Shown here: in pieces, positions 1 to 64,000 of the stretch
How positions within the stretch are numbered: position 1 is the first letter of the stretch
How the letters are laid out: each line of letters starts with the position of its first letter
Source: Cyanophora paradoxa CCMP329
Lineage: Eukaryota > Plantae > Glaucophyta
Direction of reading: 5' to 3'
DNA length: 64,000 nucleotides
Assembly (NCBI GenBank): GCA_004431415.1
Contig: QPMI01000429.1
Span: 62,001-126,000 of the forward strand
Notes under the pieces: model-generated
The model's input: the letters and a program-made list of their open reading frames with translations, nothing else
What the model was told of the DNA's origin: nothing
The model's database searches: none
Translations under genes and position numbers: made by a program

Positions 1-2568
1 GAGGACCGCCTCCGCCACGTTTGGGTGCGCATGCGGCTCCGGCGGCCGCCGCACGTACACTGCGCCACTAATCACGTCGGCGCCAGCAGACGCCGCTGGG
101 GAGGACGGGCACCGTGCAGGGCGGGCGGGTCGGCCTCGATCTCCGCGACGGCAAAGAACCGCTGCGGGCCCTCCGCTGTGTCCACCGCGAGGCTCACGTG
201 GTCTGGCCCAGCCACGTCATCGCAAATGCGCGTTTAGACCGAAAGGCGCCGCACCCGAGGACCAGACGTGGACAGTGGGCCCCGGACGGCCCTCGCCCCT
301 CCGCAGTGCCTCCACCACCCGCTGCAGCAGCCGGAAAGGCGCCGCCCCCGCGAGCGGGCCGCTGGCCGCGAACGGCCCCAGCAGTGGAGCGTGGGGCGAT
401 GCATCTGCGGCCGCCGCCTCCAGCAACGCGATCGCCTCCCGCATTTCTAGCTGTAGCAGCGGTCGCTGCGGGTTCTTCTCCGTCCTGCGGCGCGTCAACG
501 GCTCCCGCGTGACCGCGGTGCATTTCCGCACCACGCACCCGCCCTCAAAGGCCTGCACACGGGCTCAGTTATGGCGGGCGGCGCGAGAGTGGAAACGAAA
601 GCCTTCACCTCCGCAACGCGAGGGGCGGAGATCTGCAGCAGCGTGCCGCCGATGCGCAGGGCTCGCTGGACAGCGATGACTCGCCGTATCGCCGCCTCGC
701 TCGGCACCCCGCAGCAGAGCTCCCACTGCCCGATCGCCGCCGCCCCGCCGCCCCAGCCCCAGTCGCTCGCGCCTGCGTCCTCCGGATCCCCCGTCCACGT
801 CGCCGGAAGCTGCAGCGTCGTCGACACGACGCCGCTCTGGGCATCGTTGTCCGTGCTGCCCGCGAGCTCAGACATGACATCACTCTCCGCGGCCGCCGCC
901 TGATGCAGGAGGGTGACCGCCTCCCGACCCGCGCCGGCCTCCTCGAGCGCCGCTGCGCTCTCCGCTAGCCACGCCGTCCACTTCCGCTCCGCTTCCGCTG
1001 CGCCGCACTCGTCATTGCGCGCCAGCACCGAGAAAGAAGGGCAGGACGCACGGCGCTCGGCGAGGCGATGGGCGGCGGTGGCGAGGGCTTCGGCAATCGG
1101 CGCGGAGAGGCATGAGGTGGCCGCCGCCGGCCCCCCCGCCTCCTCGCGCGTGAGCAGATGCTCGGGGACGCCCGGCAGGCCTCCCGCCCGCTCCCCCGCG
1201 GCGTCCAAGCGCCGAACCTGCCGCGACTTCCCGTGAGCGGCCCGCGCGATATCGATGCGGCCAAAAGGCGACGGACCTGTGGGTCCGAGGAGAGGAGGGC
1301 CAGCGGCGAGGGCCCGAGCCGCAGCGGGCGGACGGCGCCGAGGTCCTTGAAGGTCGGGTCGCTCGAGAAGTAGCCCGCGATGGGGTACTCGCTCGTCAGG
1401 TTCGCGAAGCGCCGCACCACCTCCGGCCGCGCGTGCTGCTCGCTCGGCGCGACGCCCACCGCCAGCACCACGAACCCCGCCCGCGTCCGCATCTCCTCCA
1501 GCAGCTGCCGCCCGGCCCCGTCAGCGGCGCCCCTTGCGCCTCGCGATCGCCCCGCGCAGCTTACCTCGTCGCGGTACTCCCGTGTCTTCCGCCACGCCTC
1601 GCCGTACCAGACCCTGCGAGGATCCGGTGGTCCGGAGTCAGCAGTCGCCGTCGGCGCTGGATCGGGGTCGGGGCGACGCGCACCGCGGCGAGCCGTCGGG
1701 GTTTATGCAGAGGTCCGTGAGGAGGACGCCCGCAAGCAGCGCGCGGGCCGCTGGCTGCCGGAAGACCGCCGGCCCGTCCTCGAGGAAGAGCAGCGGGCGC
1801 TCGCCGAGGGGCTTCTGCTCTGCCAGCTGCTCCAGCAGGGCCGCCACCGCGCTCGGCGACTTGGCCGACTCCACGCCCGCGAGCAGCACTCCATCGAATC
1901 CTTTCGCCTCCGCCTCCTTCCAGCGCTCTGCGCACTCGGCGTCGGCTCACGGGCGCACTTTTGATCCCGCGCCGCCAGCGCACCGAAGACGTCTTCGGCA
2001 TCGTCCCCGGCAGCCTCCGCGAGGTCGAAGCGCGCGATAAAGCGCACGCGTGCCGCCGTAGAGCTGGCGGCTGCAGCTGGTTTCGAGCACGACTCGGCCG
2101 CGGCCGCGGCAGCCAGCAGGTCCTGCAGGTCGATGTCGACTGCTGCAGGGTCTGCGAACGCGCGTGCACAGGACAAGTCAACTGGCGCTCAAGTGTGCGA
2201 GCGAGCGTGCGCGTGCGGGCACTCCGGGCTCATGCATGCACACGGGCACTCCGGGCTCATGCATGCACACCTAGAACCACGAGCTCGAAGTCTCTGCTGT
2301 CAACGAGCGCCCTCCTGACATCGTGCGCACGAGAAGCACTTATCCGGCTGCAAGAGCGTAAGCATATACATGTGCTGAAGCCTGCAAGGCTGCGACCGCG
2401 GGCCGGGACGTTGACGCACCCAAGGTAGATGGCAAACGAGGAGACCCTGGAGAGGAGCCGATCGCTGTTCGAATCGCTAGTCGAAGACCTGCCGGCTGCG
2501 GTCGCGCGCTTCGGCTTCCTGGCGAACAAACTCCGCAGGCCAGCCCGCGGCGCCGAGCCGCCAGGCAT
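1..2568 (-). CDS. 5' part of a second Gtb3-like giant glycosyltransferase paralog; runs off the left edge
   Basis: ATG at 2568 (MPGGSAPRAG...DRLLSRVSSFAIYLG|RISASRAHDVRRALVDSRDFELVVL|DPAAVDIDLQDLL) parallels the + copy (SRRISRVQAFAVFLG|PITPANAPGVSSALLHSRAFDLAVL|DPAVVDIDLQDLL) with the same intron positions. 1-2155 is the near-identical reverse complement of 3183-5341. Confidence 0.75.
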
Positions 2569-5341
2569 CGCGCGAGGGCCCGCCGCCGGGAAGCCAGGCC
2601 GCTCCTGCAGCGAGCTAAATGCGCAAGCGCGTGACAGCTCTGAAAGTCCATTGCTGCTGGAACCAGACCCAGTTCCCGAATCCGTCGTACCCCGGCGCTG
2701 CGATCAAAACCACTTCCCGGCAGATGACGCGGCTCCCGCACTCACTCGAAGCCCGGAGACTCAGGCTACGTCCATTCCAGCGCAGATCATGCTCGTCCGC
2801 AACGCGCGATGCCATCGCAGCGGGCGCCCATGAGCATGTCAATGCCAGCTGCATGCGTCGGCGCAGGCCTAGGGAATCCGACCGTGCTTACCGAATGCGT
2901 GATGCAGGCCGCCAGCGCCTGCTCGCGCCGTATCTCCAGGGTTCAAGCGTTCGCCGTCTTCCTCGGGTGCCTCCTGGCCCGCGGTCGCTTGATTCCCGGC
3001 GCGTATTCTAACTTTCCACGCGCTATTACAGACCTATCACGCCTGCGAACGCCCCTGGTGTCTCGTCGGCGCTTCTTCACAGCAGAGCTTTCGACCTTGC
3101 GGTTCTAGGTGCGGCAAAGCACACGCCCGCGGCTCGCATGTAATCGCAGGCGGGTGGATGCTGACTTCTCCTGCGCTGCCACAGACCCTGCGGTCGTCGA
3201 CATCGACCTGCAGGACCTGCTGGCTGCCCCGGCCGAGTCGTGCGCATGCTCGAAACCAGCTAGCGCTGCAGCCGCCAGCTCTACAGCGGCACGTGTGCGC
3301 TTCATCGCGCGCTTCGTCCTCGCGGAGGCTGCCGGGGACGATGCCGAAGACGTCTTCGGTGCGCTGGCGGCGCGGGATCAAAAGTGCGCCCGTGAGCCGA
3401 CGCCGAGTGCGCAGAGCGCTGGAAGGAGGCGGAGGCGAAAGGATTCGATGGAGTGCTGCTCGCGGTCGTGGAGTCGGCCAAGTCGCCGAGCGCGGTGGCG
3501 GCCCTGCTGGAGCGGCTGGCAGAGCAGAAGCCCCTCGGCGAGCGCCCGCTGCTCTTCCTCGAGGACGGGCCGGCGGTCTTCCGGCAGCCAGCGGCCCGCG
3601 CGCTGCTTGCGGGCGTCCTCCTCACGGACCTCTGCATAAACCCCGACGGCTCGCCGCGGTGCGCGTCGCCCCGACCCCGATCCAGCGCCGACGGCGACTG
3701 CTGACTCCGGACCACCGGATCCTCGCAGGGTCTGGTACGGCGAGGCGTGGCGGAAGACACGGGAGTACCGCGACGAGGTAAGCTGCGCGGGGCGATCGCG
3801 AGGCGCAAGGGGCGCCGCTGACGGGGCCGGGCGGCAGCTGCTGGAGGAGATGCGGACGCGGGCGGGGTTCGTGGTGCTGGCGGTGGGCGTCGCGCCGAGC
3901 GAGCAGCACGCGCGGCCGGAGGTGGTGCGGCGCTTCGCGAACCTGACGAGCGAGTACCCCATCGCGGGCTACTTCTCGAGCGACCCGACCTTCAAGGACC
4001 TCGACGCCGTCCGCCCGCTGCGGCTCGGGCCCTCGCCGCTGGCCCTCCTCTCCTCGGACCCACAGGTCCGTCGCCTTTTGGCCGCATCGATATCGCGCGG
4101 GCCGCTCACGGGAAGCCGCGGCAGGTTCGGCGCTTGGACGCCGCGGGGGAGCGGGCGGGAGGCCTGCCGGGCGTCCCCGAGCATCTGCTCACGCGCGAGG
4201 AGGCGGGGGGGCCGGCGGCGGCCACCTCATGCCTCTCCGCGCCGATTGCCGAAGCCCTCGCCACCGCCGCCCATCGCCTCGCCGAGCGCCGTGCGTCCTG
4301 CCCTTCTTTCTCGGTGCTGGCGCGCAATGACGAGTGCGGCGCAGCGGAAGCGGAGCGGAAGTGGACGGCGTGGCTAGCGGAGAGCGCAGCGGCGCTCGAG
4401 GAGGCCGGCGCGGGTCGGGAGGCGGTCACCCTCCTGCATCAGGCGGCGGCCGCGGAGAGTGATGTCATGTCTGAGCTCGCGGGCAGCACGGACAACGATG
4501 CCCAGAGCGGCGTCGTGTCGACGACGCTGCAGCTTCCGGCGACGTGGACGGGGGATCCGGAGGACGCAGGCGCGAGCGACTGGGGCTGGAGCGGCGGGGC
4601 GGCGGCGATCGGGCAGTGGGAGCTCTGCTGCGGGGTGCCGAGCGAGGCGGCGATACGGCGAGTCATCGCTGTCCAGCGAGCCCTGCGCATCGGCGGCACG
4701 CTGCTGCAGATCTCCGCCCCTCGCGTTGCGGAGGTGAAGGCTTTCGTTTCCACTTTCGCGTCGCCCGCCATAACTGAGCCCGTCTGCAGGCCTTCGAGGG
4801 CGGGTGCGTGGCGTGGAAATGCACCGCGGTCACGCGGGAGCCGTTGACGCGCCGCAGGACGGAGAAGAACCCGCAGCGACCGCTGCTACAGCTAGAAATG
4901 CGGGAGGCGATCGCGTTGCTGGAGGCGGCGGCCGCAGATGCATCGCCCCACGCTCCACTGCTGGGGCCGTTCGCGGCCAGCGGCCCGCTCGCGGGGGCGG
5001 CGCCTTTCCGGCTGCTGCAGCGGGTGGTGGAGGCGCTGCGGAGGGGCGAGGGCCGTCCGGGGCCCACTGTCCACGTCTGGTCCTCGGGTGCGGCGCCTTT
5101 CGGTCTAAACGCGCATTTGCGATGACGTGGCTGGGCCAGACCACGTGAGCCTCGCGGTGGACACAGCGGAGGGCCCGCAGCGGTTCTTTGCCGTCGCGGA
5201 GATCGAGGCCGACCCGCCCGCCCTGCACGGTGCCCGTCCTTTCCAACGGCTTCTTCTGGCGCCGACATGATTAGTGGCGCAGTGTACGTGCGGCGGCCGC
5301 CGGAGCCGCATGCGCACCCAAACGTGGCGGAGGCGGTCCTC
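1..5341. repeat. Large inverted repeat: arms ~1-2155 and ~3183-5341 with a diverged ~1-kb centre
   Basis: Mirror ORF pairs sum to 5342 (495..1208/4134..4847; 965..1492/3850..4377; 1638..1889/3453..3704). Only scattered substitutions, plus small indels near the inner ends. Confidence 0.95.
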
Positions 5342-8300
5342 TTCTGCACGCTGCGCGCTGCTGGCTACCCGCCGGCGCAGGCGCGGCTGCTGGTGCGCTT
5401 GCATTTTCTGTTCTCTACTCACCCTTCTGCCGCTAACGGATGGGACAGAGCGCGATGGCGCGGCGGCCGTCGGGGAGGGACAAGGAGAGCGACGGCCGCG
5501 AGGCGGTGCCCCTGAGCGACACGACGCAGGCGGAGGTCCTCCTCGCTTCGCTACGAGAGCTCCAGGTATGAGACGGACCTGCTGTCATGATATTTCGCAG
5601 ATGCATGCCTGATCGGAGCGGTCTGCAGGCCTTGGTGCTGAGCTGCGCGCCGCGGGCGGAGGCGGTGGAGCGTGACGAGCGCCTGCCCCCCGAGGAGCGG
5701 ACGGCGCTCGCGTCGGTGGAGCGCTGCGTCCTGGCGGCCGCGCTCGCCCGACTGTCCTCGCACGGCCTTCGGAGCTCTGCGCGGGGCCGGGCCACGTGTG
5801 CACCCCGCCCGTCGATCTTGAAGCGCCGCTCACGCAGCGCAGCACGAAGGCGATTCGACAGGCCGAGGAGCGCGGGGCGGACGACCCGTGGCTGCAGTTG
5901 GTGCGGCGGTCGCTGTGGCAGCCCACGGTGATGGCGGAGACGCTGCGACCGCTGCTGGCTGCGCTCGCTGTCGGCTGCGACGTGTGCTGCAGTCCACCGG
6001 GCGCCGCCGCGCGGGATGTGATCGCAGCCCCGATCACCGCCCTCCGAGCATGGTGAGCGAGGTTTGTCGGAAAGCACGGAAACGCCTGCTGATCGAGCGC
6101 AGTGCATTCGACGAGCTGGAGGTGACGTGCCGGGACCGAGCCTTGACATCGCCCTGTCAGTGTTTCTTTTTGTTCCTAAAATTTGCATGCTGAATGTGCG
6201 TGCAGATTTCGTCAACGTTCCTGATGTGACAAGTGAGTTCCCTCTGTGCTCAGCCTTTTGCGCATTTCGAATCGGAAGTAATAGTGCTTATTTTTGCTCA
6301 GCAATCTACACGGAGTGGACGGGCCTGCGAAGCGAACAAGCTGAGCGTGTGTTCGGCCTGTCGAAGTACAAACTCTGCGAGACCCTCCTCCACGAGCGGG
6401 TGCGTGCAGATCTAGATGCCGTCATCCGAATCCCCATGCGGCTGTGAGCTGATTCTTTTTCACAGATTCGGAGCAAAATGGCGGCAGAGGATCCAGATCC
6501 CGAGTCAATCTGGCCGCCGCCGCCTCTTTCATCCACGCGTGAAGCCGCCGCAAAGTGGATCCGGAAATTCGCCGATGGACTATTCTTTCAGGTTTACTCC
6601 TTATCGTTTTCAAACCCACGAGCTTGAGAGGCTAGCGCTTACGGAACGCCACGCAGGTTCCACTTGTTCTCCAATTGGTGCTCTTTGCGGTGTGGGGCGT
6701 CGGACCATTTTCGTCGAGGGGACTCGATCCTTCCGTTTCTGTCGCTTTGACTGTGGCCCTCTACGTCGCTCTCATTTTATCGGCTGCGTCCAATCAGGCT
6801 CGTATTGTAGAGTGCACCTGATCGCTCTGCTCGCCGCTGAACTAACAGTTCAAAACAGGGCGTCTCCCTCTTCGTGTACTGCTACAAGTTTCAGGCCTCA
6901 TATTCCCTCATGAAGGCTTCCATCGCGCAGATGGCTCTGGTTCGCCCGCTTTTCTTCGTCTCGATCCACCTCGCACACCGACCGCCTCGCAGGCCTCCCT
7001 CGTCCTTTACGTCATCGGCGGGGGTGGAGCCGCCATTTCCATCTTCCGTGCCGTGCGCCTTTTCGATGTGCATATTTACATCCGATCTCGCATTTCGTAA
7101 GTTTCGTCGCAGTTCGATGACGGGCGGCTCGCGGCCGTCTTCTTTGTCTACGTGCTGCTGTTTGCTTTCCTTCTAGCGCTCACGGCAGTGCTCTACGCGC
7201 TGCATCCGACGGGATCTTCGGCTTGGAAGTCGGCCGAGGGACATGCGATAATTGCTGCCGTGCTCGCCGCCGTCCTCTGCTCTCTTCTTCTCGATTACAA
7301 CGTGCAGCACGGCGACGTCTGGCGCCGCGAGTACAACCACCTCGTCGCTTTGACTGTCGCCGACGCCCTTCTAGGCTTCTTCACCGCCGCGCAATTGCAG
7401 CACCACAACACCGCCTTCAACACCATTAAGCCCACCGCCGAGGCCGACGTGATTGCCGTGAGTTCTTTTCCACCTTGCATTTCCACAAATCTCACAGTAT
7501 CTGCAGTGGCACGCGCGGCGCATGGGTCAGCCCCCCGCGCCGCTCAAGTCAAGCAACGAGGCCGCTGACAACGCCGCCGTGCATTCTTCCCTACATTGCA
7601 TTCGCTCGTGGCTCCCATCTGAAATCGCATCGCAGTGTCTGGAGTGGTGGACGCGTGCGGAGGGGACGCTTCTCACTGCGGAGGTGGCGAAGGACAGCGA
7701 GGTGCTGGCGGCCGCTCGCAAGGCCAGGGACCGCTTCGTTGCCGACGCTCGGGTGCGCGCGGCATTCACGGTCATCAGCATAATCGGCAACTGCATGAAC
7801 GTTTGACGCGAACGTTCGGCAGTCGGAATTTTCGGCGGAGTGCACACAAGCGGCGCACCAGGGCAGATTCATGGGGCGCTGGTTTCCGTTTCTTGCCGGG
7901 CGGGTGACTTTCGATGAGGTATACGAAGCACATTCGTTTAAAGCATCCATTAATTCTCTAAACTTTTCTGACGCACGTGGCAGCTCGTGCTCCCTCGGGC
8001 GCGAAATTTGGACGCTGAAAGCGCTCTCGTGCAGTGGACGTCGGTGCACATGATCCATTGCAATCGATATCTCAAGTAACGCATGTAGCGCGCACGTGCC
8101 TAATTCGCTTTCAGGGGTTCACGATGAAGGCGGTCCCGCCCCCGTTCACGAGGGAGTGGGACGAGCTTCTGGGGGAAGGGGTCGCGGCCTTCTCGGTCAA
8201 GCGGCGCGTGGACACCCCGCATCGGGGCGGCGCCGCGTTCGACGCCGTCCTTCCGCACGCGATGGCCGGCGCGCTCTTCTTCGTCCTCCTCTTCTCCGAC

Positions 8301-11300
8301 CGACTCATCCGCTTCTCCTTCGCGCCCCTCGAGTACGCTTGTATCCCTCTCGTTTTCGTGCTTATGCTTGAACTCACATGTAAATCTGCGCCGTCAGGAT
8401 GACACGCACGACCCAATACGAGACCGCTCTTAATGTGGCTGTGCTGGTACTCGTCGCCTGCAGCTGCTCCATGGAGACCCTCTGGAGCCGCCTTCCTACT
8501 CTCGCTAGCTCCTGGCATAAGGTATTCGACCGATGGCCAATTGCAATGCATATATATGCACGCTAGCTGACTGTCACGCGTGAGCTGCGGGTCGGTCTGG
8601 AGGGTGTTACACCGCAGGCTGTAATGGCGCACGAGGAGCGACAGCGCAGCCGTCTTTTCGTCTCAGAAATAATCGTACGCTTCCAATCTTTTCGTAGCCT
8701 TCTTTCCGCTGACGCGCGCGCAGCGCCTTGGCGCTTTCTTCCTCGTGGCGGCAGGCCTGGGTGCAGCCTTGATTCAGTTCACGCAGGCACCAGTGTGCGT
8801 CAAGCACTCGCCCGCCAAACCCGCCCTCCCTCCCTTCCATTTATCAGCGAGCTGACAAATATTTTCCGATCAGTGGAGGGGTGTCATTGCGGGGCTGGGT
8901 GGTTTACAGCGTTGCCTGTGTCTCGTTCTTCGGTCTCGAGGTTCGCGGATATGCATATCGATTTCGATAAAAATTATGAAAGAAAAGCTAAAAGCGTATG
9001 CGTAAACTCTATTCCGTCTAGGTGATGTACTGCACCGAGATATTCTACCGTTGCTGCTGGATTCAGGTTCGCTCACGTCTCTGATCGAAAGGCATCGTTG
9101 TTACATCCTTTCGCAGTGGAAAGAGGAGCATTTGAAGAAGACGCTCGTGGCTTGGAGCTATGTCGTGGGCTGCTGCGTCGGTATTCCTACGGGCTGCATT
9201 GCTGGTTCGAAACGATTGCGAGCACTGAAGAAAAGCAGCGCGAGCTAACTGCCCGAACAGTGAAATTGACGGGCGACCTGGACTACGCCCTCTTGGCCCC
9301 CCTCGCTGGAGCCTGGGCGGGTGTCTTCTTCATCAAGGTCTCTCCGTCTGCGTACATTCTTTTCTACCTTCATATTGCTGATGTTTTGCTACAGCTGCTC
9401 CTGTACCTCGAGGGTGCGCACGGCTGGTTCGACGGCATCCCGCTCCTCTCCCGCCGGGCCGCCCGCTTCGACGACCCGGACCCGAAGGCGCGCCCGCCCC
9501 GCCCGAGACACCCCGCGTCGCCGGCGCTCACGGCGGTCGCGCAGGAGGCGGCGGAGGCGGAGCGGGGCGCTCGCTGCGTGGCGGTGCGGCTCGTCGGGCA
9601 GCCGTGCCCCGCCGCGCCGGAGGAGATCGGCGCCCTCGCCGCGCGCCTCGTGAGGGCCGGCCCGGGCTCCGGTGTCCGCGTTGTTTCCAGCGCCGTTCGC
9701 GCCGCCGCGTCCTTCCTGTGCGGGCTGGCATCGCGGCGCCTCGGGCGGGGCGGCTTCCACTCGGCGCTGCTGAGCGCCGTGCCGGCGGGGCCCGAGCTGC
9801 TCGCCGAGGCCCACGACGCCCTCGCCGATGGCGAGGGGCTTCAGGTGCGCACTGTTGCGGACTGACGTCGGGGATCTTCCGTTGATTTGGCGGCGGCCGC
9901 AGGTTTCTGTCGTGTCGGAAGCATTCGCCGCAGTCGACGGGTCGCATACACTCGTCAGCGGCCTCGCTGTGGCCGGCCGGTGCGCCACAATTCGATAAAG
10001 AGTTGTATATATATATTTCAAAACTGAACGACTCGCAGGTACCCGCTGGCGGCGCTGTACGTGCCTGGTGGCTGGTACCACCGCTCCTCGCCGGTGCGCC
10101 TCTGTCACAGTGGGCGGCAGCTCAGCTGTCGCCGACAGCTCAATGCAGGCGCGGCTGTTCGTGTCGGAGGCGGCGGTCGGGGAGCGCCCCGCTGCGGCGG
10201 CCGTGGCGGAGCTGATGCTGCACGCGCTCGACAAGGCGCGCCGGCGGGCCGACCCGGAGGCCGCCGCGTTCGGCCCGGCGGACGATGACGCGCCCGGCGG
10301 CACGGGCGCCACAGCCGCCGAGCTTCTGCTGAGCGAGCAGGATCCGCCGGCGCCGGACTACGTCCCCGCCCGCTTCCTGCCGCAGCTGCGGCGCTGCGAT
10401 GGCGGCGCACTGGCAGCGCTGGCGGCGCGGGCGCACTCCTCTGCAGCGGCGGCGGCGCTGGCGGGGGTCGACGTGGACCGGCGCTGGGCGGAGCTGCCGT
10501 GGGGCGCCCGCGCCGTCGCCCTCGCGTGCCTCGCGGGAGTGCCAGGCGGGCGGCCGCCGCCGCTGGGGGGCCGCCCTGCGCGCCGCCCTCGCGGAGCTGT
10601 ACGGCCGCCCGGTCGAGCCCGCCGCGTGGCGCGAGGCCTGCGGTGCGCTCTCCTCCATTCGTCTCCTGCGGAAAGGGGCTGAGGCGGATTCCGCAGAGCG
10701 GGGGCGGCTGCTGGCGCGCCTCGCGCACGCGATCGGGCGCGCGGCGCGGGAGGAGGCCGCAGCGAGGCCCGCCGAGGCGCCCGCGCTGGAGCTGCCGGAG
10801 CCGGAGGCCGCCCCGAAGCCCCTCGTGAGTTCACCATTCGTTTGTAATGCGTGCACTGTACCGACTCGGCTGCGCAGGGGGGCGGGCGGCTGGCGCCCGA
10901 GGAGCTGTACGTGCGGCTGCCGAGGGCGCCGGACTCGCTCGCGGCGCGGGCCCTGGAGCAGCTGCACGTGCGCGGTCCGCGCCACGCGCCTCGCCGGTTT
11001 GACGCCCGTGCAGCTCATCGCCCGCCTCTGGTTCCTCGCCATCACGGGCGACACATCGTTCCCCGCCGAGTCCGTGTTCTCGCTGCAGAAGTTTCGCTTC
11101 GTAGAGATGCTGAGCGCGGTCGCAGGTACGGCTACGCGCTGCACGGGCCGCGCGAGCCGGGGCCTGAAGCCGCTGTCCGCGCTGGCTGCCTCGCCTGGCC
11201 GCTCTACCCGTGCGCACTCGTGCTTTGCTTACGCATGTTTCGCACAATCATCATGGATGGAGCGGCAGGCTGGCGTCGCACCTGATGCTGCTGGTGCACG

Positions 11301-14300
11301 CGGCGGCCCGGCCCGTCGCGGAGGCCCTCTTCTGGGGCATCGCCATGGCACTCTCGCCGAAACTGCGGGCGCTGCAGCGCGCAATCGAGCACGGCATCTA
11401 CCGCCGCGAGCTCCGCCGCGACGGCCTCGTCGCCGCCGTCCAGTGCAACCTGTTCGACGTGCGCCTGCTGCCTGTCGTGCGCATCGGGCCTCACTCGCCA
11501 TACAGGGTCCGGTCACGGGCTTCGTGCGGCGGGCGCCCGACGAGGCGGGCCGCGTGCTTGCCGTCCACATCCTCCCGGGCCTCCTCGACGCGTACGGCCC
11601 GCCCTGCCGCCATGGCCAGCGCCGCCCTCCGCCGACGCGCCGCAGGGAGCCGAAGCGGACGTGTGTGGGCCACGTCGGGGTCGCCTCGGGCAAGGAGGGC
11701 GGCAAGGCTGCGCTCTCGCTGGCCGGCTGCGAGTGCGCCTTCGTGCGGGCCGAGTACGACGGCGACGGGCGCATCCGCCGCCGCCTGCAGTATCGCAGCA
11801 ACGCCGTCCAGTGGACCGCCTTCTACTCATATGACGGTTCCCGTGAGGCAAGCGCAACAATCTGCCTGCTTGCGTCCCCCCTGACCGCCCCGCAGGGATT
11901 CCCCGAGCACGTGCCAAGCGCCAAGCGCGTCTACCAGGGCGAGGTGCTCTCGAAACCGGATTGCTGAACCCGTTTCGTTCTTAAGATTCGTTCTTGCCGC
12001 CAGATGTTCGAGGAGCCGCTTCTGAAGGACGGAGAGCCGCGCCCAGCGGGACTGCTGCAGGCAAGTTGGTCGCACTCTTCGCTCGTTCGGCACTGATGCT
12101 GCTGCAGGAGCTGCGGTACGACGCGACGGGACGCGAGGCGGCGGCTGTGGTGTACGTGCGGCCGTCGTGGGACAAGAGCTCTCCGCAGCCCGTCTCGGCT
12201 TTCCACAGCTTTCCAAGCGATGATCCGCTGGCCGACTCGCACGCGGTGGCCGCCGAGTACGCCGGCGTGCCGCTCGGCCCGCGTCGCACGGGCGCCCTTT
12301 TCGTCGAGCTGTACCCCCACACCCTCCTCCTCAAGCAGGTCTGACGTCCCCAGTGTAGATATCCGGGCCCGCCCTTCTTACATCGGACGCAGGTCGAAGT
12401 GCGTGAGGAAGGGGTGCCAACCTTGCGGACGACGTACTTATGGGGCCACCCCAGCCACCCGCGCATCGCCACAGTGCGGCTGTATTATTGCGAGATCGTT
12501 CAAAATGCAAATTGCGTTTTCGCAGGTGAATGCAGACACAGGCGAGCCGTGTGTGACGCCGGAGCTGGTGAGAAGTCGTGCTATCACATGCTCGATCGAG
12601 AGGGCTTGGGAGCGAAATCTGTTCGCAGGTTGCGAAAGACACGCTCGGACTGATTGCGCGCCTCCGGCACGTCGCCTCCATCTATCAGGTCCATTAACTT
12701 TCGGATAGAGTCGGCGCGCGTTACTGACGCTCGCGGCAGGAGGATCTCCTTGCCCCGCTTCCAAGCTCGAGTGACCGAGAAGAGCCCGAGGAGCCGCCTC
12801 GGCGCTGGCGTCGCAATCCCCGTTCTCGGAGCGTCGCGTCGGGGGCGATGCCGACTGCGATGGCGCGAACCGCGCTCTGGCGCGCCTGGGCCGCGGTGCG
12901 ATGATACCTTCATTCAAAACGCCTTTCTGTCGCTGATTCGTGGTGCAGGGCGCTTTGGACGGAGCGCAGGCGCGGCAGTGGGACGAGGCGCTGCTGCGGG
13001 CAGAGCCGACGCTGCGGCGGTACTGGCGGCTGCGGGACTGGGGCCTGCTGGAGGCGGCCCGCGCGGAGCTGCGGGAGCGCGAATCGGACATCGTCGCTGC
13101 GATCGCGTTCAATAACGAGGCGTGACCGGCCGCACGCGCGTTTGGCAATTATTCTGACGCTGCGCAGGGCGTGCGGACGCTCATGGCCCTCCGTACATCG
13201 GACCTGTTCGACATGTGCCGCGGCGGCGCGTCGCAGCGGTGCGCTTCGTCGTTTCTGTCAGTGGCGTGCTCTGATGCGCCGCAGGTACTCGATCGCCGAG
13301 GCCGAGGCGCCGGCGGGGGCGGGGGCGGGGGCAGAGGGGGCCGACCCCGACGACCCGGCGCTCTTCGCGCGCTGGAACGAGGCCGCCCCGCTGCCCGTCA
13401 CGAACGTCGACACGGGCACCTGGCCCATGGACGGCGGCGTGCGTTTCTGTGCGCCCCGGATGCTTTTCTTCGGCGTCTGATCGCACATAATGCGCAGGGC
13501 GTGGCGGCGTGCCGGCGCGACCTCGTGGACACTCTCCCGCGTCTTCGGTGGGACGCCACAGTTGAGATTGGCAACGAGGCCCGCGGTCCGTACGCGTGAC
13601 CATCGCTAGCATTTATTCTTCGAACCGCCTGCACGGTTGTGAATGCCTGATCATGGGAGCCGTCCTTTAGTGCTTCCTCCGGGCTACAACGTGATGCGAA
13701 ACGTCCGCTCGCTTCACTTGACACCGCTCTGGCACATTTCGGGGGTGCGGTGCTCGCCGTTTCGGCGAGAATGCGCTCTCCTAACGCATCTGCGCGTGCT
13801 GCAGCTGCCGCAGGCGCAGCAGGCGGACCAGGAGATGGCTGCCGTCCCGTACGGTCTGCTGGCGGCGCGGCGCTGGAGGACTTCGCCGAACATCATTCGG
13901 CGCTTCTTCGTTCCGATCTTGCGCCGAGTGAGAGCTCTTTGATTTTGCTCCGCATTGAGCAGCGCGTTCAAGTCACGATTTTGCCCGTATACGTAGATGA
14001 TGGCGATCCAAGCGAACCGGCGCCCCACAAAGCGCGAGCTCGACATCGCGACCGTGGCGTACACCAACTTTGCGCTGTGTTCGTACAACTCGTTATCTTT
14101 TGCATATGCTGTCACTCGCCATCATGTTCTTGCAGATCTCCGAACGTACGATTTGAATGATACCGTCAGCAGCGCCGACGTTCGTGCAGCCTACACTCGC
14201 TTCTGGTGACTGTCTCTCTACATCGTGGTGCAGCTTATTTCCTCTAACGATTGGCGTTTCTGCAGGCTTGACGACGCACATCGCATCGCACAGAATGGCC

Positions 14301-17300
14301 CGTACGCCTGCATCGAGATGTGCACCCGTAAGCAATTTAGAATTGATGGCCATCATATTCTTCGAATTGCGTTCATTCTGTGCCACGGTCCACCATAGTG
14401 GATGAGGTGGAGGCGGCGTACGAATTCACACTCAACCACATGCTGAGGCCATGGGCCTCGGAACCCGTGCCCAACTGCGTAACCCACGCCTCTCATCACG
14501 GTCAGTCACGAGAGGCCGATTTTCCGCGGTCCTCTGCGCTCACGCGAAGCTCAGGCATCCAGGGCGCGCTCGGGCTGATTGCAAAGGTCCTCCACGGCTC
14601 GGGTTTCATCCAGTGGGACCGTGCGGCGCTCACTTCTTTCAGACACTCTCAGATGCATCGCTCATCCCGAAGCGCAGACTGCATTCTCTATCGGGAGTTT
14701 CTGCGCTACGCCAACGATGACAGGTCGATACCGCAAAATTATTGCAGCGAATGGGCTGCTTATCCGGTTCCCTTGCAGGAGCCATCGGCAGTGGGTGAAG
14801 TACGCGATCGGCTGTCTCTTCCGTGGGACAACGTTCATCAATTACCATGCAGCCGACACCGTGCGAAATTCGTTAGAAGAAAACTTCTCGTGGTGCCTGG
14901 CTCATGTCCCGCTCGCGATCAGATCGTTTCCTGCTGTGCAACGTTCAACAACGAGTGGGAGGTCAATGTTGGGGGCGGCCGCGGGCACGACGGGCGCACG
15001 GTGGCGATGCGGCGCAAGCTCTCGCCCGTCGTGAACGGGATGCTGATGGGCCGCTTCGCCCCGCGGCGCGAGTCCGAGCGCCCGCGTCCGACGGCAGTGA
15101 TGGTGCGCGAAACGTCGTCAGTTTGAGAACCGCTCGGTGCCGCCTCTGAACCTTGCGCAGCTGTCTCATGTTACCATCCTCAAGGACATCAAAACGGCCG
15201 TCCGCGCCGCAAAGGTGCGTTCGATGCCGATTTCCGTGACTCCCCCATGCCGACTGATTATAACTCGAATCGACTGCTACTTGTGTGGCAGGTGATCGTG
15301 GAGGAGTACGGCCTGCGCGAGTACCAGCTCCTCGTCTACGGCGACACCACCAAGGGTGCGAGGCGTGCGAAGCGTCGGGTCGCCTAGCGCTCTTCTCACA
15401 CTGCAACAGATCCCACGCACGCTGACGAGTGCCGAGCTTTCATTTTCGCGAATGGCCTGGAGACGAATGTTTTGCTCTGTGGCCTCGGCAACTCGCCCAT
15501 CGTGCTTCCCCGTGGCTGGTGAGTGGATGCTGCCCTCGCATTCGGGTCGCGTTCTCACGGCTCGGGCGCAGGCTGATGCTGAACTCGTCGCGCTCGGAGG
15601 GCCTGCCGCTCGCGCTGGGCGAGGCCGGCCTCTGCGGCCTCCCCGTCGTCTGCACGGACGGTGCGCCTGCAGCCGCCCGGCGCCGCGCCAAAGGGCCGAC
15701 GCCGCCGGCCGGGGCAGTGGCGGGGTCGAAGGAGATCATCCAAGTGCCGGAGGACCCGTCGCGCGTCTTCGGAGCCCTCGTGCCGCCCGTCGACCACGCC
15801 GCCCTCGCCCGCGCGCAGCTCGAGGTCCCGCCCCACCGCCCGCCGCCCGCCGCCCGCCCGCCCGGCGCTGACCGGGGGCAGGTCTTCTGCATGACGGGGT
15901 ACCTGCCGGAGCTGGCGGGCGAGCCGCGGCCGGGCCCCTCGCTCGACGCGCTGCTGCGGGGCGGCCCCGGCGCGCTGCGGGCGCGGATGGCGGAGGCGAA
16001 GCTCCTGCGGCAGCGCCTCGGCATGCGCTACCGCGCCAACGTCGCCGCCTCCTTCGGCCTCGTGCGCCCGCACCCCCGCCCCGCTGCGCCGCGCCCGCCG
16101 ACCCGCCGCAGGACCGGTACAAGCGGGAGCACGAGCAGCAGATCTGGGCGTGGGCGGTCCGCCACCGCGAGCTGCAGGCCCGCGCCGTCGCCCTCGCCGC
16201 GCGGCCGGCCGGCGCCGCGGCGGCCCCGCTGCGGGCCCCGGCGCCCTTCTTCGCGGCGGCGCTCGCGTCGGTCGTGGCGCAGTGGCCGCGCACCATCGAC
16301 CTGCCGCGCCCGCCGCCCGTCGACTCCCGCCCGGCCCCCGGCGACCCGCCGCTCGCCCCGCCCCGCGCCCTCGCCATCCTCGCCGCCCGCCCGACGGCGC
16401 CGGACCTCCTCGCGCCGCTGTGGGAGGACGAGCGGCGCGCCGGTGAGGCCGCCGCCCCTGCCCCCGGCCGCCTCCTCGACCTCTACCTCTGCCCGACCGC
16501 CGCGGAGCCCGCGGGGCGGGCGGTGAGCGAGCGCCTGCTGGCGATCCGGCGCGCCCCGAGTCTCCCGCCGCCCAGCCCCGGCCTTGTGCCGCCAAGCCCG
16601 AGCGACGTGGTCAAGAGCGCGCGGCTGCTGTCGGCGGGCTCGCTGCGGCGGCGCGCTCCGGCGTGGCGGCCGCCGCGGCTGCCGGGCGAGCGGCCCGTGC
16701 CGCTCCTGTGGGAGCTCACGGTCGAGTCGCCCGCGCCCGAGCCCGAGCCCGAGGCGCCCCCGCCTCTGCCCGCTCCGGAGCCGCTGCCGGAGCCGCTGCC
16801 GGAGCCGCTGCCAGAGGCGGAGCCGGAGCCCGAGCATCAGCCGCAGCCGGAGCCGGAGCCGGAGCCAGAGCTCCGGGAGGTCGAGGCTGCGGGCGAGCAG
16901 GAGCCGAAGCAAGAGCCTCAGCCGGAGCAGCTGGGGGCGGGGACGTTGGAGGTGGCGCCTTCCGTGCCGCCGTCCGAGCCGCCGGTCGCGCCGGCGGCGC
17001 CGGTGGCGCCGGAGGAGGAGGACCGGCTGCCGGCGTGCGAGGAGGACCCGCCGGCCCTCGACATCGAGCCGCTTGCCGCGCCCGAGCGCGTGCTGCCGCG
17101 CCTGTGGGAGTACCCGGAGGACGAGCCGGGCCAGTCGGCGGCCCTGAGCTTCCCGCCCCGGCGCCTGCCGTACCTGTGGGGGTACCCCGAACTCGAGGAG
17201 GGCCCGGCCCCGCCCCCCGTCTTCCCCCTCCGCGACATCCCGTACCTCTGGGACTACCCCCTCGAGGACGGCTTCCCACGGCCCCCGCCCGCCCGCCCGA

Positions 17301-18693
17301 GGCCCGCCGCGCAGGCGCCGGCCGCGGCAGCTGCAGCCGCCGCCCAGCCGCCGGCGGCGGCAAGCGATACGACCGGCCGGGAAGGTCCAGCGGCGCCAGT
17401 GGAGGGGCCGCCCGCCGCGGCCCCGCCACCGGTCTCCGACTCCGCCGCGGCTCCGGCTCCGCCCGTTGCGGAGCCGCCTGCGCCGGCGGTGGCCGGCGCT
17501 CCGGAGGCTCAAGTTAAGGAGCAGCCTCCAGCTGCCCTCCCGTCGTCGCCGGCCCCGCCCCTGGAAGCTCCTGCGGCCAGCGCGGCCGCTGTCCCCTCGG
17601 AGCCTCCCCCGCCGCCTCCGCCGCGGGCCGCCCCTCCGCCCTACCGCTCCTCGGGCTTCTCGTCGGCCGCCACCCGCCGCTGGCAGCCGCCGGCGCCGCT
17701 CCAGCCCCAGCCCCGCCCCACGCGGCCGGCGTCGCAGCCGCCCCGCCCCGCGCGGCCGGCGGTGCAGCAGCCGCTGCTGCGGACGGGGGCGCAGCCGCCA
17801 CACAAACCTTCCGCAGCGAGCAGCGTGGGCCCCTCCGCCCCGGCGCCGGCGCCGGTCGCCGCGGGCCCGTCGGGGGTGAAGAGCTACGGGGGACGGCCGC
17901 CGCTGGCGGGGGCGTGGCTCGAGGCGGAAGGGTCGAGGGCGCCGGCGCGGGAGCCGCCGCGGCGGCGCGTCTCGCCGGCCATCGCCCAGCGCCTCGGGGC
18001 TTCGAGGGCGAGGCCGGCCCCCGCCCCGGCGCCGCCTCCGCCCCGCCCCGCGTCCGCGCCAGCGGCCCCCGGGCCGAGGCGGCAGCGGCCGCCGCGGGGC
18101 AGCGCGAGCGGCCGTCGCCGCGCGGCGCGGCGGACTCCGCGGGAGGGCCGGAGGGCCTGCTGGAGGCGGCCGGCGGGTCGGAGGGCCCCGCGGAGGCGGC
18201 TGGCGCCAGTGGCGGGCCGCCGGGCCCGGCGGAGGCGGCCGGCGGGCGGGAGGGAGCGGCGGAGGCACCCGACGCGTGCAGACGCGCATCAGCACCAAGT
18301 GCAAGCAGGACTATGGAGGACGCGTGCGATCTGGCGAAGGCCGGCAGCAGGGTCGCCCAGGCCCCGGCTGAAGAGTCGACTGGCGGGCCGGAGCGCCCAG
18401 CAGAGGCTGGAGGCGACGTCTCCGCAGCGGCGGGGAAGGGCCGTCGCGAAAAGATCGGAAAGTTACCGGCGCCGCTGCAAAATATGCAGCTGCAAGCCGG
18501 CGCGCACGCTTCTAAGTCTCTCGCACTGCTCGCAAGCATTCGGGGCCCACGGCCCGTCCCTGGAGAGATGCCGGCTCTTGACGAGGACGACGCTACGGCT
18601 CTTGCTGCCGTTCCCGCGGCCACCGCAGCTCCTCAGCAGGGCCGCTCTGCCGCGGCTGTTGTCGGACTGTTCTTCGGCAGCGCTCCGATGTAA
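2809..18693 (+). CDS. Giant multi-exon GT4 (PelF/DUF3492-like) glycosyltransferase, fungal Gtb3-like galactosaminogalactan-synthase architecture
   Basis: Spliced translation gives FAVFLG...FDLAVLDP, KGFDGVLLA (3441), hydrophobic TM exons (~6650-11350), WDEALLRAEPTLRRYWRLRDWG (12979), DTGTWPMDGG|GVAACRRDLVDTL (13409), LSHVTILKDIKTAVRAAK, YQLLVYGD, NSSRSEGLPLALGEA (GT-B E-X7-E, 15597-15623), LPVVCTD and RYKREHEQQIW (~16115), then a Pro/Glu-rich tail. Exact start and end are approximate, and there are a few apparent frameshifts in GC runs. Confidence 0.8.
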
Positions 18694-18821
18694 ATATGCA
18701 AAGAACGACAAGAACAGGATCGTCGGGCTCTAGTGCTGTAGGTGGCTCGGAATCAAAACGTCATATGCATGTGCACCCCGAGACCCTGGCCATGGTCTAG
18801 ATGACCTATTTAGAGGGGATA

Positions 18822-18826
18822 GTGTG

Positions 18827-18891
<65 letters not shown>
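18822..18891 (+). repeat. (GT)n microsatellite followed by a poly-G tract
   Basis: Directly visible: gtgtgt... then ~33 G. Confidence 0.95.
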
Positions 18892-19385
18892 CGTGCGCGT
18901 GCGGGGCTTCCGATCGCGAACGTACGTTAGCTAGTACTAGGACATGATCATCATCGCATATGAAAGATGAAACAGGTTTTCGGTTATCATGCATATGCAT
19001 AGTCGGTGGTAGGCGCGGTCACCGGGTGGTAGGTTAAACGTTGGTCATGATCACGAGAATTCAAAATTTACTATATATATATATGAACCAGTTTTGATTT
19101 TAGAAAACCGTTGATCATTGTAATTAAGTGCTGACCACCTTGCCTGTACACGCCCCCACAGTGCTGGAGTAGACTAGAGGCTGTGGCCGGTAATTCACCA
19201 AAAAAAAAAATTGTAATTAAGTTTGGTACTACGGTATTCATATTAATAATATTAAGAAATTCAACCAGTTGCATTGAGTTCGAACAGACTCTCAGAGTCT
19301 GAGATGAAGTTTGTTACCCTCATCCCCTCCGCCGTGGGGCCGAGTTTCGACGTACGAGAGTCGACGATCGATATCGCAACAGCGA

Positions 19386-19517
19386 ATTCCGATGTTCCGA
19401 CGAGTGTTCCCCCACCAAATTCCGATATCGATGTTCCGACGAGTGTTGCCCCATGGCCACCAAATTCCGATGTTCCGACGAGTGTTCCCCCACCAAATTC
19501 CGATGTTCCGACGAGTG
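19386..19517 (+). repeat. Tandem minisatellite, ~33-bp unit AATTCCGATGTTCCGACGAGTGTTCCCCCACCA, about 4 copies
   Basis: Four units visible. The second has small insertions and the last is partial. Confidence 0.9.
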
Positions 19518-20336
19518 ATGTGCATGCGCATCGATATCTGAAGGTAGGAGCTGAACTTTTGCTAGGCGTAGGGCTGGGCCACCCAGCGGCGAGCCGCACC
19601 GCCGCCCGCCGCCCCGCCGCCCCGCCCGGAGAGCCTATCCGGATCCGCCGCCCGCCGCATCCCCGCCCCGGCCGCGAGCCTCGGAGCCGCGCCGCCGCCC
19701 GCCGCGCCTCCGCCTCGCCCGGCGAGCCGCGCCGGCGCCGCCCACGCCTCCGCCCCGTCCGCGAGCCGCACCGGCCGCCCCGCCGCATGCCGCCTCCGCC
19801 CCGTCCCGCGAGCCGCGCCGGGGCGCCGCCGCCCGCCGCCTCTCCGCGCCGTCCCCTCCCCTGTCGGCGAGCCGCCCCGCCGGCTTAGCTATATATAGAG
19901 AGCGTGACGGAAAATCCGACGGGTAGCAAGCTTAAGGGGGGTTTGAGCAGCTGACCCCCCTATGCAATTTGCAAATTCCGATCACCCGGAAATATATCTT
20001 CGAATTCCGCCCCCCCCCCCCGCCCCTCTAGATCTGTTCCCTCCCCCCCGGGTTCAGCATGTGCACCGGCCGCTCGAGCGCGGCGACTCGATCGCCGCCG
20101 AGAGCACGCATATGCATTCGCGAGGCTCGCAATCTTGTCATCGATATATATATATACATGTACATCCTAGGCCTTGCGACTGTGCAATCGCATGCGAAAA
20201 AAATCACATCATGCATATGGCATTGAACTTGCATGTACGTACATCGAAAGTCGAAAGCGGAGTGCGACGTGTGTTCATTGGTGCGTTTTAAAATTTATTA
20301 TGTCGCACGTCGACTTTAATCGAGCTATAGCTATAG

Positions 20337-22054
20337 CTAAAAAAGTGCGACAGCGCTGGCTGCGATGGCGACGGCCAGCTGCAAGAACCCCTGCGAAATT
20401 AAAGCAGTTCGTCGATACGGGAAGACGTGCGTTATATAATTAAGGCGCGGTAAGATGCGGACCATGTATGCAGCGTGCAACTGCAGGGCCCCCGAAAGAT
20501 ACGGCACGGTCTGTGCGTACGCGCTGATGACGGTCCAGCGGAAGGCCTAGGTTTAACAGAGCGGCGAGAGCGAATTCGAGCGAGAATCAGATCGGGGACT
20601 GGAGGTCAAGATCGCCAATCGGGCGCACCCCGCCGAGGACGACGGTGCGGAATGTGGGCGTTGCTTCCGCAGACTCGACGCGGAGGTCGTAAACCACACC
20701 AGGCTGGAAGGCAAGGATGGCGCGGCGGCGGCTGAACGTCGGCGGTACTGCAGGCGCCTCACATCACTCCTAAGGAGGACGGATTTGCAGCTGGCAGCCT
20801 GATCGCACCGAAACGGATCTCGGTTGCGGAGAAAACCGTTGCACTTGGAGCTTTGCGCGTCTCCCCGGTGGCTGATCAAGACAGGCAGCGTCAGCAACGG
20901 CATATGCATGTGCAGGCTGTGTCCGGGCACATACCCGGGTTGACGACGTACACGCTGATTTTTTCTCCGACCTAGCCTGGGTGTCAGATGCAGATCACGG
21001 TATCGCCAAAAGTCGCTAATTATGAAAGGGCTCGATCAGACGTTGGCAGATGCGAAATTGTCGAACCGGGAACGAGTTTCCGAACAGGGAGATGTAGGCG
21101 GACCCCGTCGCACTCGTCGCGACTGACGTCTGCAGATTCTGGAGATTGCGGGACTCGGGACTCGGGAAGTTTCAGAGGAGAATTCGAGACTAAAAGACGG
21201 ACGACGACGGCGGTGTAGAGGGGGATGTCGATCACGACGCGGACGGAGCCATCCTGCGCCCGAATCAGCCCGCGGGCTCCCAGATCCGGCCGCATTGCAC
21301 ATCAGCCTCTCACCTGTTCAACGACTGCTTTGCCAGATGCGGTGAGGTTCGCGACGTCAACCTGAAGGTTTTAGATTCTCTCAGCAACCCATTTTCGAAT
21401 TTAGGGGCTTTTTATTCGAAGCAGCAACAGGTAGATTCGCACGGAGCCGATGTTACCGATGACCAGCGCAACTGGAAGAGGGTTCTGTTCGCGATTGCGA
21501 TCAGCTGCCGCGAACTCGAAGCAGAAAGATGGATAATCGGCAGGGCGACACACCAAAGCGGGGCTGGCCATGGGCGACGGGCTCGGGCTGGACGACGTCG
21601 ATGTCGACGGGCTGGGAGACGGGCTCGGGCTGGGAGACGGGCTCGGGCTCGGCGACGTCAACGGGCTTGGAGACGGGCTCGGGCTGGGCGACGGGCTCGG
21701 GCTCGGCGACGGGCTCGGGCTCGGCGAGGGGCTTGCACTTGGCGATGGCGTTGCCGTTGCTACGGGGCCGGGGCCGCCACCACCGCCGCCGCCGCCACCA
21801 CCGCCGCCAGTGATGCCGCAAAAGGTGCCAGCTACATAACAGTAGTTTGAGGTGCAGTGGCTGTCCTGTGTGCAGTAACCTCCAAGTGCATTGGTCTTGC
21901 AGAGATTGCCACTGCAGGATTCGTCACCATAAGTGTCGGGGCAGTCTGCGTTCGATTGACACGCTTCGCCAAGGCTGGCGACCAGGACCGGCTGAACGAC
22001 GAGGAGCGCGGCCACCAAGACGGCGAGAACTGGCCATGACCCGCGAGCCCGCAT
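20337..22054 (-). CDS. Putative GPI-anchored cell-surface protein: signal peptide, Cys-rich module, Gly-rich + (SP)n linker, IPT/TIG-like domain, hydrophobic C-terminus
   Basis: MRARGSWPVLAVLVAALLVVQPVLVA; LGEACQSNADC...C...LGGYCTQDSHCTSNYC; long SPSPSP run. Spliced exons give ISLFGNSFP|VGEKISVYVVNP|ATGETRKAPSATVFSATEIRF|VPP...PGVVYDLRVES...GG|AFRWT. Ends LSGALQLHAAYM|GFLQLAVAIAASAVALF-TAG (20337). Confidence 0.75.
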
Positions 22055-22360
22055 TGCCAGTACTAGTGAGCTGCCAGGCTGGTAGACTGTGGTAGTAGCC
22101 TGGTACGGTACTATTCTATAGCTATAGGCTATAGCTAGCCTAGTAATAGTACCGTATACGTAATACCGTAGTACGCCGTGACGGTAGTACGGTACTAGTG
22201 AGCTTGCCAGGCTTGGCCCGTGGGGCTGCGCACTGCGGCAGCAGCGCAAGCTGCAGCTGCGGAGCCTGCCGCCTGCGCCGGCGGCGGTCCTCTGACCGTC
22301 CTCATGATCAGCCTGGCAGGGCCTGCGGATCGAATCAGTGCGGATATCGATACCGTAGTA

Positions 22361-22794
22361 CTGTAGAACGGGGTAGAACGGGAAATATTTACGACAGTAA
22401 AATATTTAACAATTCCCAGTTTTGGCCATTTTAACAAGCTGTAATTAATTAAGACTTGGTGCATGCGCGCGGGGCGCTTTAGTAGGGGACTTTAGAAGGG
22501 GGTGGGCGCGCGCCGGAGCGGCGCCGGCGCGCACCCCCGCGGCCGCCCGCCCCCTGGTTCTTGCATGCATCTTGCATTCGAATTGCTCGGTGGCGACGCC
22601 GCGCGCTTCTGCGCCTTCGCCTTCGGAGGCATATGCATGCTTACATGTTGCGCTATAGCTATACGGCAGCGCGAACGAAGTCCCGCAGAGGCGTACCCCC
22701 CATCATGTTTAGCAGGCTGGAAATCTTTAACAAATCGTCTCAAAACTTTAAGTGTTAAAAATATTCAGCATCGTAAATATTTCCCGTTCTACAG
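22361..22794. mobile_element. TA-flanked MITE (Tc1/mariner-pogo-like, non-autonomous)
   Basis: TIR CTGTAGAACGGGAAATATTTACGA at both ends (the left copy has a 10-bp internal duplication); TA on both flanks. Confidence 0.8.
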
Positions 22795-23153
22795 TACTCA
22801 GAGGCTGACCCTGGCTGAGTCGACGTCAGAGTCGGTCAGACTCTGAGAGCTGCAGCTGGCTCAGCCGGCAGGCTGCGGCTCAGCAGCGGCTTTTTTTTGC
22901 ACTGCGGCAGCGGCTTCGCTGCCTGCCGCAGTCACTGAGTGCGCATGCGCCGCGCCGCCCGCGCGCGCGTGATGCGCGACGTTGCGCGTTACGGGCCGGC
23001 GCCCTCACTGAGTCACTGAGTCACGGACTCACTGAGTCACGGGCCCACGGCGCGCGCCCGGCCGCGGCGGCCGCCCGCCGCCGCCCCGGCGGCCGCCGGC
23101 GCGCCGGCCGGGCGCGCGCCGCGCGGTCATGCACCGGCCCGGCGGGTACGGAC

Positions 23154-23676
23154 CAGTGATGGCGTCATGACCGGACTCCCCCTGGAGGCCGTGACCGTCA
23201 TGACCCGGTCAGGTCACGTCATATCACGGTCAGGTCACGGTGACCAGGGGTACCACTCTGTAAACCTCGTCATCTCCGTTCCAAACATGAATTCTGATGC
23301 GGTTTCTACGCAAACTTTGAAAAGCATCTGCTGCGCTGTTATATACCTTTCTGAACTTGTGAAGATCAGGAAACCCTCTAATAGGCGCTTCAGCCGTCCG
23401 TAAAACAGACCAGGGGGTACAGTCCTCCAAGGTCATGACCGCACCTGTCAAGTTTTAGGGTCCTGAGAAGCGATATAAAGCGTGATAGAGCTTCAGAAGT
23501 GTGTTATATAGCCTTCTCTCTTCCTTTTAACTCGTTTTCAATGCACGTTTGACGGTTTTCTGGGCGTGATCAGGGGGGGTCGGGCGGTCATGACCCGGCA
23601 CCCCCCCGGTCATGCATGATATCACGTCAGTCACGGTCACGGTCACGTCAGGTCACGGGTCATGACGCCATCACTG
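23154..23676. mobile_element. Non-autonomous hAT element
   Basis: Perfect 19-bp TIR CAGTGATGGCGTCATGACC; 8-bp TSD GTACGGAC (23146-23153, 23677-23684); subterminal GGTCAC/GTGACC repeats. Confidence 0.92.
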
Positions 23677-23981
23677 GTACGGACTCCGGGAGTCTACGGA
23701 CCGTACGGTCACCGGTCCGTCGGTACGTACGGACCGTACCGACGGTACCGTTCGCCGAGTCGGTCCTGCGGTCGACGTCCTGCCAGCTTCTAGCCTTAGT
23801 AGACCGTGAGACTAGCCTAGTAGACGTCACGGTGCAGATCACGGATCTACCGGTAGAAACTTGAAATCATCTACGAGGCTAGAGATTCTAGAGTCTAGAC
23901 TCTAGACTCTAGAGTCTAGACGCGTCACGCGTATACTATGAAACGTACGTAGACCCCCAAACGCGCGCCCCGGCCCGGCGG

Positions 23982-24470
23982 TAGGGCTGGGCACAGTGGC
24001 GCCAGTGGCCAGTGGGACCCCGCCACTGGACTGACTCAGTGGCACTTTTTGCCACTACATACAACATGCCAGTGGCATACAAACGACGGAAAATCGCGGG
24101 GGTGGGGGTAGGCTCTTGTTGTCAGATCGACCCGACCCGAGGTTGATGTGCGGATTTCCGCTTTTTTGAGCCGATCTTCTCCATTTTCGGTGCGGTTTTC
24201 GCATCGGCGGAGTCGAAAACCCTCATTAGTTACAGAAGGGTCGGGCTTGCACTTTAATTCCCTCGACAAAAGTTCCAATTGCTGCCAAAACCCTGCGATC
24301 GCTGTACATGTAAAATCGAGGGCGCAAGCTCGGCGCTTTTTCGCTTAGTTTAGGTCGTTTTTTGCTTCAGATTCACAGGTACCCCCCTCCCACTGGCGCC
24401 ACTGAGTGGGGTGCCAGTGGGAGGGGGCCACTGACTCAGTGGGGTCGGACCCCCACTACGCCCACCCCTA
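23982..24470. mobile_element. Non-autonomous hAT element
   Basis: TIR TAGGGCTGGGCACAGTGG vs TAGGGGTGGGCGTAGTGG (15/18); 8-bp TSD CCCGGCGG (23974-23981, 24471-24478); subterminal CAGTGG/CCACTG repeats. Confidence 0.9.
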
Positions 24471-24710
24471 CCCGGCGGGCCGGCGCGGCGGCGGCCGCGC
24501 GCGCGCGCGCCGCCGCCGGCGCCGGCGGCGCGCGCCCGGCGCCCGGCGGCGCCGGCGCCCGCCGCGCCCCCCATCATATGCATGGGCCCCATTATGGCCC
24601 CCATATGCATATGCTAGTATGCATGTACCGGCCGAATCACATGATTCACATCATCAGTGCACTCAGTGTACTCAGTGTGACAGTGTCACAGTGACTGTAC
24701 ATGTGATGTA

Positions 24711-24956
24711 CCGTATAACAGAATATTAGTGCGCGCATAATATTAATGCGCCCCCAATTTAATGCGTTTTCTGCCGTCAAAACGCATTAATTTGGGGGCG
24801 CATTAATATTGAAGCGCTAAGAAACTGCGGTCTGTACCCCCTACATTCTGCGAAAAGGCTGCAAACGCATTAATTTGGTGCCGCATTAATAGCCATAATA
24901 GGGGTCCGGGTCCAAAAACGCATTAATATTGAGCGCATTAATATTGTGTTATACGG
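24711..24956. mobile_element. TA-flanked MITE (pogo/mariner-like)
   Basis: TIR CCGTATAACA(G/C)AATATTA(G/A)TGCGC (22/24); TA on both flanks; internal CGCATTAAT repeats. Confidence 0.85.
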
Positions 24957-25110
24957 TACATCATGGCAATGATGGCATGCATATGTGTACACTGTACACT
25001 GTACACTGTGACACTGTGAGTCCGACACTGTACATTGTACAATATATATATTTGGGCCTTGCAAATTGCAATGCGCATGCGCGCGGCGCATATCATAGTA
25101 TAATGCATAG

Positions 25111-25613
25111 CAGTGATGGCATTTTTTCTAGAAACTTTTCTATAAACAATTTCGAAATCAATTTCGAAATTGTTTCCGAAAAGGTCCCGAGAGACCCCCT
25201 AATTAGGAATTGTTTCTATTTAAGGGGGGTACCCTCGTTTTTCCACATTCTGCGCGAAACACGGCGAAACAACGCATTAGAATGATAGAAAACGTGATAG
25301 AAAGCTTATATAACACGATAGGAGTCTATCTGAGATGTCTAGATCCGGAACTCAGCCGCCAACATGGCTGACAGGGGGTACGAGTAGTGAATTTCCCTTT
25401 TGGAATGTCGCATGTTCTGATGATCTAGAAGACACAAACTGGACAGTTTTCATTAAGGAAAGCATCAGAAGGTTAAAGGGAGCGTCAGGCATTAGCAGAA
25501 GGGCCCTCGGGAGGGGCCCCTGATTTCGGAAATATTTCGGAAATATTTCCGAAATATTTCCGAAATGTTTCCGAAATGGTCGTTTTTTGGAGAAATTCGG
25601 AATACCATCACTG
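25111..25613. mobile_element. Non-autonomous hAT element
   Basis: TIR CAGTGATGG(C/T)ATT; 8-bp TSD ATGCATAG (25103-25110, 25614-25621); subterminal TTTCCGAAA/TTTCGGAAA repeats. Confidence 0.9.
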
Positions 25614-26101
25614 ATGCATAGTATGGCCGGAGTTTCGTGACGTCGGACGCCGTGACGGGCCGGAGTCAAGTATATATGGAGTTACTTGACTTCGGCCCGT
25701 CCGACGTCACTGACGTACGCGTCAGCCGTTACTAACCGACAATGCCAGCGCCTGTGGGGCCCGCCGAGTTCAACGGTTCTGCGCAACTTACTAAGTTAAG
25801 CTTCTGGCGAAGATTTGCGACGTCAGTGAGTCAATTGACTCATGATCACTGAGTCAGTGACTCAGTAACTCTGCCACTGACTCAAGCCAAGTTGCAAATA
25901 TGAATAAAACTTGCAATTGCGAGTGCCACGGTGATCAGTGCAATTGCGACTCCAAGCAATACTACCGTGTAAGTTGTGTGACGGTGTAACACAAGCCCAG
26001 CCATCAAGCCTCCCTCTAGCCCCGAGCCGACCCCCCAGCCAGTGTCGCCGACCGGCTGGCGAATTCGAAATCCAGCGCTACAAAGGCCTCCTGTCCGTGC
26101 A

Positions 26102-26955
26102 GCTACCGTGCGCGAAATTGATGCCTGCATTTCTTTCCTGCGCACGCACGTCTACGCCGCTGCTAGCTCCCGCCCCCGAGCTCATGAGCTCATGCGTTTA
26201 TTTTAGGGGACCTCAATAGCACGTTAACGTTCAACCCCCAGCGCGACCGCATCTCCAACGGCCAGGCGGCGGCCGGCTACGCGCCCGAGAGCTCATGCAT
26301 GCGCATATGGTGGGCGGAACTCATGGGCCCCGACACCTGGCACCTCAAGGACGCCGCAGTGGCCGCCGGAGCTGAGCGGGAAATAACATATATCCCCAGC
26401 GACCGGGACGACACGCCTGACCACGAATTCGAAAGGAGAGGCATCTTGCGTTCGCAAGAAATCCGGAACGGCGCCCGCCTCGATGTCTGTCTCATGACCG
26501 AACAAAGCAGCAGAGCGCTTCGGGGGGCGCATGCCTCTCCGTACAATTGGCCCTACAGATCGGATCACTACCCCGTGTTCGCCGACTTTAATGAAGAGGA
26601 CCTCGGCATAGCCCCATGGCCAGCCAAAACTCCCGGAGTCCTCCCCAGCCAATTGCAATTCTAAGCCCGCCCGTCTTCTCATACTCAAACCTTCCCCCCC
26701 TCCAACGCATTAACTTCAAAGACGAAGTGGAGTCCATATTGGCGGAAGGCAGGGCCAGGGAACTCGTTCGGGGGCTTGACTCAGTGAACTCTTGAACCGA
26801 GCGTACGAGTCTGAACCCCCGCCTCCCGCCCAACTAGCGACTGCCCACTCAATGCTCGAACAGCTTCACGAAATAATGCTATCTGCTATCTGCTCCTGCT
26901 GCCGCTCGCAGTCGCGCGCCGCGTCTAGAACCATTGACGGATGATGAGGAGCAAG
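26102..26955 (+). pseudogene. Degenerate LINE-type APE/EEP endonuclease fragment
   Basis: In-frame FILGDLN (26197), ITY, ARLDVCL and RSDHYPVFADF match the conserved GDxN/TY/RxD/SDH motifs. Intronless, with downstream stops. Confidence 0.75.
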
Positions 26956-28479
26956 CACTAGGAGAGACCCCCCCTTATAACATACATGTCAGCTACAGAG
27001 TTACGCATCAACTATGTGAAGAAAAATCTCTGTGACGCCATAGGAAAAAATTCGCTAACTATGTCGAATATGTGTCAAACGGACCAGGGAACTCTATTAA
27101 AATAAAATTAATAGAGATTTGGAAAATAGAACTCTTAGCAGCCTCACATACATAGTCAAGAGTTGTCACAGAGATTGCAGGCCGCTGCAGGGCAGGGCCC
27201 CCGCGCCCGCGCCGCCCCCGCTTGCCGCCCCCGCCCCTGCGCTCGAGCTTCCGCAGCTGCATAGATGCACTTAAGATCTGTATTCTGCACGCACTACCGA
27301 AAGACTGGCGGCTCCCTAGCAGGCAGTAGCTAGCTCGCATCATGCATAAATATTCACTAGCGAGCTAGCTACCCCGGGGCCGCCCGCCGCGCCGCCCGCC
27401 GCCCGCCGCGCCGCCCGCCGCCCGCCGCGCCGCCCGCCGCCCGCCGCGCCGCCCGCCGCCCGCCGCGCCGCCGCCGCCCGCCGCCCGCCGCTTAAGCTTA
27501 AGCCGCTGCGCGCTCGCGGCGTTCGCGAAGGTACGCGCTCGGCCTTGCCTCGCCTCAGCTTAGCTGAGACTTGCTTCGTTCTTGCAGTGAAAGGCAGGAG
27601 CTCGGGCGTGACAGCCAGGGCGGGCCGGCGCGGTGCGGCGTGCAGGGCGCTGCGCATGCGGCCGTCTGGCCGGCCGGCGGTGGGTCGCGGGCTGACCGGG
27701 CTGGCGGGCCAGTGGCGGCGGCGGCGGGTGGCGCGGCGCGACCGGCCGCGGCCGGCGAGCCGCGGCGGAACGGCTCCGGGCCGGCCGGGCGGCGCAACGC
27801 AGCGTGGCCGGCGGGCCGCGGTCGGGGCGGGCTCGGGCCGGCCGGCCGGCGAGCCGCGGGCCCGCGGCGGCCCGGCACCGGGCGCCGGCGAGCGGCGCGG
27901 CGGGCGGAGCGACGGGGCGCGGTGGCGGGTGGCGCGCCGCGCCGGCCGGCGAGTCGCGGCGGCCCGGCACCGAGCGCCGGCCGGCGGCGCCGCGCGCGGC
28001 GCGCGGCGGGCGGCGGCCCCGCCGGCGGGCAGCGCGGGGCCGGCGGAGCCAGCGCGCGGCGGGCCCCGCGATGCGGCCGGCGGCGCTAGCTAGCTGGCTA
28101 GTTCGCTAGCATGTATGCATGATGCCAGCTAGCTACCGCCTGCTAGGGAGCCGCCGGCCTTCCCGTAGTGTCTTCTTCATTGCATATATGCAGCCCGGGG
28201 AGCTCGAGCGCAGGGGCGGGGGCGGCAAGCGGGGGCGGCGCGGGCGCGGGGGCCCGGCCCTGCAGCGGCCTGCAAGCTGCTATCTATGTGAAGCTGCTAA
28301 TAGTTCTATTTTCCAAATCTCTATTAATTTTATTTTAATAGAGTTCCCTGTTCGGTTTGACACATATTCGACATAGTTAACGCATTTTTTACTATGGCGT
28401 CACAGAGATTTTTCTTCACATAGTTCATGCGTAACTCTGTAGCTAACATGTATGTTAAAAGGGGGGGTCTCTCCTAGTG
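26956..28479. mobile_element. Foldback-like element with ~410-bp TIRs and a GC-rich core
   Basis: 26956-~27370 is the reverse complement of ~28090-28479 (ends CACTAGGAGAGACCCCCCC). The core holds (GCCGCCC)n-type repeats and no credible ORF. Confidence 0.88.
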
Positions 28480-29567
28480 CACGCCCCCGCCCGCCCCCCC
28501 TCAGCCCCGCGGCCCCAAAGCCCGACCGAACCGGCCCCGACCTGCGCCCCGACCCCCTGATCCTACCATGCCCCCGCCTGCCCGCCCCTCGCCGGCCCCT
28601 CCGCCTCCCCTCGCTCCTCAACCCCACAGCGCCAGACCTACCAGCTCACACCAATGCCCCTGGTGCCGCCGCCCTCTAGAGGCCCACCCCTCTATGCGAC
28701 ACCCTATAGCCCTTGCCTCATACTCTGAACCTGGCTGCCGCCCCGACGATTTTGAATTCCTTGCCTCCCCTGACCTCGAGCTCATCCTCGACTACCATCT
28801 CTGGGGGGCATCCCCCCTCGGCTTCTCTCTGCGCAGGTTCTGAGGATCGCGACCTCACTTTCAACTACCGCCGGTCCCGCCTACCCCCGCTGCGTCTTAG
28901 CCCTGGCCACGTCGGGGCTGGCGGGGGTATATACGTAGGTGCCTTAGGCAAGCTAGTATATTTGGCCACTCAGGGAGGTAGCGGAGACTGTACCGCGGTG
29001 TTACCAAATATACGAGGGCTTACGGAAAAAAAAGCCTCCTGTCCGTGCCTCCCAGCCTCTAGCTATATAGGCTCGGCGAGTTTTATAATTAGTTAGCTTT
29101 TGCACGTTTTTTCGCCTGAAACACAACGTACCCCCCCTCTACCGGAGCTACCCGGTCGGTATCGGTTGCGGGGGTGCTACCACCGGGTAGGGGGTCCGAC
29201 GGTCGAGGTGGACTGACTACAGCCCTACTCGGAAGTCACATTGCAATTGAAGTTGCCGCGAACCGTGAACCGTGAACCAGAAGTATTTGCGGATTTGTGA
29301 AAATAGCTGTTTTACGGTACTGTTATTATTTGCAATTGCGGGCCGCGGCCGCGGCGGGGTGCGCATGCACGTGTCGGCCGAACCCTCCCTAATTATATAA
29401 GCTTAAGCGAGCGCCAGCGGAGGCCCCCCGGCCCGCCCCCCGCGCCCCTGCCCGCCCACCCCCTAGGCCTGGCACCCCTCGCACATGCTTGTCCCCGCGC
29501 TAACTATAATTATAAGGGCTGTACATGCATATGTCTGAGGCTCTGATCCTGTCGGAGGCGCGGGCCT

Positions 29568-29590
29568 TCCCCCTCCATCCCCCCCCCCCC

Positions 29591-29622
<32 letters not shown>

Positions 29623-30075
29623 GACATCGCACCGAAATCCGGATCCACCTGACATTCGAATTCGACATTGTCGATGTCGGAGGCTGGGGGACCGACATTA
29701 ATATTACCGTCTGACGGTAACCCTACCCCAGGGTAGCCTCTCCATGCATATGGCCAATTATTTCCACATCGATATCCGAGCTCCGCCCGGCCCGATGTCC
29801 GAAAGGCTTCAGGCTTAGTCCCGTAGGTTCATCTCTCGACTTGACACAGCTGCACCGATGGACACCTCAGTTATATCTCTAGCCATTTGTCTCGGTGTGT
29901 GCGAATTCATTTATTAATGTGCGCCACCCCCTCCCCCCCCCCTCCCCGCTCCCCCCCCGCGCCCCCTCCTCCCCCCCTCCCCGCTCCCCCCCGCGCGCCC
30001 CTCCCCCCCCCTCCCCCCCCTCCGACCCCCCCCCCCTCCTGCGCCCCCCCCCTCCCCCCCGCTCCCCCGCTCCCT
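29568..30075 (+). repeat. Poly-C / C-rich low-complexity tracts (29568-29620, 29925-30075)
   Basis: Directly visible. Confidence 0.9.
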
Positions 30076-30182
30076 TGTCACGCGGGGGCTACAAAACGCT
30101 TCATGCACACGCGCAGGCTCGGGGCCCGGCGGGGCCGGCGGGGTGCGCGCGGGCTCGGGGCCGGGCGGGGCGGGGCGGGGCC

Positions 30183-33100
30183 CTAGAGCTTGAGGGAGCT
30201 GGCGGTCTTGCCGGGGCCTCGCCGGGGCCGCCGCGGGGCCGCTTGGCGGGGCGGGCCCCCGCGGCGGCGGCGTCGGTGCTCGCCTGCAGGTTCTTGAAGA
30301 ACTCCTTGCTCTGCGTGAACTTCTTCGTGCCCCCCTGCACCTCCTTCCCCTCCACCACGTTCTGCCGCGGCGGTCAGGGCGCTGCGCCGCCGAGGCGCGG
30401 GGCGGGGCGGGGCGGGGCGGGGGGCGGGGCGGGGCGGGGCGGGCGCACGCGGCCGCCGGCCTTGCGGAGCTCCTCGAGGGCGCGCTCCTTGCTGTACTTG
30501 TTCCCCATCCCGGGGTTCGCCTTCTCCACCACCTGCGAGCCCCGTGAGCCCGACGCCGCCGGGCGCGCGCGCGCGGGGTCGCTCGGGCCGACCTTGCGGT
30601 CGGCCTCGGCGCGGCGCTTCTCCTTGGCCTTGGAGCGCTTCCTGTCGGCGCGCTCCCGCTTCTTCTCCGCGCCCGTCCGCTCGGCGTCGCCCTTGAGCCG
30701 CTTCGGCGGCGCGTAGACCTCCTCGGGGGCCAGCAGCGCCCCCTCCCTGCCGTTGTTCGCGACGCCGGCTTAGCGGCCGGGCGGGGTCCGCCGGGGCAGG
30801 GCGGGGCGGGGCGGGGCGGGGCGGGGCGGACGAGACGGCGAGGGGGACGGCCTCCTCCATGGCGATGGCGGGGGCGTTGGCCTTGACCTCGAGGGCCCCG
30901 AAGTCGGGCTTGGGGGTGAAGTGGAAGTTGGAGAGGGCGTCGAGCTTGGCGCAGAGCTTCGTGAAGCAGACGTCGATCTCCTCCCGCTTCTTCCGCGTCT
31001 CCGCGTCCCCCGTCGCCCCCTGCGCCGCCGCCACGTACTCCTTCTCGTACACCGACCCCAGGCCCTCCTTGCTGCGGCGCCCCTCAGAGGGGCGGGGCGG
31101 GGCGGGGCGGGGCGGCGGGCCTCTTCTCGTGGTCGAGCTCGACGGTGCGGCGGCGGCGGTTCGGGTCGGGCGCCTTCTTCCGCACCACGTCGTCGAACGC
31201 CGCCTGCGCCCGAGCCGGGCTCAGCCGAGCAAAGCGGAGGCGAGCAAAGCAGAGGCGAGGCGAGGGGCGGGGGCGGACGTCGAGGATGCGGCGCTTGATG
31301 GCCTCCTCGAGGGAGCTCGTCGTCTCCTGCGTGACCACGGGGGCCGGCTTGTTCGCGTGGTCGAACTCCAGCTGCGCCTCCAGCAGGCTGTTCACGGGCC
31401 GCTCCCGCGCCGAGACCTCGCCGGCGAGGTGCCACGGCTTCTCCCCCACGTTGAAGTCCTCTAGCGCCGCGATCTGGCTCTTGATCCGCGCCGCCCGCCG
31501 CTCCGCCGCCGTCGCAGGGCCCGCACCCGCCTCCGCCTCCCCCGCCCCCGCCGCCTCCTTCCCCTTCCCCTTCCCCGCCTTCGCCCCGCCGCTCTCCTCC
31601 TCCTCCTCCTCGCCCCGCACGGGCCTGCCGGCGCGGTCATCGAAGCCCGGCGGGGCGCGGAGGGGCGGGGCGGGGCCGGGGGCTGGCGGGGGCGCACCGG
31701 GGCCGGCCGCTCCGCGGCGCGTCGAAGAAGTCCTCGTAGCGCGCCTCCTTCCCCGCTGCCGGCCCACCCCGCCCCCGATCAGCTCGCGCCCCGCTTGCCC
31801 CGCCCGCTCCGCGCGGCTCGCCCGCCCCGCCCCGCGCACATCGCTTCCGCGGCCTCCTCCCCTCCTCCTCCTCCTCCTCCTCCTCGTCCTCGCCGTCCTC
31901 CTCCATGTCTGCGGGGGCGGCGCCGGCGGTCAGCGGGGCGCCGGGGCCGCGCGCGGCCCCTCGAGCGCGCCTTCCATCTCGGCGGCCATCTCGAGGTCGT
32001 CGTCGTCCAGCTCCTCCTCCTCCTCGTCTTCCTCCTCGTCCCCCTCGTCCTCGTCCTCGTTTTCCTCGTCCTCCTCGTCCTCGTCGCCCTTCTTCTGGCG
32101 GCGCTCCTCGCGGGCGCGCTCCCGGGCCGCCTCCTCCTCCGCCTGCTGGCAGAACTCCTCCATCTCGTCCTGCCGCCCCGCGGCCGGCGCCCCGTCAGCC
32201 CCCGCCTCGGCGGCGCAGGCGCAGGCGCGCCCCGCGGGGCCCCGCAGAGCCGGCGGCGCGCACCAGGTCGAAGAAGTCGTCCTCGAGGCCCTCGATCCGC
32301 GGCCGCTTCCCTGCGCCGGCGCGCGCGCCCCCCGCTCAGCGCCCGCTCGGCTCCGGGGCGCCGGGGGGCGGCCGCCCTCGCCTGATTTTGACATGCCCGC
32401 CGCCCCCGGCGCCGCCTCCGCTTCTTCTTCCCCCTCCCCCTCCTCCTCCTCCTCGCCGGCCGCTCTCCGCTTCTCTGCGCGCCCGCCCGCGCGTCGGCCG
32501 CAGCCCGCGCTGCCGAGCGGGCGCGCGCCCCGCGCACCTTTCGCGGCGCGCGCCATCGCCGCATCGAACGCAGCGTCGTCGTCGTCCTCCTCCTCCCCGC
32601 TCGCGCCCTTGCCTGCGGGCGCTCGTCGGAGGGCGCCGCGCCGCTGCGCGGCGGCGTCCGCGCGCGTCGCATCGCACCGGCCTCGTCCTCCCCGTCATCT
32701 TCCCCGTCCGCCTCGCCCTCGTCCTCCTCGTCCTCGCCGCCCGCTCCCGACCCGCTCGCGGCGTCCTTCTCATCGTCGCTCAGCGCGAGGCCCTGCGCGC
32801 CCACACCGCGTCAGCTAAGGGCGCCACAGGTAGAGCGCATCTCTGCTCGCCTCCGGAATCAGCGAGATCTCGTCGATGCTCTTCAGCAGGCCCCCCACGC
32901 GCTTCTCAGCATACTGCAGGACCGGCGCGTTCTGAAGCTGAATCTCCTCCCAGATCTGTTCCACGTCGAAGCCATCGACTAGCAGTTCTGGTAAAGGTCC
33001 AAACGGCTTATCCTCGTGCTTCTTGGCTGCGAGCGGCGGCGATCAGCGGTGCGAAGGCGTGATCGAGCCAGCGCCTGCGCCGGATCGCTGCAGCGGGGAC

Positions 33101-33294
33101 GCACCAAAGTCGAAAATGAGCTTTACTGTGCTAAGGATATCAGATCGAGAGCTCTCGGGCAGCTGCCCCACGAACAGTTCCGGGTGCTCGCCGTACGCGC
33201 GGAGGAACTGCTGGATTCGGTCAAAAACCGGTGCTGTGGACGCGCTCGACGCGCTGCCGCTCCCGCTCGCGGTTGCCGCGCCGCCGCCTGCCAT
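30183..33294 (-). CDS. MPP10: U3 snoRNP / SSU processome protein Mpp10 (multi-exon)
   Basis: GFDVEQIWEEIQLQN; acidic tract; EKPWHLAGEVSARERPVNSLLE; KPAPVVTQETTSSLEEAIKRRI; AFDDVVRK; CAKLDALSNFHFTPKP; IAMEEAVP; LLAPEEVY; C-terminal SSLKL. Confidence 0.93.
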
Positions 33295-33322
33295 CGCGAC
33301 CCGGGTACGACTCTTGCGGCCA

Positions 33323-33408
33323 GTTCGCAACACTCCGGCCTTTCGGGTCGCTTCTGGAGCCTAGGCCGTCTTCGCGGGCCTTCGCGAAGCTTCGACCGCC
33401 CATATAAG
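33323..33408 (+). promoter_or_regulatory. Heat-shock elements + TATA box of sHSP copy A
   Basis: cTTCgcGAAgcTTCg at 33380-33394, further TTC units upstream at ~10-bp spacing, and ATATAAG at 33402. Confidence 0.8.
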
Positions 33409-33509
33409 ATGCCAGCCGCCGCGGTCGCGATGCATTCTCAACTTGAGCGTTGCAAGCAGCGATCCCCTCGCATACAGCGACCACGAAGCGCACCCGGCAG
33501 CCCGTCGAC

Positions 33510-34745
33510 ATGGCGTTCTACTACAGCTACGAGCCCGTCTATGAGCCCGTCTTCACTGCTCCGATCTACGCCCCCGCCAGCGACTTCGGGCAGGTGCGCT
33601 AGCGCTGCAGCGTTGCGCGTCAGTACGCCTCCTCGCTCCTGACCCGGCCGTGCGCGGCGCAGCTCCGACGGGACGTGGACATGATCTTCGACTCGGTGCT
33701 GCGCCCCGACAACTTGCTCCTCCTCCGCGACCCGTGCGCACGCTCTCGAATGTTCCGCCTCGCCCGGCGGCCGCCGCTCATGATCACGCCGCCCGCGCGC
33801 AGGCTCCTTGAGACGCGGGGCCTTTGGTCGCGGCTGAACTCGCTCCTCGACTCGTACGATGACGACGAGATGGTCTCCGTGTCAAAGCGGCCGCGGCAGT
33901 CGATGCGCGTGGAGGCCGCGCCGCGCTCGCACCGGCGCCCCGCCGCACGTGCCGCCGCCGTTGGCGAGCAGGCCCAGCGCGCCGTCCAGGTGGCGCCCGC
34001 CGCCCCGGCCCAGCCGCAGTCTCCGGCCCCGCCGCAGGCCAGCGGCCAGCCGGAGGCCCAGCAGCAGGCGGCCGCCGCCGCTCAGGAGGTGCAGCAGGCG
34101 CAGCCGCAGCCGCAGGCGCAGCACGCCCGGCGGGAGTCGCGCGGCGAGGCCGGCCCGCTGGCGACCTCGCGCCTGTGGCGGGCGGCGATGCTGGAGCCGC
34201 GCGTGGACGTGCTGGAGAACACGGGCGCGTTCGTCGTGCGCGCAGAGGTGCCCGGCATCGCGCCCGAGGACATCAAGCTCGAGGTGCGCCATACCCCCCC
34301 GGAGTCCCGCTCTCCCCGCGAGACGTCCTTTGACGGCGCCGGGCGCAGGTGGCGGGCAATGTGCTCACGCTGTCGGGCGAGCTGCACCGCGAGGAGTCGA
34401 GCGGCGAGCGCGAGCGCGTGCACCGCCAGGAGCGCGTCTTCGGCTGCTTCTCGCGCCAGTTCCGGTGCGCCTCCCTCGCGGTTTGCGGAGCGCCCTCGCG
34501 GCCGCTGACACGTCTCGCGCAGGTTCCCCGGGCTGCAGTCGGTGAGCCCGCAGGAGATCAGCGCGGAGTTCGAGCACGGCGTGCTCACGATCAAGGTGCC
34601 GAAGCCCAAATCGGAGGTGCCGGTCGCCATCCCCGTCCGCATCGCCGGCGGCGCGGCGGCGGCGGAGAAGGCGCCGGTGGCGGCCGTCGCGGCGGCGCCT
34701 GCGCCGGCGGCGGTGGAGGCCGCGCCCGCGAGCCAGGCGGCTTAA
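33510..34745 (+). CDS. HSP20: Small heat-shock protein (HSP20/alpha-crystallin domain), copy A
   Basis: PRVDVLENTGAFVVRAEVPGIAPEDIKLE|VAGNVLTLSGE...HRQERVFGCFSRQFR|FP...ISAEFEHGVLTIKVPK...IPV; four introns. Confidence 0.93.
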
Positions 34746-35420
34746 AATGGCTGAGCAAGCAAGTTGCCGTCCGACGGTCGTACGCACCCGACCGTCGGAC
34801 GGCCATACTATAGCTATATATGCTATGCATTTCTAAATTAAAATCCTGTCTCGGACGTTTTCACCTTAGAAAATAAATTTGTACACGTGCATGCGCACGT
34901 ATTCGTTGTTGTATTAGGAATTTAATTTAGGATACGCAGGCGTCGCATGATATACAGCGATGCACTTAAAATTGTCAGAATGAATTACTTGAGGATGTCG
35001 ACATGTACTCTTCTATTGTACAGGCATAGTTATAGCTGGCAGTTGCTGATTAGCTAAAATAGTGTCGGCATTGTCGGCATGATGTTCCTGTTCGAATCGA
35101 CCGAAATCGATGTTTGCATCGCGGGCGACTCGGCGGTCGGAAAGGGCAGGGGCCGGGATCCTGGAATTGGAAGCCACCGCGATCGCCAGCCTGCAGCTGG
35201 CACGAGAACGCCGCGTGGGCGTTCCGGGGAGGAGGGGGGGGGGGAGAGGGGTATATGGCCGGAGGCCTTAAAAAATGCGAAGGAGCTGAAAAAGATGGGG
35301 GGGGGGGGGGGGGGGGGGAGTACGGGCGGAGCTAGGTCTACGTCTACGTCCGCGGGCAGAGGATGGCACGCGGGGCAGAGGCGGGGCGTGGGCGCCGACT
35401 GGGCGGAGGGGCCCGCGTGG

Positions 35421-36800
35421 TCAGGGGCGGGAGGTGGCGCCCTTCTTGGCGGGGGCGGCGGGGCCGGCGCCGCCGAAGCCGAGGGAGTGGAGGAAGCCGC
35501 CGCCGCCTCCGCCTCGGTGGGCCTCGCGGTGGCCGGCGGCGGCGCGGGCGGCGGCGCGGCGGAGCTGGTCGGCGGCGGCGCGCTCGGCGGCGAGCTCCTC
35601 GGCCTGGCGGCTGCGGGCGATGACGGACTGCTGCATGGCGAGGTGCATCTCGTTCGCGCGCGCCGCGAGGTCGGCCACGTCGCAGAGCAGGTGCACCATC
35701 ACGTCCTCGTGCGCCCCCGCCCGCCGCACCCCGGGCTCCGTCACCAGCATCTCCAGCCCCACGCTCCCGCACCGGTCGCACAGGTGCCGGTGCGGCTCCC
35801 CCGCGTGGCCCGCCGGCGCCGGGTCCGGCCGCAGCAGCAGCGCCTCGGCCTTGATCGTCGCCAGCCGCTCGACGCTCTCCCGCGTCTGCTCCTCCAGGTC
35901 CCGCCGCAGGCCCCGCCGCAGGTCCTCCCGGTTGATCGCCTGCGCCCCGTCAGGCGGCGCCCGGCGCCCGGCGCGGGGCGGCGCGGCGCGCACGTCCAGC
36001 GAGGCCGCCTTGATCTCGTCGTGCAGCCGCGCGATCTGCCGCGCGGCGCCCGCCGTCAGCGACCCCGCCGCCGGCCGGCGCTGAGGGGGGCCGGAGGGGG
36101 CGCGGGGCACCTCCCGCGCGAACTGGGCGGGGCGGCGGCGTCAGCGGGGCCGGCGTGCGGGGCCGGGCGGGGCCGGGCGGGGCCGGGGCACCTTGAGGGC
36201 GCGCTCCGCGTCGGTCGACACGGCCGAGCCGGCGCTCACCAGCGACCCCCGCGCGCTCTTCTCTGCTCCCGCCCGACAGCGTCAGCAGGGGGAGAGGAGG
36301 GGGCGGGGACGGGGCGCGCGGTTCGTGAGCGACGACCGCATGATGCGGTTGACGATGCTCTCTGCCGCTGGCCGCTGCGCCTCCCCGCCGCCGGCGCCGC
36401 CCCCTTCGCTAACGCGCGAAAGCGGCGCTGCGCTCCGCATGTCAGCCGAGTAATAAACTAAAAAACGCCGAAGCGCCGCGCACTGCTGCTCTGGCCGCTG
36501 CCCGACGGCGTGCTCATCGCTGCAGCTGGATGGCTGCGCTTCCGGGGGCCGCCTGCGGGCGTCGTCGCGCGGACCACCTTCCCCAAAGCCTCGAGCAGTT
36601 TTGGATCTTTCTTTAGCGCTTCTGTGTGTGGAAGAGGGGCCCGTACTCAGCCGCGAAACTTTGAAAGGTTGGCCCCGCAGAAGGAGCGCACCTAGGACCG
36701 CAGCCGCATCGGTCTCGGGCGCCTCTTCATCGTCACTAAGGGAGATACGCGATAGCCGCAGCTTGCGCGTGGGGCTCTCGAACTCGCTCTCCTGCTGCAT
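35421..36800 (-). CDS. Hypothetical multi-exon protein with a coiled-coil segment and HLCDRC motif
   Basis: MQQESEFESPTRKLRL...; spliced ERALK|FARE|IARLHDEIKAASLD|AINREDLRRGLRRDLEEQ; canonical GT...CTGAC...CAG introns. Confidence 0.65.
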
Positions 36801-36886
36801 CGCTCGGAAGGGGCGACCGCTGCTGCTGTGCGGAGCTGGGCCGGGCTGGCACGTGCTCGAGCTGGTACAGGTGCTAAGCTTCTAGA

Positions 36887-39800
36887 ATGGAAGCTCAAAG
36901 ATCGGAGTCACCGGACAAAGTGATTAGGCCGTTGCCTCGTCCCCGGGGTAGGCAATTACTTGCCCCACAACGGCAACCGCCTGCGCTGACATCTGGCAGC
37001 CTTGCGAAGAGGGACCGTGCAGCGGGACCCTCTCGAATGGAAGAGCGCCTAGCCGACAGCCCCCCGCTAGTTTCGCCGGCGGGACCGTGGCGCCTCCTTA
37101 GCAAAGAGTTGAAGGACGTTAGCATCTCCTCGGGCACAGACTCGACGGGGGAGATTGCTACGATCGACAACCCGCCGATTAAGATTGACCCGTGAGCGCC
37201 TCTGCTAGCAGCCCCGCCGCCAAGCACGCTTGACACACCAGCAGGAAAGCGGGGCCGCGCCACGCACCGCCGCAGCCGTCCGACTTCTCCGGCAGCAAGC
37301 GATCGCTTAAGGGGGAGGTGGAAGATATGGAAGACGCCGACAGCGTTGACCTGACGACGGATGACGAGGTTCGCTACGTGTTGCGCCGGAACCGGTCGCG
37401 TGGCGGCGCCGGCCGCGGCCGCTGTATGCGCCAATCGAAGAGAGAGGAGTGAGGAATCGCTCGCAGGACTTTGACCCGAACCTGGACCCCGAGGTGCGGT
37501 TCATTGACAGCGAGCTGGCGCGCATCGAGCGCCAGCTGGCCGAGGCCCTGCGCGCCGCCATCGGCGAGGAGAAGGTCCGTGCCGCCCGCATCAGACTCGC
37601 AGCGGCTCCCCCGCGACGCCCCGCGCAGAAGAGCATCACGAACGTCTTCTTCTGCTCGGCCGAGGAGCCCGGGAAGGCGAGCCTGTACCACCCGCTCGTC
37701 GCGAAGAACATCCAGGAGCTGAAGGAGGCCGAGCTCCGCGTCATGCACCGGCGCGCCGTCCTTTCCTTCCTTTCCGCTCCTTTCTTCTCCTGACGGGCAG
37801 CGCGGGCCGGCAGGTGGACGAACCTCGTCTCGCACGCGCGGCGGCTGCAGCGGCGGACGATGGCGATGGAGGAAGAGCGCGTCTCGTTCACCGGCGAGCT
37901 CGAGAAGATGCGCGCCCGCACCCAGGAGATCGCCAACGCCCTCGCCAAGGAGGCCCGCCCGCACCCCGCACCCCGCCCCCCGCCCGCTCGCCCGGGCCCC
38001 CTGGGGCCGCGGACGAGCCCGGCGCGGGCGCAGGCGATGGAGAAGGAGGGCCTGGGGAAGGCGCGGGACGAGGCGGAGAGCCGGGCGCGCTCGCTGGACG
38101 CCGACCGCGAGGCGCTGCAGCGGCGGCTGCGGGAGGCGGAGGCGGCGGCGGCGGCGCTCGAGGGGCCAAGCTCGAGCTCGAGGCCGACCTCCAGGTCGCC
38201 GAGGCTACCAAGGACGAGGCGCTCCAGAACGTGCAGCGCTCGGCCGCCGAGGCGCAGGCCACCGCCGCCCGCCTCCGCGCCGCCGAGGAGGCCGCCGAGG
38301 CGCAGCGCCGCGCCGCCGAGGAGGCGACGGCGGAGCTGCGGCGCGTGGCGGCGGCGCAGTTCGACGCGCTCAAGCGCGAGTACGCGCAGCTCGAGGCGGA
38401 CTCGCAGGAGCGCGACCGGCGCGCCCGGGCCGAGGCGGCGGCGCTGCAGGCGCGCGTCGACATCCTCTGCGCCGAGCGCGACGCGGCGCGGGCCGAGCGC
38501 GACGAGGCGGTGCCGCGCGCCGCGTCGCTCACGGCCGAGGTGGTCAAGGCGGCCGACGCGGCGGCGCGCCTCACCGTCGAGCGGGACGCGCTCGCCGCCG
38601 AGCTCGCGGCCGCCCGCGCCGAGGCGGCGGCGCTCGCCGAGGAGCGCGCCGGCCTGGCCGCCGAGGTGCACGCGGCGCTGAGCGGGCGCGCCTCCCTCGC
38701 CGAGGAGCTGCGCGCCGCCGCCGAGGAGCGCGAGCGCCTCGCCGCCGCCCTCCGCGAGGCCGCCGAGGCCGCCGCGAGGAGCGCGGCCGCCTCGAGGCCG
38801 AGCTCGAGGCGGCCGGCGGCGAGCGGGCCCGCCTGGCCGCGGAGCTCGAGCGCGAGCTGGGCGACCGCGCGCGCCTGCAGTGCGCGCTCGAGGCGGCGGC
38901 GGCGGAGAAGGCGGCGCTCGCCGAGGAGCAGGCCTCGCGGCTGCGCGCCGAGGCCGGCGAGGCCGCCGCGGAGGCGGCGCGCCTGCGGGCTGAGCGGGAG
39001 GCGCTCGCGGGCGAGCGCGACCGGCTCGCGGCCGAGGCGGCACGCGCGGCGGCCGAGGCGGAGCGGGCGGCGGCGATGGCAGCTCGCCTGCAGACGGAGC
39101 GGGATGCTCTCGTCGAGGAGCGTGACCGGCTTGCCGCAGAGGCGGCGCGCGCGGCGGCCGAGGCCGAGGGACGGCGGCGGAGGCGGCGCGCCTGCAGGCG
39201 GAGCGGGATGCTCTCGCGGGCGAGCGCGACCGGCTCGCCGCCGAGGCGGCGCGCGCGGCTGCCGAGGCGGAGCGGGCGGGGCGGAGGCGGGCGGCTGGAG
39301 GCGGAGCTCGACGAGGAGCGGCGGCGCGGGGCGGCGACGCGCTCGCTGGAGTCCCTCGAGCGCGACCGGGCGGAGGCGGAGCGGGAGGCGGCGGCGCGGG
39401 AGCTGGCCGACCTGCAGGCCGAGCACGCGCGCCTCTCCGCCGAGCACGCCGCCGTGCAGCAGGAGGCCTCGCTCCTCTCCGCGGAGGCCGGCAGCGCCCG
39501 CGCCGCCGCCGAGGCGCTCGAGCGCGAGCGCGCCGCCGCCGAGGAGCGCGCCGAGGCGGCCGAGCGCGAGGCGGCGGCGGCGCAGGAGCGCGGGCGGCAG
39601 CTGCGCGAGCAGGTCGAGGCGCTGCGGGCCGAGGCGGAGACCGCGGCGCGGCTCGCGCCGGAGCTGGAGCGCGCCGTCGCGGAGAAGGCGGCGGCGGCGG
39701 AGGCGCGGGAGGAGCTGGCGGCGCGGGCGGCGCAGCTGGAGGCGGACCTCGAGGCGGCGCTGCGGGACGCGCAGGCGGTGCGGGGCGAGAAGGGGCGCGC

Positions 39801-41809
39801 CGAGGAGGAGCTCGAGAAGGCGGCCGAGGAGCGCAACCTCGTCGTCGGGCACCTCATCACGACGGAGAACGAGCGCAACGCGGCGCAGGAGCAGGCCCGC
39901 CGCGCGCGGGAGCAGGCGGAGAAGCTCAAGCGCGAGCTCGCGGAGGTGGCGGCCCAGGCCGAGGAGGCCGGCGAGCTCCGGGAGCGCGTCGGGCGGCTGC
40001 AGGCGGAGCTCACCGCCGCGCGCGCCGCCGAGGCCGCCGCCGCCTCGCGCGAGGGCGAGGAGGCCTCCGGGCGGAGCGGGCGCGGGCGGAGGCGCAGCGG
40101 GGCGGGAGGAGGCGGCGGTGGCGAAGGCGCGGCTCGAAGAGGCGCGCGAGGCGGCGCGCGCCCTCACCGCCGCCCTCGAGGACAAGGCCGCCCAGCTCTT
40201 CGCGTCCGCCCGCCCCGCGCCCCGCGCCCCGCGCCGCCCCGCCGGCCCCGCCCGACGCCGACGCCGACGCCGCGCGCAGGGCGCAGAGCGAGCTCGCGTC
40301 GGTGCTCGCGGCGGCGACGGCGGCGCGCGAGGAGCACAACGCGGCGCGGGACGAGCTGAACGCGGCGCGGGAGGAGGCGGCGGGGGCGCGGCGGAGGCGC
40401 AGCGGGCGGGGCTGGCGGCCGAGGCGGAGGCGGCGGAGGCGGCGGCGGCGCGGCGGCGGGCGGACGACGCGGCGCTGCAGGCGGGGGCGGCGCAGGAGGA
40501 GGCGGCGCAGGCGCGCGAGGAGGCGCAGCGGCTCGGCGACGAGCTCGCCGCCGCGCGCGACGAGGGGGCCCGGGAGCGCGCCGAGGCCCTCCGCTGCGCC
40601 CACGAGGCCGACGCCGCCCGCGACGCCGCCGCCGCCTCCGCCGCCGACCTCGCCGCCGCCCTCGCCCAGGCCGACGCCCTGCGCGCCCGCGCCGAGGCGG
40701 CGGCGCGCGAGGCCGAGTCGCTGCGGGCGGCGCGCGAGGCCGAGTCGCTGCGGGCGGCGCGCGCCTCGCCGGCCAAGTGCGGCAGGTGCCCGGCCCTGCA
40801 GGAGGGCCTCGCGGCGGCCCGCGCGCAGGCGGAGCAGGCGGCGGCCGGGGCGCGGGCGGCGGAGGCGCGGGCGCGGGAGGCGGAGGCGCAGCTGCGGGAG
40901 AACGAGGGGGCGCTGCAGGCGGCGCGCGCGCGGCTGGACGAGGCCTCGGGGGAGCTGCGGGCGGCGCGCGCCGACCTGGCGCGGCTGCACGAGGAGCTGC
41001 GGGCGGCGCGGGAGGAGCCGCGGGCGCTGATCGCGCGCATGGCGGAGATGGAGCGGCAGGTCGCCGCCCTCTCCGCCGCCGCCTCCGAGGGGATGGAGAC
41101 GGGCACCGAGGAGGGCGAGATCAAGGAGGAGGGGAGCCCGCGCCGCCGCCGCTGGGCGCCCCGCCCCGCCGAGGCCGCCGCCGAGCTCGAGGCCGCCCGC
41201 GCCGAGCTCGCCGCCGCCCGCGCCGAGATCGACGCGTACCGCGCCGCCGACCGCGCCGCCGCCGCCGCCGCCGGCCTCGCCGCCGCGCCCGCCGTGCCCG
41301 CGGCGAACGGCTTCCGCTCCGCCTCGCCGGCGCCGAGCGACGAGCTGGACGCGCTGCGGGACGAGCTCGCCGCCGTCGAGGCGGCGCTGCGCCGCCAGCC
41401 CCTCTCCGCCGCTCCTCGCCCCAGCGCCGCCCGCACGGCGCCGCCACGCCCCCGAGCAGCCTCGGCTCGCCCCTGCTGGGCCCCGGCTGGGCGGCGCCGC
41501 GGCGCCCGCCCTCGTTCCCCATCTCAGCGTACGACCCGCGCACAAAGGTGGCGGCCATGCCGGCCGAGACCCCCGTCTGGCTCGCCCCCTCCGGCAAAGT
41601 CGTGCGCCCGCCCCGCCCCGCCCCGCCCCGCCCCGCCCCGCCCCGCCGCGGACCTCGCGCTTGCTGAGGGGGCGGGGCGGGGCCAGTTCCACGTCGAGTC
41701 GTGCGCGTGGGTGGAGGGCCCCGGGGTCCGCATGGACCTCGCCTCCGCCTGCGCCGCCGGCAAGCTCCCCTGCTCCTCCTGCTGCCGGCCCCTCGCCGAG
41801 CCCTGCTGA
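36887..41809 (+). CDS. Large Ala/Glu/Arg-rich coiled-coil protein with a C-terminal Ada-like Zn-binding motif
   Basis: About 3.5 kb of heptad-rich coding, including 35-aa repeats (~105-nt period at 39013/39118/39222). C-terminus PVWLAPSGKV|FHVESC...MDLASACAAGKLPCSSC. Several apparent frameshifts. Confidence 0.7.
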
Positions 41810-42155
41810 GGCCGCGGCTCCTCCGGCCCGCCCGCCCCGCCCCTCTCCACTGCAGCGAGGCGGACGTACCCTTATTTAGAGTGTTTTAGCCGCAGAGAGT
41901 GATTATAACGTTATTCGGCATGCAAGAAGCGTTCGGTCCAAGTGCGGCGGGCTCGCGACGGCTTCGTCGGGTTCGGGAACTGTTCAGGGAAATTGGACAA
42001 AAAAGAGCAACTCATCTAGCCTAAAATCGCGGCTCCAATCAAGTGCATCTCACGGTCGCGGCCAGCCCCGCTGGCCTCGAGGGTTCGGAACGGAGGAATT
42101 AAAAAAACAAGAGCGGAACGAGGTGGTGGAGTACAAGTGTACAGAAAGTGCGGGT

Positions 42156-45016
42156 CTAGTTCTTGGTCTGCGCGAGCGAGCGCGGCGTCAGGCGGGGGCT
42201 AAGAGGCGGCGGGCGCGGGGCGGGGGCGGGGCGGGGCGGGGCGCACGATCTGGATGTAGCGCTCCATGAGCCGCTTGGTGGGCGCGACGAAGCCGTCGAT
42301 GGGGGCGCCCTCCTTGCGGGTCTTGCTGAGCTGCATGCGGACCTGCGTGGCGAGGATCTTGCCGAGCTCGACGCCCCACTGGTCGAACGAGTTGAGGCCC
42401 CAGACGAAGCCCTCCACCGCCGTCCGGTGCTCGTACAGCGAGAGCACCTGCGCCCCCGCCCCGCCCGGCGTCAGCGACGAGCCCGGCACGGCGGCGCGGG
42501 CGCGGGGCGGGGGCGGCGGAGGCGCGCCTGCCCGACCGCGAAGGGGGTGACAGACTCCGGGAAGAGGATGCTGAGCGAGGGCCGGTTGCCGGGGAAGACC
42601 TGCGGGGCGCGGGGCCTCAGCGGGCGGGGCGGGCCGGCTCGCGGGGCGGGGCGGGCGGGGCGGGCCTTGTGGGGGACGAGGTCGGCGGGGCAGCCCTCGG
42701 CGACCACCTGCTCCTCGGTCTTGCCGAACGCGAGCGCGTCGGGCTGCGCGCGCCCCGCCCCGCCCCGTCAGCGGCAGCGGCAGCGTGCGCGGTCGGCGGG
42801 TCGGGGCGGGGCGGGGCGGGGCGGGGAAAGGGCGGGGCGGGCCTGGGCGAAGAAGTTGGACATGAGCTCGTCGTGGTTGGAGACGGGGTGCTCGCCGGGG
42901 AGGTCGACGGGGTACTGCGACTTGGCGAAGCCGAGGAAGTCGCAGGGGACGACGCGGCCCTGGTGGATGAGCTGGTAGAAGCTGTGCTGCCCGTCCGTCC
43001 CCGGCTCGCCGAACTCGATCTCGCCCGCCTCGTAGTTCAGCAGCGTGCCGTCCTTGCACACCCGCTTCCCGTTCGACTCCATCGCGACCTGGAGAAGACG
43101 GGGCCGGTCGGCCGGGGCGGGGCGGGGCGGGGCGGGGCGGGGCGGGGCGGGGGTACCTGCTGGACGTGCGGGGCGAGCTTGAGGAGGGCCTGGGCGTAGG
43201 GGAGGAGGGCCCGCGAGGAGTGGCCCATGAAGGAGGCGTTCCAGACGCCGATGAGGCCCATCAGCACCGGGATGTTCTTGTCGAGCGGGGCGGAGAGGAA
43301 GTGCCGGTCGATGTCGCGGGCGCCCATCAGGAACTCCTCCGCCACGTCGTAGCCGAAGACGAGCGCCAGCGGGAGCACGCCGACCGCCGAGCAGACCGAG
43401 TAGCGCCCGCCGACCCAGTCCCAGAACCCGAACATGTTGTCCGTGCTGATCCCGAACTCCTTCACCTTCTCCGCGTTCGTGCTGACCGCCACCATGTTCT
43501 TCGACACGTCGGCTGCGGCGCACGGTCAGGCGCGGCAGCCGGCGGGCGGCGGCTGGCGGCGGGCGCACTGATGCCGGCCTTGTTGAACCAGTCGCGCATG
43601 GTCTTCGCGTTCAGGAGCGTCTCGGTCGTGGTAAAGGTCTTGGAGATGACGACGACGAGGGTCGTCTCGGGGTCCAGGCCCTCCACGCAGCGCGCCACCT
43701 GCGCCCGACCGCGTCCGCGTCGGCCGCCGGCCCCTGCCCTGGCAGCGCCCCTCCCGCACCTCGACGGGGTCGACGTTGGCGAGGAAGCGGAGCTTGCGGC
43801 CGTGGCTGGCCTTGGCGCCCTTCGCGTCTGTCCGGAGCGCCTCGTACACGAACTTGGGGCCGAGGTAGCTGCGCGAGCGGTGTCAGATCAACGAGCCCGC
43901 CGTACTGCGGAGCGAGGGGCGCGCCTGCCGCCGATGCCGACCGCGACGATGTTCTGGATGGGCTTGCCGGTCCCGCCGAGGAACTTGCCTGTGCGAACGC
44001 GCTCGGAGAAGTCCTTGATCTTGTCCAGAACCTGGCAGGAGGCGGTTAGCGCCGAGACTCGACTGCTGTTGCGCAAGCGCTGAAAAGCAAAGCCGCCCGA
44101 ACCTCGTGGATGTCCTTGACGACGTTCTTCCCGTCGACGTTGAAAACCTCATCGCGCTTGGCACGGAGAGCCATGTGCAGCACGGCGCGGTCCTCGCTGT
44201 TGTTGATGTGCTCGCCCGCGGCCATCGCCTTGATCTTCTCCTCAAGACCCGACTGCAAGGAAGCTAAGCATGCGAGACAGAGAGCATGCACGCGCAAAGG
44301 AGGACGCGTCCTGCGCGCCTTCTTTGCCAGGTCGAAGAGCAGCTGCCGCGTCTCCGGAACCATATTCTGGCGCGCGTAGTCAAGCACGATGCCGTTATGC
44401 TCCGCAGTGAAGGCCTGGTTGCGCGCGTCGTCCCTTTCGCAGGCGTCAGCGAGGGTGACGTGCGCGATGACCCTGAAGCAGCCAAAAGTGGGCGCACTTC
44501 ATTAGCTCGCGCAGGTGAGTGGACTTGATGTACTCAGCATGCTGGGCCAGCTTCTTCCACTCCGGGGTCGTGGAAATCAGCTCAGCAGACGGCCTGCGCG
44601 CGACATGGTCTCAGTCGCTCTAGACCAACAGTGCGCACCGCCGCAGACGCATCCCGAAAGCTCTCCAAAAAGGAAAGAAACTCTATGCGCCGTGTGCAGA
44701 GGACGCACCCCGCGGGGATCGGGACGGCCGAGGTGCCCACGCGCTCGCTGCGCGCATCCCGACGGAAGCGGTCGGCCGCCACGTCCGCGGCACCAAAGAA
44801 GTCCGAACGAAGAGACTGGACGCCATCGAAACGAGTCTGGTTGCTAGCCGTCCTGACAACGCTGGGGACGTCCGAGAGGGCAAACGCCGGCTGCTGCCTG
44901 CGGACGCTGCTGCAGGACGCCGACCGCTCGACGAAGCTCCGCGCCGAGACGCTCGAGATCTGTGCCCCGGCAAGCGAAGACGACGCAAGGACGATGGGGC
45001 TGAGGAAAGCGGCCAT
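42156..45016 (-). CDS. GPI: Glucose-6-phosphate isomerase (eukaryotic cytosolic type) with an N-terminal plastid transit peptide; 13 exons
   Basis: [16 protein letters not shown]; GIGGS|YLGP; SKTFTTTET; [16 protein letters not shown]; MESNGK; [18 protein letters not shown]; [12 protein letters not shown]; N-terminal MAAFLSP... Ser/Ala/Arg-rich extension. Confidence 0.97.
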
Positions 45017-45577
45017 CCTGCTCTTCGGGTAGGGGCTCCGATGCTCTCCGATTCAAGATGCGCGAGGATAACGAGCGCGGCGGCGAACGGTACTGCTGAA
45101 CGAACGCGGCGGGCCGAACGACCCTTTTAAAAAAAAGGAGGGGGTTACAGTCAACTTACAGACACTGGGCACTGCTGCTGCACGGCTTGACGTCGTCGGC
45201 GAATCCGACCGTTTGAAAGCTCCCGCGCGTGCGCCAGATCGAACTGCGGCGGCGCGCAGGGTGCTTCTACACGCTCGCAAATTTAAGTGCAGATTGAGTG
45301 GACCGTGTGCAGAAGTGGAAAGATGTGCAGCTTTCAAATGTAAAGAATGGAATATCTTTGGTTCGCTCATTAACACCCAGAAACTACATCCTGCAAACTA
45401 AGGGGGGGGCCTCGCTCGAAGCAAGAACTTCGGAAAAAGAAGCGCAGCGCAAGCTGCTTGGAGGCGCGCGACGCGCGACGAGACAAAATGCGACTCTACA
45501 AAACATCGGTCGCGGCCTTGAGATCCCACCCGCTGCGGGCAGCGGGGGGCCAGCGCTCGGAGCTGAAGTGTGACTCC

Positions 45578-48500
45578 TTACGCGAGGAGCTTCTTGGCCT
45601 GGGCGATGACGTTCTCGGTGGTGAAGCCGAACTCCTGCATGAGCTTGTCGCCCGGAGCCGACGCGCCGAAGCCGTCGATGGAGACCATCGCGCCCTCGTC
45701 GCCGAAGTACTTGTGCCAGCCGAAGCTCGAGGCGGCCTCGACGGCGAGGCGCTTCTTGCAGTCCTTGGGGAAGACAGACGCCTTGTACTCAGCCGACTGG
45801 CGCTCGAAAAGCTCCCAGGACGGCATCGACACGACGCGCACGGTCTTGCCCTCCTTGCGGATCGCCTCCGCCGCGTTGACGCAGAGGTGCACCTCCGAGC
45901 CAGTGCCCATGAGGATCAGGTCGGGCTTGCCGTTGGTGCTGTTGTCCGACAGGACGTACGCGCCCTTGGCGGTGTTCGCGATCGAGGTGCCGACGAGGGT
46001 GGGGATCTTCTGGCGGGTGAGGATCATGAGCGAGGGAGTCTCGCGCTCCTCGACCGCCTGCGCCGCCGAGGTGAGCGATGGAACAGCAAGAGAGGGCGCA
46101 CGCGAATGCCCCACGTACCACCTTGTAGGCGCCGGAGACCTCGTTACCGTCGCACGGGCGGAACACGAAGGTGTTCGGGACGGCACGGTGGGCCGCGAGG
46201 TGCTACGCGGGGGAAGTTCAGGGAGCGCGTCGGGGACGACATGGCGGGCGGAGGGCGGACCTCAATAGGCTGGTGGGTGGGGCCGTCCTCGCCGGCGCCG
46301 ATCGAGTCGTGGGTGAGCACGTAGATGGTGCCGCACTTGGAGAGGGACGAGAGACGCATGGCGTTGCGCATGTAGTCGGAGAAGACGAGGAAGGTGGCGC
46401 AGTACGGGATGAGGCCAGACGCGTGCAGGTGCAGGCCGTTGGCGATCGCCGCCATGGCGAACTCGCGCACACCGAAGCGCAGGTTGCGGCCCTCGGGCGA
46501 GGTCTTCTGGAAGTCGGCTGCGGGCGCGCGCGTGAGGGGCCGCCCTCCGGTTGCGAGAGGGTGCGCGCGAGGGAGTCCGCCCGCACCGTACTTCTTGAGG
46601 AGGGTCATGTTCGACGAGGCGAGGTCAGCCGAGCCACCGAGGAAGGTGGGGACGGCGTCGGCGATCGCGTTGAGGGTGTTGCCGGACAGGATGCGGGTGG
46701 CATCGCCAGCGTCCTGCGGGGGCAAGAAATGAGAAGAAGATAGGGGAGAGGGATGGCTGGAGATCGCGCACGGTCGCGGGGTCGTAGACCGGCAGGCACT
46801 TCTCCCAGTTCGCCGGGAGCTCCTTCTTCATGACGTACTTCTCGAAGTCGGCGGCCTCCTGGGGGTACTTCGCCTTGTACTCTGCGCCCGTTGGTCAGCG
46901 ACGCTTCGGGGGAGACAATAGGGACCGCCGCGGTCGCCGCCGCACGTACCGGCGAACTTCTTGTTCCACTCGTCCTCGGCGGACTTGCCCTTGGGGATGG
47001 CCTCGCGCCACTTGTTCATGGCCTCCTCCGGGATCTCGAAAGGAGCGTAGGGCCAGTTGAGGTTCTGGCGGGTCGCGTCCACCTCCTTGTCGCCGAGGGC
47101 AGCACCGTGCACAGCGTACGAGTTGGCCTTGTTGGGCGAGCCGTAGCCGATGGTGGTGCGGATCTGAAAAGAACGTCAGCGCGCTGTTGCGCGCGAACAC
47201 AGGCTACTAGAGCTCACGGTGACGAGCGAGGGCTTGTCGGTGACGGCCTTGGCCTCAGCGATCGCCTTGCGGATCGCGTTGATGTCGGTGTTGCCGTCCT
47301 CGACGACCTAGTGCGCGAACGTGGTCAGTGCTGCGCGCTAGCCACGGAGGGCGGGATGCGACGCACGACGGTGTGCCAGCCGTACGACTGGTAGCGCTTG
47401 GTCACATCCTCGGTGAAGGAGATGTCGGTGTTGCCGTCGATCGAGATCTCGTTGTCGTCGTACAGGGCAATGAGCTTGCCGAGGCCGTAGTGGCCGGCGA
47501 GGGACGCAGCCTCAGCGGCGACACCTGCGGCGATTCTTAGCTGCGGATTCCCGAACCACGCGGGCTCGCGCACCCTCCATGTTGCAGCCGTCACCCATGA
47601 TGACGTAGGTGTAGTGGTCGATGAGCTTGCAGTCCGGCTTGTTGAAGCGGGCGGCAAGGTGGGCCTGAAACGCGAGGAGTGCAACAGTCAGATCGGTTTG
47701 CGCGCAGACCGAGGAAGAGAGATGTGGCCCGCGTATGGCTTCGCTCACCTCACCCATCGCCAGACCGACGGCCTGGGCAATGCCCTGGCCGAGCGGGCCG
47801 GTGGTGACCTCAATGCCCTTGGTCACGAAGTTCTCGGGGTGGCCGGGGCACTCCGACTCCCACTGGCGGAAAGTCTTAATGTCCTCAATGCCGACGCTGT
47901 CGTAGCCTGCGATCGCAGATCGTAAGTTTCGCAGGCCGATTCGAGCTAGCCGATTCGGGCTAGACGGCCAAGGTGGGGAGCCTAGCGGTTTCCTGCTTAT
48001 TCGAACGAACGAAAATGCTAAATAAAGCGATTAAAACCCGCGAAGAAGATGCCCCGCCGCCCCCCCCCCGGGCCCGCGCGCACCGGTGAGGTACAGGAGG
48101 GCGTACTGGAGCATGCACCCGTGGCCGGCCGACAGGACGAAGCGATCGCGGTCGATCCAGTCCGGGTTCTTCGGGTTGAACTTCATGAACTCGTTGAAGA
48201 GGACGTACGACATGGGGGCGCAGCCCATGGGAAGGCCGGGGTGGCCGGACTTCGCCTTCTCGATGGCATCGATAGCGAGGAAACGGATCGAGTTGATGCA
48301 CTTGTCATCGACCGGGGTCATAGCGGCGGTCGCCTGGTTGTTGATGACAAAGCCGGTCGAGGCCGCGACCTTCGACTGGCGGAGCGCCGCATTCGCGTCC
48401 GACTTCTTCGAGAACACAGACTCGGCACGGCGGAGGCCGTTGAACTGCCGGAACTGGGCCGCCTGGCTGGGGGTGTTGAGGAAGGACCGTGCACGGGTGT

Positions 48501-48729
48501 CGATGGCGAAGTTCTGCGCGCGGCTGTGGATCTTCGGGGCGTGCTCACGGCTGATCACGACCTGCGAAGAGGCCACGATCTGGGCCGACGACGACGAGCC
48601 TGCGCCCCCGGAATCGGTTGTCGGATATTTGTGCGCGCAAGTCGGATCGCTAGCGGCTGGGCGAGCCGTCGAAACGTTTTCTAGCATCGAACACGCACCC
48701 GAGGGCACAGGGACAACGAACGCCGACAT
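45578..48729 (-). CDS. TKL: Plastid (cyanelle)-targeted transketolase
   Basis: [16 protein letters not shown]; [12 protein letters not shown]; TTGPLGQG; GDGCNMEG; GGSADLA; FGVREFAM; [16 protein letters not shown]; GTGSEV; FGASAPG; transit peptide MSAFVVP... Confidence 0.97.
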
Positions 48730-48822
48730 TTTGCGCGGAACTGGGCCGACGACACGCCGATCCCGAACTAGCGAACTGGGGTACGGCGTTGGGTGATCGT
48801 GACCGTACCCGGGAATCGGCCA

Positions 48823-48907
48823 GTTCGCAACGCTCCGGCCTTTCGGGTCGTTCTGGAGTCTCGGCCGTCTTCGCGGGCGTTCGCGAAGCTTCGCCCGCCC
48901 ATATAAG
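48823..48907 (+). promoter_or_regulatory. Heat-shock elements + TATA box of sHSP copy B
   Basis: gTTCgcGAAgcTTCg at 48879-48893; ATATAAG at 48901. Confidence 0.8.
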
Positions 48908-49008
48908 ATGCCAGCCGCCGCGGTCGCGATGCATTCTCAATTCGAGTGTTGCAAGCAGCGATCCCCTCGCGTACAGCGACCACGAAGCGCACCCGGCAGC
49001 CCGTCGAC

Positions 49009-50242
49009 ATGGCGTTCTACTACAGCTACGAGCCCGTCTATGAGCCCGTCTTCACTGCTCCGATCTACGCCCCCGCCAGCGACTTCGGGCAGGTGCGCTA
49101 GCGCTGCAGCGTTGCGCGTCAGTACGCCTCCTCCCTCCGCTGACCCGGCCGTGCGCCGCGCAGCTCCGACGGGACGTGGACATGATCTTCGACTCGGTGC
49201 TGCGGCCCGACAACTTGCTCCTCCTCCGCGACCCGTGCGCACGCTCTCGAATGTTCCGCCTCGCCCGGCGGCCGCCGCTCATGATCACGCCGCCCGCGCG
49301 CAGGCTCCTTGAAACGCGGGGCCTTTGGTCGCGGCTGAATTCGCTCCTGGACTCGTACGATGACGACGAGATGGTCTCCGTGTCAAAGCGGCCGCGGCAG
49401 TCGATGCGCGTGGAGGCCGCGCCGCGCTCGCACCGGCGCCCCGCCGCACGTGCCGCCGCCGTTGGCGAGCAGGCTCAGCGCGCCGTCCAGGCGGCGCCCG
49501 CCTCCCCGGCCCAGCCGCAGTCTCCGGCCCGCCGCAGGCCAGCGCCCAGCCGGAGGCCCAGCAGCAGGCGGCCGCCGCCGCTCAGGAGGTGCAGCAGGCG
49601 CAGCCGCAGCCGCAGCCGCAGCACGCCCGGCGGGAGTCGCGCGGCGAGGCCGGCCCGCTGGCGACCTCGCGCCTGTGGCGGGCGGCGATGCTGGAGCCGC
49701 GCGTGGACGTGCTGGAGAACACTGGCGCGTTCGTCGTGCGCGCAGAAGTGCCCGGCATCGCGCCCGAAGACATCAAGCTCGAGGTGCGCCCCGCTCCCCC
49801 GGAGTCCCGCTCTCCCCGCGAGACGTCCTCTGACGGCGCCGGGCGCAGGCGGCGGGCAACGTGCTCACGCTGTCGGGCGAGCTGCACCGCGAGGAGTCGA
49901 GCGGCGAGCGCGAGCGCGTGCACCGCCAGGAGCGCGTCTTCGGATGCTTCTCGCGCCAGTTCCGGTGCGCCTCTCTCGCGGTTTGCGGAGCGCCTTCGCG
50001 GCCGCTGACCCGTCTCGCGCAGGTTCCCCGGGCTGCAGTCGGTGAGCCCGCAGGAGATCAGCGCGGAGTTCGAGAACGGCGTGCTCACGATCAAGGTGCC
50101 GAAGCCCAAGTCGGAGGTGCCGGTCGCCATCCCCGTCCGCATCGCCGGCGGCGCGGCGGCGGAGAAGGCGCCGGTGGCGGCCGTCGCGGCGGCGCCTGCG
50201 CCGGCGCCGGTGGAGGCCGCGCCCGCGAGCCAGGCGGCTTAA
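49009..50242 (+). CDS. HSP20: Small heat-shock protein, copy B (apparent 1-nt deletion near 49530)
   Basis: Same exon structure as copy A; SAEFENGVLTIKVPK. One C is missing from the CCCC run, shifting the frame (assembly error or pseudogenisation). Confidence 0.85.
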
Positions 50243-50626
50243 TTTAATAACGTGGCAGAGGTAGCAATCTGTCGTTCTTTTCCCTATCATTGGAAACCTT
50301 AGCCTCGTGGCGCGATTAATGTTTCGATTTCAGCTTTGGAAATTCAAATGTACACATAGCGCTAGCTATAGCTTTCGTTGAGTTGAATGTAGAAGATCCT
50401 TGTAGAAGAGCCCTCAGCCATGGATAGCTATAGTTCGATGTCGTCGTCAAGAATGTTGACGTCGGTGTTAGAACGCAGTGCTGCTTTCACTGGTGACACT
50501 TGCAATTGAAGCAAAATTGAAACATAGCAACCAATACCATACGATACTAGAACAACGTGTTAATACTACAGCGCTACTGTCTTTGAGAGCAGCACGCCGA
50601 GGCGGGGCGCGGTCCTGTTCGCCAGT

Positions 50627-52730
50627 CTAGCTGGGAGGGATCGCCGGGGGGAGGGGCACCGGGAAGAGGGAAAGGCGGACCGAGGGGCGGGGCGCCTGGG
50701 GCAGCGTGGGCGCCAGGGCGGGGCTCGCAGGGCTCGGGAGGGGCCGGATGTGGAGGGGGCGATAGACGGGCGGGGCGCGCGCCGGCGAGAAGGTGGCGGG
50801 GAGGGAGGCGGCGGGGGCGGGCGGCCCCTGCCCCGGGCCGGGCTCAGGCGGGGCTACGAGGCGGGAGGAGGGGAAGTTGGGCGAGCTCTTGCTCCGCACG
50901 TGGCCAGTGGCCTGTGGCTTGGGGCGCCCCGGGGGAAGCACGGCGGGGAACACGGCGCCAGCCGCCGCCACGGGGTGCATAGAGCCGGCGCGGGGCCGGG
51001 GCGGGCCGCCGGGGGCCGGCGGGCCGGCGGGCCAGACGCGGGCGGAGAGCTGGCGCGGGAGAGGGGCGCGACGGGCCCAGCAGCTGGTCCAGCGCCCGCA
51101 GGGAGACGGCCGGCGGCGTGCGCGGCGGCCGCGGCGCTGGCCGCTCCTCCCCCGCCGGGCGCGGCCCCGAGAACGGGGCGGGGTACGTAGCATTCAGGGA
51201 CGTGCCCGGGGCGGCCGGCTGGCGCGAGGCGGGGCGGATCGAGGCGACGTATGCCGCGAAGGGGCTCGGGGCGCGGGGGCGCCGGGGGCGGCCCCGCGGC
51301 ATGCCCGGCCGGGGCGGGGCGTCCCGCTCGTCGCCGGGGCGGGGCGGTGCGCGGGGAGAAGGGCGGCGTGCGGGGCCAGTCCCGGAAGTCGGGGCCGGCG
51401 CCGCGGGCGCTGCGGGCGGGGAGCGGGAGACGGCGCGCGAGGGGCCGAGGAGGCGCTGCGGGAGGCGGCCGGCGAGGGCGAGCTCGAGCGCAGCGGCGGC
51501 GGCGCCAGCAGCGCGGCCCCGCCCGCTTCGCCCTCCGGCGCCGCCCCGCCGGCGCCGGGGGCGGTCCCTGGGGCGAGCTCTTGCGGGCCGGCGCGCGCTC
51601 TGGGCGGGGCCTCCTCCTCGTCGGACCCCGAGGCGGAGGAGCCTCCGCTCGCGTCCGAGAAGGGCGACGAGGTCCGCCGCTGTCGTCCGCCCCAGCTCAC
51701 CTGCGCCGCCCCCGCCGCCGGCCTCTGCTTCGCCTCCCACCGCTCCCCCGTGCTCTCCGCCTCAGAAACCGCGCCGGCGGGCGGGTCGGGCGGCGGCGGC
51801 GGCGGTTCGAGCGGCGGGCGCCTGCTGGCCTCCCATATCGGATCGGGCGGGTCGGGCGGCGGCGCCGGATCCCGCGGCGGCGGCGGATTCTCGCGCTCCC
51901 ATCGCGCACGCTCTAGCGCTGCCACCGCCACGAGATCTTTGACGCCGTCGGACAGCTCGCTGGGGCGCTCTAGGCCGGGATCTGCGGTGAGTGAGGACGG
52001 ACGCGCGCGGGAATCAAAGCGGCACACATACCAGCCGCATCCTCATTCCAAGCGCACACCAGACTCTGCTCGCGCACCACGGTCAGAACGGGTGGATTGG
52101 TGGTGGGCATCGATCTATGCAAGCTAGTGGCCGGCCGGCGCTCACCCTGTCCGATGAATCCTGCTCATCCGCGTCGGTTCTTGCAGGGGTTCTCCTTGGC
52201 CGCTCCGCTGGCACGCGGGCTGGAGCCGGACGCTCGGATCTGGAGGCTGCAGCTGCTTGCCGCGTCCGGGGTGTCTCGGCCTCCGCTGGCTTGTCCGCCG
52301 GGGATGGCTGAGCGAGGGTTTCAATTGCCGACCAGAAGGCAGAGCGTAGCTGGGCCCTCGCCGTGGCGAGGGCCACCTCCTCCATGCCCGACGCCGGCGC
52401 AAGCCAGCTAGCTGCAGCTGGGTCGGGGCCGCCGCGCTCTCACCGAGTCGTGACACTAGATCTGGTCCGGTACCCCGCCTGTGGACTTGAACGAGCGATA
52501 TCCGAGCATCGGATGATCGATGGAGCGCTAGCTCACGTGCACACGCTTGAAAACGTTCCGAACAACATGATGAACATCTGCGCATCATGGCATGCGTGGG
52601 CCGCGCCGCAAAGTGCACGGCGCCCGGCGCGCGGCCTAGGCCTACTCGGCGAGCTCGAGTCGCTAGCGCCGCACACTCGCCATCCATGCATATGCATCAT
52701 CACGGCATGGCGGATTCGGAGCGCCCATTA
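50627..52730 (-). CDS. Hypothetical Pro/Ser/Ala-rich protein (multi-exon; 5' end uncertain)
   Basis: Plausible coding segments MEEVALATARAQLRSAFWSAIETL, DLVAVAALERARWERE and HVRSKSSPNF; intron-like GT/AG signals; no recognisable domain. Confidence 0.45.
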
Positions 52731-53001
52731 TTCATCAGAGAGGCTAGCTATAGCTAAAGCTAGCTTCATGCTACAGCTCGCTCAGCGGCTTGCACTGTTC
52801 GAATCGCGAATTCGAATTCCAGGGGGAATATCAATCTCTGATTCAGCCGGCGCCTGAAAAGCCTTGAAGCCTACGAAGCGAAAAGGGCATCGGCCCAGCG
52901 GGAGGAATCCAAGCAGGGGCTGCCGCAGCGGCTTAGAGCTTGTGAGCTGGCGGCGGCTGGGGCGCGGGGGCCGGGGCGCGACCCGGCGGGCGTGTGCTCA
53001 G

Positions 53002-55211
53002 CTAGGGCGTTTTTGGTGGGCGGCGAGGGCGCGGGCGCAGAGCTCGACGGAGCGGGCGGCCTCGCGGGCGTAGCGGGAGCCCGGGAGGACGACGTCGAGC
53101 AGCTCCCGCGCCCGCCGGAAGTTCGTCAGCGCCACCGCCCGGTTCCCGCACGACGAGAGCGCCTCCCCCAGCATCGAGTGCTGCCGCCCCGCCCGCCCGC
53201 TCGAGAGGGGTACGGGGGGAGGGGGAGGGGGTACGGGCTGGCACCAGGAGGGCGAGGTCGAGGTCGGCGGAGTCGGGGGGTAGAGTGGCGCCGAACTCGG
53301 AGACGAGGCGGAGGAGGAGGCCGGCGCAGGCGCGCAGGGCGGCGGGGGAGGAGCCGGCGGCGGCCCGCGCGGCGCCGTACTCCTCCAGGCGCCCCGCGAC
53401 GGCCTCGAGGGCGGCGCCGAGCTCGCCGCCGCGGCACGCCTCGCACGCGCACACGAAGCCCAGGCCCCGCCGCAGCGCCCCTGCCGCTCCTCCCTGCGCC
53501 CCGCCCGCCTCGCCTCAGCGCCGGGCGGCGCGGGCCGGGCGGGGCCGGGAGGGGGTGTGTGGGGAGGGGAGGAAAGGAGAGGAGGAGGGGGGGGAGGGGG
53601 GGGGGGGAGAAGGCCCGCGCCTCCGGCGGATGCCGGCCCGGTAGTCCGTCATGTACGCCGTCGTGATCTCCTCCCCTGCCGGCCGGCTTCGAGGGGCGCG
53701 AGCTGGAATCCCGCGGGGACCGGGCCGGGCCGGGCGCACCGGCGGCGATGTGGCGCATGGCGCGGCAGACGTAGGCGCGGCCCTACGCCGGCATCACGCG
53801 GGCGGGGGCGGGCGGGGGCGGGGCGGGGCGGGGCGGGCGGGGCGGGGGCGCGCGTCGAAGAGGGCGAGGCAGGAGGGCGCGCAGCTGTGGTTGATCAGCA
53901 CGCCCAGCGGGTGGATCCTGCGCCCCGCACCGCCTCGGCGGCCGCGGCGTGCGGGCGGGGCGGGGCGGGGCGGGCGGACGCGTAGCCGAGGCGCTCGTTG
54001 AAGTCGTCGGCGCGGGCGACGGCGTACGCGTTGAGCCGCAGCCGCGCGAAGTGCGCGGCGAGGGCCCCCGGGAGAGGGCGCGGGCCCCGCCGCCGCCTCC
54101 GCCGCCAGGTCCACGCCGAGCCGGCGGTAGTCGGCCTCCACCGCCGCGCGTTCTCCGCGTCCTAAGCGGCGCACATCGGCTTCCGCGGAGGGGCGGGGCG
54201 GCGGGGCGGGGCGGGGCGGGCCTGGGCGGCCTCCTCGGGGTGGGCTCGGCGGAGGCCGGCATCAGCCGCAGGAAGTCCTCGTAGCTGCCCCGCCCCCGCC
54301 TTAGGCCGCCGCCGCCCGGCGGTCGCGGCGGGGCGGGGCGGGGCGGGACGCGCCTGCAGCCGGGCTGCGGGGCGCCGACGCGGCGCGCCCCGCGGGCGAT
54401 GGCGACGATGCGCCTCACGAGGCGCACGGCCGCCGGGGCGGGCGGGGCGGGCGGCAGGCGGCACTCGGCCGCCCCGTGCTCCGGCAGGTCGGCCTCCTGC
54501 CGGCAGCGCGGGCGGGCCTCGGCGGGCGGCCGCGGCGGGCGGCGCGCGGGCGGGGCCTCACCAGGCAGGCCGGGGAGCAGTACCATGCGCGGGAGCAGGC
54601 GGGGCAGGCGAGCGCCGCGCGGGGGCCCTCGAGCGGCCGCAGGCAGGCGTGGCACGCCTCCGCCGCGCGCTCGCCGTCCACCACCGCCGCCAGCGCCTCG
54701 CTCCGCAGCACCTCCTCCCCTGCCGCCCCGCACCTCACCAGCCGCCGTGCCGCGCCGCCGCGCCTCGCTCGGGGCGCGCGCCGCCCACCTGGCTTGAAGC
54801 CCCTCAGGGCGAAAACGTGCCGCCCGAAGCTCCCTGCGCGCAAGCCTCAGCACGGCGGCGCGCTGTTCGGAGTGGCTGCTCCCACCGTGTCGCAGCTCCA
54901 GCCCGAATTCGCACAGGTGCGCCTGAACGCCGGGGTCGATCGCGCCGACCGCCGTCGACGCGCCCGCCGGCGGCCCGGCGCTCGGCGCGCTCGACGCGCT
55001 CTCCGATCTTTTGCGCGCCAGCCAATGGTCACTTCGCTGCGGTGCGCGGCTCTGATCTGCGACGCACCGCGTGTCTGCCGCTCGGTCCGCGGGGGCGCTA
55101 GGCTCCACATGGCTACGCAGGAAGTTCAAAGGCGGTCTCGCGCAATGTTCGGTGCGGCCCGCACCGCGCGCCACCGCCACCGCCACCGCCGCTCAGGAAG
55201 CCCCGCCTCAT
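53002..55211 (-). CDS. SMYD-type SET and MYND domain protein lysine methyltransferase
   Basis: FGRHVFALRGFKP|GEEVL; CHAC...CPAC...YCSPAC...H...EC (MYND); LRLNAY; LINHSCAPS; GEEITTAY; GFVCACEAC (post-SET); TPR-like tail. Confidence 0.88.
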
Positions 55212-55985
55212 CCCCCAAGTGCGCTGACGAAATCGATAGCAATCGCGTACGCTTGGTTCGGCGGCGCTCTAGCTAGCTGTCGATATCGCCGAATCGCGTG
55301 TAAGTACGAGCAGCATTCCAACAAGCTGTTACATATGCATGTACCCCACGAAGTGGGGGGTACCTGTCATTCTCATGTGTTCGCCAGCGCTGGATCCGCT
55401 CAGCGACCGTCGGACTCGCTAAGAGCGAGGCTCCACGAGCACGGCTCCAGCAGCTGCAGGCCCCCCGGCCCATGGCCACAAGGCGATGTCACAGCTGCAG
55501 CTGCAGTGCAGCTTTGGCGCTTGCAAAGCGATGTCACCCTGCCTCGAGCTCGGCCGCGGGGCGTCAGCATGATTCTGGGGTCGGCTCGTCTTGATGGCAC
55601 GGCCGCGGTCTAAGTGTGACTCCTGAGAGCGCGCGCGGATGTCGGCGTCGGGCTTGCGATTGAGACCGACGAGCGATGCGCATGCCCGCGCTGATCATGA
55701 TCATCAGCTCCCCCTCAAGTCTAAAGCCAGCATGGTGCGCGTTTCCAACGGCCGCGGTTCCGGACAGAGTGATCATGATCGGAGTCGAAGTCGATCGGCG
55801 GGCGTATAGATCTCTCCTCCCGCGGCCGGGACCACGACTTGGAGCCTCGGAGAGCCTAGGCCTCGGAGGGAGTTTAGGGGGGATGGGCCTAGCGCCAAGG
55901 CGCTGCAGATTTTATCTCCCCATGGCCAGTTAATTTTTTCTGAGCCGCTGCGGCACAGGTGCACGTGGCGCCGCGTCGCTGGAGC

Positions 55986-57522
55986 ATGGCGGGACCGACT
56001 TCCCTCGCGCCGTCGACGCCCTCGACGTCGGGGGTGCCGTCGCCCTCCGGGAGAAGCCCGCAGCGGGGCCCGGGGGCGTCGCGCGCGGCGGCGGCCCGCG
56101 GCCTCCCGCCCCGCTCGGCCTCCTTCGAGCTGCCGAGCGCCCTCGAGGCGCCGGCCGGGGGCGATCGCGACCCCCCGCCAGCTGCAGCCCACGCCCCGGC
56201 GCGCTTCCCTGCGGCCCCTCCCGGGCCCCCGCCCCGCGCCGCCGCCGGCGCCGTGGCCGACGGCGCCGGCATCCGCCCTCCTCACCATCGTGATCCCGGG
56301 GAGGATCTGGAGGGTCCCGGGCCCCCGCCGGCCCTCGACCTCCCTCCTCGCGCGGCCCCCGAGGGCCGCGGCGACCCCCGCGCCGGCGCCGCCCACGGCC
56401 ACCTCCGCACGAGCGCCAGCGGCGCAGTTCCCGGGCCCCGCTCGCCGACCGGCCGCGCCGCCTCTCCTACGAGCTGCGGGGGCGGCCGGCGGGGGCCCTC
56501 CCCTCGCTCGCCGCCTCGCCCCTCGTCTCGCCCGTGTTCCGCAGGGCGCCCCCCCTCCTCCTCAGCTGGTCGCCCCTCGCGAGCCCCGGCCCGAGCCTGC
56601 GCGGCGCCTCCCCACCGACCCGGAGGGCGGCGCCGGTAGCCCAGGGCCCCGGCCCCGCCTCGCGAGCGAGCCGGCCTCGCCCGTCGCCGCGGGCCGGCGC
56701 GTGCACGCGCCGCACTCGACCCCGCTTCTCCCCTCCGCCGGCTTCGCCGCCACGGCGGCCGCGGCGGCCGCGGGGTCGCACAGGCGGGCCAGCGGGCCGG
56801 AGCTCTCCGCCGCCTCGCGGCCGGCGGAGGCCCCCGACGAGGCGGGGCGGCCCGGGGCCGACCCGGGGCTCTTCGCGATCGGGGCCCTGGGCTTCCTCCC
56901 GCCCTCGCCGTCCCCGCGCCGCCCCCGCCCCGCCGAGGGCCCCTCCGGCGCGCCCCGCCCGCGAGCTGCGGCGCGCTCGAGGCGCGCCGCGAGCGCCGCG
57001 GGGGGCCGCCCTCGACCCCCTCGCCGCCCTCGAGGCCGCCGCCGCCGCGCTGCAGCGCCTGCGGGCGGCCCGCGAGGAGGCCGCGGAGAGGAGGACGGGG
57101 GCGAGCTCGAGGATGGCTGGTCGGCGTGCAGCACGGCGCGCTCGAGCTCCCGGGACGGCCCGACACCGGCCCGCCCGACTGGGCCGACGCGGCCCTCGCC
57201 GAGCGCGCCTGCGGCGCCGGGGCGGCGGCCCGCGCTAGCGCTGCTCCGCCCTCTCCTTCCGCTCCCTCGCCGCCCTCCGCGCCCCCGCCCGCCCGCCCTC
57301 CCGGACTCCTTTCCCACGCCGCCGCCGGAGAGCCCGCCGCCACCGGCGCGGGCCGCCCCCGCAGAGAGCGCCTCGTGCATCCTCGCCGCCCTCCGCGGCA
57401 TGTCCGGCCGGCACCCCCGCCCCTTCGGCCCCCCCTCCGCCCCTGCACCTGCCGCCGCGACCCCGTGGGAGTGGCTACACCCGAGCCCCGGGGCCGGCCC
57501 CGGCGCCGACCCGTCGCCGTAG
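55986..57522 (+). CDS. Hypothetical low-complexity Pro/Ala/Ser-rich protein
   Basis: Continuous GC-rich coding-like block (RSASFELPSALE; ESASCILAALRGM; TPWEWLHP-stop) between AT-richer spacers; frame switches. Confidence 0.4.
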
Positions 57523-58186
57523 GCCGACGACGTGTGCGTGTCCCGGGTCCTGCGCGCAGCTGCAGCTGCCGCCGCCATTCCACCGCGCTCGTGATCGGCC
57601 CCAGAATTAGCTATGTATAATCAGCTGCAGTTTCTAATTGTAATTAGGTATCTGCATTTATCAAAGTACGTATTCGAATAGTACGGTACTCCGCATACTA
57701 TGATACTTCGCTTCGAATTTTTGCAGTCAGCACATGCCATGATGCATTTGCAGGAGTAGAATGTCGGTCATGATCATGATATCGATCAGTAGATGATACG
57801 TATTTCAATAGTACACATGTACATAACATAGTATTTCATGCGTATATACATGAACAGGGTCAGTATTTTATGATCCAATTTGTAACAATCATTGAATGTT
57901 TTAACAAATTTCGTGGCCACGGTGCCACGTGCACGATACGTCAAAGTTTATCCCGAAGTTCGTCACGAACTCGCAGCTGTGCACCACTGTGCGCATGCTT
58001 CGGAGTTCTCCCGCGCATCAATCTTTTAATCGTCCGGAGAGAATGGGAATGGGAATATTGGGGTGGGGGGGTGGGGGGGGGGGGGGGGGGGGCAGGATCG
58101 GGAAGGGATCTGGACTTGCTGGCCTGAGCCACTGAGCGTCGGCGTCCACGGGGGCGGCGCGCGGGGGCGGCGCCCGTGGGAGGCGG

Positions 58187-59249
58187 CTACTTGCGCGTGG
58201 TGTTGATCATGCAGGCCATGCCCGACCGGCAGACCCAACCCCCAGTCGAGTTCTGCGCGCCGGCCCCGTGAGACACGCAGCCGGCGCCTGGCGCCGCCGC
58301 GCCACGGCCCCGCGGCACCTTGACCATGAACTTCTTCGCTCGCCACTTCCCGTGCGTATTGCACGCCACGCTCTCGTTCTCGTCCTGCGCGGCGGCGGCC
58401 TGAGGGGCGCCCGGGCGCGGGGCACGGCCGGGCGGGGCAGGCGGCGCACCATCTGCCGCTCGCGCTCAGAGACCTCCCGCACCGCCCTCTCCCGCGCGAT
58501 GAGCTCCGCCGGCGGCAGCTCCAGGTCTTCCTCCGCGCCCTCCGCTGCCGCCGCCTACGCGTCCCCGGCCCGGGTCAAGGTGGGCGTCCGGGCCGGCGCG
58601 GGGCGCTCGGCGCGAGGGCGCGCCTCGGGGGGCGGGACGTCAGTGAGGGCGCCCTGCGCGATCAGGTAGATGTGGCTGCATTTGGAGAAGTCCTCGTTGG
58701 GCCTGTAGGCCGCCACTAGCTTGCATCGCGGGCACAGCATCCGCACTTGCTTCTCCACGCCCTTTTCTCTGCGCGCCGGGCGGCGCTCGATTAGCGCAGC
58801 AGTGCTTTGAGTCGGAGGACGCCACCGCTGACCGTTTAATGAGCTTGGTCTCGCCATCAACCAGGTTGCGGGTCTTCAACTGCTGCCGGCATGTCAGCGA
58901 GCGCATTGGTGCAAGCAACCTGGCTCGCGCCGGGTGCCGCACTGCAGCGCACCTTGCGAACGTCAACGACGTAGGCACCGTCGGTGGATCGCTTCGGCAA
59001 CAACGAGAGCTTCGACGACAGCCTCACAACGGGATCGATGCCCCCGCACGCGCCGCTGCGCGTTCACTCAGACCACGGGCGTGGCGCGGATCCCGGACGC
59101 TGCGGGGCCTCGCACCAGTACAGCCGCTCGTCGACAGCCTCGGCATCGTCCCGCCTCTTCTTCGCCTTCGACTCGTCTCCGGAACCGCCCGGCGCTGCGC
59201 CTTCCGACGCATTCTCTGGCGCCTCGCGTTTCTTGGGCTTCTCGCTCAT
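58187..59249 (-). CDS. STEEP1/CXorf56 (UPF0428)-like protein with an extra C-terminal Cys/His module
   Basis: LYC|GACGG...LSLLPKRSTDGAYVVD...DGETKLIKR|EKGVEKQVRMLCPRCKLVAAYRP...IYLIAQGALT resembles the CXorf56 family pattern. Confidence 0.72.
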
Positions 59250-59888
59250 CCCCGTGGGCTAAGCCTCCGGTGCGAAGCTGCCGTGCAGCCGCTCCTGTTG
59301 GTGCTAAGTGCTCCGCTGTTGTCGGTACTTGTCTAGCTCGTGAATCCTATACGGTGCCGCGGTGGAACAAGCCGTGAACGTGATTTGGCGGTTGCCAGCA
59401 GGGTCAGGGGTACATGCAAGGCTGCACGCAGCGCTGGCCTGAGTCTAGCTATAGATCTTGCGCGCTTGCAAAATTCCAGTCGGCACCCGGCGGCGCCTTC
59501 CGAGGCTCAGCCGTGCATGCATGTAGCTGCGCGCCGTCACGGCGTGCACGTGTGTGCACCGCACACTGTACATGTGATCGACACGATCTTGATCATTGCG
59601 AATGTGTATCGGGTGTCTTTGAACAACCGATATGGACGAAATTGCGATGCGACTACGCAACCATAAACGAGGCGCTACCAGCATGAAGCGACTGCGATGA
59701 GACTACTCACAACAAAATCAGCGAGGCACTACCAACGTAGGCGCTCGCGGGTCAAAACAGATGCACGCAGCATTCTACACATGGAAATAGAAAACACAAA
59801 CCCCCTAGCACGAAGGACAGAACTGCGCCAGGCAGCCGCCCGTCGCGTAGCTACGATGACAGGATGCGAGGAAAGAGCAAAGCGAAAC

Positions 59889-61251
59889 TCAAGAAGCGAA
59901 CTCGAGGTCCGGGGAGGGCGGACGGGCGGGGCAGGCGAGGAGCTCGGGCGAGCGCCCGTCGGGGGGGATGGGCCGGTCGTCGGGGGGGAACTCGCCGGGG
60001 GCCTCCGGGAGGGGGGCGAGGGCGGGGCGGCGGCTGCCGGGGGCGGCGCGCGGGGAGGGCGCCTCGGAGAGGGCCTCGAGGGCGGCGCACAGGTCCAGCA
60101 CGGAGAGGGCGCCCCCGCCCGAGGCCGGCGACCGCGGCGTCGCCGGCCCCCCAGCGGCGAGGCCGCCGCCGCCGCCTTCGGCGCGAACGAGGTCGACGGG
60201 GCCGCGGCGAGGGCGGGCGGGGCGGAGGGGGGCGAGGGCTGGCGCGGGGCGGGGAGGAGCGGGGCGAGGAACGGGGAGGCGGGGCCGGGGGCCCGGGGGG
60301 AGTACTGGGGGGAGTAGAGGGGGCTGGGGCCGCTCCAGGGGCTGCCGGCCCAGGGGGACGTCGAGTGCAGGCGGCTCTCCTGCGAGCGCCGCCGCACGTG
60401 CCGCTCCTCCGGCCCCGGCGACGGGCGCGGGCTGGCGCGCGGCGAGGGCGCCGCCGAGGCCCACGACCTGCGCGACAGGTCAGGCCGACGCGGCGCCGGC
60501 GTTCCGTTCAGGGGCCCCACGCACCCGTCCCCATCCATGAAGGCCATCAGCGGCGAGAGAGAGCCGCCGAGCGGGCCCCGCGCCCACAGCGAGCCGGCTG
60601 CCTGCTGCGGCCGCGGCGCCTGCAGGTACTGGCGCGGGCTTCCCGTATCCGCCAACTCGAAGTCCGGCTCGTCCTCGGGATCCGGCGAGGTGGGCCGCGA
60701 GAGGGGGCGCTTCGGCTTGCTGTGGGGCGCCGCGCATGTGTCTGCCAGGCCGCGGCCGCCGCTCGGGCGGCCGGTGGACTCGACGGGACCGTCCGTTTCT
60801 ATTGCAGGGTGAGACGCGAAGCCTGCATGGAAGGGGCGGCGTGCGCACCAACGCTGCCGAGGGACGCGAGGCCGACGGCGCTGGCGCTGCCGGGCGAGCT
60901 GCCGAAGGACGCGCTTCGCTGCACCCGCTCTCGGCGTAATCCAGGAGGCGGCAGCTCATCAGAGCGAGGCGTCTGGGTGGGCGAGAAGTTCAAGGGGCGC
61001 GACGGCGGAGTCTGTCGAGACGGCGGTGAGTGCGGGTTGTGTAAACGGACGAACGCCTGACGCACCTGCGACCGTCCCAAAAACCGCTCCGGGGCTGCAT
61101 TTAGGAGGGCGATGGAGGCGAGTTGCTGTTCGTTAAACAACGGCTTGGACGGCTGGATAGAATCGAGCAAAAGAAGTGACGGCGGGCTTGTGCTCCGAGA
61201 AGGCGCTACGCTCGCCAGAGGAGACGACGAAAACGGCCCCACTCGGTTCAT
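59889..61251 (-). CDS. Hypothetical Ser/Pro-rich protein
   Basis: ATG 61251 (MNRVGPFSS...RVQRSASFG), GT-AG introns, ends DLEFAS-stop; no recognisable domain. Confidence 0.5.
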
Positions 61252-62403
61252 CGTCCCAAAGCCCGGCGGGAAGCCCGGTGAGAACGCCGCGGCAATCCTA
61301 CGGTCTACACGAAGGGCATATGCTTCTGTCGCAAAAGGAGGTCCGGTGACTGGGTGCGAGTCGCCCGCGCTAAAGCCTGGAGATGAAAGGCTGATTTGTC
61401 ACTCCGAACGAAAAAGGCTGTCGATGTGGCGGCTGTCGGTGCGACCGACGGCCCCGTCGGTCACCGAATGATAATGTCGCCAGCCCGAACACCACGCCCA
61501 AACTTGCCCCAGAGCTCAGAACGAGCTTCTCACGCGAAGGCGGGGGTACAGAATTGCAAGTCTGTGGCATCGAATCGGCACTGTGCAGTTAAGTTGGACT
61601 CCGAATTTCCGGAATCCGACTGGTATGGATGGCCACGTGCGCGGGGAGTGCTTCCAGAGCCTTCCACTGGAGACGCCAGTTTGACCCGGCCCTCCTGCAC
61701 GTGAGTCGTGATTATGACAAACGCGCAACAGTCGCAACTTCGAATTCGGAACTCTTCGGTCCCGCGCGCGTGCCGCCGGTGCGCAATGCGCAATGCATGC
61801 CGCATGCGCACGGGGGTGACGGCCCACTGACGGGGCCCCGGGCCTGCGCCGCTGCGCGGCATCTGCAGCTGCATGCGCTTCGCGATCGCCCTGTCACAGT
61901 GTCATGATCATGATCTGATCCGATGCCATGATGATCTGATCCGATGATCAGAAATACGTGCAACAGATCCGTGCTCCTCTTCCGGCCCGGGCCGGGCCGC
62001 CCGCTGCCGGCCCGGCGCTGGCGGGCGGACCGCGTGCCGGCTGATCAAGACTCTGAGATATCGATTAGAGTTGATTCAAGACTCTAGAGAACCGTCGGAC
62101 CGAAATTTCAACTTCGCCGAATTCGGTTGTGAAAATGAATGCATTACGTATACGCGCTGTGGGCTGTCTACGCTTCATCAATCACGTGCACGTCGGCTGG
62201 AAGCTTCAATTAAGAAGTCTCAAGATGATGCATCGTTTCACAGAAAAACGGGGAAAGAAGGCGAGGGCTCGCTGGAGCCGGTGCCATGGCCACTGCGGCC
62301 AGGTGGAATTGTGAAGAATGAAGCAGCAAGGGCCGGTTGAAGGGGAAGGGAGGGGAGCCTCCGGGGCGCGGCGGGCCCTGATCATGAGCGAAAGCCCGCG
62401 CGT

Positions 62404-64000
62404 CTACGCCTGCTCCGCGGGCGGGGCGACGCGGCCCGGGGAGGAGTCCGGGGCCTGCTCATCCTGGCCGGAGCCGGCGCTCGGGAGGGGCGCGAGGGGC
62501 CGCAGGGGCAGCGGCGGCAGGCGGGCCGGCGGAGGGGAGCGGCCGGGGCCCGCGCTCACCGACTGGGAGCGGGGGCGCGCGCGCTCGGGCGGGGAGGCGC
62601 GCCCGGGGTGGAGGGGTCGGAGGAGGGGCGGCCGGCTTCCCGGCGCGCCGCGCGGTCGCCACGTACGAGTCCGAAACGGTGAGGCCGGGGGAGGCCCCCC
62701 GCCCTCCTCCGCCCCCTTCGCCGCGGCGCCGGCGCTCGGCAGCGGCGGCGCCGGCGCCTCCGCGGGCGCCGGCGTCTCACGATCGCCGCCGGGCTGCTCC
62801 GGCGCCGCCGCGCCCCGCTCCGCTTCGGCCGGCTGCGCCGCCGGCTGCGGCGTCGAGGCGGCGGCCTCGCGGGCGTCCCCTGCCCGGGCGGGCGAGGCGG
62901 CGGGGCGGGGCCCTCCCCCTCCTCCTCCGGGGCCCCGAGGGCGACGCCGAGGTCGGAGGTGACGGGGGCGGGGCCCGGCCCCGCCGGCTCCCCGGGGGAG
63001 GCGGGCCCCTGGGAGCCGAGGGCGTGGGCGGGGGCGGGGGCGCTGGAGCCGCGGCGGAGGGGCAGGCCGAGCTGCTGCCGCGTGCGCTCCTTGGCGCGCA
63101 TGCGGCGGAAGGTGCTCTGCAGCAGCACCACGCAGTAGACCATGTACGCCTCCCCGCCCTCCTCCTGCACCTGCTCGTGGTGCGCCGCCAGCCCGGGGAA
63201 CCGCCGCCGGCTCTGCCCCGCCGTCAGCGAGCGGGCGGAGGGGCGGGGCGGGGCGGGGCGGGGCGGGGCGGGCGGACCGTCCTCTCGAAGCGGAGGCGGA
63301 GGGGCTCGGGGAGGCGCGCCCCCGCGGACTCGTAGACGTTGGCGACCATGGCGCAGAAGCAGTCGTGGAAGTGGACGCGGGAGGCGGCGGCGGGGACGGC
63401 GAGCTGGCGGAGCTTGGCCATGACGGCGAGGCGGGAGGCGGCGGGGTCGATGCCGAGGGGGGGGTCGACCGAGGTGAGGAGGCGGCGGAGGTGGAGGGAG
63501 ACGGGGACGAAGCCCGAGGCGTCGGGGTCGAGGCCCTCCCAGGCCGCCACGAACTGCTCCACGTGCCGCTCCTTGATCGCGTGCTCCTCCCGCGCCGAGA
63601 TCGTGTCTGCCCGGGCGGGCGTCACGACCGGCCCGCTGCCACGTGCGGGGGCGGGGTGGGGCGGGGCGGGGCGGGGCGGGGCGCACCGAAGGCGTCGAGG
63701 ACGATGGCGACGAAGATCTGCATGCCGAGCACGCACGCGACGAAGTGGAAGGGGATGAAGTAGAGCGGCGCCAGCGCGCTCCCGCAGTCCTCCCCGCACC
63801 CCTCCGCCACCGACGAGTCCCACCTGCCGCCCCCGTGAGCGAGCCGCGCACGCACGCCGCGGCCAAAGCAAGGAAGTAAGAAAGCGGGCGCACATGATGT
63901 TGTTCCAGTTCTCGCCGGTCGTCTGCGGTCAAGGGCGGTGAGAAGAAGGAAGGGGCGAGGCGAGCGCGGCGTCCGCCTGCTGGCTACCATGCGGAAGAGG
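62404..64000 (-). CDS. 3' end of a voltage-gated Ca2+ channel alpha-1 subunit (last pore loop, S6, EF-hand-like region, IQ motif)
   Basis: LFRM|TTGENWNNIM; CGSALAPLYFIPFHFVACVLGMQIFVAIVLDAF; FVAAWEGLDPDASGFV; PPLG; VHFHD; LLQSTFRRMRAK. Stop position approximate. Confidence 0.88.

Follow-up and report, generated by a model that had tools for sequence, protein, structure and literature searches.

A predicted giant membrane glycosyltransferase of the Gtb3 family encoded by an intron-rich gene of the glaucophyte Cyanophora paradoxa

Introduction

In Aspergillus biofilms, the sticky galactosamine sugar is produced by enzymes of the Gtb3 family, and the question raised by the locus described here is whether a glaucophyte alga carries a synthase of the same type. 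The locus lies in a stretch of 64,000 nucleotides (the window) from Cyanophora paradoxa CCMP329 (contig QPMI01000429.1, positions 62,001 to 126,000), for which a preliminary description had proposed a "fungal Gtb3-type" giant GT4 exopolysaccharide synthase, related to bacterial PelF, at window positions 2809–16300. According to the present analysis, it is highly probable that positions 2809–18693 (+) hold one intron-rich, intact, and expressed C. paradoxa gene of the Gtb3 (galactosaminogalactan synthase) family, with approximately 70–75 exons and a predicted giant membrane protein of approximately 3,800 aa as its product, and that this gene is one of at least four Cyanophora paralogs, three of which lie side by side. 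This degree of confidence applies jointly to the whole explanation, i.e., to the gene, to the order of its modules, and to the mechanism proposed in the "Discussion" section.

Results

The claim of a single intron-rich gene stood, but its proposed end at 16300 did not: the stop follows position 18690, beyond a Pro/Ala-rich tail. A start at ATG 2809 is plausible from the sequence. GT..AG joints corresponding to introns of 50–85 nt were present in spliced contigs of the transcript-like runs X1–X3 (two studies), whereas DNA run X8 was unspliced over the same stretch and provided independent coverage of the locus. Approximately 70 stop-free exon HSPs were collinear with the paralog g11844 (P0062), and in the catalytic part, 18 GT-AG exons in succession, from 13285 to 16061, held a single reading frame; the hidden introns and frames in 13285–16147 were worked out by hand and arithmetic. 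The read analysis covered the gene from 10.4 kb onwards. Spliced RNA contigs covered the middle region at 10406–10824 and 11646–12894, and contigs of X1 and X3 spanned 12948–13117. No contigs joined the membrane and GT parts, the contigs breaking near 13300 at GC-rich repeats. The window gene was searched exon by exon or through the paralog proteins, with the exons unjoined in every search, and a single polypeptide is predicted for the window copy on the basis of the paralog models and exon collinearity.

The 5′ part of a head-to-head neighbour (−, ATG 2568) occupies positions 1–2568 and continues past the left edge of the window. This neighbour is EukProt tig00020604_g11844, as residues 1–50, 51–75, and 76–125 of P0062 match 100% at 2568–2003, and the identity of its first exons to a C. 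paradoxa protein bears out the earlier guess that the DNA was of glaucophyte origin. The divergent intergenic region of 240 bp between ATG 2568 (−) and ATG 2809 (+), at 2569–2808, is probably a bidirectional promoter. The window gene is a third, adjacent paralog beside g11843 and g11844; the paralog protein models have 3814 and 3865 aa.

The window gene and g11844 are collinear with a mosaic of exon identities (38–100%), and the head-to-head paralogs share the arms of an inverted repeat (1–2077/3265–5341, 99% complementary) that reaches the 5′ end of the window gene. Both observations would fit a decaying or redundant window copy, or a palindrome assembly artefact, with g11843 and g11844 as the only functional copies. 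This reading is improbable, because the spliced contigs fit the window copy at 99–100% where its exons differ from those of g11843/g11844 (for example, exon 13498–13585, which is 86% identical to P0062), the exon HSPs have no in-frame stops, the invariant residues are intact, and run X8 provides separate DNA coverage of the locus. Contamination of the algal assembly by fungal or other foreign DNA, which the mostly fungal named homologues might suggest, can be given next to no credence. The GC content (58–81%) and the 50–85-nt introns match the remainder of the window, the locus sequence was found in DNA and RNA-type runs from three sources with the same organism label, the neighbouring gene has an identical counterpart among the C. 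paradoxa EukProt models, and the window gene is nested within no fungal clade.

The putative exon 1, which encodes a diverged N-terminus and has an approximate end, lies at 2809–3040 (+) (ORF 2809–3108, approximately 43% identical to P0062 33–68). It is followed by the exons of an N-terminal barrel at 3163–4113 (+) (ungapped tblastn matches to P0062 69–321, 57–98% identity) and by the rest of the predicted cytosolic N-terminal region at 4122–6594 (+), which is collinear with P0062 305–905 and has stop-free exon HSPs; its alpha/beta and helical subdomains were taken from the model. All structure models in this study are of the paralog g11844 and were built from only 16–17 aligned sequences. The barrel-like region noticed earlier was modelled as a (beta/alpha)8 barrel with a pLDDT of 80–90. 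In Foldseek searches with this model, GH191, PelA-H, GH114, and Ega3 led at E values of 2.5e-4 to 2e-2, ahead of generic barrels, and the VIA Z scores of these families were 16.3, 15.8 (PelA hydrolase domain), 14.1, and 13.5, against ≤12 for all others and approximately 10 for generic barrels. By its modelled fold, the barrel is closest to the alpha-1,4-galactosaminidase families PelA-H (GH166), GH114, and GH191. Sequence comparison by hhalign with the N-terminal domain of Azonexus PelA gave Prob 69% and E 4.6e-5 over 159 columns, and there was no match to the Ega3 profile or to Pfam.

Of the 14 family members outside Cyanophora, 11 conserve a Glu residue, a candidate catalytic acid at the end of the conserved strand, that aligns to the Glu of the PelA "IEY" motif and would be equivalent to PelA E218. 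It is absent from g11843, g11844, and the window gene, where Gly is found instead (VLAVGVAP, 3874–3897), and because of this replacement the Cyanophora barrel probably serves in binding and is non-catalytic. A cytosolic location would follow from the positive-inside rule, since the homologues with an N-terminal anchor have Arg/Lys after the anchor.

The TM helices claimed earlier were located at approximately 6650–9400, with approximately 12–13 helices (approximately 12 by hydropathy); the exons of this membrane domain (6654–9400, +) are 38–93% identical to P0062. An AF2 model computed from P0062 residues 880–1510, i.e., from the paralog and not from the window protein (pLDDT 78.8, pTM 0.76), consisted of two helix bundles and a soluble insert of approximately 140 aa. 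All of the best 30 Foldseek matches of this model were MOP proteins, and the VIA Z scores were 22.9 for MATE1, 20.5 for WzxE, and 17.8 for MurJ over approximately 400 aligned residues; Z scores of 19–23 went with alignments of approximately 380–417 residues extending over the whole MATE, WzxE, and MurJ chains. As modelled, the domain has the MOP (MATE/Wzx/MurJ) fold, with twelve helices in two bundles. PelG is presumably also a member of the MOP superfamily. The hhalign alignment with three PelG sequences was collinear and not significant (P 0.032, probability 1.6%), and no Pfam match in the membrane domain was obtained among 17 members.

The membrane domain is followed by a conserved middle region of approximately 820 aa (9401–12895, +), predicted to be cytosolic, which is collinear with P0062 1510–2330 and with all family members and was matched by nothing in Pfam and PDB sequence searches. 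Two exons at 12949–13238 (+), i.e., 12949–13119 and 13168–13238, separated by a GC-AG intron and 95–96% identical to P0062, precede the GT domain. The predicted PelF-like, retaining GT4 catalytic domain, composed of a DUF3492 half and a GT1 half, is encoded at 13285–16147 (+) by 19 exons starting at 13285, 13498, 13671, 13805, 13997, 14136, 14266, 14399, 14555, 14678, 14779, 14923, 15161, 15292, 15410, 15572, 15718, 15882, and 16112. Pfam DUF3492 and GT1 matched the paralogs, and Glyco_trans_1_4 matched an exon ORF of the window. All six motifs reported earlier were located in plus-strand exons: RYWRLRDWG (13018–13044), DTGTWPMDGG (13409–13438) separated by a 59-nt intron from GVAACRRDLV (13498–13527), LSHVTILKDIK (15161–15193), EGLPLALGEA (15597–15626) with VVCTD (15645–15659), and RYKREHEQQIW (16115–16147). 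The window exons keep 53 of the 53 residues that are invariant in a 21-sequence family alignment, counting the His of WDH, the codon of which is split (14620|14678).

The proposed kinship with PelF was supported by profile search, in which the NCBIfam PelF model was the top one (77–95 bits, with the next GT4 family below 50 bits). The NF038011 scores were 82.9 bits for the P0062 GT region, 76.6 for A. fumigatus Gtb3, and 94.5 for Creolimax; PelF led by more than 35 bits, and none of the three scored regions reached the equivalog cut-off of 100 bits. In a tblastn search of 72,556 plasmids (7.3 Gb), all seven matches were annotated as PelF or DUF3492, and one of them (H1) spanned residues 4–495 of 566, covering both halves of the GT-B fold. 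Judged by these sequence comparisons, PelF is the nearest bacterial family to the GT domain; in the tree, the eukaryotic proteins and PelF were cleanly split.

The proposed likeness to Gtb3 held as well. P0062 and A. fumigatus Gtb3 (P0089, identified as such because its neighbours are the Ega3 (GH114) and Agd3 genes) were 32% identical over 808 aa (E 2e-99) in an alignment that begins approximately 230 aa ahead of the GT core; for the membrane region, the identity was 21% over 729 aa (E 3e-13). The similarity extends beyond the GT-B fold. The family alignment was collinear from residue 1 to approximately 3005. Like Gtb3 (A. fumigatus Afu3g07860, N. crassa NCU05132), the Cyanophora gene encodes a giant polypeptide with an N-terminal region, a multi-pass membrane domain, a long linker, and a C-terminal DUF3492-type GT4 domain (DUF3492 + Glycos_transf_1) with the invariant residues, so that the membrane domain and GT lie on one predicted polypeptide of the family size (approximately 300 kDa). 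The motifs YWR.RD.G (YWRSRDRG in A. fumigatus Gtb3, corresponding to RYWRLRDWG), DTGTWP..GGGV.ACRRD, WDH, KDIKTA, SEGLPLALGEA..PVVCTDV, and RY.REHEQ.W are common to both.

At the same time, the Cyanophora gene differs from Gtb3 in having approximately 70 introns and several paralogs, in lacking the N-terminal anchor helix that the fungal proteins carry, in the Glu-to-Gly replacement in the barrel, in its separate long branch in the tree, and in an extra tail of approximately 850 aa. This Pro/Ala/Glu-rich C-terminal tail (16148–18693, +; P 24%, A 19%) contains three LW-x-YP repeats (17102–17260), and at least one intron must lie within it, since the frame open from 16112 shifts before 17998. 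It matched P0001 at 80% over 3217–3433 and at 48% over 3584–3808 and is Cyanophora-specific, being missing from the non-Cyanophora homologues (occupancy <0.25). The gene also lies outside any uge3-sph3-ega3-agd3 cluster: no Ega3 or Agd3 similarity was found within the 64-kb window, where Pfam matched none of the long ORFs elsewhere. This clustering is a mark of the Pezizomycotina locus and not of the protein family.

Discussion

In the mechanism proposed here, the substrate of the GT4 domain would be a UDP-hexosamine, most probably UDP-GalNAc, alone or together with UDP-Gal, which the domain would polymerise at the cytosolic face into a chain with alpha linkages. Passage of this chain through the membrane would be the task of the MOP domain, located on the same polypeptide. 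Such a protein would unite in one chain the functions of the bacterial PelF + PelG (+ PelA-H-like) set, and the outcome would be a Pel/GAG-like exopolymer. The bacterial Pel complex consists of separate proteins, namely the GT4 enzyme PelF, the transporter PelG, PelD/E, and the hydrolase/deacetylase PelA, whereas a single polypeptide is predicted in Cyanophora. PelF is the closest among the bacterial GT4 models and the PelA hydrolase domain resembles the modelled barrel; PelA is periplasmic, in contrast to the predicted cytosolic barrel. In hhalign comparisons, none of PelG, PelD, and PelE matched significantly in sequence, and no c-di-GMP receptor module was recognised in the Cyanophora protein.

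A GalNAc polymer may accordingly be suggested as the Cyanophora product; even for Gtb3 itself, donor specificity has yet to be proven (PMC9860509). A Gtb3-family synthase making a polymer other than GAG/Pel, such as a GlcNAc-, Glc-, or Gal-based alpha-glycan, is rather unlikely in our estimation. Such a product would be in line with the long branch of the Cyanophora clade (1.24 substitutions per site), the GT core being just 33–35% identical to that of Gtb3, the Gly in place of the barrel Glu, and the partner hydrolase/deacetylase not being found in the window. It is opposed by the complete retention of the invariant GT residues and by the nearest structural relatives of the modelled barrel, all of which are alpha-galactosaminidase families.

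Family members were also found in Fabomonas (Ancyromonadida), ichthyosporeans, Corallochytrium, and chytrids. The DUF3492 giants of these groups and of Neocallimastigomycota share the architecture of the Cyanophora protein, and with 36–42% identity in the GT region, they are closer to it than the Pezizomycotina proteins are. To our knowledge, none of these giants has been studied experimentally. Acquisition of the gene by HGT from a fungus or another eukaryote, as opposed to descent from an early eukaryotic ancestor, is a possibility to which we give somewhat less than even weight. The patchy distribution (one glaucophyte, one ancyromonad, some Holozoa, and many Fungi) agrees with transfer, and a clade of Cyanophora and Pezizomycotina was not rejected (p-AU 0.30). 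However, Cyanophora falls outside the chytrid + holozoan clade (SH-aLRT 100), and a clade of Cyanophora and chytrids, a group chosen after viewing the tree, was rejected (p-AU 0.006). The approximately 70 short host-style introns, host-like GC, several diverged paralogs, and lineage-specific tail also speak against transfer, and any transfer would therefore be old.

So, of the designation "fungal Gtb3-type" in the preliminary description, the assignment to the Gtb3 type is retained, while "fungal" is too narrow because Ancyromonadida and Holozoa also carry the family. The transcribed glaucophyte gene described here indicates that the Gtb3-type family reaches beyond fungi.

Gene structure and expression

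The window gene (2809-18693, plus strand) lies in DNA of 58-81% GC, and the preliminary description had recognized it by a series of motifs, all of which were recovered in the stated order by stop-to-stop translation of the plus strand: RYWRLRDWG at 13018-13044, DTGTWPMDGG at 13409-13438 (followed by a 59-nt intron and then by GVAACRRDLV at 13498-13527), LSHVTILKDIK at 15161-15193, EGLPLALGEA at 15597-15626, VVCTD at 15645-15659 and RYKREHEQQIW at 16115-16147. The gene end had been placed at 16300, whereas the true end lies after 18690. The ATG at 2809 is a plausible start codon, its open reading frame aligning with residues 33-68 of the paralog g11844 at ~43%. The C-terminal ~850 aa form a Pro/Ala/Glu-rich tail common only to the Cyanophora paralogs. 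In the Pro/Ala-rich tail an LW-x-YP motif occurs three times, spaced (LWEYP, LWGYP and LWDYP; 17102-17260), and immediately 3' of the stop codon, at 18840-18900, come a (GT)n microsatellite and then a G-run.

The stretch is present in ten public runs under a single organism label. Seven of these contain ~0.42 of its words, which is the pattern expected for spliced RNA, and two others contain ~0.72, as expected for DNA. In the region 10401-16400, contigs of the transcript-like runs X1-X3, which come from two studies, displayed a ladder of GT..AG joints with introns of 50-85 nt; contigs of the DNA run X8 showed no splicing across 13503-14946. Direct reading of the sequence settled three hidden junctions as well as a single GC-AG intron. 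The latter (13120-13167, 48 nt) agrees with the protein sequence of g11844 and with an RNA contig that ends at 13117, and the remaining introns are GT-AG. Continuity of the frame was checked arithmetically: between 13285 and 16061, 18 exons sum to 1732 nt, that is, one split-codon base plus 577 whole codons, and the frame is therefore unbroken into the exon starting at 16112. Reading of the splice junction also showed that the WDH histidine is intact, its codon being split by the intron at 14621-14677. The window gene is an intact Gtb3-family gene of Cyanophora, and it is expressed.

Paralogs and the surrounding locus

Both g11843 and g11844 (P0062) proved collinear with positions 3163-18678 in tblastn, with ~70 stop-free exon matches as ungapped HSPs. 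Exon identity between the window gene and g11844 is a mosaic along the full length, ranging from 38% to 100%: it reaches 99-100% at 4122-5228, 9542-10641 and 15573-16186 and falls to 40-80% at 6298-8943 and 13498-15369. Because its identity to the known paralogs is mosaic, the window gene is a distinct paralog, and the same pattern suggests patchy gene conversion between it and g11844. The first exons of g11844 match the minus strand at 100% from an ATG at 2568, which identifies the window as Cyanophora paradoxa DNA and g11844 as the head-to-head neighbour of the window gene. The two genes have in common a 2077-nt inverted repeat of 99% identity (1-2077 versus 3265-5341); the first exons of this pair have diverged, and the start codons are 240 bp apart.

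No homologue of Ega3 or Agd3 was found within the 64-kb window, and a Pfam search of long open reading frames in the rest of it gave no match. In its right half, two 300-nt blocks (33639-34327 and 49140-49827) repeat at 97-98% exactly 15.5 kb apart, which suggests a tandem segmental duplication.

Family membership and relation to Gtb3

Searches of single exons against Pfam and NCBIfam yielded one weak Glyco_trans_1_4 match only, because the exons are too short. Assignment to the family was therefore based on the stop-free open reading frame 14347-15123, which reads through several in-frame exons, and on the paralog proteins retrieved with it. Among 1.84 billion representative proteins this frame found 39 matches, many of them 2,400-3,800 aa long and aligned near their own C-terminus. 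The Cyanophora family has at least four paralogs, namely tig00020604_g11843 (3814 aa), g11844 (3865 aa), tig00001073_g6815 and tig00000459_g1153. Cluster look-up named these together with Fabomonas tropica, Creolimax, Ichthyophonus, Corallochytrium and many chytrids and Neocallimastigomycota, and a second search added proteins of Pezizomycotina, including one of 2893 aa from A. fumigatus. One further eukaryotic member, P0065 (Logan, 5216 aa, on a 65-kb contig), also carries the Agd3-type PF25115 together with EGF, DSL and filamin domains. Whether this protein is a natural fusion of synthase and deacetylase or the result of two adjacent gene models having been merged, it connects Gtb3-like with Agd3-like genes outside Pezizomycotina.

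The A. fumigatus protein P0089 adjoins a GH114 gene and a gene for a 793-aa protein, whose relatives carry Agd3 Pfam families and CE18 annotations. With A. fumigatus Agd3 as the query, the Agd3 identity of this neighbour was confirmed, the listed orthologues being all fungal. P0089 was read as Gtb3 because its neighbourhood equals the published ega3-agd3-gtb3 order. In BLASTP, g11844 and P0089 are 32% identical over 808 aa (E 2e-99); this alignment begins well upstream of the glycosyltransferase (GT) core and contains all of the originally named motifs. A second alignment covers the membrane region (21% over 729 aa, E 3e-13). The full-length alignment of 17 family sequences is occupied from residue 1 to ~3005. 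When 21 sequences are aligned over the GT core, 53 residues are invariant, and every one of them is kept in the window exons, including E-x7-E of SEGLPLALGE, the lysine of KDIK and the WDH histidine. The Gtb3-type interpretation of the preliminary description is thereby supported, within a broader phylogenetic frame than it had stated.

Membrane domain, barrel and middle region

Gtb3, at ~300 kDa, had not yet been modelled owing to its size according to a 2023 review (PMC9860509). Hydropathy divides the membrane domain into a pair of bundles, each with about six helices. Residues 880-1510 of g11844 were modelled by AlphaFold2 from an alignment of 17 homologues (pLDDT 78.8, pTM 0.76), and the first 30 Foldseek matches in the PDB were without exception transporters of the MOP (MATE/Wzx/MurJ) superfamily. 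In VIA-align, where ~400 residues covering whole chains were aligned, MATE1 scored Z 22.9, WzxE 20.5 and MurJ 17.8. At the level of the predicted structure, the membrane domain thus has the MOP fold. Neither hhalign nor Pfam revealed a sequence link between this domain and PelG.

The model of residues 60-880 (pLDDT 69 overall, 80-90 in the first 250 residues) opens with a (beta/alpha)8 barrel. Its Z scores were 16.3 against GH191, 15.8 against the PelA hydrolase domain, 14.1 against GH114 and 13.5 against Ega3, other barrels scoring 12 or less. The barrel profile aligned with the N-terminal domain of Azonexus PelA (probability 69%, E 4.6e-5), gave no alignment with Ega3, and Pfam found nothing in the region. 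As modelled, the barrel is of the galactosaminidase type. A glutamate of most family members, aligned with a PelA glutamate, is glycine in all Cyanophora copies (window 3874-3897). In the openly accessible literature, no paper describing either a MOP-like or a GH114-like domain in Gtb3 was found.

The usual topology of MOP transporters is N-in/C-in. Homologues with an N-terminal anchor helix carry basic residues downstream of this helix, and, taken with that topology, these residues suggest that the barrel and the GT domain both face the cytosol. Between the membrane and GT domains, a middle region of ~820 aa is conserved in the family; it gave nothing in Pfam, no usable match in the ESM Atlas, and designed helical repeats only among PDB sequences.

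Relation to bacterial PelF

In four diverse members, including g11844 and Gtb3, the NCBIfam PelF model scored best (77-95 bits), with the next GT4 model below 50 bits. Searched by tblastn against 72,556 plasmids, the g11844 GT region gave seven matches, six annotated pelF and one DUF3492, several of them within pel operons, and Pfam DUF3492 was itself detected in the Cyanophora paralogs. PelF is therefore the nearest bacterial kin. At the same time, none of the four members tested reached the equivalog cut-off of 100 bits, and the eukaryotic proteins are not PelF equivalogs. PelF-type catalytic residues are present in the window gene. Comparison of the whole family with PelG, PelE and PelD by hhalign gave nothing significant.

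A homologue search with the 566-aa GT part gave no bacterial PelF, owing to the word-index limit of that search, and a scan of bacterial genomes found no true PelF. Its best match, the 9.6-kb contig SUTP01000071.1 from a bin labelled as the archaeon Methanosphaera stadtmanae, was rejected. It bears a eukaryote-type Gtb3-like GT region at 7645-9297 (36% over residues 8-561), looks fungal and mis-binned, and probably belongs to an anaerobic gut fungus.

Phylogeny and origin

With four PelF sequences as the root, a tree of the GT regions of 36 eukaryotic sequences (IQ-TREE, LG+C20, quick search) separated the eukaryotes from PelF with SH-aLRT 100 and joined chytrids and holozoans in a single clade, also with SH-aLRT 100. 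Cyanophora and Pezizomycotina form separate long branches, the base of the tree not being resolved. A grouping of Cyanophora with chytrids, picked after the tree had been seen, was rejected (p-AU 0.006), and one of Cyanophora with Pezizomycotina was not (p-AU 0.30). The data exclude a recent chytrid origin of the Cyanophora gene; both origins considered in the preliminary description, old horizontal transfer and deep ancestry, fit the tree. Pezizomycotina Gtb3 stands apart from the chytrid homologues, which join the holozoans, although the tree may carry long-branch effects. This separation bears on the origin of the fungal galactosaminogalactan (GAG) cluster. A 2016 survey found the cluster only in Pezizomycotina and, by transfer, in the basidiomycete Trichosporon, and the origin of the pathway was left open (PMC4817252).

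Proposed mechanism and significance

On the cytosolic side, the GT4 domain would use UDP-sugars to build a hexosamine chain with alpha linkages, the barrel would hold this chain rather than cleave it, and the MOP domain would export it, the product being possibly akin to GAG or Pel. We tentatively propose, with more doubt than confidence, that a Pel/GAG-type cationic hexosamine exopolysaccharide is an old, scattered eukaryotic trait, made by a single chain that combines a PelA-hydrolase-like barrel, a PelG-like MOP exporter and a PelF-like GT4, and that Cyanophora makes such a polymer. In the openly accessible literature, no paper was found that treats Cyanophora together with GAG, Gtb3, PelF or DUF3492.

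To our knowledge, the polymerisation/export step is as yet without explanation for GAG and Pel alike. The reading as barrel, MOP domain and PelF-type GT4 extends to the whole Gtb3 family, beyond the window gene, and provides a concrete, testable hypothesis for this step; if true, it would offer a tractable view of the coupling between a GT-B enzyme and a MOP-fold exporter in which no lipid carrier takes part. The glaucophyte, ancyromonad, ichthyosporean, Corallochytrium and chytrid members widen the range of the family and offer non-pathogenic study systems. For Cyanophora, the window gene predicts an undescribed hexosamine-rich extracellular polymer, which, if the proposal is true, would be the first of its kind in Archaeplastida.
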